Shown: piece by piece, positions 1-64,000 of the stretch | Layout: the number at the start of each line of letters is the position of its first letter | Position numbering within the stretch: position 1 is the stretch's first letter | NCBI GenBank assembly: GCA_041660605.1 | Contig: JBAZWB010000002.1 | Span: forward strand, 1,431 to 65,430 | Length of the DNA stretch: 64,000 bases | Direction: 5' to 3' | From: Patescibacteria group bacterium | Lineage (GTDB): Bacteria; Patescibacteriota; Patescibacteriia; UBA10025; JAHIVO01 | Program-made: the position numbers and the translations under genes | Notes under the pieces: generated by a model | Seen by the model: only the letters and a program-made list of their open reading frames with translations | The model's database searches: none | What the model was told of the DNA's origin: nothing

Positions 1-357
1 AACTTCCTACTACAAATTTATAAGGATTAGCTTTGATTGTCGTATATCCAATAATTCCATATAATTCCACAATATGTTTTCTAACATTTTCATCGCTTAC
101 TTCTTTACGATTTTCATCAATAATTTTATTTTTTTCTTTTTCAAATTGCGATATCACCACTTCATGTTTTAGCCCATAATAACTTGTAGGGTCGTCTTGT
201 TTATAAATTGATAATACGTGATCTATAACTCGATTTCGATAATTATAAATAGAATTTCTAATGCTTTCTAATTTAAAAACAATAACTGCGCCCCCAAACC
301 CAAGAATTGCTCCTGATACTTGCCCAACCGTAGTTAAAGCATTTTGAATTTCCATAG
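1..357 (-). CDS. hypothetical protein, N-terminal part only (C-terminus runs off window start); one predicted TM segment
   Basis: ATG at 355-357 (minus) opens frame MEIQNALTTVGQVSGAILGFGGAVIVFKLESIRNSIYNYRNR... continuing to position 1; located in strongly AT-rich block 1-1100. Confidence 0.4.
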
Positions 358-369
358 TTTTACACAATT

Positions 370-1005
370 CTAAGAATGTAAAAAATAAAATAATCTATCG
401 CTATACTTTTTAATTCTCCTAATCCCCTTATGCAAGTCTCTCTTTTTCTGTTTTAATTGTTTTATAGTTTCAGTTTTTGACTGACTACTTAAAAAGTAGA
501 TTTTACTAGCTATAAATTCGTTATAAGTCTTACCTTTTGGTTGTGAAATACGGTGCTTAAATTCATTTGCCTGTGTTATATTTTCCTTAAGAATATCATC
601 ATTAATAATTTCGTTTAATAATTTGTATACTTTTGTCTTTTTTTTCACTTGGCTCATTCCCAATATTAAACTCTCGTTCACTTTTTCGATTGGCAATCCC
701 AACGAGAGAAAACAGTTTACTAATTGCATGCTTTTTTCCTTAAAAGTCGCAACTCGTAATATATAATTATGGTAATGATAATTAAAAAATAAAATTGGTA
801 AGGAAGATTGTGGGCCCCCTCTTTTTTTAAAAAATGATTTCAGTGACTTTTCAGCCTCAGGAAAAGTTCTTTTAGCTTCATCCTCATTTATTAATAATTC
901 TGTAATTAATTCAAAAAAGTCAGATAAAATTTTTTTTCTTTCTATCGACCACCCTCTTTTAGAAATATGAAAAAAATGAGATAACCTATAAGAGATTTTT
1001 GACAT
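370..1005 (-). CDS. hypothetical protein (211 aa), Lys/Asn-rich, no recognisable motif
   Basis: six-frame ORF, AT-rich composition unlike neighbouring dnaK; no competing ORF. Confidence 0.5.
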   Translation of the reverse strand: MSKISYRLSHFFHISKRGWSIERKKILSDFFELITELLINEDEAKRTFPEAEKSLKSFFKKRGGPQSSLPILFFNYHYHNYILRVATFKEKSMQLVNCFLSLGLPIEKVNESLILGMSQVKKKTKVYKLLNEIINDDILKENITQANEFKHRISQPKGKTYNEFIASKIYFLSSQSKTETIKQLKQKKRDLHKGIRRIKKYSDRLFYFLHS

Positions 1006-1125
1006 GCAATTTTTTTTAATCCATCAAAGAGCGGGCTCGAAATACGGCCCGCCCTTAGCGTTTATTTAATTCTTTTATTCGTGATTAATTTTGTATCCAT
1101 CTGAATTATTTAATCTGGCAACGCA

Positions 1126-1157
1126 CTATATGCCATAAGCTATAAGCTATAAGCTAT
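1126..1157. repeat. intergenic motif ctatatgccataagct followed by tandem heptamer (ATAAGCT)x3.3; member of a 4-locus repeat family
   Basis: direct reading: tatgccATAAGCTATAAGCTATAAGCTAT; related copies at 42665-42693, 55791-55870, 62811-62895. Confidence 0.7.
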
Positions 1158-3073
1158 TTTTTAACCTCCTCATACTCCGCATCCACCGGACCCTTATCTT
1201 TCGCTTTGGCTTTATCATCAGTTTTACCTGTTGAACCGCCTGGCTGTGCGCCGGGCTGGCCTTGCGGAGGCTTTTGATCTTTATACATGGCCTGCCCTAT
1301 TTTCTGAATTGTCTGCGATAAATCTTCCGTGGCTTTTTTAATAGCGTCGGCGTCGTCTTTATCCTTTACGTCTTTTACGGCCTTAACCTTATCTTCAACT
1401 TCTTTCTTGATCTTGTCGTCAACCTTATTGCCGGCGTCTTTCAAAGCTTTTTCCGCGGTAAATACCAGAGACTCGGCATTATTCCTGATATCAATCACTT
1501 CTTTTTTCTTTTTATCCTCAGCCTCATGAACCTTGGCATCCTGCTTCATTTTTTCCACTTCGTCTTTTGACAAACCGGATGAAGCGGTAATAGTGATGGA
1601 CTGCTCCTGGCCAGAAGCCTTATCTTTTGCCTTAACATTCAAAATACCGTTGGCATCAATATCAAACGAAACTTCCACCTGCGGTACGCCACGAGGTGAC
1701 GGAGGAATGCCGGACAAGATGAACCGGCCTAAAGTTTTGTTATCGCCAGCCATGGGCCGTTCGCCCTGCAGGACGTGTATTTCCACCGAAGTCTGATTGT
1801 CAGCCGCAGTAGAGAAGACCTGCGATTTGGCAGTTGGGATAGTTGTATTGCGTTCTATTAATGGCGTAGAAACACTGCCCAGGGTTTCGATGCCCAGAGT
1901 CAGCGGCGTAACGTCTAAGAGTAATACATCCTTAACGTCGCCCTGCAGTACGCCGGCTTGTACGGCCGCGCCGAGAGCCACCACTTCATCGGGATTAACG
2001 CCGATGTGCGGTTTTTTGCCGAAAAACTTTTCCACAGTTTCCAAAACTTTTGGCATGCGGGTCATGCCGCCGACCATTATTATTTCCTCAATGTCAGAAG
2101 TTTTCAGTTTGGCATCATCCAGCGCTTTTTGCACCGGACCCATGGTGTTTTCAATCAAGTCGCCGACTAAATCTTCCAGCTTAGCGCGGGAAAGTTTTAT
2201 AGTCAGATGTTTCGGACCGGATGAATCGGTGGTTATAAATGGCAGATTAATTTCCGTTTCAGCGGCCGTGGACAGCTCTATCTTGGCTTTTTCTCCGGCT
2301 TCTTTGAGGCGTTGCAGGGCCATCGGGTCTTTGCCCAGGTCAATGCCCTGGTCTTTCTTGAATTCCTCTATCAGCCAGTCAATGATGCGCTTGTCAAAGT
2401 CATCTCCGCCCAAATGGGTGTCGCCATTGGTGGATTTAACTTCCACGGTGTCAGAAGCCACGTCCAGGATGGAAATATCAAAAGTACCGCCGCCTAAATC
2501 GTAAACGGCGATCTGCTGATTTTTCTTTTTCTCAAAGCCATAGGCCAAGGCCGCGGCCGTTGGCTCATTGATGATACGGCGGACTTTCAGCCCGGCGATT
2601 TCACCGGCATCTTTGGTGGCCTGGCGCTGCGAGTCGTCAAAATACGCGGGCACGGTAATGACCGCTTCCTCGATCTTTTCGCCCAGTTTGGCTTCAGCGT
2701 CCGCTTTCAATTTCTGCAATATCATGGCGGAAACTTCCTGCGGCGTGTTTTCCTTGCCGTTCATCACCACTTTCACGCCCTGTCCGGCACGCACGATTTT
2801 ATACGGCATAGTTTCCACGTCCCGTTTTACTTCTTCGTCATCCCAATGGCGGCCAATCAAACGCTTCACTGAAAAAATGGTGTTTTCGTGGTTAGTCACT
2901 GCCTGGCGTTTGGCTACCTGGCCGACAACGCGTTCGCCTGTCTTGGTAATTGCCACAACCGAAGGGGTCGTCCGGTTGCCTTCCTTGTTTTCCAATACTT
3001 TTGGCTCGCCTCCCTCAATGATCGCCATGGCTGAATTGGTTGTGCCCAGATCAATTCCCAGAATCTTGCTCAT
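1154..3073 (-). CDS. dnaK: molecular chaperone DnaK (Hsp70)
   Basis: 639 aa; [19 protein letters not shown]..., DLGGGTFD, full Hsp70 architecture with Gly/Gln-rich C-terminal tail. Confidence 0.97.
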
Positions 3074-3119
3074 ATTTTTTCCTTTCTAAATGTTTATACT
3101 TATAAATTATAATTATTGA

Positions 3120-3476
3120 TTATTCAATCCTCTCCAGAAAATTATCGCTTTTTTCCAGCTCCTCGTGCAGATCCAGAACCTCTTCGCTCTTCAAAGATTT
3201 TTCGTTCTGGTATTTCGCCACTTCATCCTGCTCCAGGTCAGTCACCGTGCTGGCAACTTTGATGCCGAATGCGCCCAGGGCGATGATCGACAAAGCCGCG
3301 CTCTGGCAGGCGGAGCATTTTATGTACATGAGAGTCGCGCCTTCCTCTTCCTCGATCACTTCCAATCTGCCGAAATCGTACAGGCTGCCGCAAACCGGGC
3401 ATTTAGCTTCCAGCTTTATCCTCTCCGGCTTCGGTCCGCCGCCGCCGAAACTTGAAAAATTATTTGATAGTTTCAT
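3120..3476 (-). CDS. small zinc-ribbon protein (two CxxC pairs: CPVCGS / CSACQS), hypothetical
   Basis: 118-aa ORF sitting between hsp20 and dnaK in the heat-shock operon where dnaJ is often found; acidic C-terminus. Confidence 0.55.
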   Translation of the reverse strand: MKLSNNFSSFGGGGPKPERIKLEAKCPVCGSLYDFGRLEVIEEEEGATLMYIKCSACQSAALSIIALGAFGIKVASTVTDLEQDEVAKYQNEKSLKSEEVLDLHEELEKSDNFLERIE

Positions 3477-3581
3477 ATATTAATTTATTACTGATTATTC
3501 GCTCAGGGTCAGGCAATAATTTTTTACTGCCTCGCCCTGGACTGCCAATGGATGGCTGATACCCAGGTAAAATCAATCTGA

Positions 3582-4124
3582 TTATTTCTTATTCTTCTTA
3601 ATTACCACCTTGATGCTTTTCGGCTTGGCTTCCCCGGCTTTCGGGATGATCACTTTTAGAATTCCATTTTCAAATGTCGCTTTGGCCTTATCCGCCTTGA
3701 CATGGGTGGGCAGGGCGACCGAACGGTAGAACCGGCCATAGCGCACTTCCTGCCGGTAATAATTTTTTTCTTCAACTTCCGATTTGTGCTCAGAATTGCC
3801 CTCTATATGCAGGACGTCGTTTTCCACTGAGATATTCACTTTCTCCGGATCCACTCCGGCTAAAGGCGCTTCGACAATGACATTGTCCTTATCCTGATAA
3901 ACGTCCACCGCCGGGGTGAAATTGGGCATTTTCTGCGGCCAACCCATATTTTCATCGAAAAACTTATCCATATCTGCCGCGTCCCACATTGGACGCCATC
4001 TGATGATTGACATATAATATTCTCCTTTCTTAATTATCAATTTAATGGTTTGCGTTCTCGCGGCCCGTATCGTCACACGGTCTCGTTTATCTCTATCGAA
4101 AACGATACGCGCTGCGAAAACCAA
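3582..4124 (-). CDS. Hsp20/alpha-crystallin family small heat shock protein
   Basis: 180 aa; alpha-crystallin domain (DVYQDKDNVIVEAPLAGV...ENGILKVIIPK). Confidence 0.9.
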   Translation of the reverse strand: MVFAARIVFDRDKRDRVTIRAARTQTIKLIIKKGEYYMSIIRWRPMWDAADMDKFFDENMGWPQKMPNFTPAVDVYQDKDNVIVEAPLAGVDPEKVNISVENDVLHIEGNSEHKSEVEEKNYYRQEVRYGRFYRSVALPTHVKADKAKATFENGILKVIIPKAGEAKPKSIKVVIKKNKK

Positions 4125-4141
4125 ACCGCAAACTTTAAACG

Positions 4142-4615
4142 CTATTCTGCCACCTTCACTTTAGCCGGCTCCAGCACCCTGTCATACAGCTTATAACCCG
4201 GCTTAACCTCACTGATTATTACGCCACTGGCCACATTTTCTTTTTTTTCCTTAGCCACGGATTCGTGCAATTCAGGATTGAATTTTTCGCCTACTGTTTT
4301 TATTTCTTCAATGCCCAGGTCTTTCAATAAATTGCTGAACTGCTTTTTTATCTGCTCAATGCCTTTCAGCCATTCATCATTCTTTTTGTGCTCTTCGGGG
4401 ATATGCTGCCAGGCCAGTTTGAAATTGTCATTGACCGGCAGGAGCTGCAGTATCAGCGTGGCGTTGGCGAACTGCACCAGCTCCATCTGCTTTTTATCCG
4501 TTTCCTTTTTCAGATTTATGTAATCCGCCTTGGCCCGTTTCCAGCCGTTCAGATATTCATCCATCTTTTTTCTGGCTAATTCCAGTTCTTCTTTAATTTT
4601 TTTATCTTCCGGCAT
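4142..4615 (-). CDS. grpE: nucleotide exchange factor GrpE
   Basis: 157 aa; coiled-coil N-term plus GrpE C-terminal beta domain; position between hrcA and dnaK. Confidence 0.88.
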   Translation of the reverse strand: MPEDKKIKEELELARKKMDEYLNGWKRAKADYINLKKETDKKQMELVQFANATLILQLLPVNDNFKLAWQHIPEEHKKNDEWLKGIEQIKKQFSNLLKDLGIEEIKTVGEKFNPELHESVAKEKKENVASGVIISEVKPGYKLYDRVLEPAKVKVAE

Positions 4616-4624
4616 AAATAGTTT

Positions 4625-5332
4625 TTAAAGGTTAGAAAATAATTTTTTAATATATTTCATCATTGCCTGGTTATCTTCATAATTCATTCTCATTGGCCCT
4701 AATACTCCAATCACGCCGGTTTCTTCTCCTTCCAGGCAGTAGCTGGTGACAATAGAGCTGCAATCTTTGCCAAAGGGATTTTCTTCGCCGATCAAAATCT
4801 TAGCGCCGTCATATTCCTTTATCTGCTTAAATATGTTTTTTACCACTTCATCCAGATGGTCAACCACTTCCGAGATATGCTGGACCAGGTCAATCTTCTG
4901 GAATTCCGGCTGCCGGAAAAGATTTGACAAACCGGTATAATAGAAATTATCCGGGCTGAAGCCGATGAAAACCGCGTCTTTAGATAATTCAGCCAGGCCC
5001 TTGGCGACTTTTTTCACTACTGACTCCTTAGTCAAGCCCTTTTCTTTCAGCAATCCCTCCAGAAACCCTTTCTGCTTGTTAGACAGTTCAATATCTTTTA
5101 AAAAATTCTCAATGTAAAATTTCCATCCTTTTTCCGTGGGTATGCGACCAGCCGACGTGTATGGCTGATAAATAAAGCCTTCTTTTTCCAGGACTACCAT
5201 TTCATTCCTGATAGTCGCTGGTGAAAGCTTAAAATTGTGGTTATCCACAATAGTTTTAGAGGCGACGGTATTGCCGGTTTCAACATGCTCCTTGATTATG
5301 GCGCTAAGTAAAGCGCTTTTTCTGTCATTCAT
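4625..5332 (-). CDS. hrcA: heat-inducible transcriptional repressor HrcA (short form)
   Basis: N-terminal winged-helix signature ...TVASKTIVDNHNFKLSPATIRNEMVVLEKEGFIYQPYTSAGRIPT...; CIRCE operator immediately upstream. Confidence 0.85.
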   Translation of the reverse strand: MNDRKSALLSAIIKEHVETGNTVASKTIVDNHNFKLSPATIRNEMVVLEKEGFIYQPYTSAGRIPTEKGWKFYIENFLKDIELSNKQKGFLEGLLKEKGLTKESVVKKVAKGLAELSKDAVFIGFSPDNFYYTGLSNLFRQPEFQKIDLVQHISEVVDHLDEVVKNIFKQIKEYDGAKILIGEENPFGKDCSSIVTSYCLEGEETGVIGVLGPMRMNYEDNQAMMKYIKKLFSNL

Positions 5333-5358
5333 ATATTTGTATAGGTATTATAAATCAA

Positions 5359-5385
5359 TTAGCACTCTCACGTCAAGAGTGCTAA
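5359..5385. promoter_or_regulatory. CIRCE operator (HrcA binding site) TTAGCACTC-N9-GAGTGCTAA
   Basis: perfect inverted repeat ttagcactc tcacgtcaa gagtgctaa 27-53 nt upstream of hrcA start. Confidence 0.92.
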
Positions 5386-5424
5386 TTCGGGTTTTTTATT
5401 ATTAAGTAACCAAAATACTAGTTA

Positions 5425-6603
5425 CTAGACATTAAAATCAACTGTCGTGCCATTTTCGTTTGTAATAACAGGATACCTGCCAGACAAATCCCACGATTTC
5501 GGAGAAACTAAACCATCAATCGTAACCGTTTTTAATACTTCAGATGTTGTCTCAGGGCTATAAAGACGATACTTAGTTTGATTCCCTTCTATCTCCCCGT
5601 ATAGAATTTGCCACTTTCCATCAGGGCTTGCTCCATTGTGCGGATTGCACGTTTCATTGATGTAATCATATCCTCCCCACTCGCCTTTCGGACTTCCCAC
5701 TGTTTCTTCGGTCTTTGTCTTTAGATTAATAAATGATATTGTCGAAAACGATCCACAACCTTCTCCGTACGGTACAGCAACTAAAACGTCATGTCCACTA
5801 TCCCAAATTATATTGTCAAAAAGAGTGGTTGAAACATGATGAGCTGATTTGTATATACTGATCGGGTCTTCGTTTGTAAAAGAATTACTTGCAATATCAT
5901 ACACGATCCCCCGGGACTCAAGTGGCTGTGGACTCACAAGTCCTGGTTCAAACGCTTGAGAATGAATATCAAATTTACCGATTTCAATTATTATTTTTGA
6001 TTGGTTAATCGATGAGTTTACATTATATACCTGTTCAAAAATCTCACTGCCAACTACCCAAGGGGAAACATTAGGAAGCTTAGTTAGGACTAGAGTGCTA
6101 GTATTAAATAAGTAAAACTCTGGATTAACACCAGTCTCATACTCTATATCCTGATCACCAAAACTATCAAAACGAGTAGTTTTAGTTTCTCCTTTTTTCC
6201 AAAAAAGTAATCCATAGCGCGTCGCCTGAACGTGATACGTACTAGCATCAAACCCAACGTCTAACGATTCTGCTAGAGTAGCAGACAAGTAATGATATAG
6301 TTTGCCATTTTTATAATAAAAATTATAATTACTCCAGGGCGCTTCTTCATGATAATAAGATTGAAATTCACCTGTCACAGTATCACCAGCAGGGTTACTT
6401 GCATTTGTCGCAACATTTGTATTTTGTGCAGCTGCGTTAGTATTCAGATTTGTATTTCGAACAGTGGCGTTCTTATTTACTATTGTTAAAGTCGAGTCAT
6501 CATGAACAAACGCCGCATAAATTCCTACCCCGATAGCTAAAACAACCACGATGATAATCAGCAAAGGGGTTATTTTTATTGAATTCTTCTGTGGAGTTTC
6601 CAT
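5425..6603 (-). CDS. membrane-anchored (signal-anchor) extracytoplasmic protein, hypothetical; Asn/Thr-rich linker
   Basis: 392 aa; METPQKNSIKITPLLIIIVVVLAIGVGIYAA... ; N-terminus paralogous (nucleotide level) to ORF 7502-9778. Confidence 0.7.
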   Translation of the reverse strand: METPQKNSIKITPLLIIIVVVLAIGVGIYAAFVHDDSTLTIVNKNATVRNTNLNTNAAAQNTNVATNASNPAGDTVTGEFQSYYHEEAPWSNYNFYYKNGKLYHYLSATLAESLDVGFDASTYHVQATRYGLLFWKKGETKTTRFDSFGDQDIEYETGVNPEFYLFNTSTLVLTKLPNVSPWVVGSEIFEQVYNVNSSINQSKIIIEIGKFDIHSQAFEPGLVSPQPLESRGIVYDIASNSFTNEDPISIYKSAHHVSTTLFDNIIWDSGHDVLVAVPYGEGCGSFSTISFINLKTKTEETVGSPKGEWGGYDYINETCNPHNGASPDGKWQILYGEIEGNQTKYRLYSPETTSEVLKTVTIDGLVSPKSWDLSGRYPVITNENGTTVDFNV

Positions 6604-6612
6604 ATATTTAAT

Positions 6613-7542
6613 TTATTTGTTACCAAAATACATTGTTATATAACTGGTCACTTCCGGAACATCATATTCCCCTGTCACCTCAGCACTATCGCTTGAATCA
6701 AGTAACTGGTAATTGCCCACTTCACGAAGTTGTAAATATTTAAGTACTGCCCGTACGGTCTGAGGGGAATCAACAAAGAGTTGGTTTACTAAGTCAGGAT
6801 TCATCTGTTGCAATAATGGAATGTTGACTCCATTCTGCCTCATCGCTTCTTCATGTGAAACATAATGAGCAAAATCCACACTTGCCAGGACTAATGATCG
6901 GATAGGAAGTATTTCGTTAAGCGCTGTGGCCAATGCGTCAATTGACTCGTTACTGGTGTTGGCCTGGACTGTAATCGGGATTATTCTCGCGCCTGGAAAA
7001 CTTCGGCGAATAAATGGCACTAATCCGTTTATTGAATGTTCAGCAGTAAATATTTTCTCATCAACCTGAATAACGCTTCTGCCTAACAATTCGTTTATAA
7101 TATCCGAAGTTGGTTCAACTTTTCCATATGGCGTATCCCAAGAAGCTTCTGAAGTAGCTAAGTGATAATAACTGCGATTCATATGATCAGGGCCAATTAG
7201 CACAATTGTATCATATTGCTCTCGGGCACCTAGCGTACCGAAAAAATTACCTAATTTATGATTAGCCAATAAATGATGCGGTACGATCCCTGCCGATACT
7301 GAATCTAGTTCTAAAGTGCCGTCAGCTCCCTCGTATCCGCGATCGTAAACATCAGATTTTAAGAAAAATGAACGATGCGCCAATTCATTTGATGCGTTTA
7401 CTGGTCCCTGATTTATGTTGGCTACAATATCTGAATTATTAACCAGCGCCCAGGCTGTGAAACCGCCAGCAATCAAACCAGCAAGCAGCAACACTATAAG
7501 CTTAGTGAAGCGCACCGCCCCACTCAACCACGGTAAACCCAT
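6613..7542 (-). CDS. Memo-like / AmmeMemoRadiSam-system protein B family protein with N-terminal TM anchor
   Basis: 309 aa; Memo family motifs GIVPHH, IVLIGPDH, EHSINGLVPF, DFAHY; start overlaps upstream gene by 41 nt. Confidence 0.65.
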   Translation of the reverse strand: MGLPWLSGAVRFTKLIVLLLAGLIAGGFTAWALVNNSDIVANINQGPVNASNELAHRSFFLKSDVYDRGYEGADGTLELDSVSAGIVPHHLLANHKLGNFFGTLGAREQYDTIVLIGPDHMNRSYYHLATSEASWDTPYGKVEPTSDIINELLGRSVIQVDEKIFTAEHSINGLVPFIRRSFPGARIIPITVQANTSNESIDALATALNEILPIRSLVLASVDFAHYVSHEEAMRQNGVNIPLLQQMNPDLVNQLFVDSPQTVRAVLKYLQLREVGNYQLLDSSDSAEVTGEYDVPEVTSYITMYFGNK

Positions 7543-9778
7543 ATCGTTGTGGTGTTTTAATATTTAATGGTTCAACTGAATAAGGAGATTCAAGCGGCTG
7601 ATAGTCCATGAACACTCGGATAATAGAATCAGGCGCAGGCGCAACTGTTAAAGGGGCAAGTTTCTCAAATGCGGACTGATCAACAAATGTAATAAAGTAG
7701 TACGGACTATCCTGCAACTTCGGCACCCAAAAGTTTAAAAAGTCCGATTTTTCTTGCGCATTAAGGCCTAATAATGTCAGCTTATCCTGTAAAAGTGCAG
7801 CTACTTCGGTATTTTTTACGACAAAACCCTGCTTAGGCATTTCATAATTAAAACCGAATCCTTCCCAGAAAAGATATGGATAAGTTGCCATACCATCATA
7901 TTCCAGCTCCCCATTTGGGTGAGCTGTAACATTCCACCCGCCGTTTGGATAAACCGGATCAGTCAAAGAAAAGCCGCCGTTTGGAGCCACCTGGACATTT
8001 ACCTTAGTTGTTTGCTCAGGATACAAATAAATGACGGGCTTGCCGCACTCCACTGCGGGCAGAAAAGACACTTGTTTGAAGCGCACCCAATGGTCAAACG
8101 GATCCTTCCAATAGAAGAATGGATGCGAAGCGGTAAACGTTTCATAATCAGGCTTTGTATCTTCCTGCGGTAAATAAAATTGATCGTAAGTTTCCCTTAA
8201 TACTTCATTATTTTTATCAATGTATTCATAAACTTTATCCCCGGTACTGGTCTTGCCTGCGGCCTTCAGTTTGTCCAGTCCGCCCATTTCTTCCTCAGTG
8301 AAGATGGCGTGACAAGTACTACTGCCGCATCCGCCAGTCGGTTCATTAAAAGTATATTCAGCTGAATTTGAATTCCCGTCGCTCCAAGTAATTTCCGGGA
8401 TAAAACTGTTTGAAGACGAGAAATGCTCACGCTCTGCAAAATCTTTTATAAATTTAAGTTTGAGGTGGTATAGCCTTACCATGCCGTCCGGCATAACGAT
8501 GAAATAACAATTATACTGGGGATCGAAATATACTGCTCCCATTGAGGCATCAGTAAACACTGCCTGGGCTTGAGGATATTCAGTAGAACGCTTTTTAAGG
8601 TCGAATATTTCGGCGGCTAAATCAACCTTTGAATTAGGAATATCTATCACTGTTGGATAATCTAATCCAGAAATTGTAGAGGCAATATCATATATAAATG
8701 GAATTGTAAAATATGAAAGATTATCAGAATATTTTTCAAGATAGGTTAAGGACAATTTATCAGGATCGTAAACAACTCTATATAGATCCCGCCACCCCAT
8801 TTCCCCAAATTGCAAAATAACAACCAAATAATCACCGGCATACCTACCATTAGCGATTTCGCCTTCTTTATAATATTGGCGAAACCCATAAGAACCATCC
8901 AGACTTTCGATAACTGGATCAATTATATTTAATTCTATAGGTTCCTTTAGCCAGTTGATTTTCAATGCATATCCGTCGTTAGCTGAAAAAGATGTTGTAT
9001 TTTTTACTGCTGGAATAGATAACAAGGGCATCTTTTCAATAAATTTTACACTTTTTAAAATATCATTAATTACTCCTGCTTGTGTGGTTAATGATCTAAC
9101 AGAACCAGAAAAGTTAATTTCATAAACCCGATCCCCGCCATCAATAAAACCCCATAAATCAGTATAATCCTGGTGCGTTTCCGCTATGTTTAAAATAAAA
9201 ATTTTATTTTCTCCCTCAAACGCAACTGGCTCATTAAAAAGAAATTCTGTTGAACGATTGCTTTTGTACTTTTCAACCCACTGCGCAAGCGTATCATGGC
9301 TGTCGTTTTTATGATAAATTACACTTAAATTAAGGTAATATCTGTCTTGAGAAGTACCATATTGTCCATATGCTGAAAATAATCCATCCCCGTCATTCAA
9401 GCCCATGCCCGATTCATTAAAAGTCCAATCCGTTGGGATATCTAATGATAAACCATGGTCTCCGTGCTGGTACTTTATCGTTTGCCATTTTGTTGATTCA
9501 GAAGCGGCAGTTGTATCATGCGGCGCTACAATCACCGTTGGATTTACCTCAGAATTCACGGGGACATTTATATTGGTAATTTCATTAATATTTTGTTCAA
9601 CCGTATTTACATTGATATTAATGTTTGTATTTCTAACTCCGGTATTTTTATTTGCAAGTTTCGACGTCGAATCATCATGGACAAGCGCCGCATAAATCCC
9701 TACCCCGATAGCTAAAACAACCACGATAATAATCAGCAGTGGCGCAAATTTTAAAGAATGCTTCTGTGGTGTTTCCAT
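7502..9778 (-). CDS. large membrane-anchored extracytoplasmic protein (758 aa), hypothetical
   Basis: signal-anchor METPQKHSLKFAPLLIIIVVVLAIGVGIYAA then Asn/Thr-rich linker; long uninterrupted ORF. Confidence 0.75.
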   Translation of the reverse strand: METPQKHSLKFAPLLIIIVVVLAIGVGIYAALVHDDSTSKLANKNTGVRNTNININVNTVEQNINEITNINVPVNSEVNPTVIVAPHDTTAASESTKWQTIKYQHGDHGLSLDIPTDWTFNESGMGLNDGDGLFSAYGQYGTSQDRYYLNLSVIYHKNDSHDTLAQWVEKYKSNRSTEFLFNEPVAFEGENKIFILNIAETHQDYTDLWGFIDGGDRVYEINFSGSVRSLTTQAGVINDILKSVKFIEKMPLLSIPAVKNTTSFSANDGYALKINWLKEPIELNIIDPVIESLDGSYGFRQYYKEGEIANGRYAGDYLVVILQFGEMGWRDLYRVVYDPDKLSLTYLEKYSDNLSYFTIPFIYDIASTISGLDYPTVIDIPNSKVDLAAEIFDLKKRSTEYPQAQAVFTDASMGAVYFDPQYNCYFIVMPDGMVRLYHLKLKFIKDFAEREHFSSSNSFIPEITWSDGNSNSAEYTFNEPTGGCGSSTCHAIFTEEEMGGLDKLKAAGKTSTGDKVYEYIDKNNEVLRETYDQFYLPQEDTKPDYETFTASHPFFYWKDPFDHWVRFKQVSFLPAVECGKPVIYLYPEQTTKVNVQVAPNGGFSLTDPVYPNGGWNVTAHPNGELEYDGMATYPYLFWEGFGFNYEMPKQGFVVKNTEVAALLQDKLTLLGLNAQEKSDFLNFWVPKLQDSPYYFITFVDQSAFEKLAPLTVAPAPDSIIRVFMDYQPLESPYSVEPLNIKTPQRYGFTVVEWGGALH

Positions 9779-9808
9779 AAATTTATTTAATTTAAAAATT
9801 CTTAATTT

Positions 9809-19488: not shown

Positions 19489-21400
19489 CGCTATTGTTCA
19501 AAAGACTCCAGTTATGGAAAAAGCTGTCCTTGGTAAAATATTTTTCACCAGATAAAGGGTCTAGGGTGATGATCTTGGTGGGGTTATCCGCCGAGCCGAT
19601 AAAGCCGATAACCAGGCGCGTGTGCTCGCCGTTAATGGCCACCACGGTTCCGCCTTGCGGAGTTTTCCAGTCAATGCGCGTGCCGCTGCCCGCCGTACCC
19701 CAGACAATCACCGGGTTGCCTTTCTTGATTTCCGAGGTTAAATCCGCCAGGCTGCCGTCGGTAAAAGCCCGGGCAGTGCGGTAAGCGCGGGCAGCCTGGG
19801 CGATCGGCTGCCAGTAAACGCCGTAGCCGGTGGACGGCTGGTGCCCGTCAATATCGCCGACAAAAGCCAGATTAGGATTGCCCCAGACGCCGTCCGATTT
19901 TGGCGTGGTATCAAAGCCAATGGCGTCAATCAAAGTGGCTTCTGAAACGTCCACTCCCCGGAATTTTAGAGCCATCACTAAGGTGGCCACTTCACAGCTT
20001 AAATTATGCTCCTGCCGGTGGAAAGCGACATTCAATTTAGTAACGGAAAGCTCCGTGGTGAAAGAATATTCATATTTTTCTTCCGAAGCGTAACCTGCCC
20101 CAGCCTTAACGCCCGATGCCAGCGAAAATGCGTAGGCGGTATTATAGCTGAGCGGTGCCGTCGGCGTAAAAATCATGGCATTGCCATCCCAGCTGAATAC
20201 TCCCTCAGTCGCGGGTGAAATAGAAAACTTGCCCTCCGCGGATTTTTTATCAACCGCCTGGTCAAAGGTTGTTTTAATGGCGCTGTTAATCCCAATGCCG
20301 GAATATCCATTGTCGGGAAAGGCTTCAGAAACACGTACCGGCCCTAATGTCTTAAACTGATGCACGGAATCCTTCTCCAGATAGCCACCGTCGAAAGTTT
20401 TAGTGCCGGCGGCCAGAGTGACCGTATATTCCGTGTCTTTCTTCAGGGCGGCTGACTGAAAAGTTATTGTTTTATAGTCGTCGGTTTTCCACTGGCCTTC
20501 TACTGCCGGCTCTATCTTAATATTATTGCTAAATGAATCCATGTCCACATTTTTGTCCAAAGTTATGGAGACTGACTGCCCAAGGGAAACATTGTCACCG
20601 GTCGGAGAAAAATCAACAATGCCCGGGGCCTCCTGCACCTGCCATTCAGTTTCCTTGATTAACTCCGGCTCCGCCTGATAGCCAACCTCATCGGTGCCAA
20701 AAGTATAACGAATATTTTTTTTGAAAATTTTAAAAGTGTACTTCTGGCCTTGCAACAGATGCTCCTGGGGTTTAACCGTAAATATTTTTCCGCCATTATC
20801 GCTGGTTACTTCCATCTCAGCCTCCGGGACCAGACTGAACTGATACTCTGTCAACTTTTTACTGTTTTTATCCAGGGTGATCTCCCAGACAACTTCCGGA
20901 CTGATCGGCTGATCGTTGGCAGGTGAAATAGAATCTATTTTCGGCGCATCTTCAACCTGAAAAGTATAAGTGTAACTTTTTGACTGCCAAAATGAAGGCA
21001 GGATGCTTTTTACATTTGAAACAACAACTTCATAAGTTGTCCCGGGTTTCCAGGTTAGCTCCGGTCGGAAGACGATAGATCTGGATAGATGATTAGTAAA
21101 TAAATAGCGGCCATATTCCGTCTCACCATATACTTCGGGCGTTACTTCAATTTTCAGATTTCTGACCACCGGCAGGTTAAAATGAAATTCCAGGGTAGAA
21201 TCGGTGGTTACGAGGCCATTCTCCATCTTCATAACCAAAGATGGTTTTGGTGTCTGTACAAAATATAAATAGCCAATCATAACAAAAAAAAGTATTATAC
21301 CAATAATACTCCAAAATAGTGTTATTTTTCTGGTTTTGATTGATTTTTGTTTTTTATTTTGGCCAATATTTAACATGCTAATGAATAAATTATAACACAA
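19472..21400 (-). CDS. large surface protein: signal-anchor, tandem Ig-like (SbsA-Ig-like) repeats, C-terminal C39-like cysteine peptidase domain
   Basis: 642 aa; repeats with ISPANDQPISPE / FSPTGDNVSLGQ / FPDNGYSGI motifs; C-terminus HNLSCEVATLVMAL ... GEHTRLVIGFIG. Confidence 0.75.
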   Translation of the reverse strand: MCYNLFISMLNIGQNKKQKSIKTRKITLFWSIIGIILFFVMIGYLYFVQTPKPSLVMKMENGLVTTDSTLEFHFNLPVVRNLKIEVTPEVYGETEYGRYLFTNHLSRSIVFRPELTWKPGTTYEVVVSNVKSILPSFWQSKSYTYTFQVEDAPKIDSISPANDQPISPEVVWEITLDKNSKKLTEYQFSLVPEAEMEVTSDNGGKIFTVKPQEHLLQGQKYTFKIFKKNIRYTFGTDEVGYQAEPELIKETEWQVQEAPGIVDFSPTGDNVSLGQSVSITLDKNVDMDSFSNNIKIEPAVEGQWKTDDYKTITFQSAALKKDTEYTVTLAAGTKTFDGGYLEKDSVHQFKTLGPVRVSEAFPDNGYSGIGINSAIKTTFDQAVDKKSAEGKFSISPATEGVFSWDGNAMIFTPTAPLSYNTAYAFSLASGVKAGAGYASEEKYEYSFTTELSVTKLNVAFHRQEHNLSCEVATLVMALKFRGVDVSEATLIDAIGFDTTPKSDGVWGNPNLAFVGDIDGHQPSTGYGVYWQPIAQAARAYRTARAFTDGSLADLTSEIKKGNPVIVWGTAGSGTRIDWKTPQGGTVVAINGEHTRLVIGFIGSADNPTKIITLDPLSGEKYFTKDSFFHNWSLLNNSGVVVE

Positions 21401-21466
21401 AATTTAATTTTTTGCAAGTTAAAAAAGCATAATAATTAAATTACACCCTTTTTATAAAATACTAAT

Positions 21467-21700
21467 TTATTCTAAAACATCTTCTTCTGGTTTTTCAGCT
21501 TCCGCGGCGGCTGCGCTAATTTCCTTCTTCTTTTTAGCAAAAGTTGAAAAACCGAAAATAATGCCTACCAATCCAATCAAAATTAAAATACCAATATACC
21601 AATTGGGCATCTGAAAATCTTTTACGGTAAAAATAAGAAAAAGCACGCCATTTAAGCTTAATAAAATTCCGATTATTAACGAATACCAAGCGGTTATCAT
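21467..21700 (-). CDS. small membrane protein (77 aa, 2 TM), hypothetical
   Basis: hydrophobic ORF with acidic tail. Confidence 0.5.
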   Translation of the reverse strand: MITAWYSLIIGILLSLNGVLFLIFTVKDFQMPNWYIGILILIGLVGIIFGFSTFAKKKKEISAAAAEAEKPEEDVLE

Positions 21701-21716
21701 ATTTTTATATATTCAA

Positions 21717-22061
21717 TTATTTTTTGGTAATGGCATTGGTAAACCAGGAGATAACCCATAAGATTAGCCCGCCCAATACTGCCGTTGGCCAAAATGAGTC
21801 AATAGAAAAACCCGTAACCACTGAAGCTACTAGATACAGCAAGCCGGCATTAATTATAAAAGTGAATAAACCAAGTGTAAGAATATTTATAGGCAGTGTT
21901 AATATTACCAGAATTGGTTTTAATATCGCGTTGGCAATACCCAAAATTAAAGCTGCTAAAATAGCTGTTGGCCAAAATGAGTCAACATGAAAGCCGCTTA
22001 AAAATGAGGCTACTACCAGCAACGCGCCAGCATTTAATAACAATCTGATTAAAAAATGCAT
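21717..22061 (-). CDS. DUF360 / phage_holin_4_2 (YvlD-like) family 4-TM membrane protein
   Basis: 114 aa with internal duplication GFHVDSFWPTAILAALILGIANAILKPIL / GFSIDSFWPTAVLGGLILWVISWFTNAI. Confidence 0.7.
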   Translation of the reverse strand: MHFLIRLLLNAGALLVVASFLSGFHVDSFWPTAILAALILGIANAILKPILVILTLPINILTLGLFTFIINAGLLYLVASVVTGFSIDSFWPTAVLGGLILWVISWFTNAITKK

Positions 22062-22120
22062 ATTGTTTTTTTCTTAATGATATATTACCTTATGGAGATG
22101 AAAATATATTATTTGTAAAC

Positions 22121-22176
22121 CTAACTAACTTACTACTTACCAAACACTACATTCTACTTACTACTAACTAACATTC
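22121..22176. repeat. CTAC/GTAG-rich low-complexity spacer abutting tRNA-Glu 3' end
   Basis: ctaactaacttactacttaccaaacactacattctacttactactaactaacattc. Confidence 0.6.
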
Positions 22177-22255
22177 TGGTACCGCGTGTGGGATTCGAAC
22201 CCACGATCTCCTGGATGAGAACCAGGTGTCCTAGACCAAACTAGACGAACGCGGC
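22177..22255 (-). tRNA. tRNA-Glu (anticodon CUC), CCA encoded
   Basis: manual fold: acceptor GCCGCGU/ACGCGGU, D-arm GUCUAGUUUGGUCUAGGACA (cf. E. coli tRNA-Glu), anticodon stem CCUGG/CCAGG loop UUCUCAU, T-arm GUGGG-UUCGAAU-CCCAC. Confidence 0.85.
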
Positions 22256-22302
22256 ATGCGGGTAGGAAATCTGATATCACCCCCGGGCTACCTGCCCCGT
22301 AC

Positions 22303-22548
22303 TTATGAGCGGAGCGAATAAAGTGCGGGGGACGATAACGGCATAGAGTAGCTTTTTATTAATCGCTCTATTGCAATTCTCTTTTTCCAAGACTTTATCT
22401 GGCGTTCTCTTTTTCGCGCATCTGAATATGTTCTAAGCTCTTCACTAAAAACAAGCGCAACTGGCAGTCTAGATTTTGCATATTTTACTCCACCTCTTTG
22501 GTGCTTAATAATCCTTTGAGGTAAATCTTTCGTTGAACCAATATAATC
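22303..22548 (-). pseudogene. GIY-YIG nuclease (YhbQ/URI-like) gene remnant lacking the N-terminal GIY motif
   Basis: translation DYIGSTKDLPQRIIKHQRGGVKYAKSRLPVALVFSEELRTYSDARKRERQIKSWKKRIAIERLIK; upstream in-frame TAG, no Met; possible (TA)n slippage at the YIG junction. Confidence 0.55.
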
Positions 22549-22662
22549 CTATTTTTTGCCTACAATAAGCTTATCAAATAAGATTAAAAAAAATCAAGAG
22601 CTACAAAAAACCAGACCACATCTTCTGTCCCCTTTGCCCGGTATCAGTAGATACTCTTGATC

Positions 22663-22842
22663 TTATTTTCTGGCTGTTTCGAAGTAAATAGCCGCTAAAA
22701 TGGATAAGATTCCCATCTGCAGATAAAATGCTGAGGAGATGATAATAACCTCGTTCCTCACCTCGGTGACAAACCCAAAAATTCCGCACATTATACCAAA
22801 AACAATAAATGCAATCGGTATATACTTATTTCTGAAAATCAT
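22663..22842 (-). CDS. small membrane protein (59 aa), below ORF-track cutoff
   Basis: MIFRNKYIPIAFIVFGIMCGIFGFVTEVRNEVIIISSAFYLQMGILSILAAIYFETARK with strong SD (aagaaaggggg) 8 nt upstream; preferred over overlapping 22601-22789 frame. Confidence 0.4.
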   Translation of the reverse strand: MIFRNKYIPIAFIVFGIMCGIFGFVTEVRNEVIIISSAFYLQMGILSILAAIYFETARK

Positions 22843-22881
22843 TATTACACCCCCTTTCTTAATACCCCTATTATACTACAA

Positions 22882-23886
22882 TTACAAATTATTACCAAGA
22901 GTCTGGCAAGCCCGGACCAGGGCGTTAGCGTAACCCCATTCATTATCATACCAGGCAATTACCTTAACTAAATCTCCTCCAATTACCTTGGTCAGGCTTA
23001 GATCTACAATAGAAGCATGCGGATTGCCTATAAGATCCGAAGAAACCACGGGTTCTTTAGTTACTTCCATGACTTCTGCAAAATTCTTATCATTAGCGGC
23101 TTTTACCAGGGCTTTATTTACCTCTTCAACCGTAACCTTCCTCTCCAACAAAGCGGTTATATCTGACAAGGAAACAATAGGCGTAGGCACGCGAATAGCC
23201 AATCCGTCGAACAACCCCTTAATCTCCGGGATGGTTTCCGTGGTAGCAATGGCCGCACCGGTAGTGGTCGGGACGATATTCTGCGCCGCTGCTCTCGCCC
23301 GGCGTAAATCCTTATGTGGTCCGTCCACCAGGTTCTGATCCGCGGTATAGGAATGTACCGTAGTCATCCCCGCTTTTTTTATGCCAAATTCTTTTTGCAG
23401 TACTTTCATTACCGGTGAAATGCAATTGGTGGTGCAGGAAGCGTTGGAAATTATTTTCTGGCCTTTAATTTTTTCGTCATTAACTCCCATGACAATAGTA
23501 TCAACGTTTCCGCCTTTAGCTGGAGCGGAAATTATCACACGTTTCGCTCCCGCTTCAAGATGAGTACCCGCTAGCTCTGCTGTCACGAAGCGTCCGGTTG
23601 ATTCTACAACCACATCAATCTTTTTTTTGCCCCAGGGCAATTTTGCCGGTTCTTTTTGTGACAGCACCTCGTATTCATTTTTATCCACTATCAGGCTTTT
23701 TCCGGTATGGCTGATTTTTTTTTCATACCTGCCGTAAACAGTATCATATCTCAGAAGATGGGCGAGGGTCTCCGTGTCGGTCAAATCATTTATAGCCACC
23801 ACCTCAATATCTTTTTTCTCCAAAGCTATTTTGAAAACTGCCCGTCCGATTCTCCCGAAACCATTAATAGCGATTCTTATTGGCAT
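22882..23886 (-). CDS. gap: glyceraldehyde-3-phosphate dehydrogenase, type I
   Basis: NGFGRIGR, SNASCTTNC active site. Confidence 0.95.
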   Translation of the reverse strand: MPIRIAINGFGRIGRAVFKIALEKKDIEVVAINDLTDTETLAHLLRYDTVYGRYEKKISHTGKSLIVDKNEYEVLSQKEPAKLPWGKKKIDVVVESTGRFVTAELAGTHLEAGAKRVIISAPAKGGNVDTIVMGVNDEKIKGQKIISNASCTTNCISPVMKVLQKEFGIKKAGMTTVHSYTADQNLVDGPHKDLRRARAAAQNIVPTTTGAAIATTETIPEIKGLFDGLAIRVPTPIVSLSDITALLERKVTVEEVNKALVKAANDKNFAEVMEVTKEPVVSSDLIGNPHASIVDLSLTKVIGGDLVKVIAWYDNEWGYANALVRACQTLGNNL

Positions 23887-23909
23887 AATATTTATAATTA
23901 ATTTTAAAT

Positions 23910-24779
23910 TTATTTAATCTTATGGGCGCTGCCGAATATTTCCAGCTTTTCCTCTACGACGCGCTGTATGGCGCTGATTGAAGGCGACAAAATTTCCCGC
24001 GGATCAAACATTTCCGTATTGCTGGCTAATGTCTCTTTTAATGATTCCGCAAAGGCTAAGCGTATTTCAGTATCAATATTTATTATCATTATGCCGTTAA
24101 AAATCGCCTTTTTAATCTGTTCCGGCGGCAAACCCGATGCGCCATGCAAAACCAAAGGCACGCCTGGAATCAGTTTATTAATAGAGGCCAGACGCTCCAG
24201 ATCTAGGCCAGGATTGCCTTTTTGCATCTTAACAACGCCATGGACATTACCCACGGCTACAGCCAGCGTATCAACCGTGGTTTTATGCACGAATTCCTGG
24301 GCTTCCTGAGGGTCTGTCATCAGCTTTTCACGCTCTTCCGGGCTGACCTCTTCCAGGCCTTTAACGATGCCTAGCTCGCCTTGCGCCAAAACCTGCTTGC
24401 GATGGGCGAAATCAGCTGCCTGCCTGGTTAAAATAATATTCTCCATCATCGGCATGTCGGAGGCATCCATCATGATGGAAGAAAACCCGGCCCTGACGCA
24501 TTCAGCCACCGAACGGAAGCTCTTGCCATGATCCAAATGCAGGGCTAATGGCACCTTCCCGCTCTCTACCAGGGCGATCGCCTGCACAATGCTGGTTATC
24601 GCCTTCAGGCCGGCATACTGGATGCTGGTTTCGGAAACCTGCAGAATAGCCGGAGAATTCTTTTTTACCGCGGCTCTGACTACGCCCAAAGTTGTTTCCA
24701 GATTCTCGATATTGAACGCGCCGATCGCGTATTTTTTCTTTTTTGCGTCTTTTAATAACTCCGAAAGGTGTACTAGCAT
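23910..24779 (-). CDS. fba: class II fructose/tagatose-bisphosphate aldolase
   Basis: 289 aa; LALHLDHG, metal-binding His pattern of class II aldolases. Confidence 0.88.
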   Translation of the reverse strand: MLVHLSELLKDAKKKKYAIGAFNIENLETTLGVVRAAVKKNSPAILQVSETSIQYAGLKAITSIVQAIALVESGKVPLALHLDHGKSFRSVAECVRAGFSSIMMDASDMPMMENIILTRQAADFAHRKQVLAQGELGIVKGLEEVSPEEREKLMTDPQEAQEFVHKTTVDTLAVAVGNVHGVVKMQKGNPGLDLERLASINKLIPGVPLVLHGASGLPPEQIKKAIFNGIMIINIDTEIRLAFAESLKETLASNTEMFDPREILSPSISAIQRVVEEKLEIFGSAHKIK

Positions 24780-24782
24780 AAA

Positions 24783-25562
24783 TTATTTATTAATAAATGG
24801 GATGATTATTTTCTTAAAGCTTTCCGGCTGCCGGCTGGCGCTACCGACCAGCACTCCCTGAATATCTTCCATGGCTGCAAAACCTCCGACATTTTCAGCA
24901 TCGACTGAACCGCCGTATATGATGGTAACCGCCTTGGCTGTATATGGATCAAACATATTCTCCACCACCCGGCGAATCAGCTTATGGACTACCTGTGCTC
25001 CTTCCGGACTATCCGCCTGGCCGGAGGGGTTCTCCTGGCTGGTGCTGATGGCCCACATCGGTTCATAGGCGATGATCACTTTTTTCATTTCAAAACTGCG
25101 GACGTCAGAAAAGCATTTTTTGATTTTTTGCTCTATGACTTTCTTAGTCAAGCCGGTTTCCTTCTCTTCCAGATTCTCTCCCAGGCAGACGATGGGCACC
25201 AAACGGTTCTTTAATGCAATTTTAACTTTTTTGTTGACCAGAGCATCGTCTTCATTGAACAACTGGCGCCTTTCTGAGTGCCCGATGATGACGTATTTAC
25301 AGCCTGCATCAGCCAGCTGATGAGCGGAAATCTCGCCGGTATATGGCCCCTCCTCTTCCCAGAAAATATTCTGCGCCCCTATCTCAATCGGCCTGTCTCC
25401 GATCGCCTGCCCGACATATTCAAAAAAAACAATTGGAGGGCAGATAATCAGGTTTAATTTTTCCGTTTGAATATCGCTAATATCAAAATTAGAAAAAAAA
25501 CGCTTAATCTGGCGCAAATCCAGGTTCATTTTCCAGTTGGCTATTATGTAAGATTTCTTCAT
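24783..25562 (-). CDS. tpiA: triosephosphate isomerase
   Basis: IIANWKMN, IGAQN, GHSERR motifs. Confidence 0.95.
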   Translation of the reverse strand: MKKSYIIANWKMNLDLRQIKRFFSNFDISDIQTEKLNLIICPPIVFFEYVGQAIGDRPIEIGAQNIFWEEEGPYTGEISAHQLADAGCKYVIIGHSERRQLFNEDDALVNKKVKIALKNRLVPIVCLGENLEEKETGLTKKVIEQKIKKCFSDVRSFEMKKVIIAYEPMWAISTSQENPSGQADSPEGAQVVHKLIRRVVENMFDPYTAKAVTIIYGGSVDAENVGGFAAMEDIQGVLVGSASRQPESFKKIIIPFINK

Positions 25563-25632
25563 AGTAATACATTAAACATACCTTAAATTGACCTTTTTGT
25601 GGAGCCCTGCATCTGGCGCCGGGGTAAAAAAA

Positions 25633-26571
25633 CTACAGCCAATTATAATTGCCATATGCCCAGCTGATAAGCGCCTTGGCTTCTGCGAACCTGTCATCGC
25701 CCGTAGAACAATTGAATAAAAGCACCATCACCCGTTTTCCGTTCAGTTCCGACTGGCAGACAAATGTAAAGCCTGCTTCATTGATAAATCCGGTTTTGGC
25801 GCCAACCAGATTTATTTCGCTGTCATTCAAAAGCTTGTCCGTATTGGTAATCTTATGCGTAATCTTCCGGTCGATCGTTTCAAAAATGTATTCTTTCCTG
25901 GTCAGGGCATCGCGAATCTGCATATTATTCAGCGCGTACTGCGCTAATTGCGCGTATTCCTTGACTGTCGAAGTGTTTCTCGGGTCCAACCCGGTAACAT
26001 CATAAAAAACAGTATGCAGCAGGGCGTACTTGCCGGCTAGCTCATCCATCTGCGCGATAAATTCCTGCTCGGACAATCCGGTCGAGCGTGCCAGGGCTTT
26101 GGTGGCATTATTGGCGGAACCGACCAGGCTGGCATAAAACAAATCACCAACCGTTACCTTTTCCCCTGCTTTTACGTAAAGGCGGCTGCCCTCGGCATTG
26201 CTATTATCGCTCTCAATGATTTCTATTTCCTGCGAAAAATCTACTTTATTTTTTAAAAAAACCAGGGCCGTAACCAGTTTCGTCAGGCTGGCCAGCGGAG
26301 ACACCGCCTCGGCATTCTTCTGCCAAAGCACGGTACCGCTGTCTAAATCAACGACTACCGCTGAACTGGCGGTGATCAGCCGGTTCGGTGCCACCCAGGG
26401 AGATTTTGCCAAAGGCGGCGGCGGCCGAAATATATGATTTGGGTTGCCGTAGCCCTCTTCGAAAAAGCTATTGACCAAGCCCTGCTGCACCGGCGTACTG
26501 CTGTAGAGCAAAGCGCCGGTATTATCTACCTTATTTATTATTAATAGCGTCGCCAGAAGGAAAAATAGCAT
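25633..26571 (-). CDS. D-alanyl-D-alanine carboxypeptidase (peptidase S11, PBP5-like)
   Basis: signal peptide; SLTK (SxxK) active-site motif; S11 architecture. Confidence 0.8.
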   Translation of the reverse strand: MLFFLLATLLIINKVDNTGALLYSSTPVQQGLVNSFFEEGYGNPNHIFRPPPPLAKSPWVAPNRLITASSAVVVDLDSGTVLWQKNAEAVSPLASLTKLVTALVFLKNKVDFSQEIEIIESDNSNAEGSRLYVKAGEKVTVGDLFYASLVGSANNATKALARSTGLSEQEFIAQMDELAGKYALLHTVFYDVTGLDPRNTSTVKEYAQLAQYALNNMQIRDALTRKEYIFETIDRKITHKITNTDKLLNDSEINLVGAKTGFINEAGFTFVCQSELNGKRVMVLLFNCSTGDDRFAEAKALISWAYGNYNWL

Positions 26572-26574
26572 AAT

Positions 26575-27150
26575 CTACTCCTCATTAGTTTTGGCTTCCT
26601 CGGCCTGTCCGGCGCTGTCCTTCTCGAGCAATTTTTTCAGATTTTCATTGCTATTTAACTTTTCATAATCAGGCAGTTCCTCAACTCTGTTAAGGCCCAA
26701 GAATCTTAAAAAATCAAAGGTAGTATTATAGGTAGTCGCCATTTTCTCCCTGTCTTCTTTGGCCTCTACCAGGCCCTTGATCAGTAAATTCCTGATAATC
26801 AGGCTGCAATTGACACCCCTGATCTGCTCCAGCTCCGCCTTGGTAATAGGGCCGCGGTAGGCGATAATCGTCAAAGTCTCTAATGATGGCTTTGTCAGTT
26901 CGCCTGTTTGCTCGGATTTTATGAAATCTTTTACGATATAAGTATTTTGGGGATTGGTGGCCATTTGGTAGGAGCTTCCGGCCTTCTGAATATGGATGCC
27001 TTTGGCTTCCGTGTTCAGCTCTGCCATCAGCTCTTCGGCAGCTGTCTCAATTTCCTGTTTGTCTTTTTTTAATATTTCGCTTAATTTGCCAACTGATAAG
27101 GGCTTTCCGGAAATAAACAGCAGACTTTCAATCAAGGATTTTGTTTTCAT
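26575..27150 (-). CDS. scpB: segregation and condensation protein B
   Basis: 191 aa; tandem winged-helix ScpB signature; adjacent to scpA. Confidence 0.85.
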   Translation of the reverse strand: MKTKSLIESLLFISGKPLSVGKLSEILKKDKQEIETAAEELMAELNTEAKGIHIQKAGSSYQMATNPQNTYIVKDFIKSEQTGELTKPSLETLTIIAYRGPITKAELEQIRGVNCSLIIRNLLIKGLVEAKEDREKMATTYNTTFDFLRFLGLNRVEELPDYEKLNSNENLKKLLEKDSAGQAEEAKTNEE

Positions 27151-27175
27151 GGTATATTTAAAAATTAATTATTCA

Positions 27176-27910
27176 TTAAAGCGGATTTTCGTTGATAACC
27201 TCCCTCTCCTCGCCTGATAATCTTTTGATGACAATTTCATCGAAAACACTTTCCTGAACGACAGTGATGGTTCTCTGCTTGACCAGCTCCAGCAAAGCCA
27301 GGAAAGTAACAATGATTTCGGTTTTACTATTGGTGCTGCGCAGCAGCTCTCCAAATCGCAAAGTCGCCTGCTGGCTGATCATCGACTGGATATTAGCGAT
27401 GCGCTCTTTGATAGAGATAGTCTTGATCAATACTTCCTGGGGAAGATTTACCCAGACCTCCAGCCCGTGCAGCACCTGGCTGAATATTTCTTTCATTTTT
27501 TCGGCGGTTAAAGTCTTGGGCGGATTGAAAATTTTCTCTATCCTTATCACCATCCTTTCGCGGGGGAAGAGAAACTTTTTCTTGCCGATCATTTTGGTCA
27601 GCACTTTTGAAGCTTCATAAAATTCCCGATAGATCTTCAGCTGGCTCTCCAGATCAATGCCCTCTTCATCCTCGATTTCCAGCTGAGGCAGCAATAATCT
27701 CGATTTTATCAGGAGCAGTTTGGCGGCGATAACTAAAAAATCTGCCAATTCCTCCGTGGCAATGTCTTTTTCGTTATTTAAATATTCTAAATACTGAAAA
27801 GTGACTTTAGCCAGGGAAAGCTCGGTAATATCCAGCTTCTCCTGCTCGATCAGCTGCAGCAGCAGATCGAGAGGCCCTTCAAATTGTTCTAATTTTATTT
27901 TATAGCTCAT
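27176..27910 (-). CDS. scpA: segregation and condensation protein A
   Basis: 244 aa; LEQFEGPLDLLLQLIEQEKLDITELSLAKVTFQYLEYL kleisin N-terminus. Confidence 0.85.
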   Translation of the reverse strand: MSYKIKLEQFEGPLDLLLQLIEQEKLDITELSLAKVTFQYLEYLNNEKDIATEELADFLVIAAKLLLIKSRLLLPQLEIEDEEGIDLESQLKIYREFYEASKVLTKMIGKKKFLFPRERMVIRIEKIFNPPKTLTAEKMKEIFSQVLHGLEVWVNLPQEVLIKTISIKERIANIQSMISQQATLRFGELLRSTNSKTEIIVTFLALLELVKQRTITVVQESVFDEIVIKRLSGEEREVINENPL

Positions 27911-28375
27911 TTATATTAAGAATATTATTGCATTGATAACAATCAGCACGCACCAATTAACTATAGAAAACCATTTATTTCTCCACCAATCCCTGCCTTC
28001 AATATGAAAATCAGAAATCGGATAAAATAGCCTCGTGCCCCACACGCCCTTATGGGTAAAAATATCCATAAAAATATGCAGGTAATACGGAATGGTCACC
28101 AGCCACCAGGCCGGGTAAAAAATCGCTAAAACCGCGGCCAGGAGGGTAATCGGCAATAAACTATGCGCATACCGGTAAACAATCATGTATGAATCCCGCG
28201 GGTCCTCCGCGAATTTTTGACTGACCATATCGCGGAAATACTCGCTTCTCCAGCGTAAAATGCCGAAAATAGCGGGGATGATATCAGGCAAAGCGCCGGC
28301 CAGGGCCGCCCACAAAACCAAGGATGGTTTTCTGATCATAGTCGCCCCCCAGGCGGCATGAGACAAAGTATCCAT
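27911..28375 (-). CDS. membrane-bound metal-dependent hydrolase-like protein (DUF457/YdjM-like)
   Basis: 154 aa, 4 TM; MDTLSHAAWG N-terminus typical of DUF457. Confidence 0.5.
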   Translation of the reverse strand: MDTLSHAAWGATMIRKPSLVLWAALAGALPDIIPAIFGILRWRSEYFRDMVSQKFAEDPRDSYMIVYRYAHSLLPITLLAAVLAIFYPAWWLVTIPYYLHIFMDIFTHKGVWGTRLFYPISDFHIEGRDWWRNKWFSIVNWCVLIVINAIIFLI

Positions 28376-28378
28376 TTT

Positions 28379-28858
28379 TTACTTTTTATTTTTATCCTGC
28401 TTGCCCACCGCTCCAGTCTGGGCATTTTCTGATTTTATGAAATCTTTGACCTTTAGGCGCAGGCTCTCGGTGAAACTGCCGGCGGTAAATATCACCTCGC
28501 GTACTTTTAGCAAAGCTTTATCCACCAGTACGCCGGTTTTATGGATAGTGCCAAAAGGAGTAATGGCGCCTGGCTTGACATTAAACTTAGTTTTCATCTC
28601 ATTTTCTCTGGCAATCTGAACTTTTTTGGCTTTGAAAAATTTTTTTACTTTCGCCAGATCCAATTTATAATGAGCCGGGACGACTACCAGGAAATATTCC
28701 TTATCAACTTTGACCAGCAGGGTCTTGGCAATCTCGTTTAACTTCCTTTTTGTAGTTTTTGCCAGATCATACGCGGTATAGACTGTCCGGTGTTTCAGTA
28801 TTTCATACTTTATTTTATTCTTATCCAGATGGGATAAAAGCTTTTTTGAAATTGCCAT
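28379..28858 (-). CDS. YbaK/ProX-type aminoacyl-tRNA deacylase
   Basis: 159 aa; YbaK-like fold motifs (GAITPFG...VLVD). Confidence 0.6.
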   Translation of the reverse strand: MAISKKLLSHLDKNKIKYEILKHRTVYTAYDLAKTTKRKLNEIAKTLLVKVDKEYFLVVVPAHYKLDLAKVKKFFKAKKVQIARENEMKTKFNVKPGAITPFGTIHKTGVLVDKALLKVREVIFTAGSFTESLRLKVKDFIKSENAQTGAVGKQDKNKK

Positions 28859-28915
28859 AGGTTATTTTTTGAATAATGATAAAAAATATTAATTATTTAG
28901 CGTGTTTACAGAGTT

Positions 28916-29245
28916 TTACTTTTGCAAATCACTTTCCTCTTCTTCGTCCGGCTCCAGCGTGATTTCCAGTTTCAATCCCCCGATCCAGGCGGCGACGAGA
29001 TTATAAATTACCGCGCTGATTAATCCCCCTATAAACCCGACAACCGCACTGCCTATCAAACCGATAAATACGCCCAAAATGCCGAAATAGCTCGTATCCA
29101 TATCCAAAAAATGACTGGAGCTATAGCCGCTGGACAAAAGAATAAGAGGGATGGCAAATACTGCCCAAAGCAGATACCCGCCAACTGAAATAAAAGTGGT
29201 AATTTTGGCCAGCGAAATGATATTTAGCTTTTTTATTTCATACAT
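28916..29245 (-). CDS. membrane protein, hypothetical (109 aa)
   Basis: 3 hydrophobic segments, acidic C-terminus. Confidence 0.5.
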   Translation of the reverse strand: MYEIKKLNIISLAKITTFISVGGYLLWAVFAIPLILLSSGYSSSHFLDMDTSYFGILGVFIGLIGSAVVGFIGGLISAVIYNLVAAWIGGLKLEITLEPDEEEESDLQK

Positions 29246-29265
29246 AATGTTTAAGGTCTAATTTG

Positions 29266-29826
29266 TTATGCCTGAAGCTGATGTTTCTGGTGCCACCTTT
29301 TCTGGATAAAAAGCACCAGCCAGGTCAGCAGACCGACTAAAACTATCAGCACGATGTAGATGCCCAGTTTTTCATATTGCTCTATCAGGAAATAAAAAGC
29401 TTCGACTACCAGATGCAGGGTCATCCAGATGGAAAAAATAAAATAAGGCCAGGCGATAATTTTATTCGGACTTTCAATTTTCCGGTAATACAACCAAAAA
29501 TACAGGAGAAAGCCGGCCAGCAAAATTGGAATGGCAAATGCCGTATGGATCAGTAGGCGGTACATTTCATAGTCGCCCTGGTCATAGTTTGCACTGGAAG
29601 GGGTGGTGGGATAATAACTGTCAGAATATACCGGGTAACCGCCGCTGTATTGCGAGTAAGCAGGATTAAACCACTGATTGAGATCAAAAATGAACCTTTC
29701 TCCCAGAATTATCAGCACGATTGTCAGGATAATGACAAATAGTACTGCCATCCAGGACACCTTCACCTTTTTCTTTTTTGGCGATGGCGGAGGCGGGGGC
29801 ATTTGGGGAAGAATGTTTTTTGGCAT
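29266..29826 (-). CDS. membrane protein, hypothetical (186 aa), Pro-rich N-terminus
   Basis: MPKNILPQMPPPPPSPKKKK then 4 TM. Confidence 0.5.
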   Translation of the reverse strand: MPKNILPQMPPPPPSPKKKKVKVSWMAVLFVIILTIVLIILGERFIFDLNQWFNPAYSQYSGGYPVYSDSYYPTTPSSANYDQGDYEMYRLLIHTAFAIPILLAGFLLYFWLYYRKIESPNKIIAWPYFIFSIWMTLHLVVEAFYFLIEQYEKLGIYIVLIVLVGLLTWLVLFIQKRWHQKHQLQA

Positions 29827-29842
29827 AGTTTATATATGTTAA

Positions 29843-31645
29843 TTATTTATTTAACGGCTTTTTTAGTATTTTAACCACCGGATCGCTTTTTCGGCTGATC
29901 ACCATGATAGTAACGGCAAAACCTATGGATAGAGCCACGCCGGCGATAATTACCGCGTAAAAAGAGGAGAAAGAGCCGATGTTAGATGAAGCAATTTGCT
30001 TGCCTACCGTACTGGTATCGCTGGCCTCCCGAAAAAATAAATCCTCCGTCATCTGCGAATACGTCATGTTTCCGGTAAGCTTAGTCAGAAAATACTTTTT
30101 CTTGGACGGCTGCAGCAGCGCCTCTCCCTGGTCATCAAGGGCCAGGTTCTCCAGGCTTTTTTTATCTATCCAATTTGCATAAGTCGTAGAAAAGCCCGGC
30201 AAGGTTTTTTTGCCATCGGCTATTACATACAAAAGTATATTGACGGTATCCGAGCTGGCTGAATATATCGGCGTTATTTCAACATTTTGGTAATCAATAT
30301 TTTCTCCGCTAACCTCTTCCGTCAGGGAAGAATCAAAATGGGCCAAAAATAAAGTATCGGTGGCCGCCGCGAGGGCCTGACCGCCCAGTGCCGACTGATA
30401 ATCCGATTTAATGTCAGCGTCTGTCTTTTTTTCGCTGGAGATCATCACTTCATCCAATACGGCGTTGGCTGGTGAATTATAACCGTCATTTACCCGTTGG
30501 CCGATATACAGCTTCCCGCCTTTGGCTGAGGACATGCCCCAGGTAGAACCGCCATAGCTCGTTTCCATGGTTTGGGGGATTCCGTTTATATAAATAACCG
30601 GCGAATCACTCAGAGACCAGGTGGCCGCAATATGGTACCACTGGCCGCTATCCCAGCTTAAGGGCGTCTGATCGGAAGTCTTCCAAGCAACAAAAGCACC
30701 ATCTTTATAAGTTATAAATTGAAGATTATCATGACTGCTATCCTTGCCGTGCCGCAATTCAAAAACATCACTGCCATTGACATCCGTAACGTTTAATAAC
30801 GAATTATATCCCAGATTCATTGATGACCAGATACTGTCCGGCTTGACCCATAACTCTACGCTGCCGCTGTCGGAATTAAAAAAATTTGCCGAATCATTGC
30901 TTAATACATCCGCAGATCCTACATGCACGCCATTATTCAGCCGGCCAGTTGAATAGGTGGGGAGGAGGCCAGAGCTCTCCTGGGTTTGCGAAGTTATGGA
31001 GGAAATCTTCATCGGGAAAACTAATTTTTTCGTGGTAAAAGAGATATCCACCGGAGTGGCGTGCCCCTGGCGCAGCTGTTGGGAGACATCAGCCCAGGCC
31101 AGGCTCTCGGGATTAATTTTCATGGCGACAAAATACCAGTTATTTTCAATATAACTATCAAGCACATAGCTGGCGGAAGCAGGAAAATCATAGCCATTAT
31201 CCTGCAGCCACTTTGCCAGCGAGTTCTTATCGGTTGACGATAAAACCGTCACATCGTAATAATCAACTTTTTTTGTTTCTACCACCGTTACCCCAGAAGC
31301 CTCCTGCTTTACCGAACCGCTAAGGCCAAAAACATCCGTTGCGTAATTATAAACCGAGCCAGTGGCTGCTTCCAGCGAGGTAAAAATTTCATCAGAACCC
31401 TTTTTGACCGTTGGCTTGGAGGGAGTCGGCACTACCCAGCCGAAATCTTTGGCATTGCCCTGGAAGGAAATGGAAAGAATCAGATGCTCCACGCCCTGAT
31501 CATAAAAAACAACCGCCCGCTGGTCTGTTTCCTGTACCCAATAATCCGGAGGCGGCATGATCATGCCATCAGCAGCGGCAATTTGCGGGAAAATAAAAAT
31601 ACTGATTAGGATTAAAAACGCAAATTTTTGGACTGACGCCTTCAT
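29843..31645 (-). CDS. secreted, C-terminally TM-anchored protein with central LamG-like (concanavalin A-like lectin) domain; flanks resemble DUF2330
   Basis: signal peptide MKASVQKFAFLILISIFIFPQIAAA; VELWVKPDS...WYHIAATW LamG_3-like block; C-terminal hydrophobic anchor. Confidence 0.6.
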   Translation of the reverse strand: MKASVQKFAFLILISIFIFPQIAAADGMIMPPPDYWVQETDQRAVVFYDQGVEHLILSISFQGNAKDFGWVVPTPSKPTVKKGSDEIFTSLEAATGSVYNYATDVFGLSGSVKQEASGVTVVETKKVDYYDVTVLSSTDKNSLAKWLQDNGYDFPASASYVLDSYIENNWYFVAMKINPESLAWADVSQQLRQGHATPVDISFTTKKLVFPMKISSITSQTQESSGLLPTYSTGRLNNGVHVGSADVLSNDSANFFNSDSGSVELWVKPDSIWSSMNLGYNSLLNVTDVNGSDVFELRHGKDSSHDNLQFITYKDGAFVAWKTSDQTPLSWDSGQWYHIAATWSLSDSPVIYINGIPQTMETSYGGSTWGMSSAKGGKLYIGQRVNDGYNSPANAVLDEVMISSEKKTDADIKSDYQSALGGQALAAATDTLFLAHFDSSLTEEVSGENIDYQNVEITPIYSASSDTVNILLYVIADGKKTLPGFSTTYANWIDKKSLENLALDDQGEALLQPSKKKYFLTKLTGNMTYSQMTEDLFFREASDTSTVGKQIASSNIGSFSSFYAVIIAGVALSIGFAVTIMVISRKSDPVVKILKKPLNK

Positions 31646-31649
31646 ATAT

Positions 31650-31982
31650 TTATTTTCTTTTCTTATTAATGTTATTTAAAGGTAATTGTTGCTGTCTGCC
31701 GGACTGGCGCCTGACTTCTTTCCTGCCCCGGGGAGTTAATTTGACCTCATCGATAAACCATTTTTCCGGAGTGCGGCGGCCGTAACCGATTAATAAACCC
31801 CTCTTAATCATCCGCTCCAGGCTCTTGGTAATTATCCCCTGCTGATCCCCTGGTTTAGGAAGCTTGTTCTTCTTATCATAAAATTTCTGGAACTGAATTC
31901 TCTTGATTTTGCCGCCAGTTCCAAAGCTGCTTAATAAAATAAATTTTTGGAGCCGTGAAAGCTTCATACTGTCAATATCCAA
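31650..31982 (-). CDS. hypothetical basic protein (110 aa)
   Basis: six-frame ORF. Confidence 0.45.
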   Translation of the reverse strand: MDIDSMKLSRLQKFILLSSFGTGGKIKRIQFQKFYDKKNKLPKPGDQQGIITKSLERMIKRGLLIGYGRRTPEKWFIDEVKLTPRGRKEVRRQSGRQQQLPLNNINKKRK

Positions 31983-32115
31983 TTCTTAAATACCCAATAT
32001 CCATTAAATGTGCAAGTCCGTAGGAAAAGTCATTAATATCGTAATATAAATTGGAATTTGGAATTTCATTGGAAATTGGGTATCGGATATTGGTCATTAA
32101 TCCACTGACTAATAA

Positions 32116-33513
32116 TTACTTTTTATCAATTCGAATCTGCAAATCCCTCAACTGTTTCTCGTCCACCTCCGACGGACTTCCCGTCATCGGTTCGCGGTTA
32201 TCGCCGGTCTTGGGAAAAGCCACTACTTCCCTGACATTCGGTACACTAAGCAGTATCATCAATAGCCGGTCGATGCCCGGAGCAAATCCGCCGTGCGGCG
32301 GAACGCCGTATTCAAACGCTTCCAGCATATGCCCGAACTGCACTTTTGCCTCCTCACGGCTGACTCCAACCAGTTCCATTATTTTTTCCAAAACCTTCGG
32401 GTCTGTTGTCCTGATGCTGCCTCCGCCCACCTCATAACCGTTTAAAACCAGGTCATGCTGCCAGGAACGGACTTTTGCCGGAGCAGTTTCTAATAAGGGC
32501 AAATCTTCTGTTCGTGGCGCAGTAAAGATATGATGAAAGGCTACATACTTCCCGTCCTTTTTTTCCGGTTCGAAAAACGGCCAGTCAATAACATAGCAAA
32601 AGGCCAGCTCATTTGGATCATTTTTATCCTTACGCATATCCGGCTTATCGCTGCCGTACTTCTTCATCGCCTCATCAAAAGTAATCCTTGGCCACGGCGT
32701 AAAGGTCAGGTGTTTTTCGGGAAACAGGTCGCTTATCAATTTTGTAAAAAGCTTTTCCGTCAGATCAAGCAGCTCCGACTGCGAGATAAACGACATTTCC
32801 ATATCCAGCTGATAAAACTGGTCCGGCGCCCGGTCCGCTCTGGCATCCTCATCGCGGAAACAAGGCGCGATCTGGAAATATTTGTCAAAACCCGCCACCA
32901 TCAGCATCTGCTTGTACTGCTGCGGCGACTGGGGTAAAGCGTAAAACTTGCCGGGATACTGGCGCGACGGCACTAAGTAATCCCGGGCGCCCTCTGGCGT
33001 TGATTTGGCCAGTATCGGCGTTTCTATCTCGATAAAACCCGCCTCATGCAGAAAATCCCGAATAAATTTAATAGCTTTCGATCGGATGATTATCCGGCGT
33101 TGGTTTTTCATCCGGCGCAGGTCAAGATAGCGGTATTTAAAGCGCAGCTCTTCGCCAGGCTCTTCTTTATCAGTTTCCACAATTTCAAATGGAGGCGTCT
33201 TCGCACTGGAAAGGATTTTCATCTCCAGCGCCTGAATTTCCACCGCGCCGGTTGGCATGTCTTTATTAACCAGTTTGGCCGGCCTGTTATTCACCTGCCC
33301 GATAATTTCCACCACGAATTCCGGCCGCAATTGCTTCGCTTGTTCAAGCAGATCCTTTTTATCGGACAAAAAAACGACCTGGGCTAATCCGGAAACGTCC
33401 CATAAATCAATAAAAACCATTTTTCCCAGACGACGGGCGGTCCTGACCCAGCCGCATAATCTCACCTGCTGGTTAACGCTTTTGATTGTCTCAATCACTA
33501 AAGTCCTTTTCAT
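32116..33513 (-). CDS. aspS: aspartate--tRNA ligase, bacterial-type catalytic core but short (465 aa, no GAD insertion domain)
   Basis: anticodon-binding OB N-term; QSPQQYKQMLMVAGFDKYFQIAPCFRDEDARADR; C-term GGFAPGIDRLLMIL. Confidence 0.88.
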   Translation of the reverse strand: MKRTLVIETIKSVNQQVRLCGWVRTARRLGKMVFIDLWDVSGLAQVVFLSDKKDLLEQAKQLRPEFVVEIIGQVNNRPAKLVNKDMPTGAVEIQALEMKILSSAKTPPFEIVETDKEEPGEELRFKYRYLDLRRMKNQRRIIIRSKAIKFIRDFLHEAGFIEIETPILAKSTPEGARDYLVPSRQYPGKFYALPQSPQQYKQMLMVAGFDKYFQIAPCFRDEDARADRAPDQFYQLDMEMSFISQSELLDLTEKLFTKLISDLFPEKHLTFTPWPRITFDEAMKKYGSDKPDMRKDKNDPNELAFCYVIDWPFFEPEKKDGKYVAFHHIFTAPRTEDLPLLETAPAKVRSWQHDLVLNGYEVGGGSIRTTDPKVLEKIMELVGVSREEAKVQFGHMLEAFEYGVPPHGGFAPGIDRLLMILLSVPNVREVVAFPKTGDNREPMTGSPSEVDEKQLRDLQIRIDKK

Positions 33514-33525
33514 GAAGAATTTTTA

Positions 33526-34146
33526 TTATTGGAATTGCCAGGTCGCCAATACCGGAACTGACGAAGAGCTGTAATCGGCTTCATATAAATTACCATTATC
33601 TATAAAATAAATCTGGTCATTATCGCTGCTGCCGGGTTTCTGGCGATAGACAGTGGCCTGACGGCCTCCAACCTTTTCTGCGTAAGTCTGGTAGATATTG
33701 GGATTCACCCCTGTCAACCGCTCAAAAGCCGCAGCCAGGTCTTCTCCGGATTGCAGGCTGAAAACTTTAATGGAAAAAATATGCCGCTCTCCGGAATCGA
33801 AGGAAATGACTAAGCCCTGATATTGTGTATAAAAAATTGCCTCCTGCGTCAGCTTGTAATCGGACGGATAACTTAAAGTCAGGCCAAGATTGGGATCGGA
33901 ATATTTTTTCCAGCCGGCGGTATCAACATTCTTCGGTATATCCAAGCTGCGTTTGCTGAAAGCTTTGACGATCAGAATATTTGAAGTCGGCGTAGGATTC
34001 TCTATCCAGAAAAAATACAAAAAATAAAAGACAAAAACTACCACGATCGTCTCTATCAATATCACGGAGACTCCCCAGAAAGTGGAAAAACCCTGCTGAC
34101 TATGAATACTTTTTTTTATTTGCATAAATTTTTCGTTTTTAGGCAA
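33526..34146 (-). CDS. membrane-anchored hypothetical protein
   Basis: TM FWGVSVILIETIVVVFVFYFLYFF; start uncertain (overlaps next ORF by 31 nt). Confidence 0.5.
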   Translation of the reverse strand: MPKNEKFMQIKKSIHSQQGFSTFWGVSVILIETIVVVFVFYFLYFFWIENPTPTSNILIVKAFSKRSLDIPKNVDTAGWKKYSDPNLGLTLSYPSDYKLTQEAIFYTQYQGLVISFDSGERHIFSIKVFSLQSGEDLAAAFERLTGVNPNIYQTYAEKVGGRQATVYRQKPGSSDNDQIYFIDNGNLYEADYSSSSVPVLATWQFQ

Positions 34147-34520
34147 TCACCGCCGTTTTTATTTTTTATCAGCTTACCGCACGCTACATTGTTTCCCTCC
34201 AGAGAATTATACCCGCACCAGGCATAATAATCCCCGAATTTATCCAGAATAACATTGCCAACCCCGAGACAATTGCTATCCAAAATATAGCGGCTGTCGC
34301 ATTTATATACGCTGGTGGCATAGCACTCAGGGGGGAATTTATCATTTGCCTTGAAACAGGAAGCCGTCGCTTTTTCTTTGCCTTTTAAAAGCCGATAGGT
34401 TTCATTATTATTCAGAGTTATGGATATGCCGTCAAGCAAGACGAGCGACAGAGTCAATAATCCAAATAATATGATTGACAGGCTAGAGACTCCTTGCTGA
34501 TTTTTTGCTGATAATTTCAC
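34116..34520 (-). CDS. small secreted Cys-rich protein (134 aa)
   Basis: signal peptide then 9 Cys. Confidence 0.5.
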   Translation of the reverse strand: MKLSAKNQQGVSSLSIILFGLLTLSLVLLDGISITLNNNETYRLLKGKEKATASCFKANDKFPPECYATSVYKCDSRYILDSNCLGVGNVILDKFGDYYAWCGYNSLEGNNVACGKLIKNKNGGDCLKTKNLCK

Positions 34521-34524
34521 GAAT

Positions 34525-35817
34525 TTATGGCCTTAATCTGTTTAAAAGGCGCGGAAATGGTATGGTTTCGCGTACATGATCCAAACCGCAAATCCAGGCT
34601 ACCGTTCTCTCCAGTCCGATGCCAAATCCGGAATGCGGCACAGAACCGTAGCGCCGCAAGTCTAGATACCAGTCAAAATCCTTTTGCGGCAGCTTATACT
34701 CTTTGATTCTCTTTTCCAAAATTTTCAGATCCCAGACTCTTTCTGAACCGCCGATGATTTCACCGTAACCCTCCGGCGCCAGCAAATCGTCGCACATAGC
34801 CAGTTCAGGATTTGTCGGATCCGGCTGCATATAAAAGGCTTTTATTTTTGCGGGATAATTTGTAACAAATACCGGTTTGTCAAATTCTTTGGTTAAAAGC
34901 GTCTCATCATCAGCGCCCAGATCATCGCCAAACTTTATATCCGAACCAAGGACTTTTAGCTTATCAACCGCCTCCTGATATGAAATTCGCGGAAATGGAG
35001 TTTTAACTTTTTCCAATAAACTGATGTCCCGTTTTAAAATCTCCAGCTCCCGGGCACGGTTCCGCAAAATATGGCTGACGACATATTGCACTAATTTTTC
35101 CTGAACCTCCATATTTTCTTCGTGCTGCACGAACGCCGCTTCCGCATCAAGCATCCAGAATTCCATCATATGCCTTCTGGTCTTGGATTTTTCCGCGCGG
35201 AAAGTCGGACCGAAATCATAAACACGCCCGAGCGCCATGGCCAGGGCTTCCAGATAAAGCTGGCCGGATTGCGATAGATAGGCTTTCTCGTCAAAATAAT
35301 CGGTGGAAAAAAGCGTAGTCGTCCCCTCGCATGAGGTCGGGGTCAGAATCGGCGTATCAGTCAGAACATATCCCTGCTGCCGGAAAAATTCGCGCATTGA
35401 CCAGATAATCTCATCACGGATCCGCAAAATCGCCGTCTGGCGCTCTGAACGGATCCATAAATGCCGGTTATCCAGTAAAAAATCCACGCCATGCTCTTTC
35501 TTGGCAATCGGGTATTCCTCTGCAATGCTGATTAGCTTTAAATCCTTGACCTGCATTTCATAGCCAAACGGCGAGCGCTTATCTTCCATTGCCTGGCCAG
35601 ATACTTCAACGCTGGTTTCCATGGTTATTTTTTCGCAAGCCTGCCAGACTTCCGCGCTTACCTCATTTTTTGAGATAACCGCCTGTATTCTGCCAGTGCC
35701 ATCGCGCAATTGGAGGAAAAATATCTTACCGGAACTGCGGAAATTAAATACCCAGGCCTTGATTGTTATTTCCTGACCAAGGAAATTGGCTAAATCCGAT
35801 AGATAGACATGCTTCAT
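34525..35817 (-). CDS. asnS: asparagine--tRNA ligase
   Basis: 430 aa; class II motifs; C-terminus PHSGFGIGLERTVAWICGLDHVRETIPFPR. Confidence 0.9.
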   Translation of the reverse strand: MKHVYLSDLANFLGQEITIKAWVFNFRSSGKIFFLQLRDGTGRIQAVISKNEVSAEVWQACEKITMETSVEVSGQAMEDKRSPFGYEMQVKDLKLISIAEEYPIAKKEHGVDFLLDNRHLWIRSERQTAILRIRDEIIWSMREFFRQQGYVLTDTPILTPTSCEGTTTLFSTDYFDEKAYLSQSGQLYLEALAMALGRVYDFGPTFRAEKSKTRRHMMEFWMLDAEAAFVQHEENMEVQEKLVQYVVSHILRNRARELEILKRDISLLEKVKTPFPRISYQEAVDKLKVLGSDIKFGDDLGADDETLLTKEFDKPVFVTNYPAKIKAFYMQPDPTNPELAMCDDLLAPEGYGEIIGGSERVWDLKILEKRIKEYKLPQKDFDWYLDLRRYGSVPHSGFGIGLERTVAWICGLDHVRETIPFPRLLNRLRP

Positions 35818-35867
35818 ATTGATTTATCTTTTATTTCCTTAATATTATACCGTTTTTTTGTGTATTT

Positions 35868-35920
35868 TGCAAATATTAAAAAATCTAAAGTTAGCCAAAA
35901 CGATGTCTGAGCTTTAGATT
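35868..35920 (-). terminator. putative intrinsic terminator downstream of P-type ATPase gene
   Basis: aatctaaag...ctttagatt inverted repeat followed (minus sense) by TTTTTTAAT. Confidence 0.35.
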
Positions 35921-35976
35921 ATTAAAAACATTAAAATACGGGGTATAATCCCAATACTTGATGATAAAAAGGCTAA

Positions 35977-38688
35977 TTAGTCAATTTTATTAACAACCAA
36001 TCCGGCATGCTTATTTTTACTAACTAAGCCACGGCCATATAAAAGCCATTTAAGAAATTCCATCACCATAATAGTGAGGAGAGAAAACAGTAATACATAA
36101 AACCAGTCGGTTAGTACCATTGGCACAGTGCCGAATATTTGCTGGAAAAACGGTACATAGATCGCCAAAAATTGTACTGCTAATCCAAAAAAGCAGGCAA
36201 TGATCAGGTATGGATTTGAGAATAAATTCTGGCGCCAGATGGGCCGGCGTAATGAACGTGAGCTAAAAACATAAAATAATGAGTCAATCGCCACAGCCGT
36301 AAAGATAACCGTCCGGGCCAGCGCCAGGTCACCCCCAGCCTGCCAGAGCCAATAAAAAAGCCCAAGCGCGGCTAAACCTGTCACCAGACTGATGCCGATT
36401 ATCAAAGTGATGATTCGGCGATCCAGGATCGGTTGCTTCAGTTTTACCGGCTGCTCCTGCATAATCCCGGCCTCACCTGGTTCTAGCGTCAGGGCGACAT
36501 TGGGAAAGCCGTCAGTCACTAAATTAATCCACAATATCTGGGCAGCCAGCAACGGCAATGGCCATCCCAACAGCAAACTTACGGAAATAATGACCATCTC
36601 GGTAAAACTGTCCGACATTAAATACAATATTACTTTTTTAATATTATCGTAAATGATCCTGCCTTGCTCAACAGCTTTGACTATCGTGTTAAAATTATTA
36701 TCAAGCAGCACAATATCGGCAGTTTCTTTAGCCACGTCAGTGCCGGAACCAAGCGCTACGCCGATATCAGCCGACTTCAAGGCCGGCGCATCATTTATCC
36801 CATCACCGGTCATGGCCACCACTTCACCCTTAGCTTGCCAGGCATCAATGATCCTCAGCTTGTCCCGCGGATTGACTCTGGCATAAACGGAAATATCGGT
36901 AATCCGTCGGTGTAGGGCGGCTTCGTCCAGTTTTTCAAATTCCACACCTTCAATAATATTCTTATCCTCCGCCGGCAAACCGATCTCACGGGCAATCGCC
37001 TTGGCCGTCAGCCGATGATCGCCGGTCAGCATGACTGTCCTGATTCCAGCTCGCTGGCAGATTTCAATAGTCTTTTTCGCTTCCTGGCGCAGCGGGTCCT
37101 TGATGCCGACAAACCCGACAAAAACCAGATCCTCCATCGCTTTCTGATCGCTCATCATCTGACTGTAATCGTTCCTTACTTCCTTATAGCACAAGGCCAG
37201 GATCCTCAGACCCTCGCTGCTTAATTTTTCATATTCTTTGATTAATTTTTTCTTTTTTTCTGCATCAAGCTTGATTACCCTGCCGTCCAGATACGCGCGC
37301 GCTGAAAATTTCATTAAAAATTCCGGCGCGCCTTTGTAATAAATAGTCCGCTCTTTAGCTTGATTTTCATGCAAAGAAGCCATATATTTCCTGTCCGAAC
37401 TGAAGGGCACCACTTCCAGCCGGCGATTTTCTTTCCTGATCTTTGCCAGGTCCATGCCGGTTTGTGAAGCCGATAAAATCAGAGCCTTTTCCGTTGGATT
37501 TCCTATGACAGTTCGATGGACAACGCCCTCTTCCGGATCTTCAATATAGGCATCGGAAGCCAGTACGCCGATCTTCAAAGCTAAAAAATAGCTTTTTGCG
37601 CTGATTTCCTCGCTGTGCTCTTCAAAATTAAAACTGTTTGCATCCAGGCTTTCGTCATGAGTAATAATCTTTACGACTTTCATTTCCCCTTCCGTCAGAG
37701 TGCCTGTCTTATCGGTACAGATAACCGTAGTCGATCCCAGGGTTTCCGCAGCAATCAATTTCCTCACCAGCGCCTTATGCTTCAATATTCTCTGCATGCC
37801 GATGGCCAGTATGACCGTCAGCACCACTACCAAGCCCTCCGGCAAAGCCGCCACTGCCAGAGCGACCGCAGTGGTGAACATATCGCGAAAATCATATTTT
37901 AGAATAATTCCGGCCAGAAATACTACAAATGCCAAAATCAAAATTATTATGCCTAAATTTTTTGCCAGGCGTGAAAGTTTTTTTTGCAGGGGCGTGGGCT
38001 CATCCTCAGTTTTTTTTATTAAATTAGCGATTTTCCCTAATTCCGTCTTTTGTCCCGTGCCAACCACAATTCCCTCGCCTGAGCCGGAAACAACCGTCGT
38101 ACCCAGGAACAGCATATTTGTCTGTTCCGCCAATATCACCGCTGATTTGAGCGCCTTATCTGTTTTATTTACCGGTACGGATTCGCCGGTCAGACTGGCT
38201 TCGTTAACGCTTAAATCCGTTGAGCTGATTATTCTCAAGTCCGCCGGCACTCTTTGCCCGGCGCTGATGATGACGATGTCTCCTGGAACTAAATCCGTGG
38301 TGGCTAGGCGTTTTTCATGTCCCTGGCGCCGGACCGTGGCGTATTGAGTAACCACCTGCCGTAAAATCGCCAGAGACCTTTGAGCCCTATATTCCTGAAT
38401 GAACCCCACTAGCACATTCAAGCCGACGGCGGCGAGAATCACGTACATATTAACGATATCATCCAGAAAAAAACTTACTAAAGCGGCGATAAGTAAAATA
38501 TAAATTAGGGCGCTTTTAAATTGCCGGATAAGAATAAGCCAGGCAGAAAAAGATTTTTCGGCTGGTAATTTATTTTGGCCAAATTCATTCTGTCTTTTTT
38601 CTGCTTCATCCTGCTCTAAACCAGCTAAGTCGGTTTTCAGTGCCTTAAGCGCCTGCTCAATCGGATGATTAAAATATTGGTCTTCCAT
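35977..38688 (-). CDS. P-type cation-transporting ATPase (P2-type, Ca2+/Mg2+ ATPase-like)
   Basis: 903 aa; DKTGTLT phosphorylation site, TGDHRLTA, MTGDGINDAPAL, 10 TM. Confidence 0.92.
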   Translation of the reverse strand: MEDQYFNHPIEQALKALKTDLAGLEQDEAEKRQNEFGQNKLPAEKSFSAWLILIRQFKSALIYILLIAALVSFFLDDIVNMYVILAAVGLNVLVGFIQEYRAQRSLAILRQVVTQYATVRRQGHEKRLATTDLVPGDIVIISAGQRVPADLRIISSTDLSVNEASLTGESVPVNKTDKALKSAVILAEQTNMLFLGTTVVSGSGEGIVVGTGQKTELGKIANLIKKTEDEPTPLQKKLSRLAKNLGIIILILAFVVFLAGIILKYDFRDMFTTAVALAVAALPEGLVVVLTVILAIGMQRILKHKALVRKLIAAETLGSTTVICTDKTGTLTEGEMKVVKIITHDESLDANSFNFEEHSEEISAKSYFLALKIGVLASDAYIEDPEEGVVHRTVIGNPTEKALILSASQTGMDLAKIRKENRRLEVVPFSSDRKYMASLHENQAKERTIYYKGAPEFLMKFSARAYLDGRVIKLDAEKKKKLIKEYEKLSSEGLRILALCYKEVRNDYSQMMSDQKAMEDLVFVGFVGIKDPLRQEAKKTIEICQRAGIRTVMLTGDHRLTAKAIAREIGLPAEDKNIIEGVEFEKLDEAALHRRITDISVYARVNPRDKLRIIDAWQAKGEVVAMTGDGINDAPALKSADIGVALGSGTDVAKETADIVLLDNNFNTIVKAVEQGRIIYDNIKKVILYLMSDSFTEMVIISVSLLLGWPLPLLAAQILWINLVTDGFPNVALTLEPGEAGIMQEQPVKLKQPILDRRIITLIIGISLVTGLAALGLFYWLWQAGGDLALARTVIFTAVAIDSLFYVFSSRSLRRPIWRQNLFSNPYLIIACFFGLAVQFLAIYVPFFQQIFGTVPMVLTDWFYVLLFSLLTIMVMEFLKWLLYGRGLVSKNKHAGLVVNKID

Positions 38689-38792
38689 ATTTATGCTCTC
38701 ATTTTAGCATATAATAACATATTTAAAAACGGGTTCTCGATTGAAAGCCCGCTTTTAAATATTTAATTAGTTACAATAAATTTCTATATCAA

Positions 38793-39146
38793 TTACTTAG
38801 TGAAGCTAATAAATCTGCCGACAACAAAAGTCACTATCGCCCAGGCCAGTAAGATAATAATTAACCCGACTACCGCCGCTGAGATTATTTTTTTAGCAGT
38901 GGAAATCTTGTCTTCATTGCCACCCGCGGTCATCCAGATGAAACCACCATATAATACGAAAACAACGGCAATTAAACCCAGAAAACCGAGTACCCATTGA
39001 ATGATTTTAATAACTGTGGATTCTAAGTCAGCCGTACCTAAATTAAAAGTTGTTCCCAGATCGGCATTTATGGTTGCCTGAGCACTGACCACCGCTGGCA
39101 CTAATAAAATACCCAGCGCTAGGATTGAAATCAATAATTTTTTCAT
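38793..39146 (-). CDS. TrbC/VirB2-like pilin family small membrane protein (CPR 'pilin')
   Basis: signal peptide + two TM with GGFIWMTAGGNED loop; strong SD agggggtg upstream. Confidence 0.45.
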   Translation of the reverse strand: MKKLLISILALGILLVPAVVSAQATINADLGTTFNLGTADLESTVIKIIQWVLGFLGLIAVVFVLYGGFIWMTAGGNEDKISTAKKIISAAVVGLIIILLAWAIVTFVVGRFISFTK

Positions 39147-39420
39147 GACGCACCCCCTTTCGAACCCCCGTTAATTTGAATAATTAAAATTTCTTCTTGG
39201 TATATAAATAAAAAAATACTATAAAAATCAGTAATAGCGCTAAAACAAATCCCTGTCCGCCGGTTACATTCATAATCTAATTTATGAGCAATTTATTATT
39301 ATTTGTGCAATAAAGCTTTTAATCAATATTCGTGATTACCTTAGAATTATAACAATTTCCGGAAAATAAGCAAATAGAAATGTGCATTATAAAATCGCAA
39401 TCTGATTAACAAAAAATCAA

Positions 39421-39493
39421 GAACTCTCTGGGTCGTGCCCCGCCATTCGGCGGGGCGACACCTCCGCTCCTTTGGAGCGGAGTGCTCTATGGC
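39421..39493. repeat. structured repeat copy A (two GC-rich hairpins; outer end duplicates tRNA-Lys 3' end)
   Basis: gaactctctgggtcgtgCCCCGCCattcGGCGGGGcgacaCCTCCGCTCCtttGGAGCGGAGtgctcta; inverted relative to copy B at 39871-39962. Confidence 0.6.
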
Positions 39494-39535
39494 TATATAA
39501 GTTGTGGATTGTTAATTGAGAATTTAAAAACTCTT

Positions 39536-39608
39536 TGGGTCGTGCAGGGCTCGAACCTGCGACACCCTGCTTAAAAGGCAGGTGCTCTACCAACTGAGCT
39601 AACGACCC
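39536..39608 (-). tRNA. tRNA-Lys (anticodon UUU), no encoded CCA
   Basis: manual fold GGGTCGT-TA-GCTCAGTTGGTAGAGC-A-CCTGC-CTTTTAA-GCAGG-GTGTC-GCAGGTTCGAGCCCTGC-ACGACCC-A. Confidence 0.9.
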
Positions 39609-39853
39609 AGAGAGTTTTTAATTAATCCTCCAATATAATGTTTACTTTTGTGCTTTTTAATTTCTTTTTCAAACCGCAACGCTTCGGTTTTAGTAGGAAA
39701 GGATTTCTTATAAACCAGACTTAGCGATGAACGAGCCCTTGTCGCTCGCGAACGGCCCTGAAAATGACGTTTCAATCTGTCGGTCAAATTACTCGTACTA
39801 CCTGTATAATACCCTAAATCTTTTTTGCTTTGAAGGATTTAGACATAATGCAT
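39599..39853 (-). pseudogene. GIY-YIG nuclease (YhbQ-like) gene interrupted by in-frame TAA at conserved Tyr of YVYIL (TAA at 39839-39841)
   Basis: translation MHYV*ILQSKKDLGYYTGSTSNLTDRLKRHFQGRS...SLSLVYKKSFPTKTEALRFEKEIKKHKSK; 3' end overlaps tRNA-Lys 5' end by 10 nt. Confidence 0.65.
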
Positions 39854-39870
39854 ATCTTTTTAGTTCTCCA

Positions 39871-39962
39871 CGATACCTCCGCTCCAAAGGAGCGGAGTGC
39901 TCTACTTCACCCCGCCCAGTCAGGGCGGGGCAAGCTGCCTGCCTACCGTAACCCAGAGAGCC
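39871..39962. repeat. structured repeat copy B (inverted partner of copy A)
   Basis: cgataCCTCCGCTCCaaaGGAGCGGAGtgctctacttcaCCCCGCCCagtcaGGGCGGGGcaagctgcctgcctaccgtaacccagagagcc. Confidence 0.6.
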
Positions 39963-40101
39963 AAGGCGGGAACAAACAGCCCATAAAATTTTAAATTTAT
40001 TTTTGTTATGAAAATATAGTAGCAGAATTGAAATAAATACGCAAGCCTCTTGACCTTGACTCCGTTTAGAAATTTTGAGTCTCAATCAATTTCTAATGGG
40101 G

Positions 40102-40131
40102 TTGACAAATAATCATTTTTTATGTTAACGT
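40102..40131 (+). promoter_or_regulatory. candidate promoter: TTGACA -35 with weak -10 (TAACGT) at 18 nt
   Basis: gttgacaaataatcattttttatgttaacgt in AT-rich leader upstream of OMP-like gene. Confidence 0.3.
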
Positions 40132-40184
40132 ATTATATTAAAAACAGAACCTTAATATAAAAACAGCACTAGGAGGTGCCTATA

Positions 40185-41099
40185 ATGAAACGCAGTATTG
40201 TTTTCTCATTTTTCATCATTTGCCTATTTTGGACAGGCTTAATGGCGACTGATTCAACGACTGCTAAGCTCTCAATAACCTGCTATGGCCAGCTGCAATT
40301 CATCAGTAAAGACCCTGTATTCCAATACCAGGGTTTCAATATGCGCCGATTGCGGCCATCGGTTATATACACACAGAACGATAAGCTATCTTTCACCGGC
40401 GAAGTGCAGATCGGCAGCGGCCTGAAACTTCTCAGGGCGCACTTTGATTACCAGGCGATTCCCGGCTACTTGTATCTCAAAGGCGGACAATTTCCAAACC
40501 GTTTGATGTTCTTCGAGTCATCGCCTACCCGCAAGTACTTCGTCCTCGTCAGTCACCTTGACTACTATATCGAGGACCAGAATCCGACGGGTATAGCAGC
40601 CTACGGCCACTACAAGTTCTTTGCTTGGGAGTTACAAGTAACAAACGGGACTGTTACCGGAGCACCAGACAATAACGAACAGAAAGAAGTAAACTTCTGG
40701 ACCGAATGGAAAATCTCGCACGCCATTTTGTTAAGCACCTGCCTACAGCGCGGCAGACAACTAATTGACGAAAGGACAACAGCCTGGATTCAACTGAAAA
40801 CCGAGTACCTTGGACTCAACAGTGAGATCGGGGCAATTAACCAATCTTACAGCACCTCTACCTGCGGATTCTACCTCAATAACAAATTCCAAATCAGTCA
40901 ATTTGTGGCAATCGCCGGCAGAGTCGCCTTGCCCGTTGATCACAGTGAAGTGGTCATGGCTAACGGCTATATCGCCCGGAATGATCTGGAATTTACGCCA
41001 GGAGTGATTGTCAGCAAGGACAATTTCACGGCCAAGCTGAATACCATTATAAGCAGAAACGAACCAAGGTATGCAGCGGAAATTCAGTTCATTTTCTAA
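40185..41099 (+). CDS. predicted outer-membrane beta-barrel-like protein (signal peptide; C-terminal ...YAAEIQFIF)
   Basis: AGGAGG SD 40171-40176; start ATG 40185 preferred over GTG 40176; signal peptide MKRSIVFSFFIICLFWTGLMA; alternating-hydrophobic C-terminus ending in Phe. Confidence 0.6.
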   Translation: MKRSIVFSFFIICLFWTGLMATDSTTAKLSITCYGQLQFISKDPVFQYQGFNMRRLRPSVIYTQNDKLSFTGEVQIGSGLKLLRAHFDYQAIPGYLYLKGGQFPNRLMFFESSPTRKYFVLVSHLDYYIEDQNPTGIAAYGHYKFFAWELQVTNGTVTGAPDNNEQKEVNFWTEWKISHAILLSTCLQRGRQLIDERTTAWIQLKTEYLGLNSEIGAINQSYSTSTCGFYLNNKFQISQFVAIAGRVALPVDHSEVVMANGYIARNDLEFTPGVIVSKDNFTAKLNTIISRNEPRYAAEIQFIF

Positions 41100-41211
41100 C
41101 GTTTCAAGTGCTATTGTTATCGAACAAACAACGCGGCCAGCTCTCCCCCAGGGAAAGTTGGTCGTTTTTATAGTGGACAAGCTGTGAATACTATTGTGTA
41201 TATAATGAGCC

Positions 41212-41240
41212 TTGCTCAATGCGCGTTTTGGAGTTAAAAT
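41212..41240 (+). promoter_or_regulatory. candidate promoter TTGCTC-17-TAAAAT upstream of dnaB (also TGtATATAA extended -10 at 41196-41206)
   Basis: ttgctcaatgcgcgttttggagttaaaat. Confidence 0.35.
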
Positions 41241-41258
41241 ACATACACTATCAAATTT

Positions 41259-42620
41259 ATGGCCAACCAAAATATAGAAAAATTACCGCCCCAGAACCTG
41301 GAGGCCGAAAAGTCAGTTTTAGGCTCACTTTTGATTGATAAAGACGCCATTATCAGTATAGCCGACATTCTCATGCCTGATGACTTTTATAAAGACATGC
41401 ATGGTGATATTTTTGATGCCATGCTGGAATTGTTTGAAAACCGCGAACCGATAGACGTCGTTTCCCTGTCCAATAAACTGGAAGAAAAAGGACAGCTGGA
41501 AACTATCGGGGGACGAAGTTTCCTAGCCAGCCTGGCCAATATGGTGCCCAGCTCTTCCCACGTGGTCAATTATGCCCAAATCGTCCAGAAAAAAGCGACC
41601 CTCAGGAGATTACTGCAGGTGGCTTCGGAGATTACCAGCCTTGGCTATCAGGAAACGGAGAGCATGGAATCCCTGCTGGATAAGGCGGAACAGAGAATTT
41701 TCGGGGTCTCGCAGAAATACCTGAAACAGAACTTTATTCCCATTAAATCCGTTCTTACCGACGCCTTTGACCGCATCGACGAACTGCATCGCGAATCGGG
41801 CAAATTAAGGGGCATACCGACCGGATTTGGCGCCCTGGATAATATCTTAGCCGGACTACAGAAATCCGACCTGATAATTCTGGCCGCCAGGCCTTCAATC
41901 GGTAAAACCACTCTCGCCCTGGATATTGCCCGCCAAGTGGCAGTCAATAACAAAGTGCCGGTAGGCATCTTCAGCTTGGAAATGTCCAAGGAGCAGCTAG
42001 TTGACCGCATGCTATGCGCCCAGGCCGGCGTGGAGCTATGGAAAATGAGGACAGGCAGACTGTCCGAAGATGAAGATTTTTCCAATATCGGCCATGCCAT
42101 GGGCGCCCTGTCCGAAGCGCCGATTTTCATCGACGATTCCGCCACCGCCAATATTATGGAAATCAGGACCAAGGCCAGGCGCCTGCAAGCTGAACATAAT
42201 CTCGGCCTAATAGTGCTGGACTATTTACAGCTGATGCAGGGAACCCACGGCATAGAGAACCGCGTGCAGGAAATATCAGAAATTACTAGATCCTTGAAGG
42301 CAGTAGCGCGCGAATTGAACATACCGGTTTTGGCTTTATCACAGTTATCCCGCGCCGTGGAATCACGCACCCCTCCGATACCCAAGCTGGCCGACCTCCG
42401 TGAATCTGGCTCAATCGAGCAGGACGCTGACATTGTGATGTTCATTTATCGCGAAGGCATGTACAAAAAAGACATTGACCCCTCCAGGAAAAACATCGCG
42501 GAAATTCTTATTGCCAAGCATCGCAACGGCCCGACCGGGCAGATCCAGCTGTTTTTCGATGAAAATAAAGTGAGCTTCAAAAATCTTGAGCGTAAAATGG
42601 ACGTTGAACCGGCTTTTTAA
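41259..42620 (+). CDS. dnaB: replicative DNA helicase DnaB
   Basis: 453 aa; N-terminal DnaB domain LEAEKSVLGSLLID; Walker A GKTTLAL; RecA-like C-term. Confidence 0.95.
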   Translation: MANQNIEKLPPQNLEAEKSVLGSLLIDKDAIISIADILMPDDFYKDMHGDIFDAMLELFENREPIDVVSLSNKLEEKGQLETIGGRSFLASLANMVPSSSHVVNYAQIVQKKATLRRLLQVASEITSLGYQETESMESLLDKAEQRIFGVSQKYLKQNFIPIKSVLTDAFDRIDELHRESGKLRGIPTGFGALDNILAGLQKSDLIILAARPSIGKTTLALDIARQVAVNNKVPVGIFSLEMSKEQLVDRMLCAQAGVELWKMRTGRLSEDEDFSNIGHAMGALSEAPIFIDDSATANIMEIRTKARRLQAEHNLGLIVLDYLQLMQGTHGIENRVQEISEITRSLKAVARELNIPVLALSQLSRAVESRTPPIPKLADLRESGSIEQDADIVMFIYREGMYKKDIDPSRKNIAEILIAKHRNGPTGQIQLFFDENKVSFKNLERKMDVEPAF

Positions 42621-42664
42621 AAAAGGCAGATAGCTAATTGCATATGGCGGATAATAAAAATAAA

Positions 42665-42693
42665 CTATAAGCTATTTGCTATAGGCTATAAAC
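42665..42693. repeat. intergenic copy of ATAAGCTAT/GCTATAGGCTATA motif family
   Basis: ctataagctatttgctataggctataaac between dnaB and ybaB. Confidence 0.55.
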
Positions 42694-42709
42694 AATAAAC
42701 TAAAAACCT

Positions 42710-43009
42710 ATGTTTAATAAAATCAAGCAATTTAAAGAACTCCGCGACCAGGCCACGGAGATGAAAAAAATGCTGGCCCAGGAAACGGTCCACGCTGATG
42801 CCGCTCATGGAAAAATAAATGTGGTAATGGATGGCAATATGGAAATACTGTCAGTTGAAATAAATCCAGAACTGCTAAGCGTAGAAAAAAAAGAAAATTT
42901 AGAATCCGCAGTGCGCGACTCAGTCAATGAAGCTGTAAAAAAAGCCCAACGGGTCATGGCGCAGAAAATCCAGAGTATGGGCGGTTTAAATATGCCAGGA
43001 CTATCCTAA
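42710..43009 (+). CDS. ybaB: nucleoid-associated protein YbaB/EbfC
   Basis: 99 aa; typical YbaB size/sequence; classic ybaB-recR pairing. Confidence 0.85.
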   Translation: MFNKIKQFKELRDQATEMKKMLAQETVHADAAHGKINVVMDGNMEILSVEINPELLSVEKKENLESAVRDSVNEAVKKAQRVMAQKIQSMGGLNMPGLS

Positions 43010-43012
43010 ATT

Positions 43013-43618
43013 ATGGATACCTACCCTGATTCAATTAATAAATTAATAGAAAAATTTTTCAGCCTGCCCGGCATCGGCCCAAAAGCCGCCGAGCGCATTG
43101 TTTTTTATTTGCTGAAACAACCGCCAGCCGTCATTAATGATTTAATGAGCAACCTTGCCAACCTGAAAAAAGAAATAGTAATCTGCCAGCAATGTTTCAA
43201 CGTTTCCGCAAAAAATCCCTGCGAATTTTGCCAAGACGCTAAGCGCGATAAAACAATCATTTGCGTGATTTCTGAACCCCAGGATCTGCAGATCATTGAA
43301 AAGACTGGAGAATACCGCGGACTATATCATATCCTCGGGGGCAACCTGAATCCAGTGGAAGGCATTACTCCTGAAAAACTGCATATTGAACAGCTGATCA
43401 ATAGGATCCAGCAAAAATCCGCGGTTAAAGAAATAATTATCGCCACCAACCCGGATCTGGAAGGAGAATCAACGGCCATGTATCTGACGCGGAAATTAAA
43501 AGATTTTCCGGTGAAAATCACCCGCCTGGCCAAAGGCCTGTCCATGGGTTCAACGATAGAATATGCTGACGAAGTCACCATGTCAAACGCGCTGAAGGGG
43601 CGCCAGGAAATAAAATAA
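43013..43618 (+). CDS. recR: recombination protein RecR
   Basis: HhH N-term LPGIGPKAAERI, C4 zinc finger CQQCFN...CEFC, Toprim domain. Confidence 0.93.
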   Translation: MDTYPDSINKLIEKFFSLPGIGPKAAERIVFYLLKQPPAVINDLMSNLANLKKEIVICQQCFNVSAKNPCEFCQDAKRDKTIICVISEPQDLQIIEKTGEYRGLYHILGGNLNPVEGITPEKLHIEQLINRIQQKSAVKEIIIATNPDLEGESTAMYLTRKLKDFPVKITRLAKGLSMGSTIEYADEVTMSNALKGRQEIK

Positions 43619-43624
43619 AATAAA

Positions 43625-43660
43625 CAAAAAATTTCCCGAGTACCAGGAAATTTTTTTATT
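43625..43660. terminator. bidirectional rho-independent terminator (recR / rplU convergent)
   Basis: AAAAAATTTCCcgagtaccaGGAAATTTTTTT. Confidence 0.65.
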
Positions 43661-43664
43661 TATA

Positions 43665-43976
43665 CTAACCTATTTTTTCAATTTTTACCTTAGTAAACTG
43701 CTGGCGATGGCCTCTTTTTCTCCGATAGCGTACTTTTGATTTGAACTTAACAACCAGCACTTTTTTAGCCTTACCTTCTTCAGTAACTTTTCCAGTCGCT
43801 TTTACACCTTTTAAATAAGGCTTTCCCAGTTCAACTTTCTTACCGTCGGAAAACAAGAGCACCTTATCGAAAGAAACGCTGGCTCCTTTCTTTTTATCCA
43901 GTTTTTCGCAGGTTAAAACCTGTCCTTCGTGCACTTTGTACTGCTTGCCGCCCGTAGCGATGATTGCGTATTTCAT
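43665..43976 (-). CDS. rplU: 50S ribosomal protein L21
   Basis: MKYAIIATGGKQYKVHEGQVL... Confidence 0.9.
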   Translation of the reverse strand: MKYAIIATGGKQYKVHEGQVLTCEKLDKKKGASVSFDKVLLFSDGKKVELGKPYLKGVKATGKVTEEGKAKKVLVVKFKSKVRYRRKRGHRQQFTKVKIEKIG

Positions 43977-44048
43977 ATAGGTAAAATAAAAAGCTTAATA
44001 ATTAAAGCTTAGGTAGACTTACTCTTGATCATTGATATTCTAGCAGAC

Positions 44049-44534
44049 CTATTTATCTTTGTCAAAATTGATCGTCACTTCCTGCCCGACCTGCCAGTGG
44101 TTAGTATCGGCATAGCCGCTGTTAACTTCCAGTACATAATTAGCCGCCGCCTCCGGAATAATGCTGGCAACTCCGGGCGCAACCTTGGATGAAATAAAAG
44201 CGATTTTGCCGTCCTGAATCCAAATGATATCCAGAGGGAAATTCATGTTGATCATATTAAACGGGTACTTGGCGCTCTGACTAAAAACAAAAAGCATGGC
44301 GCGATCTGCGGGCAAGCTCTTGCGCCCGGATAGGCCCTTGGCTAAAGCCTGCGGAGTGTCGGCAATTTCTGCTTTGAAAGTGCTCTTGCCGATAGTCACC
44401 GTGGCCGTCTCTTTGATAACCATTTTTAAATAGTACGGCATCTCTTCCTCGATGCGGCTTCCGCCAACCGTCCAAAAAATTGAACCGATTATAATGGCGA
44501 TTATTATTAAGATCCAAATGCCTCGGTTGCCCAT
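44049..44534 (-). CDS. DUF192 (COG1430) family protein with N-terminal TM
   Basis: AMLFVFSQ...FPLDIIWIQDGKI...YVLEVNSGY signature. Confidence 0.7.
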   Translation of the reverse strand: MGNRGIWILIIIAIIIGSIFWTVGGSRIEEEMPYYLKMVIKETATVTIGKSTFKAEIADTPQALAKGLSGRKSLPADRAMLFVFSQSAKYPFNMINMNFPLDIIWIQDGKIAFISSKVAPGVASIIPEAAANYVLEVNSGYADTNHWQVGQEVTINFDKDK

Positions 44535-44544
44535 GATACGAAAT

Positions 44545-45675
44545 CTAATTAATATTATCGGCTGGCTTACTTCTCCTCCGATACGCCAATACTACGGCCA
44601 GGCCGGCAATAATCATAATAGCAGTTAATATCAATAAAGCAATCAGTTTCTGCCGTCCCGCAGTAAACAGGGCCGACAAACCGAATAAAACACTGATAAA
44701 ATAAAGGAGCAAAACCGCCTGACGGTGCGAGAGGCCCGCGTCCAGCAGGCGGAAATGAAAATGCTTTTTATCGGCCGTGCCGAACGGAGATTTTTTCTCA
44801 AAGAATGTCCGCCTGATAATTACCCAGAGGACGTCTAAAATCGGTATGCCCATGATTAATAAGGCAGTGGCGATTTTTGCTCCGGAAATAATCGACAAGA
44901 CGCCGAGCATAAAACCGGCGAACAGGCTGCCTCCCTCCCCCAGAAAAATCTTCGCCGGATGAAAATTAAAAAATAAGAACCCGGCCATGGCCCCGGCCAG
45001 GATGATTGCCAGAAGCGCCGTTTCCGGCTGGGCCACGACTTTGTCCAGACTGAGGAAAAAAAGGACTAATGAGCCGATAGTGGTAATACCCGCCACCAGC
45101 CCATCCAGCCCGTCTAAAAATTTGGTGGTGTAGGTCATGCCCATCAGCCAGACAAAAGCGAATAAATCCGCAAATAAGGTAAAATAATACGGTATATTAT
45201 TTATGGTAAAAATTTTTATTGAAATTCTGTCTAAATTTAAAACCCCGCCGAAAGGGTTGGTAATATAGGCGATGCCTACGCCGGAAGCAATGACCGCCAA
45301 GCAAGCCAAAATTGGCCAGACGATCTGCCTGCTCGGTTTCAAATTATGTTTATCATCCAGATAACCGCCGACCATGATTAATCCGCCAGCGATAAAAAGG
45401 CCTATTAAATACTTTGGCAGCATATACCCGCCGATTATTCTGTCGGAAAATAAGGCGTAGCCAAGCGTTACCAAAGTTACGGTAAAAAATATCGCCAAAC
45501 CGCCGAGCAAAGGCACCGGCCTTTTCTGTGCCTTGCGTTCAGGCGCGCTGTTTGCGGAGTCGGTAATCCCGCGCTTCAAGGCCAGCCTCCTGATCATTAA
45601 AGTAAAAAAAATCGACAAAGCGCCGGATAATAGGAAAGGAATGATGTAATGATAGTAGCTAAGATATTTTCCCAT
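44545..45675 (-). CDS. glycosyltransferase family 4 polyprenyl-phosphate sugar-1-phosphate transferase (MraY/WecA-like)
   Basis: 376 aa, about 10 TM, MraY/WecA-like N-terminal region. Confidence 0.65.
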   Translation of the reverse strand: MGKYLSYYHYIIPFLLSGALSIFFTLMIRRLALKRGITDSANSAPERKAQKRPVPLLGGLAIFFTVTLVTLGYALFSDRIIGGYMLPKYLIGLFIAGGLIMVGGYLDDKHNLKPSRQIVWPILACLAVIASGVGIAYITNPFGGVLNLDRISIKIFTINNIPYYFTLFADLFAFVWLMGMTYTTKFLDGLDGLVAGITTIGSLVLFFLSLDKVVAQPETALLAIILAGAMAGFLFFNFHPAKIFLGEGGSLFAGFMLGVLSIISGAKIATALLIMGIPILDVLWVIIRRTFFEKKSPFGTADKKHFHFRLLDAGLSHRQAVLLLYFISVLFGLSALFTAGRQKLIALLILTAIMIIAGLAVVLAYRRRSKPADNIN

Positions 45676-46084
45676 GGTTTCTGTCGAGATATGTTTGTAA
45701 AATTATTTGCGCGGCCTGCTGATCAATGTTCTGCCTGAAATCTTTTTCTTTTTTGTGGGCTTCATGGGACAAATTCCTGACCATAACACTGGTAAACCTT
45801 TCATCCTCATAAAAAATCGGCAGGTGGCAGACTTCAGACAATTGCCTGCCAAATTCCTTGACTTTAGCCGCCGCTTCGCCAATCTGGCCATTCTGGTCCA
45901 GCGGCAGGCCAATAACAAGCCCCTCTGCCTCTTCCTGGCGGCAGTATTCAGCAATTTTTTCAATGGCCTGATCTCTGGTGGCTTTTTCAATCCTTTCACG
46001 CGCAAAAGCGTATTTCCGGTCTTCGCTGGATATGGCCAGCCCGATATATCTGCTTCCATAATCAACACCCAAAACTTTTCCCAT
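45659..46084 (-). CDS. ruvX: Holliday junction resolvase-like protein RuvX/YqgF
   Basis: LGVDYGSRYIGLAIS N-terminus, 141 aa. Confidence 0.85.
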   Translation of the reverse strand: MGKVLGVDYGSRYIGLAISSEDRKYAFARERIEKATRDQAIEKIAEYCRQEEAEGLVIGLPLDQNGQIGEAAAKVKEFGRQLSEVCHLPIFYEDERFTSVMVRNLSHEAHKKEKDFRQNIDQQAAQIILQTYLDRNHGKIS

Positions 46085-46090
46085 TTGAAA

Positions 46091-46837
46091 TTATTTAGTT
46101 AATATTTTCGGGCCATTTTTGGTAATGGCAATCGTGTGTTCAAAATGGGCTGATAAAGAATGGTCAACCGTTATGACGGTCCAGCCGTCCGTCTCCGTTA
46201 TTACTTCCGGCCCCCCGATATTGACCATGGGCTCCAGGGCCAGCACCATGCCTTCTTCAAGTATGATGCCTTGATGCTTATCCCCAAAATTAGGTACCCG
46301 CGGCTCTTCATGCACCTCATAACCGACACCATGACCAACCAGGCTGCGTACCACGGAAAAATTATATTTCTCCACGAATGTCTGAATCGCATAGCCGATG
46401 TCGCCGATCCGGCTTCCTGGCCTGGCATTTTTTATTCCTTCATAAAGTGCCTGTTCTGTCACCTTAATCAGTTTCTTAGCTTCGGGGGGGACTTCACCGA
46501 CCGGCACGGTAACTGCCATATCAGTAAAAAAATCCTGATACTCTACTCCGATATCAATGCCGACAATATCGCCATTCTTAAGCTTGCGCCCGGCCCTTGG
46601 AATGCCATGAACCACCCCATGATTTATGGAGATGCAGGTGGCGTTCGGATAGCCTTCGAAGCCTTTGAACGACGGCTTGGCTCCTGATTTTAGTATTAAA
46701 GATTCAGCCAGTTTATCTAATTCTAAAACGTCTTTGCCGGGCTTGGCATTTTTTGCCACTTCATAGACGACTCCGGCTAAAATCTTGCCTGATCTGGCTA
46801 GCAATTGGATTTCTTCTGGCTTCTTTTTGGTAATCAT
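46091..46837 (-). CDS. map: type I methionine aminopeptidase
   Basis: 248 aa; pita-bread fold metal ligands (D..D..H..E..E pattern), ...HFEHTIAIT. Confidence 0.93.
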   Translation of the reverse strand: MITKKKPEEIQLLARSGKILAGVVYEVAKNAKPGKDVLELDKLAESLILKSGAKPSFKGFEGYPNATCISINHGVVHGIPRAGRKLKNGDIVGIDIGVEYQDFFTDMAVTVPVGEVPPEAKKLIKVTEQALYEGIKNARPGSRIGDIGYAIQTFVEKYNFSVVRSLVGHGVGYEVHEEPRVPNFGDKHQGIILEEGMVLALEPMVNIGGPEVITETDGWTVITVDHSLSAHFEHTIAITKNGPKILTK

Positions 46838-47502
46838 TTTTTTGCTATTTTTTTCAATACTTCTTCAGTCACCTGATTTATCGGCGGTTCTCCGTTTATT
46901 AAAATTAAAACTCCTTTTTTTCTGTAATAATCAATGACTGGTTTTGTTTGTTTATTGAAAATTTCCAGCCGTTTCGCAATAGCACTGGGCTTGTCGTCGT
47001 CCCGCTGATAGATCTCTCCGCCGCACTTGGGACAAACCCGCTGCCTGGCTTTTAAATTCACTCCCTCAATGAATATCCTCTTGCATTGGCGGCAGGTGCG
47101 CCTTAATTCCAGCCTCCGGATGGTGGTTTTTTTGGATATTGGCAGATAAAAAACATGTGAAATCGTTCTTCCGATTTGTACCAGTATCTTATTTAAAGCC
47201 CGGGCTTGTTTTAAATTTCGCGGATACCCGTCGAACAAAAGGCCCTTATTTTTTGGAGTATTTTTTACTGCCTGTCCGACAATTTTTATGACAAAATCCG
47301 AGGGTACCAGGTTGCCTTTGATGTTAATTATTCTATTGATTCTGCGGCCAAGGGCGCTTTTTTGGCGGGCCAGCTTTCGGAAGATGACGCCTGTCCCGAT
47401 ATAATGCAATCTGAATTTTTTAACTAAAAATTCCGCCTGCGTGCCTTTGCCAGACCCCTGCGGGCCGAGAATAATAACATTAAATTCTTTTCCCTTAATC
47501 AT
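46834..47502 (-). CDS. adk: adenylate kinase (zinc-lid type)
   Basis: GPQGSGKGTQA P-loop; lid CRQCKRIF...CPKCGGE. Confidence 0.93.
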   Translation of the reverse strand: MIKGKEFNVIILGPQGSGKGTQAEFLVKKFRLHYIGTGVIFRKLARQKSALGRRINRIINIKGNLVPSDFVIKIVGQAVKNTPKNKGLLFDGYPRNLKQARALNKILVQIGRTISHVFYLPISKKTTIRRLELRRTCRQCKRIFIEGVNLKARQRVCPKCGGEIYQRDDDKPSAIAKRLEIFNKQTKPVIDYYRKKGVLILINGEPPINQVTEEVLKKIAKK

Positions 47503-48088
47503 TTTGTATCTGCTGGATAATTTTATTAGTACCCTCCCGCAATTCTTCGATTGATCTGATATTTACCAGCATATAGTCGGCCATGGCAATCGGTCCGCCT
47601 TTTTCTATTTTTTCGATCTCGGCATAATCCCTGGACTCGGCTTCGGTACGTGAAAAAGAACGATACTTCATTTTCGGGTCATCCTTGTACCTTGAGCTCC
47701 TGTCCTCCAGCCGCGCGTATCTTAATTTTGGCGGGGCGAAAACGGACACTACTAAAAAACCGTCTCCATACTTTTTTTTGAATTCCTTGTATTCCGACCA
47801 GCTGTACAACCCATCACAAATAACCGGGCGGCTATTAGCCAGCATTTTTTCAATTTTTGGAAAATTTAAAATCGCAAAAGCGGCTGGGCCGTAATTTTTT
47901 CTGAATTCTTCTCGTATCGGCCTTTCATTTTCCTCTTTTGGCTCAAGGCCGCGGTGCTTAACTTCATCAAGCGTGATTTGGCCTAATCTCAGATATTGAT
48001 AGCCGGCTTTGGTGAAAACATCCGCCACTTCGCTTTTTCCCGAACCGCACATGCCCACTAAAGCCACGATTTTTTGTTCATTTTTCAT
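47495..48088 (-). CDS. P-loop nucleotide/nucleoside kinase-family protein (dephospho-CoA kinase-like), exact activity unclear
   Basis: VALVGMCGSGKSEVADVF Walker A; 197 aa. Confidence 0.45.
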   Translation of the reverse strand: MKNEQKIVALVGMCGSGKSEVADVFTKAGYQYLRLGQITLDEVKHRGLEPKEENERPIREEFRKNYGPAAFAILNFPKIEKMLANSRPVICDGLYSWSEYKEFKKKYGDGFLVVSVFAPPKLRYARLEDRSSRYKDDPKMKYRSFSRTEAESRDYAEIEKIEKGGPIAMADYMLVNIRSIEELREGTNKIIQQIQND

Positions 48089-48171
48089 ACTTTCTTATTA
48101 TACCTTAATTTTACTGAAAATAAAAAACCGGCTTTTGAATAAAGCCAGCCCGGTTGGAGTCTTAGCGAAGC

Positions 48172-49446
48172 TTAAAAACCCTCATAATTCCTCATGACCA
48201 GCTGGGATTCGATCTGCTTGACTATTTCGATAACCACGCTGACCACGATCAGAAGGCTGGTGCCTCCGACCACCAGGGTGGTGATATTCGTGAGCGACTG
48301 CACGATATTCGGCAAAATGGCGATAATGCCCAAAAACAGAGCGCCGCCAAGAATTATTCTGCTGGAAACATAGCCCAAGAAATCAGAGGTCGGCTTGCCT
48401 GGACGGATACCCGGGATAAATCCGCCTTGTTTCTGCAAATTCTCAGAAATCTGAGTCGGATGAAAAACAACGGCTGTATAAAAATAAGTAAACGCCACAA
48501 CTAGAACAAAATAGAAAACGGCATAAAAAAGCTGGTTTTTAAACACTGTAATCACCCAATTAGCCGTTCCGGCCAGCCAGGGTACGGGTGAATTTATAAA
48601 AAAATTGGCGATCATTGACGGGAATAAGACAATAGAAACGGCAAAAATTATCGGGATCACGCCGGCTTGATTGACCCTCATTGGCAGGTGAGTATCGACT
48701 CCGCCGTACATCCTCATGCCGCGTATGCGTTTAGCGTAGGAAACGGGAATATTACGCTGTCCCTCGGTAATGACTACGATAGCTGCTACGGTAATAAGGC
48801 CGATAATCACAAAAGCGATAACCGCCCCGATATTCGAAGCATCAAAAGTGGCGGCTGTCTGCTGAATGCTGGTTGGCACTCTGGCGACTATGCCTGCAAA
48901 AATTATCAGGGAAATGCCGTTGCCAATGTGCTTTTCAGAGATTAATTCGCCTATCCACATGATGAATACGGTGCCCGCAGTAATGGTAATGATGGCTGAA
49001 ATTAAATGAAAGACCGACAAATTGGTAATAATTCCAGCGCCCGACTGTTTTAACAGCGTAATCATGCTATAGGCCTGCAGGGCGGCTAAAGGCACAGTCA
49101 ATAAGCGCTGGTACTGATTCAGCTTATTGCGGCCCGCTTCGCCCTCTTTCTGCATTTCCTCAAGTTTAGGGATAACCATGGTCAGCAGCTGAAAAATGAT
49201 AGAAGCGGTAATATAAGGCGCCACGCCCAGCATGACTACGGAAAAATTTTCCATACCGCCGCCGGAAAAAACATTCAGCAGTCCGAGCAATTGATTACCC
49301 TGGAAAAAATTTTTCAGGCTTTCAATGTTCACGCCGGGTATGGGTATATGGGCGGCCAGGCGAAAAATAAAAAGCATAGCTAGCACGAATAAGATGCGGT
49401 TGCGTAAATCTTTAATTTTCCATATTTGCCTGATCTTCTCCCACAT
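48172..49446 (-). CDS. secY: preprotein translocase subunit SecY
   Basis: 424 aa, 10 TM, follows rplO. Confidence 0.95.
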   Translation of the reverse strand: MWEKIRQIWKIKDLRNRILFVLAMLFIFRLAAHIPIPGVNIESLKNFFQGNQLLGLLNVFSGGGMENFSVVMLGVAPYITASIIFQLLTMVIPKLEEMQKEGEAGRNKLNQYQRLLTVPLAALQAYSMITLLKQSGAGIITNLSVFHLISAIITITAGTVFIMWIGELISEKHIGNGISLIIFAGIVARVPTSIQQTAATFDASNIGAVIAFVIIGLITVAAIVVITEGQRNIPVSYAKRIRGMRMYGGVDTHLPMRVNQAGVIPIIFAVSIVLFPSMIANFFINSPVPWLAGTANWVITVFKNQLFYAVFYFVLVVAFTYFYTAVVFHPTQISENLQKQGGFIPGIRPGKPTSDFLGYVSSRIILGGALFLGIIAILPNIVQSLTNITTLVVGGTSLLIVVSVVIEIVKQIESQLVMRNYEGF

Positions 49447-49448
49447 AG

Positions 49449-49931
49449 CTATTCTTTCTTATGCGTTTTTTTAATATTCTTAACTATCAGCGGAATCAAT
49501 TGGATGCTGCCGCCTGCTTTTTTTATCGCTGTTTCAGCTGCCTTAGAAACCGCATTAACGTTTAAGGTAAATTTTTTCTTAAGAACGGTATTGCCGAGAA
49601 TCTTGATTCCGGCATTTGATGCAGGGACCAGCTTTTTTGCGTGCAATTTTTTTGGCGTAATCAATTCACCGTCATCAAACTTCTTTTCTAGGTCCTGAAG
49701 GTTTACAATCATAAAATTAGGAAAAAAACTCTTGAAACCTCGTGATTTAGGTATCTGCTGAAGCATCTGTTTCAAACCGCGCCTTCTGAGATTTTTTCGG
49801 CCGCCCGAACGGGACCTCTGGCCTTTTACCCCCCGGGTTGAATAATTGCCCCGGCCGGAGCCATTGCCGCGGCCGCGGCGCTTGCTCTGCTTCTTTTTTG
49901 GTGCTTTTAAATTTGATAGAGTTATAGTCAT
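49449..49931 (-). CDS. rplO: 50S ribosomal protein L15
   Basis: Gly/Arg-rich N-term KRRGRGNGSGRG; immediately follows rpsE with no L30 gene between. Confidence 0.92.
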   Translation of the reverse strand: MTITLSNLKAPKKKQSKRRGRGNGSGRGNYSTRGVKGQRSRSGGRKNLRRRGLKQMLQQIPKSRGFKSFFPNFMIVNLQDLEKKFDDGELITPKKLHAKKLVPASNAGIKILGNTVLKKKFTLNVNAVSKAAETAIKKAGGSIQLIPLIVKNIKKTHKKE

Positions 49932-49940
49932 ATACTGTTA

Positions 49941-50447
49941 TTACTGCCTTAATTTCTTGATTTGGTCAACTGTCTTCATCTCCCCCAGCGCCAAAATGGC
50001 AGCTTTGACATTATTAATCTTATTCTTGGTGCCCATAATTTTCGAGACCACGTTCTTAATGCCGGCTAATTCCATTACCGCCCTGAGTGGCCCGCCAGCG
50101 ATTACTCCGGTGCCGGAAGGTGCGGGCTTGAGAAGTATTTTGGCCGCGCCATATTTATAGCGTATAGTGCACGGCAATGAATCGTTGACAATATTTACCT
50201 TAACGAGATTTTTCTTGGCTGATCTGACAGCTTTATTTATGGCCATAGAGACATCTGCGCCTTTTCTCAGGCCCATGCCTACCTGTCCTTTTTTATCACC
50301 AACTACCACGCAGGCCCGGAAACTCATTCTTTTGCCGCCAGCCATGACGCGCGTCACCCGTGCGATATCAATTAATTTCTGCTCGAAATCATCATCCTTC
50401 TTTTGATGCCTGCGATCACCGCCTTTATTATCGCCTCTTCTTGCCAT
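49941..50447 (-). CDS. rpsE: 30S ribosomal protein S5
   Basis: 168 aa; S5 dsRBD + C-terminal domain. Confidence 0.93.
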   Translation of the reverse strand: MARRGDNKGGDRRHQKKDDDFEQKLIDIARVTRVMAGGKRMSFRACVVVGDKKGQVGMGLRKGADVSMAINKAVRSAKKNLVKVNIVNDSLPCTIRYKYGAAKILLKPAPSGTGVIAGGPLRAVMELAGIKNVVSKIMGTKNKINNVKAAILALGEMKTVDQIKKLRQ

Positions 50448-50458
50448 AAATTAATAAA

Positions 50459-50821
50459 TTAAAATTTAAGCCCGCTCTCTCTCATTCCGTCAGCTAATGC
50501 TTTGACCCGGCCGTGATATTTATAGCCGCGCCTGTCAAAGACGATCTTTGTAATCTTTTTCGCTACTGCCAGCTCACCGGCCTTTTTACCGACGCTGAAA
50601 GCGATTTCAATTTTTTTGATATTTTTAGTTTTCTTCACTGTTAAATCAGATGAACTGACCAGGGTTTTTCCTTTTTCATCATCAATCAGCTGAACACTGA
50701 TATGTCTGGCACTGCGGAAAACAGCCACGCGCGGCCGCACAGCAGTACCGTGGATAACTGCCCTGATTCTGCGCACCCGCGCAATTCTTTTTCTATTTTT
50801 TTCCGTTGATTTGTCTTTCAT
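50459..50821 (-). CDS. rplR: 50S ribosomal protein L18
   Basis: operon position, sequence. Confidence 0.9.
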   Translation of the reverse strand: MKDKSTEKNRKRIARVRRIRAVIHGTAVRPRVAVFRSARHISVQLIDDEKGKTLVSSSDLTVKKTKNIKKIEIAFSVGKKAGELAVAKKITKIVFDRRGYKYHGRVKALADGMRESGLKF

Positions 50822-50848
50822 AATATTTTTTTACTTGGAATATATCGA

Positions 50849-51400
50849 TTATCCGGCTCCGGCCGCTTTCACCACTTTGCCGGCTTTTCTTCTTACCACT
50901 TCGTCGATGTATCTGATCCCCTTGCCTTTGTATGGCTCTGGTTTGCGCAGATCCCTTATTTCAGCGGCAATTTGGCCGACCATCTGCTTATCCATGCCGG
51001 AAATTGTGATAACATTCTTCTCAATCTTGGCTTCCAGCTCCTCGGGTATGGGAAATTCAATCGGATGAGAATAACCTAAGATCAAAACTATTTTTTTCCC
51101 TGCCACCGAAGCGCGATAGCCCACACCGTTAATTTCCAGTTTTTTTTCATAGCCCTTGGTTACTCCTTCTATCATATTAGCTAATAGAACCCGGCTCAGT
51201 CCCCAGAGTTCGCGTGATCGCTTTTCTTCCGGTTTACTGACGTCAACGGTGATAATGCTATCTTTTTTTACAAAAATAACGCGGTGATGGAAGTCCTTCT
51301 CGAGCGTGCCTTTCGGGCCTTTGACGAGGACATGCTGCGCCTGAATATTGACTTCAACGCCAGCGGGTATGCTAATTGGTTTTTTTCCGACTCTTGGCAT
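50849..51400 (-). CDS. rplF: 50S ribosomal protein L6
   Basis: MPRVGKKPISIPAGVEV... Confidence 0.93.
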   Translation of the reverse strand: MPRVGKKPISIPAGVEVNIQAQHVLVKGPKGTLEKDFHHRVIFVKKDSIITVDVSKPEEKRSRELWGLSRVLLANMIEGVTKGYEKKLEINGVGYRASVAGKKIVLILGYSHPIEFPIPEELEAKIEKNVITISGMDKQMVGQIAAEIRDLRKPEPYKGKGIRYIDEVVRRKAGKVVKAAGAG

Positions 51401-51411
51401 AATTGTTTAAG

Positions 51412-51807
51412 CTAGTAAATTTCACAAATAACCTCTCCTCCGATTTTATTTTTCTTTACTTCCGTGTTAGTCATCAATCCCCTGGAAGTTGAGATCAGCA
51501 ATATTCCTAATGAAGGTAAGATTCTGGGTACATGCTTATAGCCATGGAATACTTTTCGTCCAGGCTTGCTGATTTTTTTGATGCCTCTGATGACCGACTG
51601 GCCTTCCTTATACTTTAAAACCAGGTGTAAAGATGATCCGGGCTTATTTATATTTTTAATCGTCTGAATCTCTTTGATAAATCCTTCGCGCACTAATATT
51701 TTACCTATTTCAAGCTTAATTTTCGAAGCAGGCACGAATACCTCCGGTAAATTTACCGTTGTTGCGTTCCTTATTCTTGTAAGCATGTCAGCGATTGGAT
51801 CGGTCAT
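51412..51807 (-). CDS. rpsH: 30S ribosomal protein S8
   Basis: MTDPIADMLTRIRNA. Confidence 0.93.
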   Translation of the reverse strand: MTDPIADMLTRIRNATTVNLPEVFVPASKIKLEIGKILVREGFIKEIQTIKNINKPGSSLHLVLKYKEGQSVIRGIKKISKPGRKVFHGYKHVPRILPSLGILLISTSRGLMTNTEVKKNKIGGEVICEIY

Positions 51808-51839
51808 ACTTTTATAGAAAAAACTTAATTAATAATATT

Positions 51840-52025
51840 TTACCAGCTTGACTTGGTTATTCCGGGTATTTCGCCATTATTTGCTAATTCACGGAAGCAG
51901 ATGCGGCAGAGCTTGAATTCCCTCATATAGCCGCGCCTTCTCCCACAGCGCCAGCAGCGCCTGACTATCCTCGAGGAAAACTTAGGTTTCTTTTTCGACT
52001 TCGCTATTTGAGAAGTTTTTGCCAT
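51840..52025 (-). CDS. rpsN: 30S ribosomal protein S14 type Z (zinc-binding, 61 aa)
   Basis: [20 protein letters not shown]. Confidence 0.92.
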
Positions 52026-52031
52026 AATTTT

Positions 52032-52574
52032 TTAATTCTTTTTAAATGGAAACCCCAGCAAGGTGAATAAGGCCACTCCCTGGTCATGCGACTGAGCGCT
52101 GGTGGAAATAACAACTTCCAGTCCATGAATCCTTTCCACTTCATCAGAGCGTATTTCCGGGAAAACAACGTGTTCCTTAAAACCGATGCTTAAATTCCCG
52201 CGCTGATCAACGCTCTTCTGCGGTATTCCCTGGAAATCCCGTACGCGCGGTAGGGTAATATTTACCAACTTATCCACAAAATCATACATCCTCTGCCCCC
52301 TGAGAGTTACCATGACACCAACGATGGCACCGGCTCTGATTTTAAAAGCAGAAATGGATTTTTTCGCTTTGGTCAGGACCGGCTTTTGCCCGGAAATTCT
52401 GGTCAGCGTACTGACCACGGTATCGCTGAACTTTTCATCCTTATTATTTTGGTTCAAACCACAATTAATGATAACTTTCAAAATCTTCGGCACGGCCATG
52501 CTGTTTTTCAGACCCAGCTTTTCCTTAATCGCCGGGATGACTGTTTTTTGATATTTTTTCTTTAATTCTGGCAT
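52032..52574 (-). CDS. rplE: 50S ribosomal protein L5
   Basis: 180 aa, position and sequence. Confidence 0.93.
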   Translation of the reverse strand: MPELKKKYQKTVIPAIKEKLGLKNSMAVPKILKVIINCGLNQNNKDEKFSDTVVSTLTRISGQKPVLTKAKKSISAFKIRAGAIVGVMVTLRGQRMYDFVDKLVNITLPRVRDFQGIPQKSVDQRGNLSIGFKEHVVFPEIRSDEVERIHGLEVVISTSAQSHDQGVALFTLLGFPFKKN

Positions 52575-52589
52575 AAAATAAAAAAATAT

Positions 52590-52898
52590 TTATATTGTTG
52601 ACTTACATTTACGGCAAATACGCATCTTTTTTCCTTCATTATTAACCATATATCCCACCCTCACTGCTTTATTGCATTTATTGCAGAACAACAAGACATT
52701 TGAAGCATTCATCGGCGCATTATATCTGACTACCTGTCCTTTTTCGCCCATTTTTTTCGGCCGCACGTTTTTTGCGGTCATATTGGCGCCTTCAACTACC
52801 AGCTTATTCAAATCAGGGAAAACCTGCAGGACTTTGCCTTTCTTGCCTTTGTCCTTGCCGGAGGTAACCTGCACTATGTCGTTTTTTTTGATATTCAT
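52590..52898 (-). CDS. rplX: 50S ribosomal protein L24 with C-terminal CxxC...CxxC
   Basis: KOW motif VTSGKDKGKKGKV; C-term FCNKCNK...ICRKCK. Confidence 0.9.
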   Translation of the reverse strand: MNIKKNDIVQVTSGKDKGKKGKVLQVFPDLNKLVVEGANMTAKNVRPKKMGEKGQVVRYNAPMNASNVLLFCNKCNKAVRVGYMVNNEGKKMRICRKCKSTI

Positions 52899-52909
52899 AA
52901 TTATGATTT

Positions 52910-53281
52910 TTATAACACTTCCGGGGCCAGTGAAATAATTTTCTGAAAGCCCTTGTTTCTTAACTCTCTGGCGACTGGTCCGAAAATTCGGGTGCCTCTC
53001 GGTTCTTTGGTTTTTTTATCAATTATCACGCCGGCATTATCGTCAAATCTGATGTAAGAGCCATCGGGGCGCCGGTATTCCTTATGCTGCCTGACTATCA
53101 CCATATGCACCACTTCGCTTTTTTTTACCATGCCATGCGGCACTGCTTCTTTTATAGTGACCGTGACAATATCTCCTATCATCCCGTATCTTTTTTTATA
53201 TCCGCCCAAAACCTTTATCACCATTACGCGTTTGGCGCCGGTATTGTCTGCTACTGTTAATTTTGACCTTGGTTGAACCAT
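52910..53281 (-). CDS. rplN: 50S ribosomal protein L14
   Basis: 123 aa. Confidence 0.93.
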
Positions 53282-53297
53282 AAGAGTTTAATATTTT

Positions 53298-53540
53298 TTA
53301 GACTTTCTTTACTACCGCCCATCTTTTCTGCTTGCTGTGCGGCCTGGCTTCTTCGATCACTACTTTATCTCCGGTATGATACTCGTTCTTCGGATCATGC
53401 GCTTTATATTTTTTTGAAACTTTATATTGCTTGTGGTATTTTGGATGCGTTTTTACCCGGGTAATAAGCACTACGACGGTTTTATCCATTTTGTCGCTGC
53501 TAATTACTCCTTCTAATTTTCTTTTTGGCTTATTATTCAT
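53298..53540 (-). CDS. rpsQ: 30S ribosomal protein S17
   Basis: 80 aa. Confidence 0.9.
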
Positions 53541-53549
53541 ACGGATATC

Positions 53550-53771
53550 CTATTTTTTAATGCTTTTACTCTTGAGCTCCTGCACAACTTTTTTTTCTTT
53601 CAATAACGTGAGTATCTGGGCGACCTCTCTTTTAATTGTGCGCAGGTCACGAACATCCTTATACTGCTTTGATGCGATTCTAAACCGCAAATCTCTGGTT
53701 TGCTCTCTTTGCGCTTTCAGGAGAGCGTTGAGTTCAGGCTCTGTCTTTTTCCTTAATTCATTTATTTCCAT
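53550..53771 (-). CDS. rpmC: 50S ribosomal protein L29
   Basis: 73 aa. Confidence 0.88.
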   Translation of the reverse strand: MEINELRKKTEPELNALLKAQREQTRDLRFRIASKQYKDVRDLRTIKREVAQILTLLKEKKVVQELKSKSIKK

Positions 53772-53775
53772 AATA

Positions 53776-54183
53776 TTAATCTTTGCTGATAAACCTTGTA
53801 TTCACGGATAATTTATGCGATGCCAGGCGCATGGCCTCTTTAGCGACCGATTTTTCCACGCCATCGATCTCGAACATAATTGTCCCGGGTTTTACCACGG
53901 CGACATAATGATCAACTGAACCTTTGCCGCCACCCATGCGGACTTCAGAGCCGTGATTGGTTACGGGCTTGTCAGGAAAAATCCTGATCCATATTTTTCC
54001 GCCTTTTTGCACAAAACGCGTCATCGCGCGGCGGGCCGCCTCAATCTGCCGTGAAGAGATCCAGGCGCCTTCCAGCGATTTCAAACCATGGCTGCCAAAA
54101 TCAAGATTAGTCTTAGAGCTGGCCTGTCCGCCAATTCTTCCTTTGTGCCATTTCCGGTGTTTTACTTTTTTTGGGATAAGCAT
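53776..54183 (-). CDS. rplP: 50S ribosomal protein L16
   Basis: [16 protein letters not shown]. Confidence 0.93.
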
Positions 54184-54186
54184 ACG

Positions 54187-54849
54187 CTATTTCGTTACTT
54201 TGGATTCATTAATTTTCTTAAATATCTGCCCTTTGTAGATCCAGACCTTCACTCCGACTAAGCCGTAAGTAGTATGGGCGGCGCCGCGGGCATAATCTAT
54301 ATCAGCCCGTAAAGTATGCAAAGGTATGCTGCCCTGGGAAAATTTTTCTTTTCTGGCGATTTCCGCTCCGTTCAAGCGTCCGCCGACGAGTATTTTTACA
54401 CCTTTAGCGCCTGCCTGTATGACTTGCTCAATCGATCTCTTAATGGCGCGGCGGAAAGGAATTCTTTTCTCCAGCTGTTCGATTATATTCTGGCTGACCA
54501 GCTGAGCGCTGGTAAATGGATTAGACACTTCATGGATATTCAGGTTCAGCTTGGACTTTTTCTGCAGGAACTTTTTCCTGATTTCTTTCTTCAGGTCTTC
54601 CGCCCCTGCGCCTCCGCGGCCGATAACGATGCCTGGCTTGGAAGTATATAAATTAAGGGTAATCTCGTCTCCGGACCTTTCGACGTCAATATTCGCCACG
54701 CCGGCTTCTTTCAGCCTGACAGCCAGCCATTTCCTGATTCTAATATCCTGCTCCAGATAAGCAGCATAATTCTTATCAGCAAACCATTTTGATTTCCAGT
54801 TGCTGGTGATTATCAGACGAAACGCTTTTGGATGTACTTTTTGCCCCAT
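54187..54849 (-). CDS. rpsC: 30S ribosomal protein S3
   Basis: MGQKVHPKAFRL, KH domain. Confidence 0.93.
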   Translation of the reverse strand: MGQKVHPKAFRLIITSNWKSKWFADKNYAAYLEQDIRIRKWLAVRLKEAGVANIDVERSGDEITLNLYTSKPGIVIGRGGAGAEDLKKEIRKKFLQKKSKLNLNIHEVSNPFTSAQLVSQNIIEQLEKRIPFRRAIKRSIEQVIQAGAKGVKILVGGRLNGAEIARKEKFSQGSIPLHTLRADIDYARGAAHTTYGLVGVKVWIYKGQIFKKINESKVTK

Positions 54850-54850
54850 A

Positions 54851-55402
54851 TTATCTTTCTCCTAGTCTTCTTGTAAATTTATCTTTAATATTTTGAAAGC
54901 TTGAGCCGCTCGGTTTTTTGACTTCTTCGGACGATTCCTCCTGGCCTTTTTTGCCCTTAGCCTCGTGCTTGATATCTTTGAAGTCAACTATCTTTTTTTC
55001 CACTTTTTTTGCTACTCCCTTTTTACCGGCAGCTGCGGCTTTCTTTGATTTCGCTTTCTTACCAGCGCCCGCCTGCTCATCCAGAATAACCGTAATATGC
55101 GAGGATCTTTTCATGATCATGCCGGCCCGGCCAAAGGCCCTGGCTCTCCACCTTTTGATGACCGGCCCCTGGTCCACAAAAATTCTTTTGATGAACAAAT
55201 TGTCTTTGGATAATTTGAAATTATTTTCTGCGTTGGCCTCGGCTGATTTTATCAGCTTCAATACCGGCAAAGCAGCTTCTTTGGTTAAAAAACTCAGCTG
55301 CTGCACGGCTCGCTCCACCGTTTTTCCTGCCACCAGGCTGGTCACCAGCCTGACTTTTCGCGGTGATATCTTCAGAAATCTTAATTTTGCAGTTACTTCC
55401 AT
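54851..55402 (-). CDS. rplV: 50S ribosomal protein L22 with Lys/Ala-rich C-terminal extension
   Basis: 183 aa. Confidence 0.9.
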   Translation of the reverse strand: MEVTAKLRFLKISPRKVRLVTSLVAGKTVERAVQQLSFLTKEAALPVLKLIKSAEANAENNFKLSKDNLFIKRIFVDQGPVIKRWRARAFGRAGMIMKRSSHITVILDEQAGAGKKAKSKKAAAAGKKGVAKKVEKKIVDFKDIKHEAKGKKGQEESSEEVKKPSGSSFQNIKDKFTRRLGER

Positions 55403-55413
55403 ATTAAAAAATA

Positions 55414-55767
55414 TTATTCTTTAGCTTCTTTTTTGGGCGCTTCTTCAGCTTGCGCACTTTGCTGTGCCTTTTTCTCGGCTTCTGCGGCAGCGGCTTCCTC
55501 TTCTCTCTGCATGCGGCCGCCGTGCTTGACGAATTTACGGGTGAGGGAGAATTCGCCCAATTTATGCCCAACCATGTTTTCTATGATAAAAACGGAAATA
55601 TGATCCTTGCCGTTATGGACGCCAAAAGTGAAACCGACCATTTCCGGAGTAATCACCGATGACCTGGACCAGGTCTTGATGACCGTCTTTTCTCCCTGTC
55701 TGACTTTCGACATTTTTTTCAGCAGTTTCGGATCGGTAAATGGGCCTTTTTTTAAACTTCTTGACAT
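55414..55767 (-). CDS. rpsS: 30S ribosomal protein S19 with Glu/Ala/Lys-rich C-terminal tail
   Basis: [12 protein letters not shown]... Confidence 0.92.
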
Positions 55768-55790
55768 ATTGTTTGATGGTTTATGACTAA

Positions 55791-55870
55791 TGGCTTATAG
55801 CTTATGGCATATAGCTTATAGCATGTGGCTGATATCTGCACTTACTATACGCCATATGCTATAAGCTACC
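55791..55870. repeat. rplB-rpsS intergenic copies (both orientations) of the ATAAGCTAT / GCTATATGCCATAAGC motif family
   Basis: tggcttatagcttatggcatatagcttatagc ... gccatatgctataagctacc; 98-bp spacer inside the S10 operon. Confidence 0.65.
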
Positions 55871-56696
55871 CTCTTCTTCTAATAATTAATTTATCGGAAT
55901 ATTTCCCCTTTTTCCTGGTTTTAACGCCGAGAGCGGGTTTGCCCCAGGGAGTCTTCGGGTGTTTCAAGCCGATCGGATTATGGCCTTCGCCGCCGCCATG
56001 CGGGTGATCAACCGGATTCATCGCCTTGCCCCTGACTGACGGCCTGATGCCGCGCCAGCGCTTCTTGCCGGCCTTGCCAAGCCTGACATTCTCGTGATCA
56101 ACATTTGAAGCCTGCCCAATGGTGGCCATGCACTCTATGCTGAATTTCCTGATTTCACCTGAGGGCAGCTTTAACTGAGCATAGTCATTTTCAATTGATT
56201 GTATAATCGCCCCCGTACCGGCCGAGCGGACAAAAAAACTGCTTTTTCCCGGCTGAATCTCTATATCATGCACCATAATGCCAACGGGAATTTTTGACAA
56301 TGGCAATCGGTTGCCGACAGCAATGTCCAGCTTTGATTTTGAGGCGGAAATCTCATCGCCGACTTTCAATCCGGCTGGTGCAATGATATATTCCACCTTA
56401 TTATCAGCGTATTTTATCAGGGCCAGCCAGGCAGACCTGCCTGGATCGTATTCAATCGCCACTACTTTTGCAGCTTTATCAATGGCATTGCTCCGGTCAC
56501 TGATGATGCGGTAAAAACTCTTGTGCCCGCCGCCCTGGTGCCGAACGGTGATTTTACCCGTATTGTTGCGGCCACCCTGTATCTTTTTGATAATCAGCAA
56601 ACTTTTTTCCGGAGCTTTTCTTGAAAGCTCGGAACGATCGAGTGCTGAAGCCTGGCGGCGGCCAGCTGTTGTAGGTTTTAGAATATTTACTGTCAT
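55866..56696 (-). CDS. rplB: 50S ribosomal protein L2
   Basis: 276 aa. Confidence 0.95.
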   Translation of the reverse strand: MTVNILKPTTAGRRQASALDRSELSRKAPEKSLLIIKKIQGGRNNTGKITVRHQGGGHKSFYRIISDRSNAIDKAAKVVAIEYDPGRSAWLALIKYADNKVEYIIAPAGLKVGDEISASKSKLDIAVGNRLPLSKIPVGIMVHDIEIQPGKSSFFVRSAGTGAIIQSIENDYAQLKLPSGEIRKFSIECMATIGQASNVDHENVRLGKAGKKRWRGIRPSVRGKAMNPVDHPHGGGEGHNPIGLKHPKTPWGKPALGVKTRKKGKYSDKLIIRRRG

Positions 56697-56705
56697 ATTA
56701 TATGA

Positions 56706-57197
56706 TTATAGCCCTTCCTGGATTTCAATTTTTTCATCGGGCATTAAAGTGACGATCGCTTTTTTCCAGCGCTTTGTCCGGCCTTCTGTGCGGCCGTAAC
56801 GGATTTCTTTGCCATGCATATTTATGATGTTAACTTTGACCACGTCAACGTCATAAAGTCTTTTTATCGCCTGCTTCACCTGAATTTTATTGGCTCTGGG
56901 CGCGACTTCGAAAACATATTGGTGGTTGATGCCCAGCGAAGAGCCTTTTTCCGTAATCAGCGGTTTGATCAAAATCTGGTAAGCCTTTCCGGTGTCCTCT
57001 TTTTTCTGTTTGGACTTCCTGGTTTTTTTGTCCGCTTTTTTCTGAACAGTAGCCATGCGGCCATCGGGAGTAACTACGGTTTCCGAAACCACCTCTTTGC
57101 TCTCCTCTTTAACGGATTCTTTCTTCGGGTATTTTTTTTCTTCCGGCTTCTTCTGTTCAGCGGGTTTTTTTCTTTTGAATTTATCTAAAATTCCCAT
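56706..57197 (-). CDS. rplW: 50S ribosomal protein L23 with about 65-aa Lys-rich N-terminal extension
   Basis: core ...LIKPLITEKG... Confidence 0.88.
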   Translation of the reverse strand: MGILDKFKRKKPAEQKKPEEKKYPKKESVKEESKEVVSETVVTPDGRMATVQKKADKKTRKSKQKKEDTGKAYQILIKPLITEKGSSLGINHQYVFEVAPRANKIQVKQAIKRLYDVDVVKVNIINMHGKEIRYGRTEGRTKRWKKAIVTLMPDEKIEIQEGL

Positions 57198-57198
57198 A

Positions 57199-57828
57199 TT
57201 ATCTTAAGTAAGTTTTTTTAATAACATCCAGACTGTCTTTCGTAATAACCAGATACTGGAAGTTTAATATGTCAATAATATTCAAGCTGTCCGCGTTCAG
57301 TAATTTTGCCCCAGAAATATTGCGCACGGATTTTTTCACTTTTTCATCATTCTTGCCGGTTATCAGCAGGGCTGTTTTTTTGACTTTCAATTTGGCTAAA
57401 ATATGGACAATCTGCTTCGTCTTTATTTTCACCAATTCCAGTTTATCTAAAATAATAATTTTCCCATCTTTTGCCTTGTCGGTGAGAACCATGAATAAGG
57501 CTTTCTTTTTTGCTTTTTTATTTAGCTTTAATTCATAATTACGGTCGCTTTGCGGACCGAAAGTAACGCCGCCGCCTTTCCAGATTGGCGAGCGTATGGA
57601 TCCGTGCCGCGCCCGACCGGTGCCTTTTTGCTTCCAGGGCTTGCGTCCTCCGCCTCTGACTTCTGATCTGTCTTTTGAATGGGCGACAGCTACGCGTTTA
57701 TTGGCCATCTGCGTCCTGACTGACTGCATCACCAATCCGGCATTGGCTTTTACTTCAAAAATTTTCGGTTCAAGCTTTACTTCGCCGACTTCCTTACCTT
57801 CTGTATTGTAAACTTTTACTTTTAACAT
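57199..57828 (-). CDS. rplD: 50S ribosomal protein L4
   Basis: 209 aa. Confidence 0.93.
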   Translation of the reverse strand: MLKVKVYNTEGKEVGEVKLEPKIFEVKANAGLVMQSVRTQMANKRVAVAHSKDRSEVRGGGRKPWKQKGTGRARHGSIRSPIWKGGGVTFGPQSDRNYELKLNKKAKKKALFMVLTDKAKDGKIIILDKLELVKIKTKQIVHILAKLKVKKTALLITGKNDEKVKKSVRNISGAKLLNADSLNIIDILNFQYLVITKDSLDVIKKTYLR

Positions 57829-57834
57829 ATTTAA

Positions 57835-58557
57835 CTATTTAGTCTTTTTCTTATCTGCTGTTTTGGCCGGAGTTTTTTCTTTATCAGCGGTTTTCTCGGC
57901 TGGAGCTGGAGCAGCAACGGTTTCATTTTTCTCGGTTGGCGCCAATTTTATTTCCCCGGCAGCCGATATCCTCACCAGGCTATGCCTGGCGCCCGGCAAA
58001 GCGCCTTTGATAAAAAGCAGATCATTAGCCGCGTCTATTTCAATAATTTCTAAATTCTTGACGCTGGCCTGGGCATTTCCCATATGGCCGGCCATCCTCA
58101 TCCCTTTGAAAACTCTCTGCGGGTCAGTGGAACCGATTGAGCCTGGCATGCGTACCTGGTCTTTAGTGCCATGAGTAGTCCGGTGGCCTTTGAACCCGTG
58201 CCTTTTGACCACTCCCTGAAATCCCTTGCCTTTGGAAATTCCGGTAACGTTGACCATCTCCCCTGGCTGGAAAATCTGGACATTTAAAATATCGCCTCTT
58301 TTTAAATTTAAAACGCCCGCTTCAACAAACTCGGCTAAACTGCTGTATTCCGGCAATCCTTTGAGGTGCCCCTTGGCCGGCTTGTTTATTTTATGGCTGC
58401 CGAATCCAAGCTGAACGGCCTGATATCCGTCATTTTCCTTTGTTTTGACCTGGGTCACGTGGCACGGACCGGCTTTTACAACCGTTACCGGCATTACCTT
58501 GCCGTCATCAGCGAACCGCTGGGTCATTTCTATTTTTTCTCCGATTATGAATTTCAT
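57835..58557 (-). CDS. rplC: 50S ribosomal protein L3 (start at MKFIIGEKIEMTQRF preferred; ORF-track start 58647 gives implausible 30-aa leader)
   Basis: L3 consensus N-term begins at internal Met; C-terminal Ala/Pro/Lys-rich tail. Confidence 0.88.
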   Translation of the reverse strand: MKFIIGEKIEMTQRFADDGKVMPVTVVKAGPCHVTQVKTKENDGYQAVQLGFGSHKINKPAKGHLKGLPEYSSLAEFVEAGVLNLKRGDILNVQIFQPGEMVNVTGISKGKGFQGVVKRHGFKGHRTTHGTKDQVRMPGSIGSTDPQRVFKGMRMAGHMGNAQASVKNLEIIEIDAANDLLFIKGALPGARHSLVRISAAGEIKLAPTEKNETVAAPAPAEKTADKEKTPAKTADKKKTK

Positions 58558-58739
58558 AAAATATTTTAATACAAAAAACCGGTCATTTTTGGAGTTCGCC
58601 AGAATTATTAGTGCTCCGGAAAAACCGGCCTTTCTATCATCTGGCAAATCGTTATCTGAGGATTAGAACAGATTGTACAAGAATTGTCATCCTCAGAACC
58701 TATTCACCTGTTATATTTTATAATGAATAAGTTGCGAGA

Positions 58740-59108
58740 CTACATTTTAATTTCCACGTCCACGCCAGCCGGTAAATTCAGATTCGTCATGGCGTCAATG
58801 GTTTTTGGCGTCGGATTAATCACGTCAATCAAACGTTTATGAACGCGCATCTCGTACTGTTCGCGTGCGTCTTTATGAACAAAGGTCGAGCTGTTTACGG
58901 TATAGCGTTTTTTTTCTGTGGGTAAAGGAATGGGACCGCGGGTTTTTGCGCCAGTCCGTATCGCCGTTTCCAGGATAGTCCGCGTTGATTGATCAATTAT
59001 TTTGTGATCATAAGCGCGAATTCTAATCCTAATACGCTGCTGAACTTCTTCGTTCTCGTCTTTGTTCTTTGTTTGGTTATCAGCTTTGTCAGCTTGCTTG
59101 GTCGTCAC
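58740..59108 (-). CDS. rpsJ: 30S ribosomal protein S10 (about 20-aa N-terminal extension)
   Basis: [18 protein letters not shown] core. Confidence 0.92.
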
Positions 59109-59205
59109 TTTGTGTAGTGAAATTAAATGTTCTTTATTATCTAAATTTACGATTTTATAATGTCAGATTAGAAAATTCCAGATTATTCTGGAATTTTCAT
59201 GGTCC

Positions 59206-60390
59206 TTATTTATAGATTTTTGTAACCACGCCGGCGCCTACGGTATGACCGCCCTCGCGGATGGCGAAACGCTGCTGCTCTTCCAGGGCAATCGGGACAA
59301 TCAGCTTGACTTTCAGGGTAACTGTATCGCCAGGCATGACCATTTCAGTCTTTTCTGGTAATTCTACGTCGCCGGTCACATCCGTGGTGCGGATATAAAA
59401 CTGAGGTTTGTAGCCCTTGAAAAACGGTGTGTGCCGTCCGCCTTCTTCTTTGGTCAGAATGTAGATTTCTCCGTCAAATTCAGTGTGCGGCGTAACAGTT
59501 CCCGGTTTGCCGATTACCTGTCCGCGTTCCACGTCTTCTTTCTTGGTGCCTCGCAATAGAATACCTGCGTTATCGCCTGCCTGACCTTCATCCAGCTGCT
59601 TATTGAACATTTCAATGCCGGTAACTACCGTTTTGGTCGTTTCTTTCATGCCGACAATTTCTATCTCATCATTCAGTTTTACCTTGCCTCTCTCGATTCT
59701 CCCGGTCACTACCGTACCGCGGCCTTCAATGGAAAAAATATCCTCAATCGGCATTAAGAAAGGCTTCTCAATGTCGCGCTTTGGCTCTGGAATATATTCA
59801 TCCAATGCTTTTGTCAGTTCCATTATGGCTTCTGCGGCCTTTTCGTCCCCTTCCAGGGCTTTCAGGGCTGAACCTTTGATCACGGGCACTTTATCGCCGT
59901 CATATTGGTATTTCTTCAGTAAATCACGCACTTCCACTTCAACCAGGTCAATCAGTTCCTTGTCATCAACCATGTCAATTTTATTCAAAAATACTATAAT
60001 ATTCGGCACGCCGACCTGGTGAGCCAAAAGAATGTGCTCGCGGGTCTGGGGCATCGGGCCGTCAGCGGCGGAAACAACTAAAATTGCTCCATCCATCTGC
60101 GCGGCACCAGTGATCATATTCTTCACATAGTCAGCATGGCCAGGGCAGTCAATATGGGCATAATGCCTTTTTTCTGTTTCATATTCTACGTGAGCAGTAG
60201 CAATTGTAATACCACGCTCTTTTTCTTCCGGGGCATTATCAATCTGATCAACGGATTTTTCCTGAGCCACAAAACCCTTGTCTTTTAAAACTTTTAATAT
60301 AGCGGCAGTTAATGTGGTCTTGCCATGATCAACGTGACCAATAGTACCAACGTTAACATGCGGTTTTGTTCGTTCAAATTTAGCAGTCAT
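59206..60390 (-). CDS. tuf: elongation factor Tu
   Basis: [14 protein letters not shown], 394 aa. Confidence 0.97.
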
Positions 60391-60697
60391 AGTAGTTAGT
60401 TTTAGTTATTTTTAATACTAAATTACCTTTTAAACTTCAGACTATTAATTTTTAAGCAAAATGTCAATAGCCACAATTTCTGAATAGCAATCTGAATTAT
60501 AGCAATCCCTAACACTTTTCGCAAGTATCTACGGACCCGCCAGAAATCAATATTTTATATCGGATTTTATCTAAATTTACTTTTTTGCCTAATATTAGCT
60601 AAAATATTTAAAATATCCGCTCACTTCTTCTGCCACTTATCCCCAATTTTGTGGATATTTATTAAATAATGCCAAAAACTAATCTATTTTTAAAGAA

Positions 60698-62791
60698 TTA
60701 TTTCTTTTTTCCTGTGCCAGCTTCTTCTTCACCGATAATCTGATTTAACACATTGCGGGGCACGATCTGGTGATTCAGGTATTCCATTGAATACGAAGCC
60801 CGGCCCTGCGACATGGAGCGCAGTTGCGTGGCATAGCCGAACATTTCAGATAACGGCACTTCGGCGTCAATAATTTTCATATTGCCGCGATCCCGCATTT
60901 CCTTGATAGTGGCGCGTTTGGAATTCAAATCGCCTATTACGTCTCCCATAAACTTTTCCGGAGTGACAACTTCAACCTTCATGATCGGCTCAAGTAAAAC
61001 TAAACCGGCTTTCTTGGTAGCTGCCTGCAGGGCGATAGAACCGGATATTTTAAAGGCTGCTTCGGATGAATCAACTTCATGGTATGAGCCGTCCAGAACT
61101 GTGGCCTTCAGGTCAATCAACGGGTAATGGGCCAAAACACCCCTGTCCATAGCTTCTTTAATGCCTTTTTCAATCGGGGTAATGTATTCCTGAGGAATAT
61201 TTCCACCCTTAACTTCGTTAACGAATTCGAAGCCCTTGCCTCTTTCCTGAGGTTCAACGCGGATTACGCAATGGCCGTATTGGCCGCGGCCGCCTGACTG
61301 GCGGATGTATTTTCCCTCAGCTTCGGCAATCTTGGTAATGGTTTCCTTATAAGCCACCTGCGGCTTGCCGACGTTGGCTTCAACTTTGAACTCTCTTTTC
61401 ATGCGGTCAACCAATACTTCCAGATGCAGCTCGCCCATGCCGGAGATAATCGTCTGATTTATTTCCTCGTCGCTTTTCACCCGGAAAGTCGGGTCTTCCT
61501 GAGATAATTTTGACAAAGCCATGCCCATTCTTTCCTGGTCAGCTTTGGTCTTCGGCTCAATAGCTACGGAAATTACCGGCTCTGGGAAATTTATGGATTC
61601 CAGGGTAATAGGATGGTCGGGATCGCATAAAGTATCTCCGGTAGTGGAGTTTTTCAGGCCAACGGCAGCGGCAATTTCACCGGAATACACCTCTTTTACC
61701 TCTTCGCGCTTATTGGCATGCATGCGGACTATCCGGCCGACACGCTCTTTGTTTCCTGTCCTGGTATTCAAAATATAAGACCCGGCGGTAACCACGCCTG
61801 AATAAACTCGAAAAAATGTCAGCGTGCCAACATAGGGATCAGTGGCGACTTTGAAGGCCAGAGCGGCAAAAGGATCGCTGTCAGAAGGTTTCACCGCGAT
61901 CTCCTTTTCAGTTTTGGGCTCCTGGCCGGTAATCGGCGGCACATCCAATGGCGATGGCAGATAATCAACCACCGCATCCAATAAAAATTGTATGCCTTTG
62001 TTTTTCAAGGCAGAGCCGACAAAAATCGGCATCAGCTTATTGGCGATAGTCGCCTGGCGCAAAACGCGCTTCAGCTCTTCTATGGATATCTCTTTGCCGT
62101 CCAGATATTTCTGCAGCAAGACATCGTCCTGTTCGGCAATTTTTTCTACCAGATTATTGCGGTATTCATCCACCTTAGCCTTCATATCTTCAGGAACTTC
62201 CTGGTCTTCCCATTCTTTGCCCATTTCATCTTTATAAACCCGCGCTTTTTTCTCAAAAAGTTCGATTATCCCTATAAAATTCGTTTCTGCTCCGATTGGC
62301 AGCTGAACCGGAATGGCATTGGGAGTCAGGCGTTCTTTAATCGCTGCTACGTCTGCATAAAAATCAGCGCCGGTACGGTCCATTTTATTGATAAAGCCCA
62401 TCAGCGGTACATTAAATTTTTCTGCCTGATGAAAAACGGTTTCGGATTGCGGCTCTACGCCGGCCACTCCGTCAAAAACGATAAAACCGCCGTCCAGTAC
62501 GCGCAGACTGCGCTGTACCTCCACGGTAAAATCTATATGGCCGGGAGTATCAATAATATTGATGCGGCTGGTTTTCCAAAAACAGGTGGTAGCCGCCGAA
62601 GTAATGGTAATGCCGCGCTCTTTTTCCTGCTCCATCCAGTCCATTTCCGCTGCGCCTTCGTGCACTTCTCCGATTTTATGTTTTTTGCCGGTATAATAAA
62701 GAATCCGCTCTGAAACGGTTGTTTTTCCGGCATCAATGTGAGCAATTATTCCTATGTTACGTGTATTTTCTAGGCTATATTCTCTTGGCAT
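60698..62791 (-). CDS. fusA: elongation factor G
   Basis: 697 aa; AHIDAGKTT; five-domain EF-G. Confidence 0.97.
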
Positions 62792-62810
62792 AATTTTGTT
62801 GGTTGTTTAT

Positions 62811-62895
62811 GGCGTATGGCTAATTGCTTATAGTTATATTAGAACCTGCCTATCTACTATAAATTACGGGCTATAAGCTATAGGCTATATGCCAC
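62811..62895. repeat. fusA-rpsG intergenic copies of the motif family (tatggctaattgcttatag ... gctataagctataggctatatgccac)
   Basis: direct reading; 110-bp spacer. Confidence 0.6.
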
Positions 62896-62901
62896 ACATT
62901 A

Positions 62902-63366
62902 CTAGGCAAAATGCGCGAACGCCCGGTTGGCTTCCGCCATTCGGTGCACGTCTTCGCGCTTTTTAATGGCTTCACCCTGCTTATTCGAAGCGTCAATCAG
63001 CTCCAGAGCCAGCTTTTCAAACATGGGCTTGCCCTTGCGGTTGGTGGCGGCGGCGATCAGCCAGCGCATCGCCAGTCCGAATTTCCTGTCGCCTTTCACT
63101 TCCACCGGGATCTGATAGTTGGCGCCGCCAATGCGCTTTGATTTTACTTCTATAACAGGCGCAACATTTTTCATGGCCAGCTCAAAAGTCTGCAAGCCGG
63201 GTTTTTTCGTTTTTTCCTCTATATAATCAAAAGCGTTATAAACAATAGACTGGGCAATGGTCTTTTTGCCCCGGGACATAATGAGGTTTATAAATTTTCC
63301 TAAAATAATATTATTGAATTTCGGATCTTGTTTCGGCTTTCTTTTTGGTGCTTTTTTTCCTCTCAT
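62902..63366 (-). CDS. rpsG: 30S ribosomal protein S7
   Basis: 154 aa. Confidence 0.93.
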   Translation of the reverse strand: MRGKKAPKRKPKQDPKFNNIILGKFINLIMSRGKKTIAQSIVYNAFDYIEEKTKKPGLQTFELAMKNVAPVIEVKSKRIGGANYQIPVEVKGDRKFGLAMRWLIAAATNRKGKPMFEKLALELIDASNKQGEAIKKREDVHRMAEANRAFAHFA

Positions 63367-63395
63367 GAATGATAAAAAATTGATTAAATGCGATC

Positions 63396-63809
63396 TTACT
63401 GCCTTTTAGCGCCGTAAAGGCTCCTGCCCTGTTTTCTATCGGCTACCCCCTGGGTGTCATAAACTCCGCGGATGACGTGATAGCGCACGCCAGGCAAATC
63501 CTTAACGCGTCCGCCCCTGATCAAAACGATCGAGTGCTCCTGCAGATTATGCCCAACGCCGGGTATATAAGCGGTGACTTCCATGCCGTTTGACAGGCGG
63601 ACACGGGCAATCTTGCGCAGAGCGGAATTCGGCTTTTTCGGGGTGACGGTGGTTACCTTTACGCACACGCCTCTTTTGAAAGGCGAACTCTTCGGCAGGT
63701 TAGTGCGCTTCCTTCTGATAGTATTTAAAACAGGCTCCAAAGCTGGAGTTTTTGATTTTTTCTTGGTGGATTTTCTGCCAATTCTTATCAATTGGTTAAT
63801 GGTGGGCAT
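63396..63809 (-). CDS. rpsL: 30S ribosomal protein S12
   Basis: MPTINQLIR... Confidence 0.95.
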
Positions 63810-64000
63810 TTTGAAACGTTAAAAAGTAATAAAAAAGTATCAGATTTAGATACCGGGTTAGCCATATCATAACAAAGCTATTTCACTATGTCAAATATCA
63901 GGGCTTTTTACTAAAACAGCAGAGGGACGCCCAGTAATTTGCTGATAAAATTAACGATCGGGTAGATGATATAGCTAAAAACTGAAATATTGAAGATGAC

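Follow-up and report, generated by a model that had tools for sequence, protein, structure and literature searches.

Members of the Candidate Phyla Radiation (CPR), or Patescibacteria, are treated as monoderms that lost their outer membrane together with its porins, and this view feeds models of the diderm-to-monoderm transition. What, then, is a gene for a porin-like protein doing at a core locus of a genome that appears to belong to this group? The locus lies in a stretch of DNA of 64,000 nucleotides (hereafter the window), for which the original prediction had proposed an outer-membrane beta-barrel-like protein, encoded at 40185-41099 and heading a dnaB-ybaB-recR operon in a CPR-like genome.

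The coding sequence (40185..41099, + strand, stop included) starts with ATG and specifies a protein of 304 aa that is identical to MFA6098762.1 (locus tag WC808_04410) at NCBI. A strong Shine-Dalgarno sequence, AGGAGG, can be read directly at 40171..40176 (+), with 8 nt between it and the ATG; a GTG in the same frame, at 40176, is an improbable start, because it lies inside this site. Hydropathy, the AlphaFold2 model and the family alignment point to a Sec signal peptide at residues 1-21 (MKRSIVFSFFIICLFWTGLMA; 40185..40247, +), with the mature protein beginning TD and comprising about 283 aa. The predicted signal peptide has a basic n-region, a hydrophobic core of 16 residues and a small residue at -1; in the model, residues 2-19 form a detached helix and residues 20-23 have low pLDDT. 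The cleavage site was placed by means of the family alignment, in which a signal-like segment is present in every full-length homologue and ends in A/G-x-A followed by D, Q or E. A lipoprotein was considered and dropped, as the lipobox is absent. The C-terminus reads ...PRYAAEIQFIF, so that the ending YAAEIQFIF, the ribosome-binding site and the cleavable-looking signal peptide are all as originally described. No paralogue of the gene was found within the 64-kb window, and GC content in the 2-kb bin that holds it is 0.45, versus 0.44 for the whole window.

AlphaFold2, given an input alignment of 14 sequences only, predicted a 16-stranded barrel (pLDDT 84.7, pTM 0.78) and not a non-barrel fold. 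According to DSSP on this model, residues 103-134 (40491..40586, +) form an L3-type loop: they follow the family motif GQFxN, connect strand 5 to strand 6, include two short helices and are predicted to fold inward where classical porins have their L3 constriction loop. The best Foldseek matches in the PDB were OmpU, OmpC, OmpF and OmpM1 (E 1e-10, TM 0.65-0.72). The top matches were all 16-stranded, and the best 50 of 195 matches at E<=1e-3 were without exception porins or porin-derived constructs; in a viral structure library the best match was one annotated as 'Phosphate-selective porin O and P' (E 1e-14). For the syntenic orthologue P0007 the same fold was predicted, again 16-stranded and with helices in the loop that follows strand 5. 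We found that outward-facing strand positions, as predicted, are hydrophobic (mean KD +0.8 to +1.5) and inward-facing positions polar (-0.6 to -1.2) in 14 of 14 family members, and that this alternation is kept despite only about 25% identity among them. Two arginines, R197 and R246, are invariant in the alignment and lumen-facing in the model. The structural model thus identifies the product of 40185-41099 as a member of the bacterial porin superfamily, a beta-barrel of 16 strands preceded by a Sec-type signal peptide, in agreement with the outer-membrane-type barrel that had been proposed. A beta-pore-forming toxin was rejected, since the predicted barrel is a monomeric one of 16 strands and not an assembled stem.

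Detecting the family at the sequence level required an exhaustive HMMER search, which recovered 13 homologues, each representing a cluster (E 1e-52 to 3e-5), from 1.84 billion proteins; at 50% identity the family thus amounts to only 14 clusters among the 1.84 billion representatives, and the existence of these homologues indicates that the reading frame is not a chance one. A word-indexed protein search was insufficient, returning the porin alone, or only three proteins when the family profile was used. The porin had no match in Pfam or NCBIfam (none in Pfam even at E<=10), the family profile had none in a PDB sequence search, and tblastn against plasmids and phages yielded no match. A degenerate pattern built by hand, GQFxN-(56 aa)-D[DN]NxxK[DE], whose reach is limited to about half of the family, returned nothing but known members and chance matches at four metagenome loci (L025-L028) and two genome loci (L022, L024).

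Two of the 14 members reach 13.8 and 16.9 bits on PF07396 (Porin_O_P; cut-off 20.9), and the family profile matches P0015 (E 2e-6), a bona fide Porin_O_P protein that scores 49.3 bits against the same cut-off. Alignment of the family profile to P0015 by hhalign (97.3% probability, E 1.9e-11, 148 columns) includes GQF..P and NG.G.N..D.N..K; the GQF motif, conserved in the family, is aligned to RAGQFKRPF of the Porin_O_P protein. The motifs and a set of invariant Gly, Arg, Asp and Asn residues are preserved across the family. These profile comparisons identify the porin as a distant homologue of the OprP/OprO family. The terminal Phe, originally read as a BAM-recognition signature, was not supported as a selected one. 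It is the last residue in only 4 of 13 complete family sequences, with I, K, L, P, Q or E in that position in the rest; the C-termini of the syntenic orthologues are ...QVSVP and ...LFNGTE. The only near-invariant C-terminal residue in the family is a Gln in the last strand.

With OprP/OprO the porin shares this profile-profile homology, R.GQF..P before the L3 region, NG.G.N..D.N..K and the (predicted) 16 strands. It differs in falling below the Pfam gathering threshold, in its size of about 283 aa and minimal loops (the Porin_O_P profile has 370 positions and P0015 363 aa), and in coming from a host lineage believed to lack an outer membrane. OmpF, OmpC, OmpU and OmpK36, the 16-stranded trimeric porins of Proteobacteria, have the same strand number and a helix-bearing long loop between strands 5 and 6, and align with the predicted model over its full length (Foldseek E 1e-10, TM 0.65-0.72), but identity is about 10%, with no sequence-level match, and the loops of the window porin are much shorter. 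OmpM1 of Veillonella parvula, which is among the top structural matches and is the top match for P0007, is from Terrabacteria, the superclade to which CPR are assigned, and the SLH/porin system has been reported as lost in CPR (bioRxiv 10.1101/2021.05.31.446380). Whereas OmpM1 is SLH-tethered, the window porin has neither an SLH domain (no Pfam match) nor an N-terminal extension, strand 1 beginning about 5 residues past the signal peptide in the AlphaFold2 model. Porins of the Rhodobacter/Rhodopseudomonas blastica type (289 aa, 1PRN) are likewise of minimal size for 16 strands and are matched by P0007 at E about 1e-7, but they are alphaproteobacterial outer-membrane proteins with no detectable sequence relationship.

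The assignment of the genome to CPR, made in the original prediction, was borne out. NCBI labels P0001, P0004, P0007 and P0018 as Patescibacteria or Parcubacteria. The best rpS3 matches are from CPR: Patescibacteria at up to 77% identity, Ca. Kerfeldbacteria at 72%, and Buchananbacteria and Falkowbacteria at about 60%; those above 70% that are named come from Patescibacteria group bacteria and Ca. Kerfeldbacteria, and one is labelled just 'bacterium'. In the ribosomal protein operon, S5 (49941-50447, -) is followed by L15 (49449-49931, -) after a gap of 9 nt, and this adjacency shows that the L30 gene is absent, as had been claimed; it is likewise absent in both syntenic genomes. The window also encodes a CPR-type T4SS pilin (VirB2-like, PF18895), and the same genome is represented by GenBank MAGs with the locus-tag prefixes WC808 and WCV50 and by a contig of 960,449 bp (about 0.96 Mb). 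Judging from the NCBI labels, rpS3 matches, missing L30, T4SS pilin and small genome, the host is a member of the Patescibacteria with affinity to ABY1/Kerfeldbacteria.

The gene order AsnRS - P-type ATPase - T4SS pilin - tRNA-Lys - porin - dnaB - ybaB - recR - L21 - ... - SecY - L15 - S5 is identical, from AsnRS to S5, in the window and in two further genomes, L010 (a 651-kb contig, JAQULM010000001.1) and L020. The tRNA-Lys(UUU) gene (39535..39609, -; ARAGORN and Rfam), which is 93% identical in DNA to the L010 copy, precedes the porin gene at each of the three loci; on the other side are dnaB (41259-42620, +), ybaB (42710-43009, +) and recR (43013-43618, +), assigned from their reading frames and the Pfam domains of the L010 and L020 orthologues. 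DnaB is 80-86% identical to its orthologues, and YbaB and RecR 53-67%. Across the three genomes flanking proteins are 44-86% identical, whereas the porins are only 25-27% identical. In L020 the porin copy is frameshifted, and the identical truncated frame occurs in two NCBI MAGs. Outside the syntenic clade, porin relatives have unrelated neighbours, without dnaB, and no partner gene conserved across the family loci was found. Rfam scans of the porin flanks found tRNA-Lys alone, and the sequence 5' of the gene shows no conservation between the syntenic genomes. Because the gene occupies a fixed tRNA-Lys/dnaB locus in three diverged CPR genomes and has diverged so far relative to its neighbours, it is native and fast-evolving rather than part of a chimera. 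Comparison of these genomes thus establishes the porin gene as a resident, vertically inherited and very fast-evolving one in this ABY1/Kerfeldbacteria-like lineage. We infer that it is accessory, being rare, present in single copy and pseudogenised in one sister lineage. Carriage on a prophage or plasmid was discarded in view of the core-gene synteny and the empty phage and plasmid searches, as was recent horizontal transfer, given the synteny in three genomes.

What the barrel does can be approached from what the family retains. The family-wide preservation of strand alternation, of an inward L3-type loop and of lumen-facing Arg, Gln and Gly argues for a functional, lipid-embedded channel, and the protein is probably a functional exported porin channel. 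It would be placed outside the cytoplasmic membrane, where the barrel could serve for passive diffusion. We tentatively suggest that it comes to lie in a host cell's outer membrane where the CPR cell is attached, or else in lipid derived from the host, and would there open a path for small solutes. Cryo-TEM showed no outer membrane on ultrasmall cells taken by their size as CPR or DPANN, which attach to Gram-negative hosts (PMC7906910). Porins have been reported as lost in the clade of Chloroflexi, CPR and Dormibacteraeota (bioRxiv 10.1101/2021.05.31.446380), and the T4SS of Patescibacteria is of monoderm type (PMC12102498). We favour the host outer membrane as the target, a possible rather than a probable one, because imaged CPR cells sit without an outer membrane on Gram-negative hosts and because the gene is accessory and diverges like that of a host-interaction protein. 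In its full form the proposal is rather unlikely: that an episymbiotic CPR bacterium lacking an outer membrane exports a porin that ends up, where the two cells touch, in the Gram-negative host's outer membrane, permeabilising the host envelope and drawing on periplasmic small metabolites, with divergence and loss tracking host range, and that the protein represents a novel class of effector acting between bacteria. An LPS leaflet is an unfavourable barrier to insertion, and we know of no case in which a bacterium inserts a porin from outside into the outer membrane of another. Nor is the family accompanied by a chaperone, by a system for delivery or by any partner gene that is conserved. Taken as a whole, the statement that this is a native CPR porin, encoded by its own transcription unit, functioning as a channel and preferentially placed in a host membrane stands a little short of an even chance. 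The frameshifted copy, which shows that the porin gene can be lost, counts against it, as does the occurrence of two family members on contigs binned as diderm bacteria.

We favour the host outer membrane only marginally over an outer lipid layer of the CPR cell itself, so far unrecognised and either a relict or a host-derived outer membrane, in which an ordinary porin, assembled by a BamA-type machinery or spontaneously, would serve solute uptake into a periplasm-like space. Such a layer would readily accommodate the Sec signal peptide, the hydrophobic belt, the L3-type loop, the beta-signal-like last strand with its Phe in the window porin, and vertical inheritance over deep divergence. It would also be consistent with the inference that the ancestors of Terrabacteria, CPR included, were diderm (bioRxiv 10.1101/2021.05.31.446380), and a periodic outermost layer of undefined nature has been described on ultrasmall cells (PMC7906910). 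However, those same ultrasmall, likely CPR or DPANN cells lacked an outer membrane, as did groundwater CPR in earlier work cited there (PMC7906910). The sole general porin of a diderm should moreover be indispensable, but here one sister genome has a frameshifted copy and nearly all related genomes have none (14 clusters, versus thousands of related rpS3 sequences), and the terminal aromatic residue is not conserved. Nor does the 64-kb window, out of a genome of about 960 kb, contain outer-membrane-related genes: none for BamA/Omp85, Skp/SurA or Lpt was found in it. An outer layer of the cell's own seems somewhat unlikely to us.

A less probable alternative is that the porin was gained horizontally from a diderm and, functionless now, persists by chance while decaying. 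The porin superfamily is one of diderms, and contigs binned as Nitrospinaceae (63 kb, in an integrase-bounded island) and Gammaproteobacteria (4 kb) each carry a relative, one of the two lying beside an integrase and a relaxase; the family is therefore not strictly a CPR one, and it may even be ordinary in diderm bacteria, with the CPR copies as drifting acquisitions. The frameshift in L020 and the extreme divergence of the porin relative to neighbouring genes would also fit decay. However, a full-length frame of about 300 aa is intact in both the window and L010 despite about 25% identity, and the strong Shine-Dalgarno sequence and the terminator-like hairpin are still present. Neutral decay would not have kept the motifs, the invariant residues and the alternation of hydrophobic and polar positions along 16 strands, and we consider it improbable.

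The claim that the gene heads a dnaB-ybaB-recR operon stood only in part: the adjacency is real and conserved in three genomes, but co-transcription was not supported. RNA folding revealed a terminator-like hairpin with a T-run (TTTTTAT) at 41133..41171 (+), 3' of the porin gene; its stem of 14 bp is interrupted (GCGGCCAGCU.UCCC...GGGA.AGUUGGUCGU), and owing to this internal mismatch it was missed by a simple consensus scan. L010 and L020 have a comparable GC-rich hairpin and T-run at the same position, and their presence at all three loci makes co-transcription of porin and dnaB unlikely. Alignment of the three intergenic regions (159 nt in the window, 136-160 nt across the three) identified a box, TAGTGGACAAGCTGTGAATA (41171..41190, +), that is common to all three and lies directly 5' of dnaB. 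It includes TGTGNATA, which we take to resemble a DnaA box (consensus TTATNCACA), and on this alignment the box appears to mark a separate dnaB control region. The porin gene probably forms its own transcription unit, outside the dnaB operon. That it is instead the first cistron of a porin-dnaB-ybaB-recR operon, tied functionally to replication, would suit the shared strand, the conserved adjacency and the spacer of 136-160 nt, but in addition to the hairpin and the box, family members elsewhere lack dnaB as a neighbour and dnaB is intact beside the frameshifted porin of L020; we regard such an operon as very improbable. Hardly credible at all is a chimeric assembly or mis-assigned contig carrying a gene from a Gram-negative organism, as might be suspected from MAG-derived data and the diderm bin labels of two relatives, given that three assemblies contain the identical protein (on contigs of 347, 338 and 960 kb), CPR-type core genes lie on both flanks, the arrangement recurs in two further diverged CPR genomes and GC content is unremarkable.

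A porin of canonical fold at a core CPR locus would mean either that an envelope layer has been overlooked in part of the radiation, or that a porin functions for cells without an outer membrane of their own, for instance on the host. Should the genome prove to encode BAM machinery, the protein would be an ordinary one, yet the consequence for CPR envelope biology would be notable. If the porin does act on the host, it would offer a concrete molecular handle on how nutrients pass to these obligate episymbionts across the envelope of their Gram-negative hosts.

The porin gene runs on the forward strand from an ATG at window position 40185 to a stop codon at 41097-41099 and encodes 304 aa. A Shine-Dalgarno sequence, AGGAGG (40171-40176, same strand), lies 8 nt 5' of the ATG, and the N-terminal segment (MKRSIVFSFFIICLFWTGLMA-TD) is organised into n, h and c regions like a Sec signal peptide, with no lipobox. 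The protein is aromatic-rich (F+Y+W make up 14.5% of residues), has no long hydrophobic stretch outside the signal peptide and ends in ...PRYAAEIQFIF. In the window's ribosomal operon S5 (49941-50447) and L15 (49449-49931) are 9 nt apart, and L30 is missing. The descriptive statements of the original prediction all hold: a strong Shine-Dalgarno sequence, a cleavable-looking signal peptide, the C-terminus ...YAAEIQFIF and an L30-less r-protein operon.

Neither Pfam nor NCBIfam yielded a match to the target. When 1.84 billion cluster representatives were scanned exhaustively with HMMER, only 13 further homologous clusters emerged (E from 9e-53 to 3e-5). Most family members are about 270-330 aa long, two shorter ones (245 and 177 aa) are without the N-terminal part, and signal peptides are present in those of full length. 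The family alignment is marked by the motifs GQFxNP, NGTGxNxPDNNxxKD, QxGxQPxGxR, GWY, LTAR and QPN. On the strands, L, I, F, A and V predominate on one face and Q, E, T and K on the opposite one; this two-faced alternation is kept in every family member despite identities of about 25%. Such chemistry is that of a lipid-embedded, water-filled barrel.

An AlphaFold2 model of the target, built on the family alignment, was confident (pLDDT 84.7, pTM 0.78). It has 16 beta-strands and a detached signal helix, and strands 5 and 6 are joined by a loop of 32 residues that includes two short helices, at the position matching the L3 constriction loop of classical porins. Foldseek against the PDB returned only 16-stranded porins as top matches (OmpU, OmpC, OmpF, OmpK36, Omp-Pst1/2 and OmpM1; E ~1e-10, TM 0.65-0.72, ~10% identity), and the best match in a viral structure library was a protein with the annotation 'Phosphate-selective porin O and P' (E 1e-14). 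Two family members have Porin_O_P matches below the Pfam threshold; the family profile finds P0015, a bona fide PF07396 protein, at E 2e-6, and hhalign of the family against it (97.3% probability, E 1.9e-11) pairs the GQF and NG.G.N..D.N..K motifs. Fold model, structure matches, profile homology and strand-face chemistry thus place the target in the porin superfamily, nearest OprP/OprO, as a compact and divergent member and a new, Pfam-invisible branch in an unexpected lineage.

The C-terminal Phe had been read as a BAM-recognition signature, and the family does not support this reading. Only four of the 13 complete C-termini end in Phe, and the syntenic orthologues end in ...MQVSVP and ...ALFNGTE; what is kept is the last strand itself, with its near-invariant Gln. 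The classical terminal aromatic shows no visible selection, and the variable terminal residue would count weakly against strict BAM dependence rather than for it.

The key result is a gene order conserved in three CPR genomes. The window shares with L010 (NCBI contig JAQULM010000001.1, 651 kb, labelled Patescibacteria) and L020 (a 23-kb JGI contig whose porin homologue is also found in two NCBI Patescibacteria MAGs) the order AsnRS, P-type ATPase, T4SS pilin, tRNA-Lys, porin homologue, dnaB, ybaB, recR and, after recR, L21, DUF192, GT4, ruvX, map, adk, secY, L15, S5. Flanking proteins of the window are 44-81% identical to those of L010, and DnaB is 80% and 86% identical to its counterparts in L010 and L020, whereas the porins are only 25.7% and ~27% identical. 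In L020 the porin locus (9519-10534) is split by a frameshift near 9880-9915 into an N-terminal half (9519-9914) and a C-terminal half in another frame (10001-10534), beside an intact dnaB. Because separate assemblies, the two NCBI MAGs among them, carry the same truncated ORF of 177 aa, this looks like a real pseudogene. Conserved order, low porin relative to flank identity and the L020 frameshift together show that the gene is resident, evolves unusually fast and can be dispensed with; they also exclude chimeric assembly and recent insertion. The proposal that this CPR genome encodes an outer-membrane-type barrel is supported, and is strengthened by this synteny as well as by fold and homology. 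Separately, adk (46834-47502) and an AAA/CoaE-like kinase gene (47495-48088) stand as two genes at window 46834-48088, where L010 (16697-17926) has a single fused gene of 409 aa; the kinase part is only ~25% identical, a divergence like that of the porin.

The 159-nt spacer between porin and dnaB contains a 14-bp hairpin (41133-41165, by RNA folding) followed by a T-run, with equivalents at the same place in L010 (GCCCCCG...CGGGGGC TTTTATTAT) and L020 (GCCTGCAA...TTGCAGGC TTTTCTTTC). Immediately 5' of dnaB, comparison of the three diverged genomes revealed a common 20-nt box, TAGTGGACAA(G/A)(C/A)TGTG(A/C/T)ATA (window 41171-41190, L010 ~11075-11095, L020 ~10600-10620). Family members outside this clade have unrelated neighbour genes. 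Because of the hairpin and T-run in three loci, the box before dnaB and the unrelated neighbours elsewhere, we infer that the porin gene is monocistronic and that its adjacency to dnaB reflects conserved genome architecture; the terminator-like structure and the box speak against the predicted dnaB-ybaB-recR operon headed by the porin. The box includes TGTGNATA, which we take to resemble the DnaA-box consensus, and could be a candidate site at which DnaA controls dnaB; as no GC-skew switch occurs nearby, it is unlikely to be oriC.

The target is 100% identical to MFA6098762.1 ('MAG: hypothetical protein WC808_04410 [Patescibacteria group bacterium]'). A second MAG (WCV50, 338-kb contig) encodes the identical protein, as does a 960,449-bp contig that also carries the window's rpS3. 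The best named relatives of rpS3 are nearly all Patescibacteria (identity up to 77%), with Ca. Kerfeldbacteria at 72% and Buchananbacteria and Falkowbacteria at ~60%; the genome would seem to be that of an ABY1-type member of the Parcubacteria. The gene content fits this assignment: besides the missing L30, S14 is of the short zinc type, a pilin is VirB2-like (PF18895), many anchored proteins have no known domain, and there are genes for glycolysis and for DnaK/GrpE/HrcA. Outer-membrane biogenesis genes were not found within the 64-kb window.

Several other features of the window were noted on the reverse strand. A 62-codon ORF (39599-39787, reverse) abuts and overlaps tRNA-Lys (39535-39609), and its end (...LVYKKSFPTKTEALRFEKEIKKHK) is similar to the second half of small GIY-YIG nucleases; at L019, a locus with a family member, an intact 85-aa GIY-YIG gene (329-586) has the same position relative to tRNA-Asp (238-314). 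Proteins of 1392 aa (12948-17126, reverse) and 584 aa (17593-19347, reverse), with a 155-aa ORF between their genes, have no known domains (nothing significant in Pfam) and nearly identical N-termini, MPEQ(Q/R)P(I/T)N(R/Q)C..CG(Y/F)P(L/V)E(I/F)GEHDCPNAP, that look like a zinc ribbon. A membrane-anchored pair without Pfam match (5425-6603, 392 aa, and 7502-9778, 758 aa, both reverse) has the first ~40 residues in common (METPQK.S.K..PLLIIIVVVLAIGVGIYAA.VHDDST), then Asn/Thr-rich linkers; they look like surface paralogues whose ectodomains have been exchanged. Also on the reverse strand are two secreted or anchored Peptidase_C39_2 proteins (12023-12832 and 19472-21400), the larger with three Big_5 Ig-like domains, a HEPN_Cthe2314-type HEPN protein at the window edge (370-1005) and a 600-aa DUF2330 and Laminin_G_3 protein anchored at its C-terminus (29843-31645).

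A neighbour-joining tree divides the porin family into clade A (the target, its two syntenic orthologues, P0004, labelled Parcubacteria, P0002, P0003 and P0006) and clade B (P0005 and P0008-P0013). The clade B loci L001 and L019 are compact translation-gene neighbourhoods resembling small genomes. A degenerate two-motif pattern, able to match about half of the family, found two true members in 185,579 species-representative genomes. One, P0009, lies on a 63-kb contig titled 'Nitrospinaceae bacterium' (JAJDBG010000018.1), in an integrase/relaxase-bounded island whose genes include those for a TrwC relaxase, an LRR protein of 1559 aa and a transposase of the IS200 type; the other, P0002, is the target's closest relative (37% identity), on a 4-kb contig titled 'uncultured Gammaproteobacteria bacterium' (CAZJUO010000094.1). 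These labels may reflect mis-binning, or the family may truly occur in diderm bacteria or on mobile elements; plasmid and phage collections contained no family match. The family is rare, patchy and not demonstrably restricted to CPR, and exchange between CPR and diderm bacteria, possibly their hosts, is plausible.

The Sec signal, the porin fold, the preserved lipid and lumen faces, the invariant lumen-side Arg and Gly of the family and the probable separate transcription unit lead us to infer a passive diffusion channel that would sit in a lipid layer outside the cytoplasmic membrane. Ultrasmall CPR-type cells attached to Gram-negative hosts have, by cryo-TEM, a periodic surface layer and no outer membrane (PMC7906910); according to a comparative-genomic study, the Chloroflexi/CPR/Dormibacteraeota clade has lost its porins (10.1101/2021.05.31.446380), and Patescibacteria have a monoderm-type T4SS (PMC12102498). 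Since this accessory gene is present in single copy, diverges extremely fast and is lost in some cases, we slightly favour, at low confidence, a barrel that acts where the symbiont touches its host, on the host's outer membrane; residence in an outer lipid layer that the CPR cell would itself possess, so far unrecognised, is only a little less likely. That the gene is a decaying relic is improbable, given the preserved barrel architecture. Should the genome lack BAM, the significance of a CPR porin would rise sharply; should it possess BAM, the significance would move to the envelope biology of this CPR clade.
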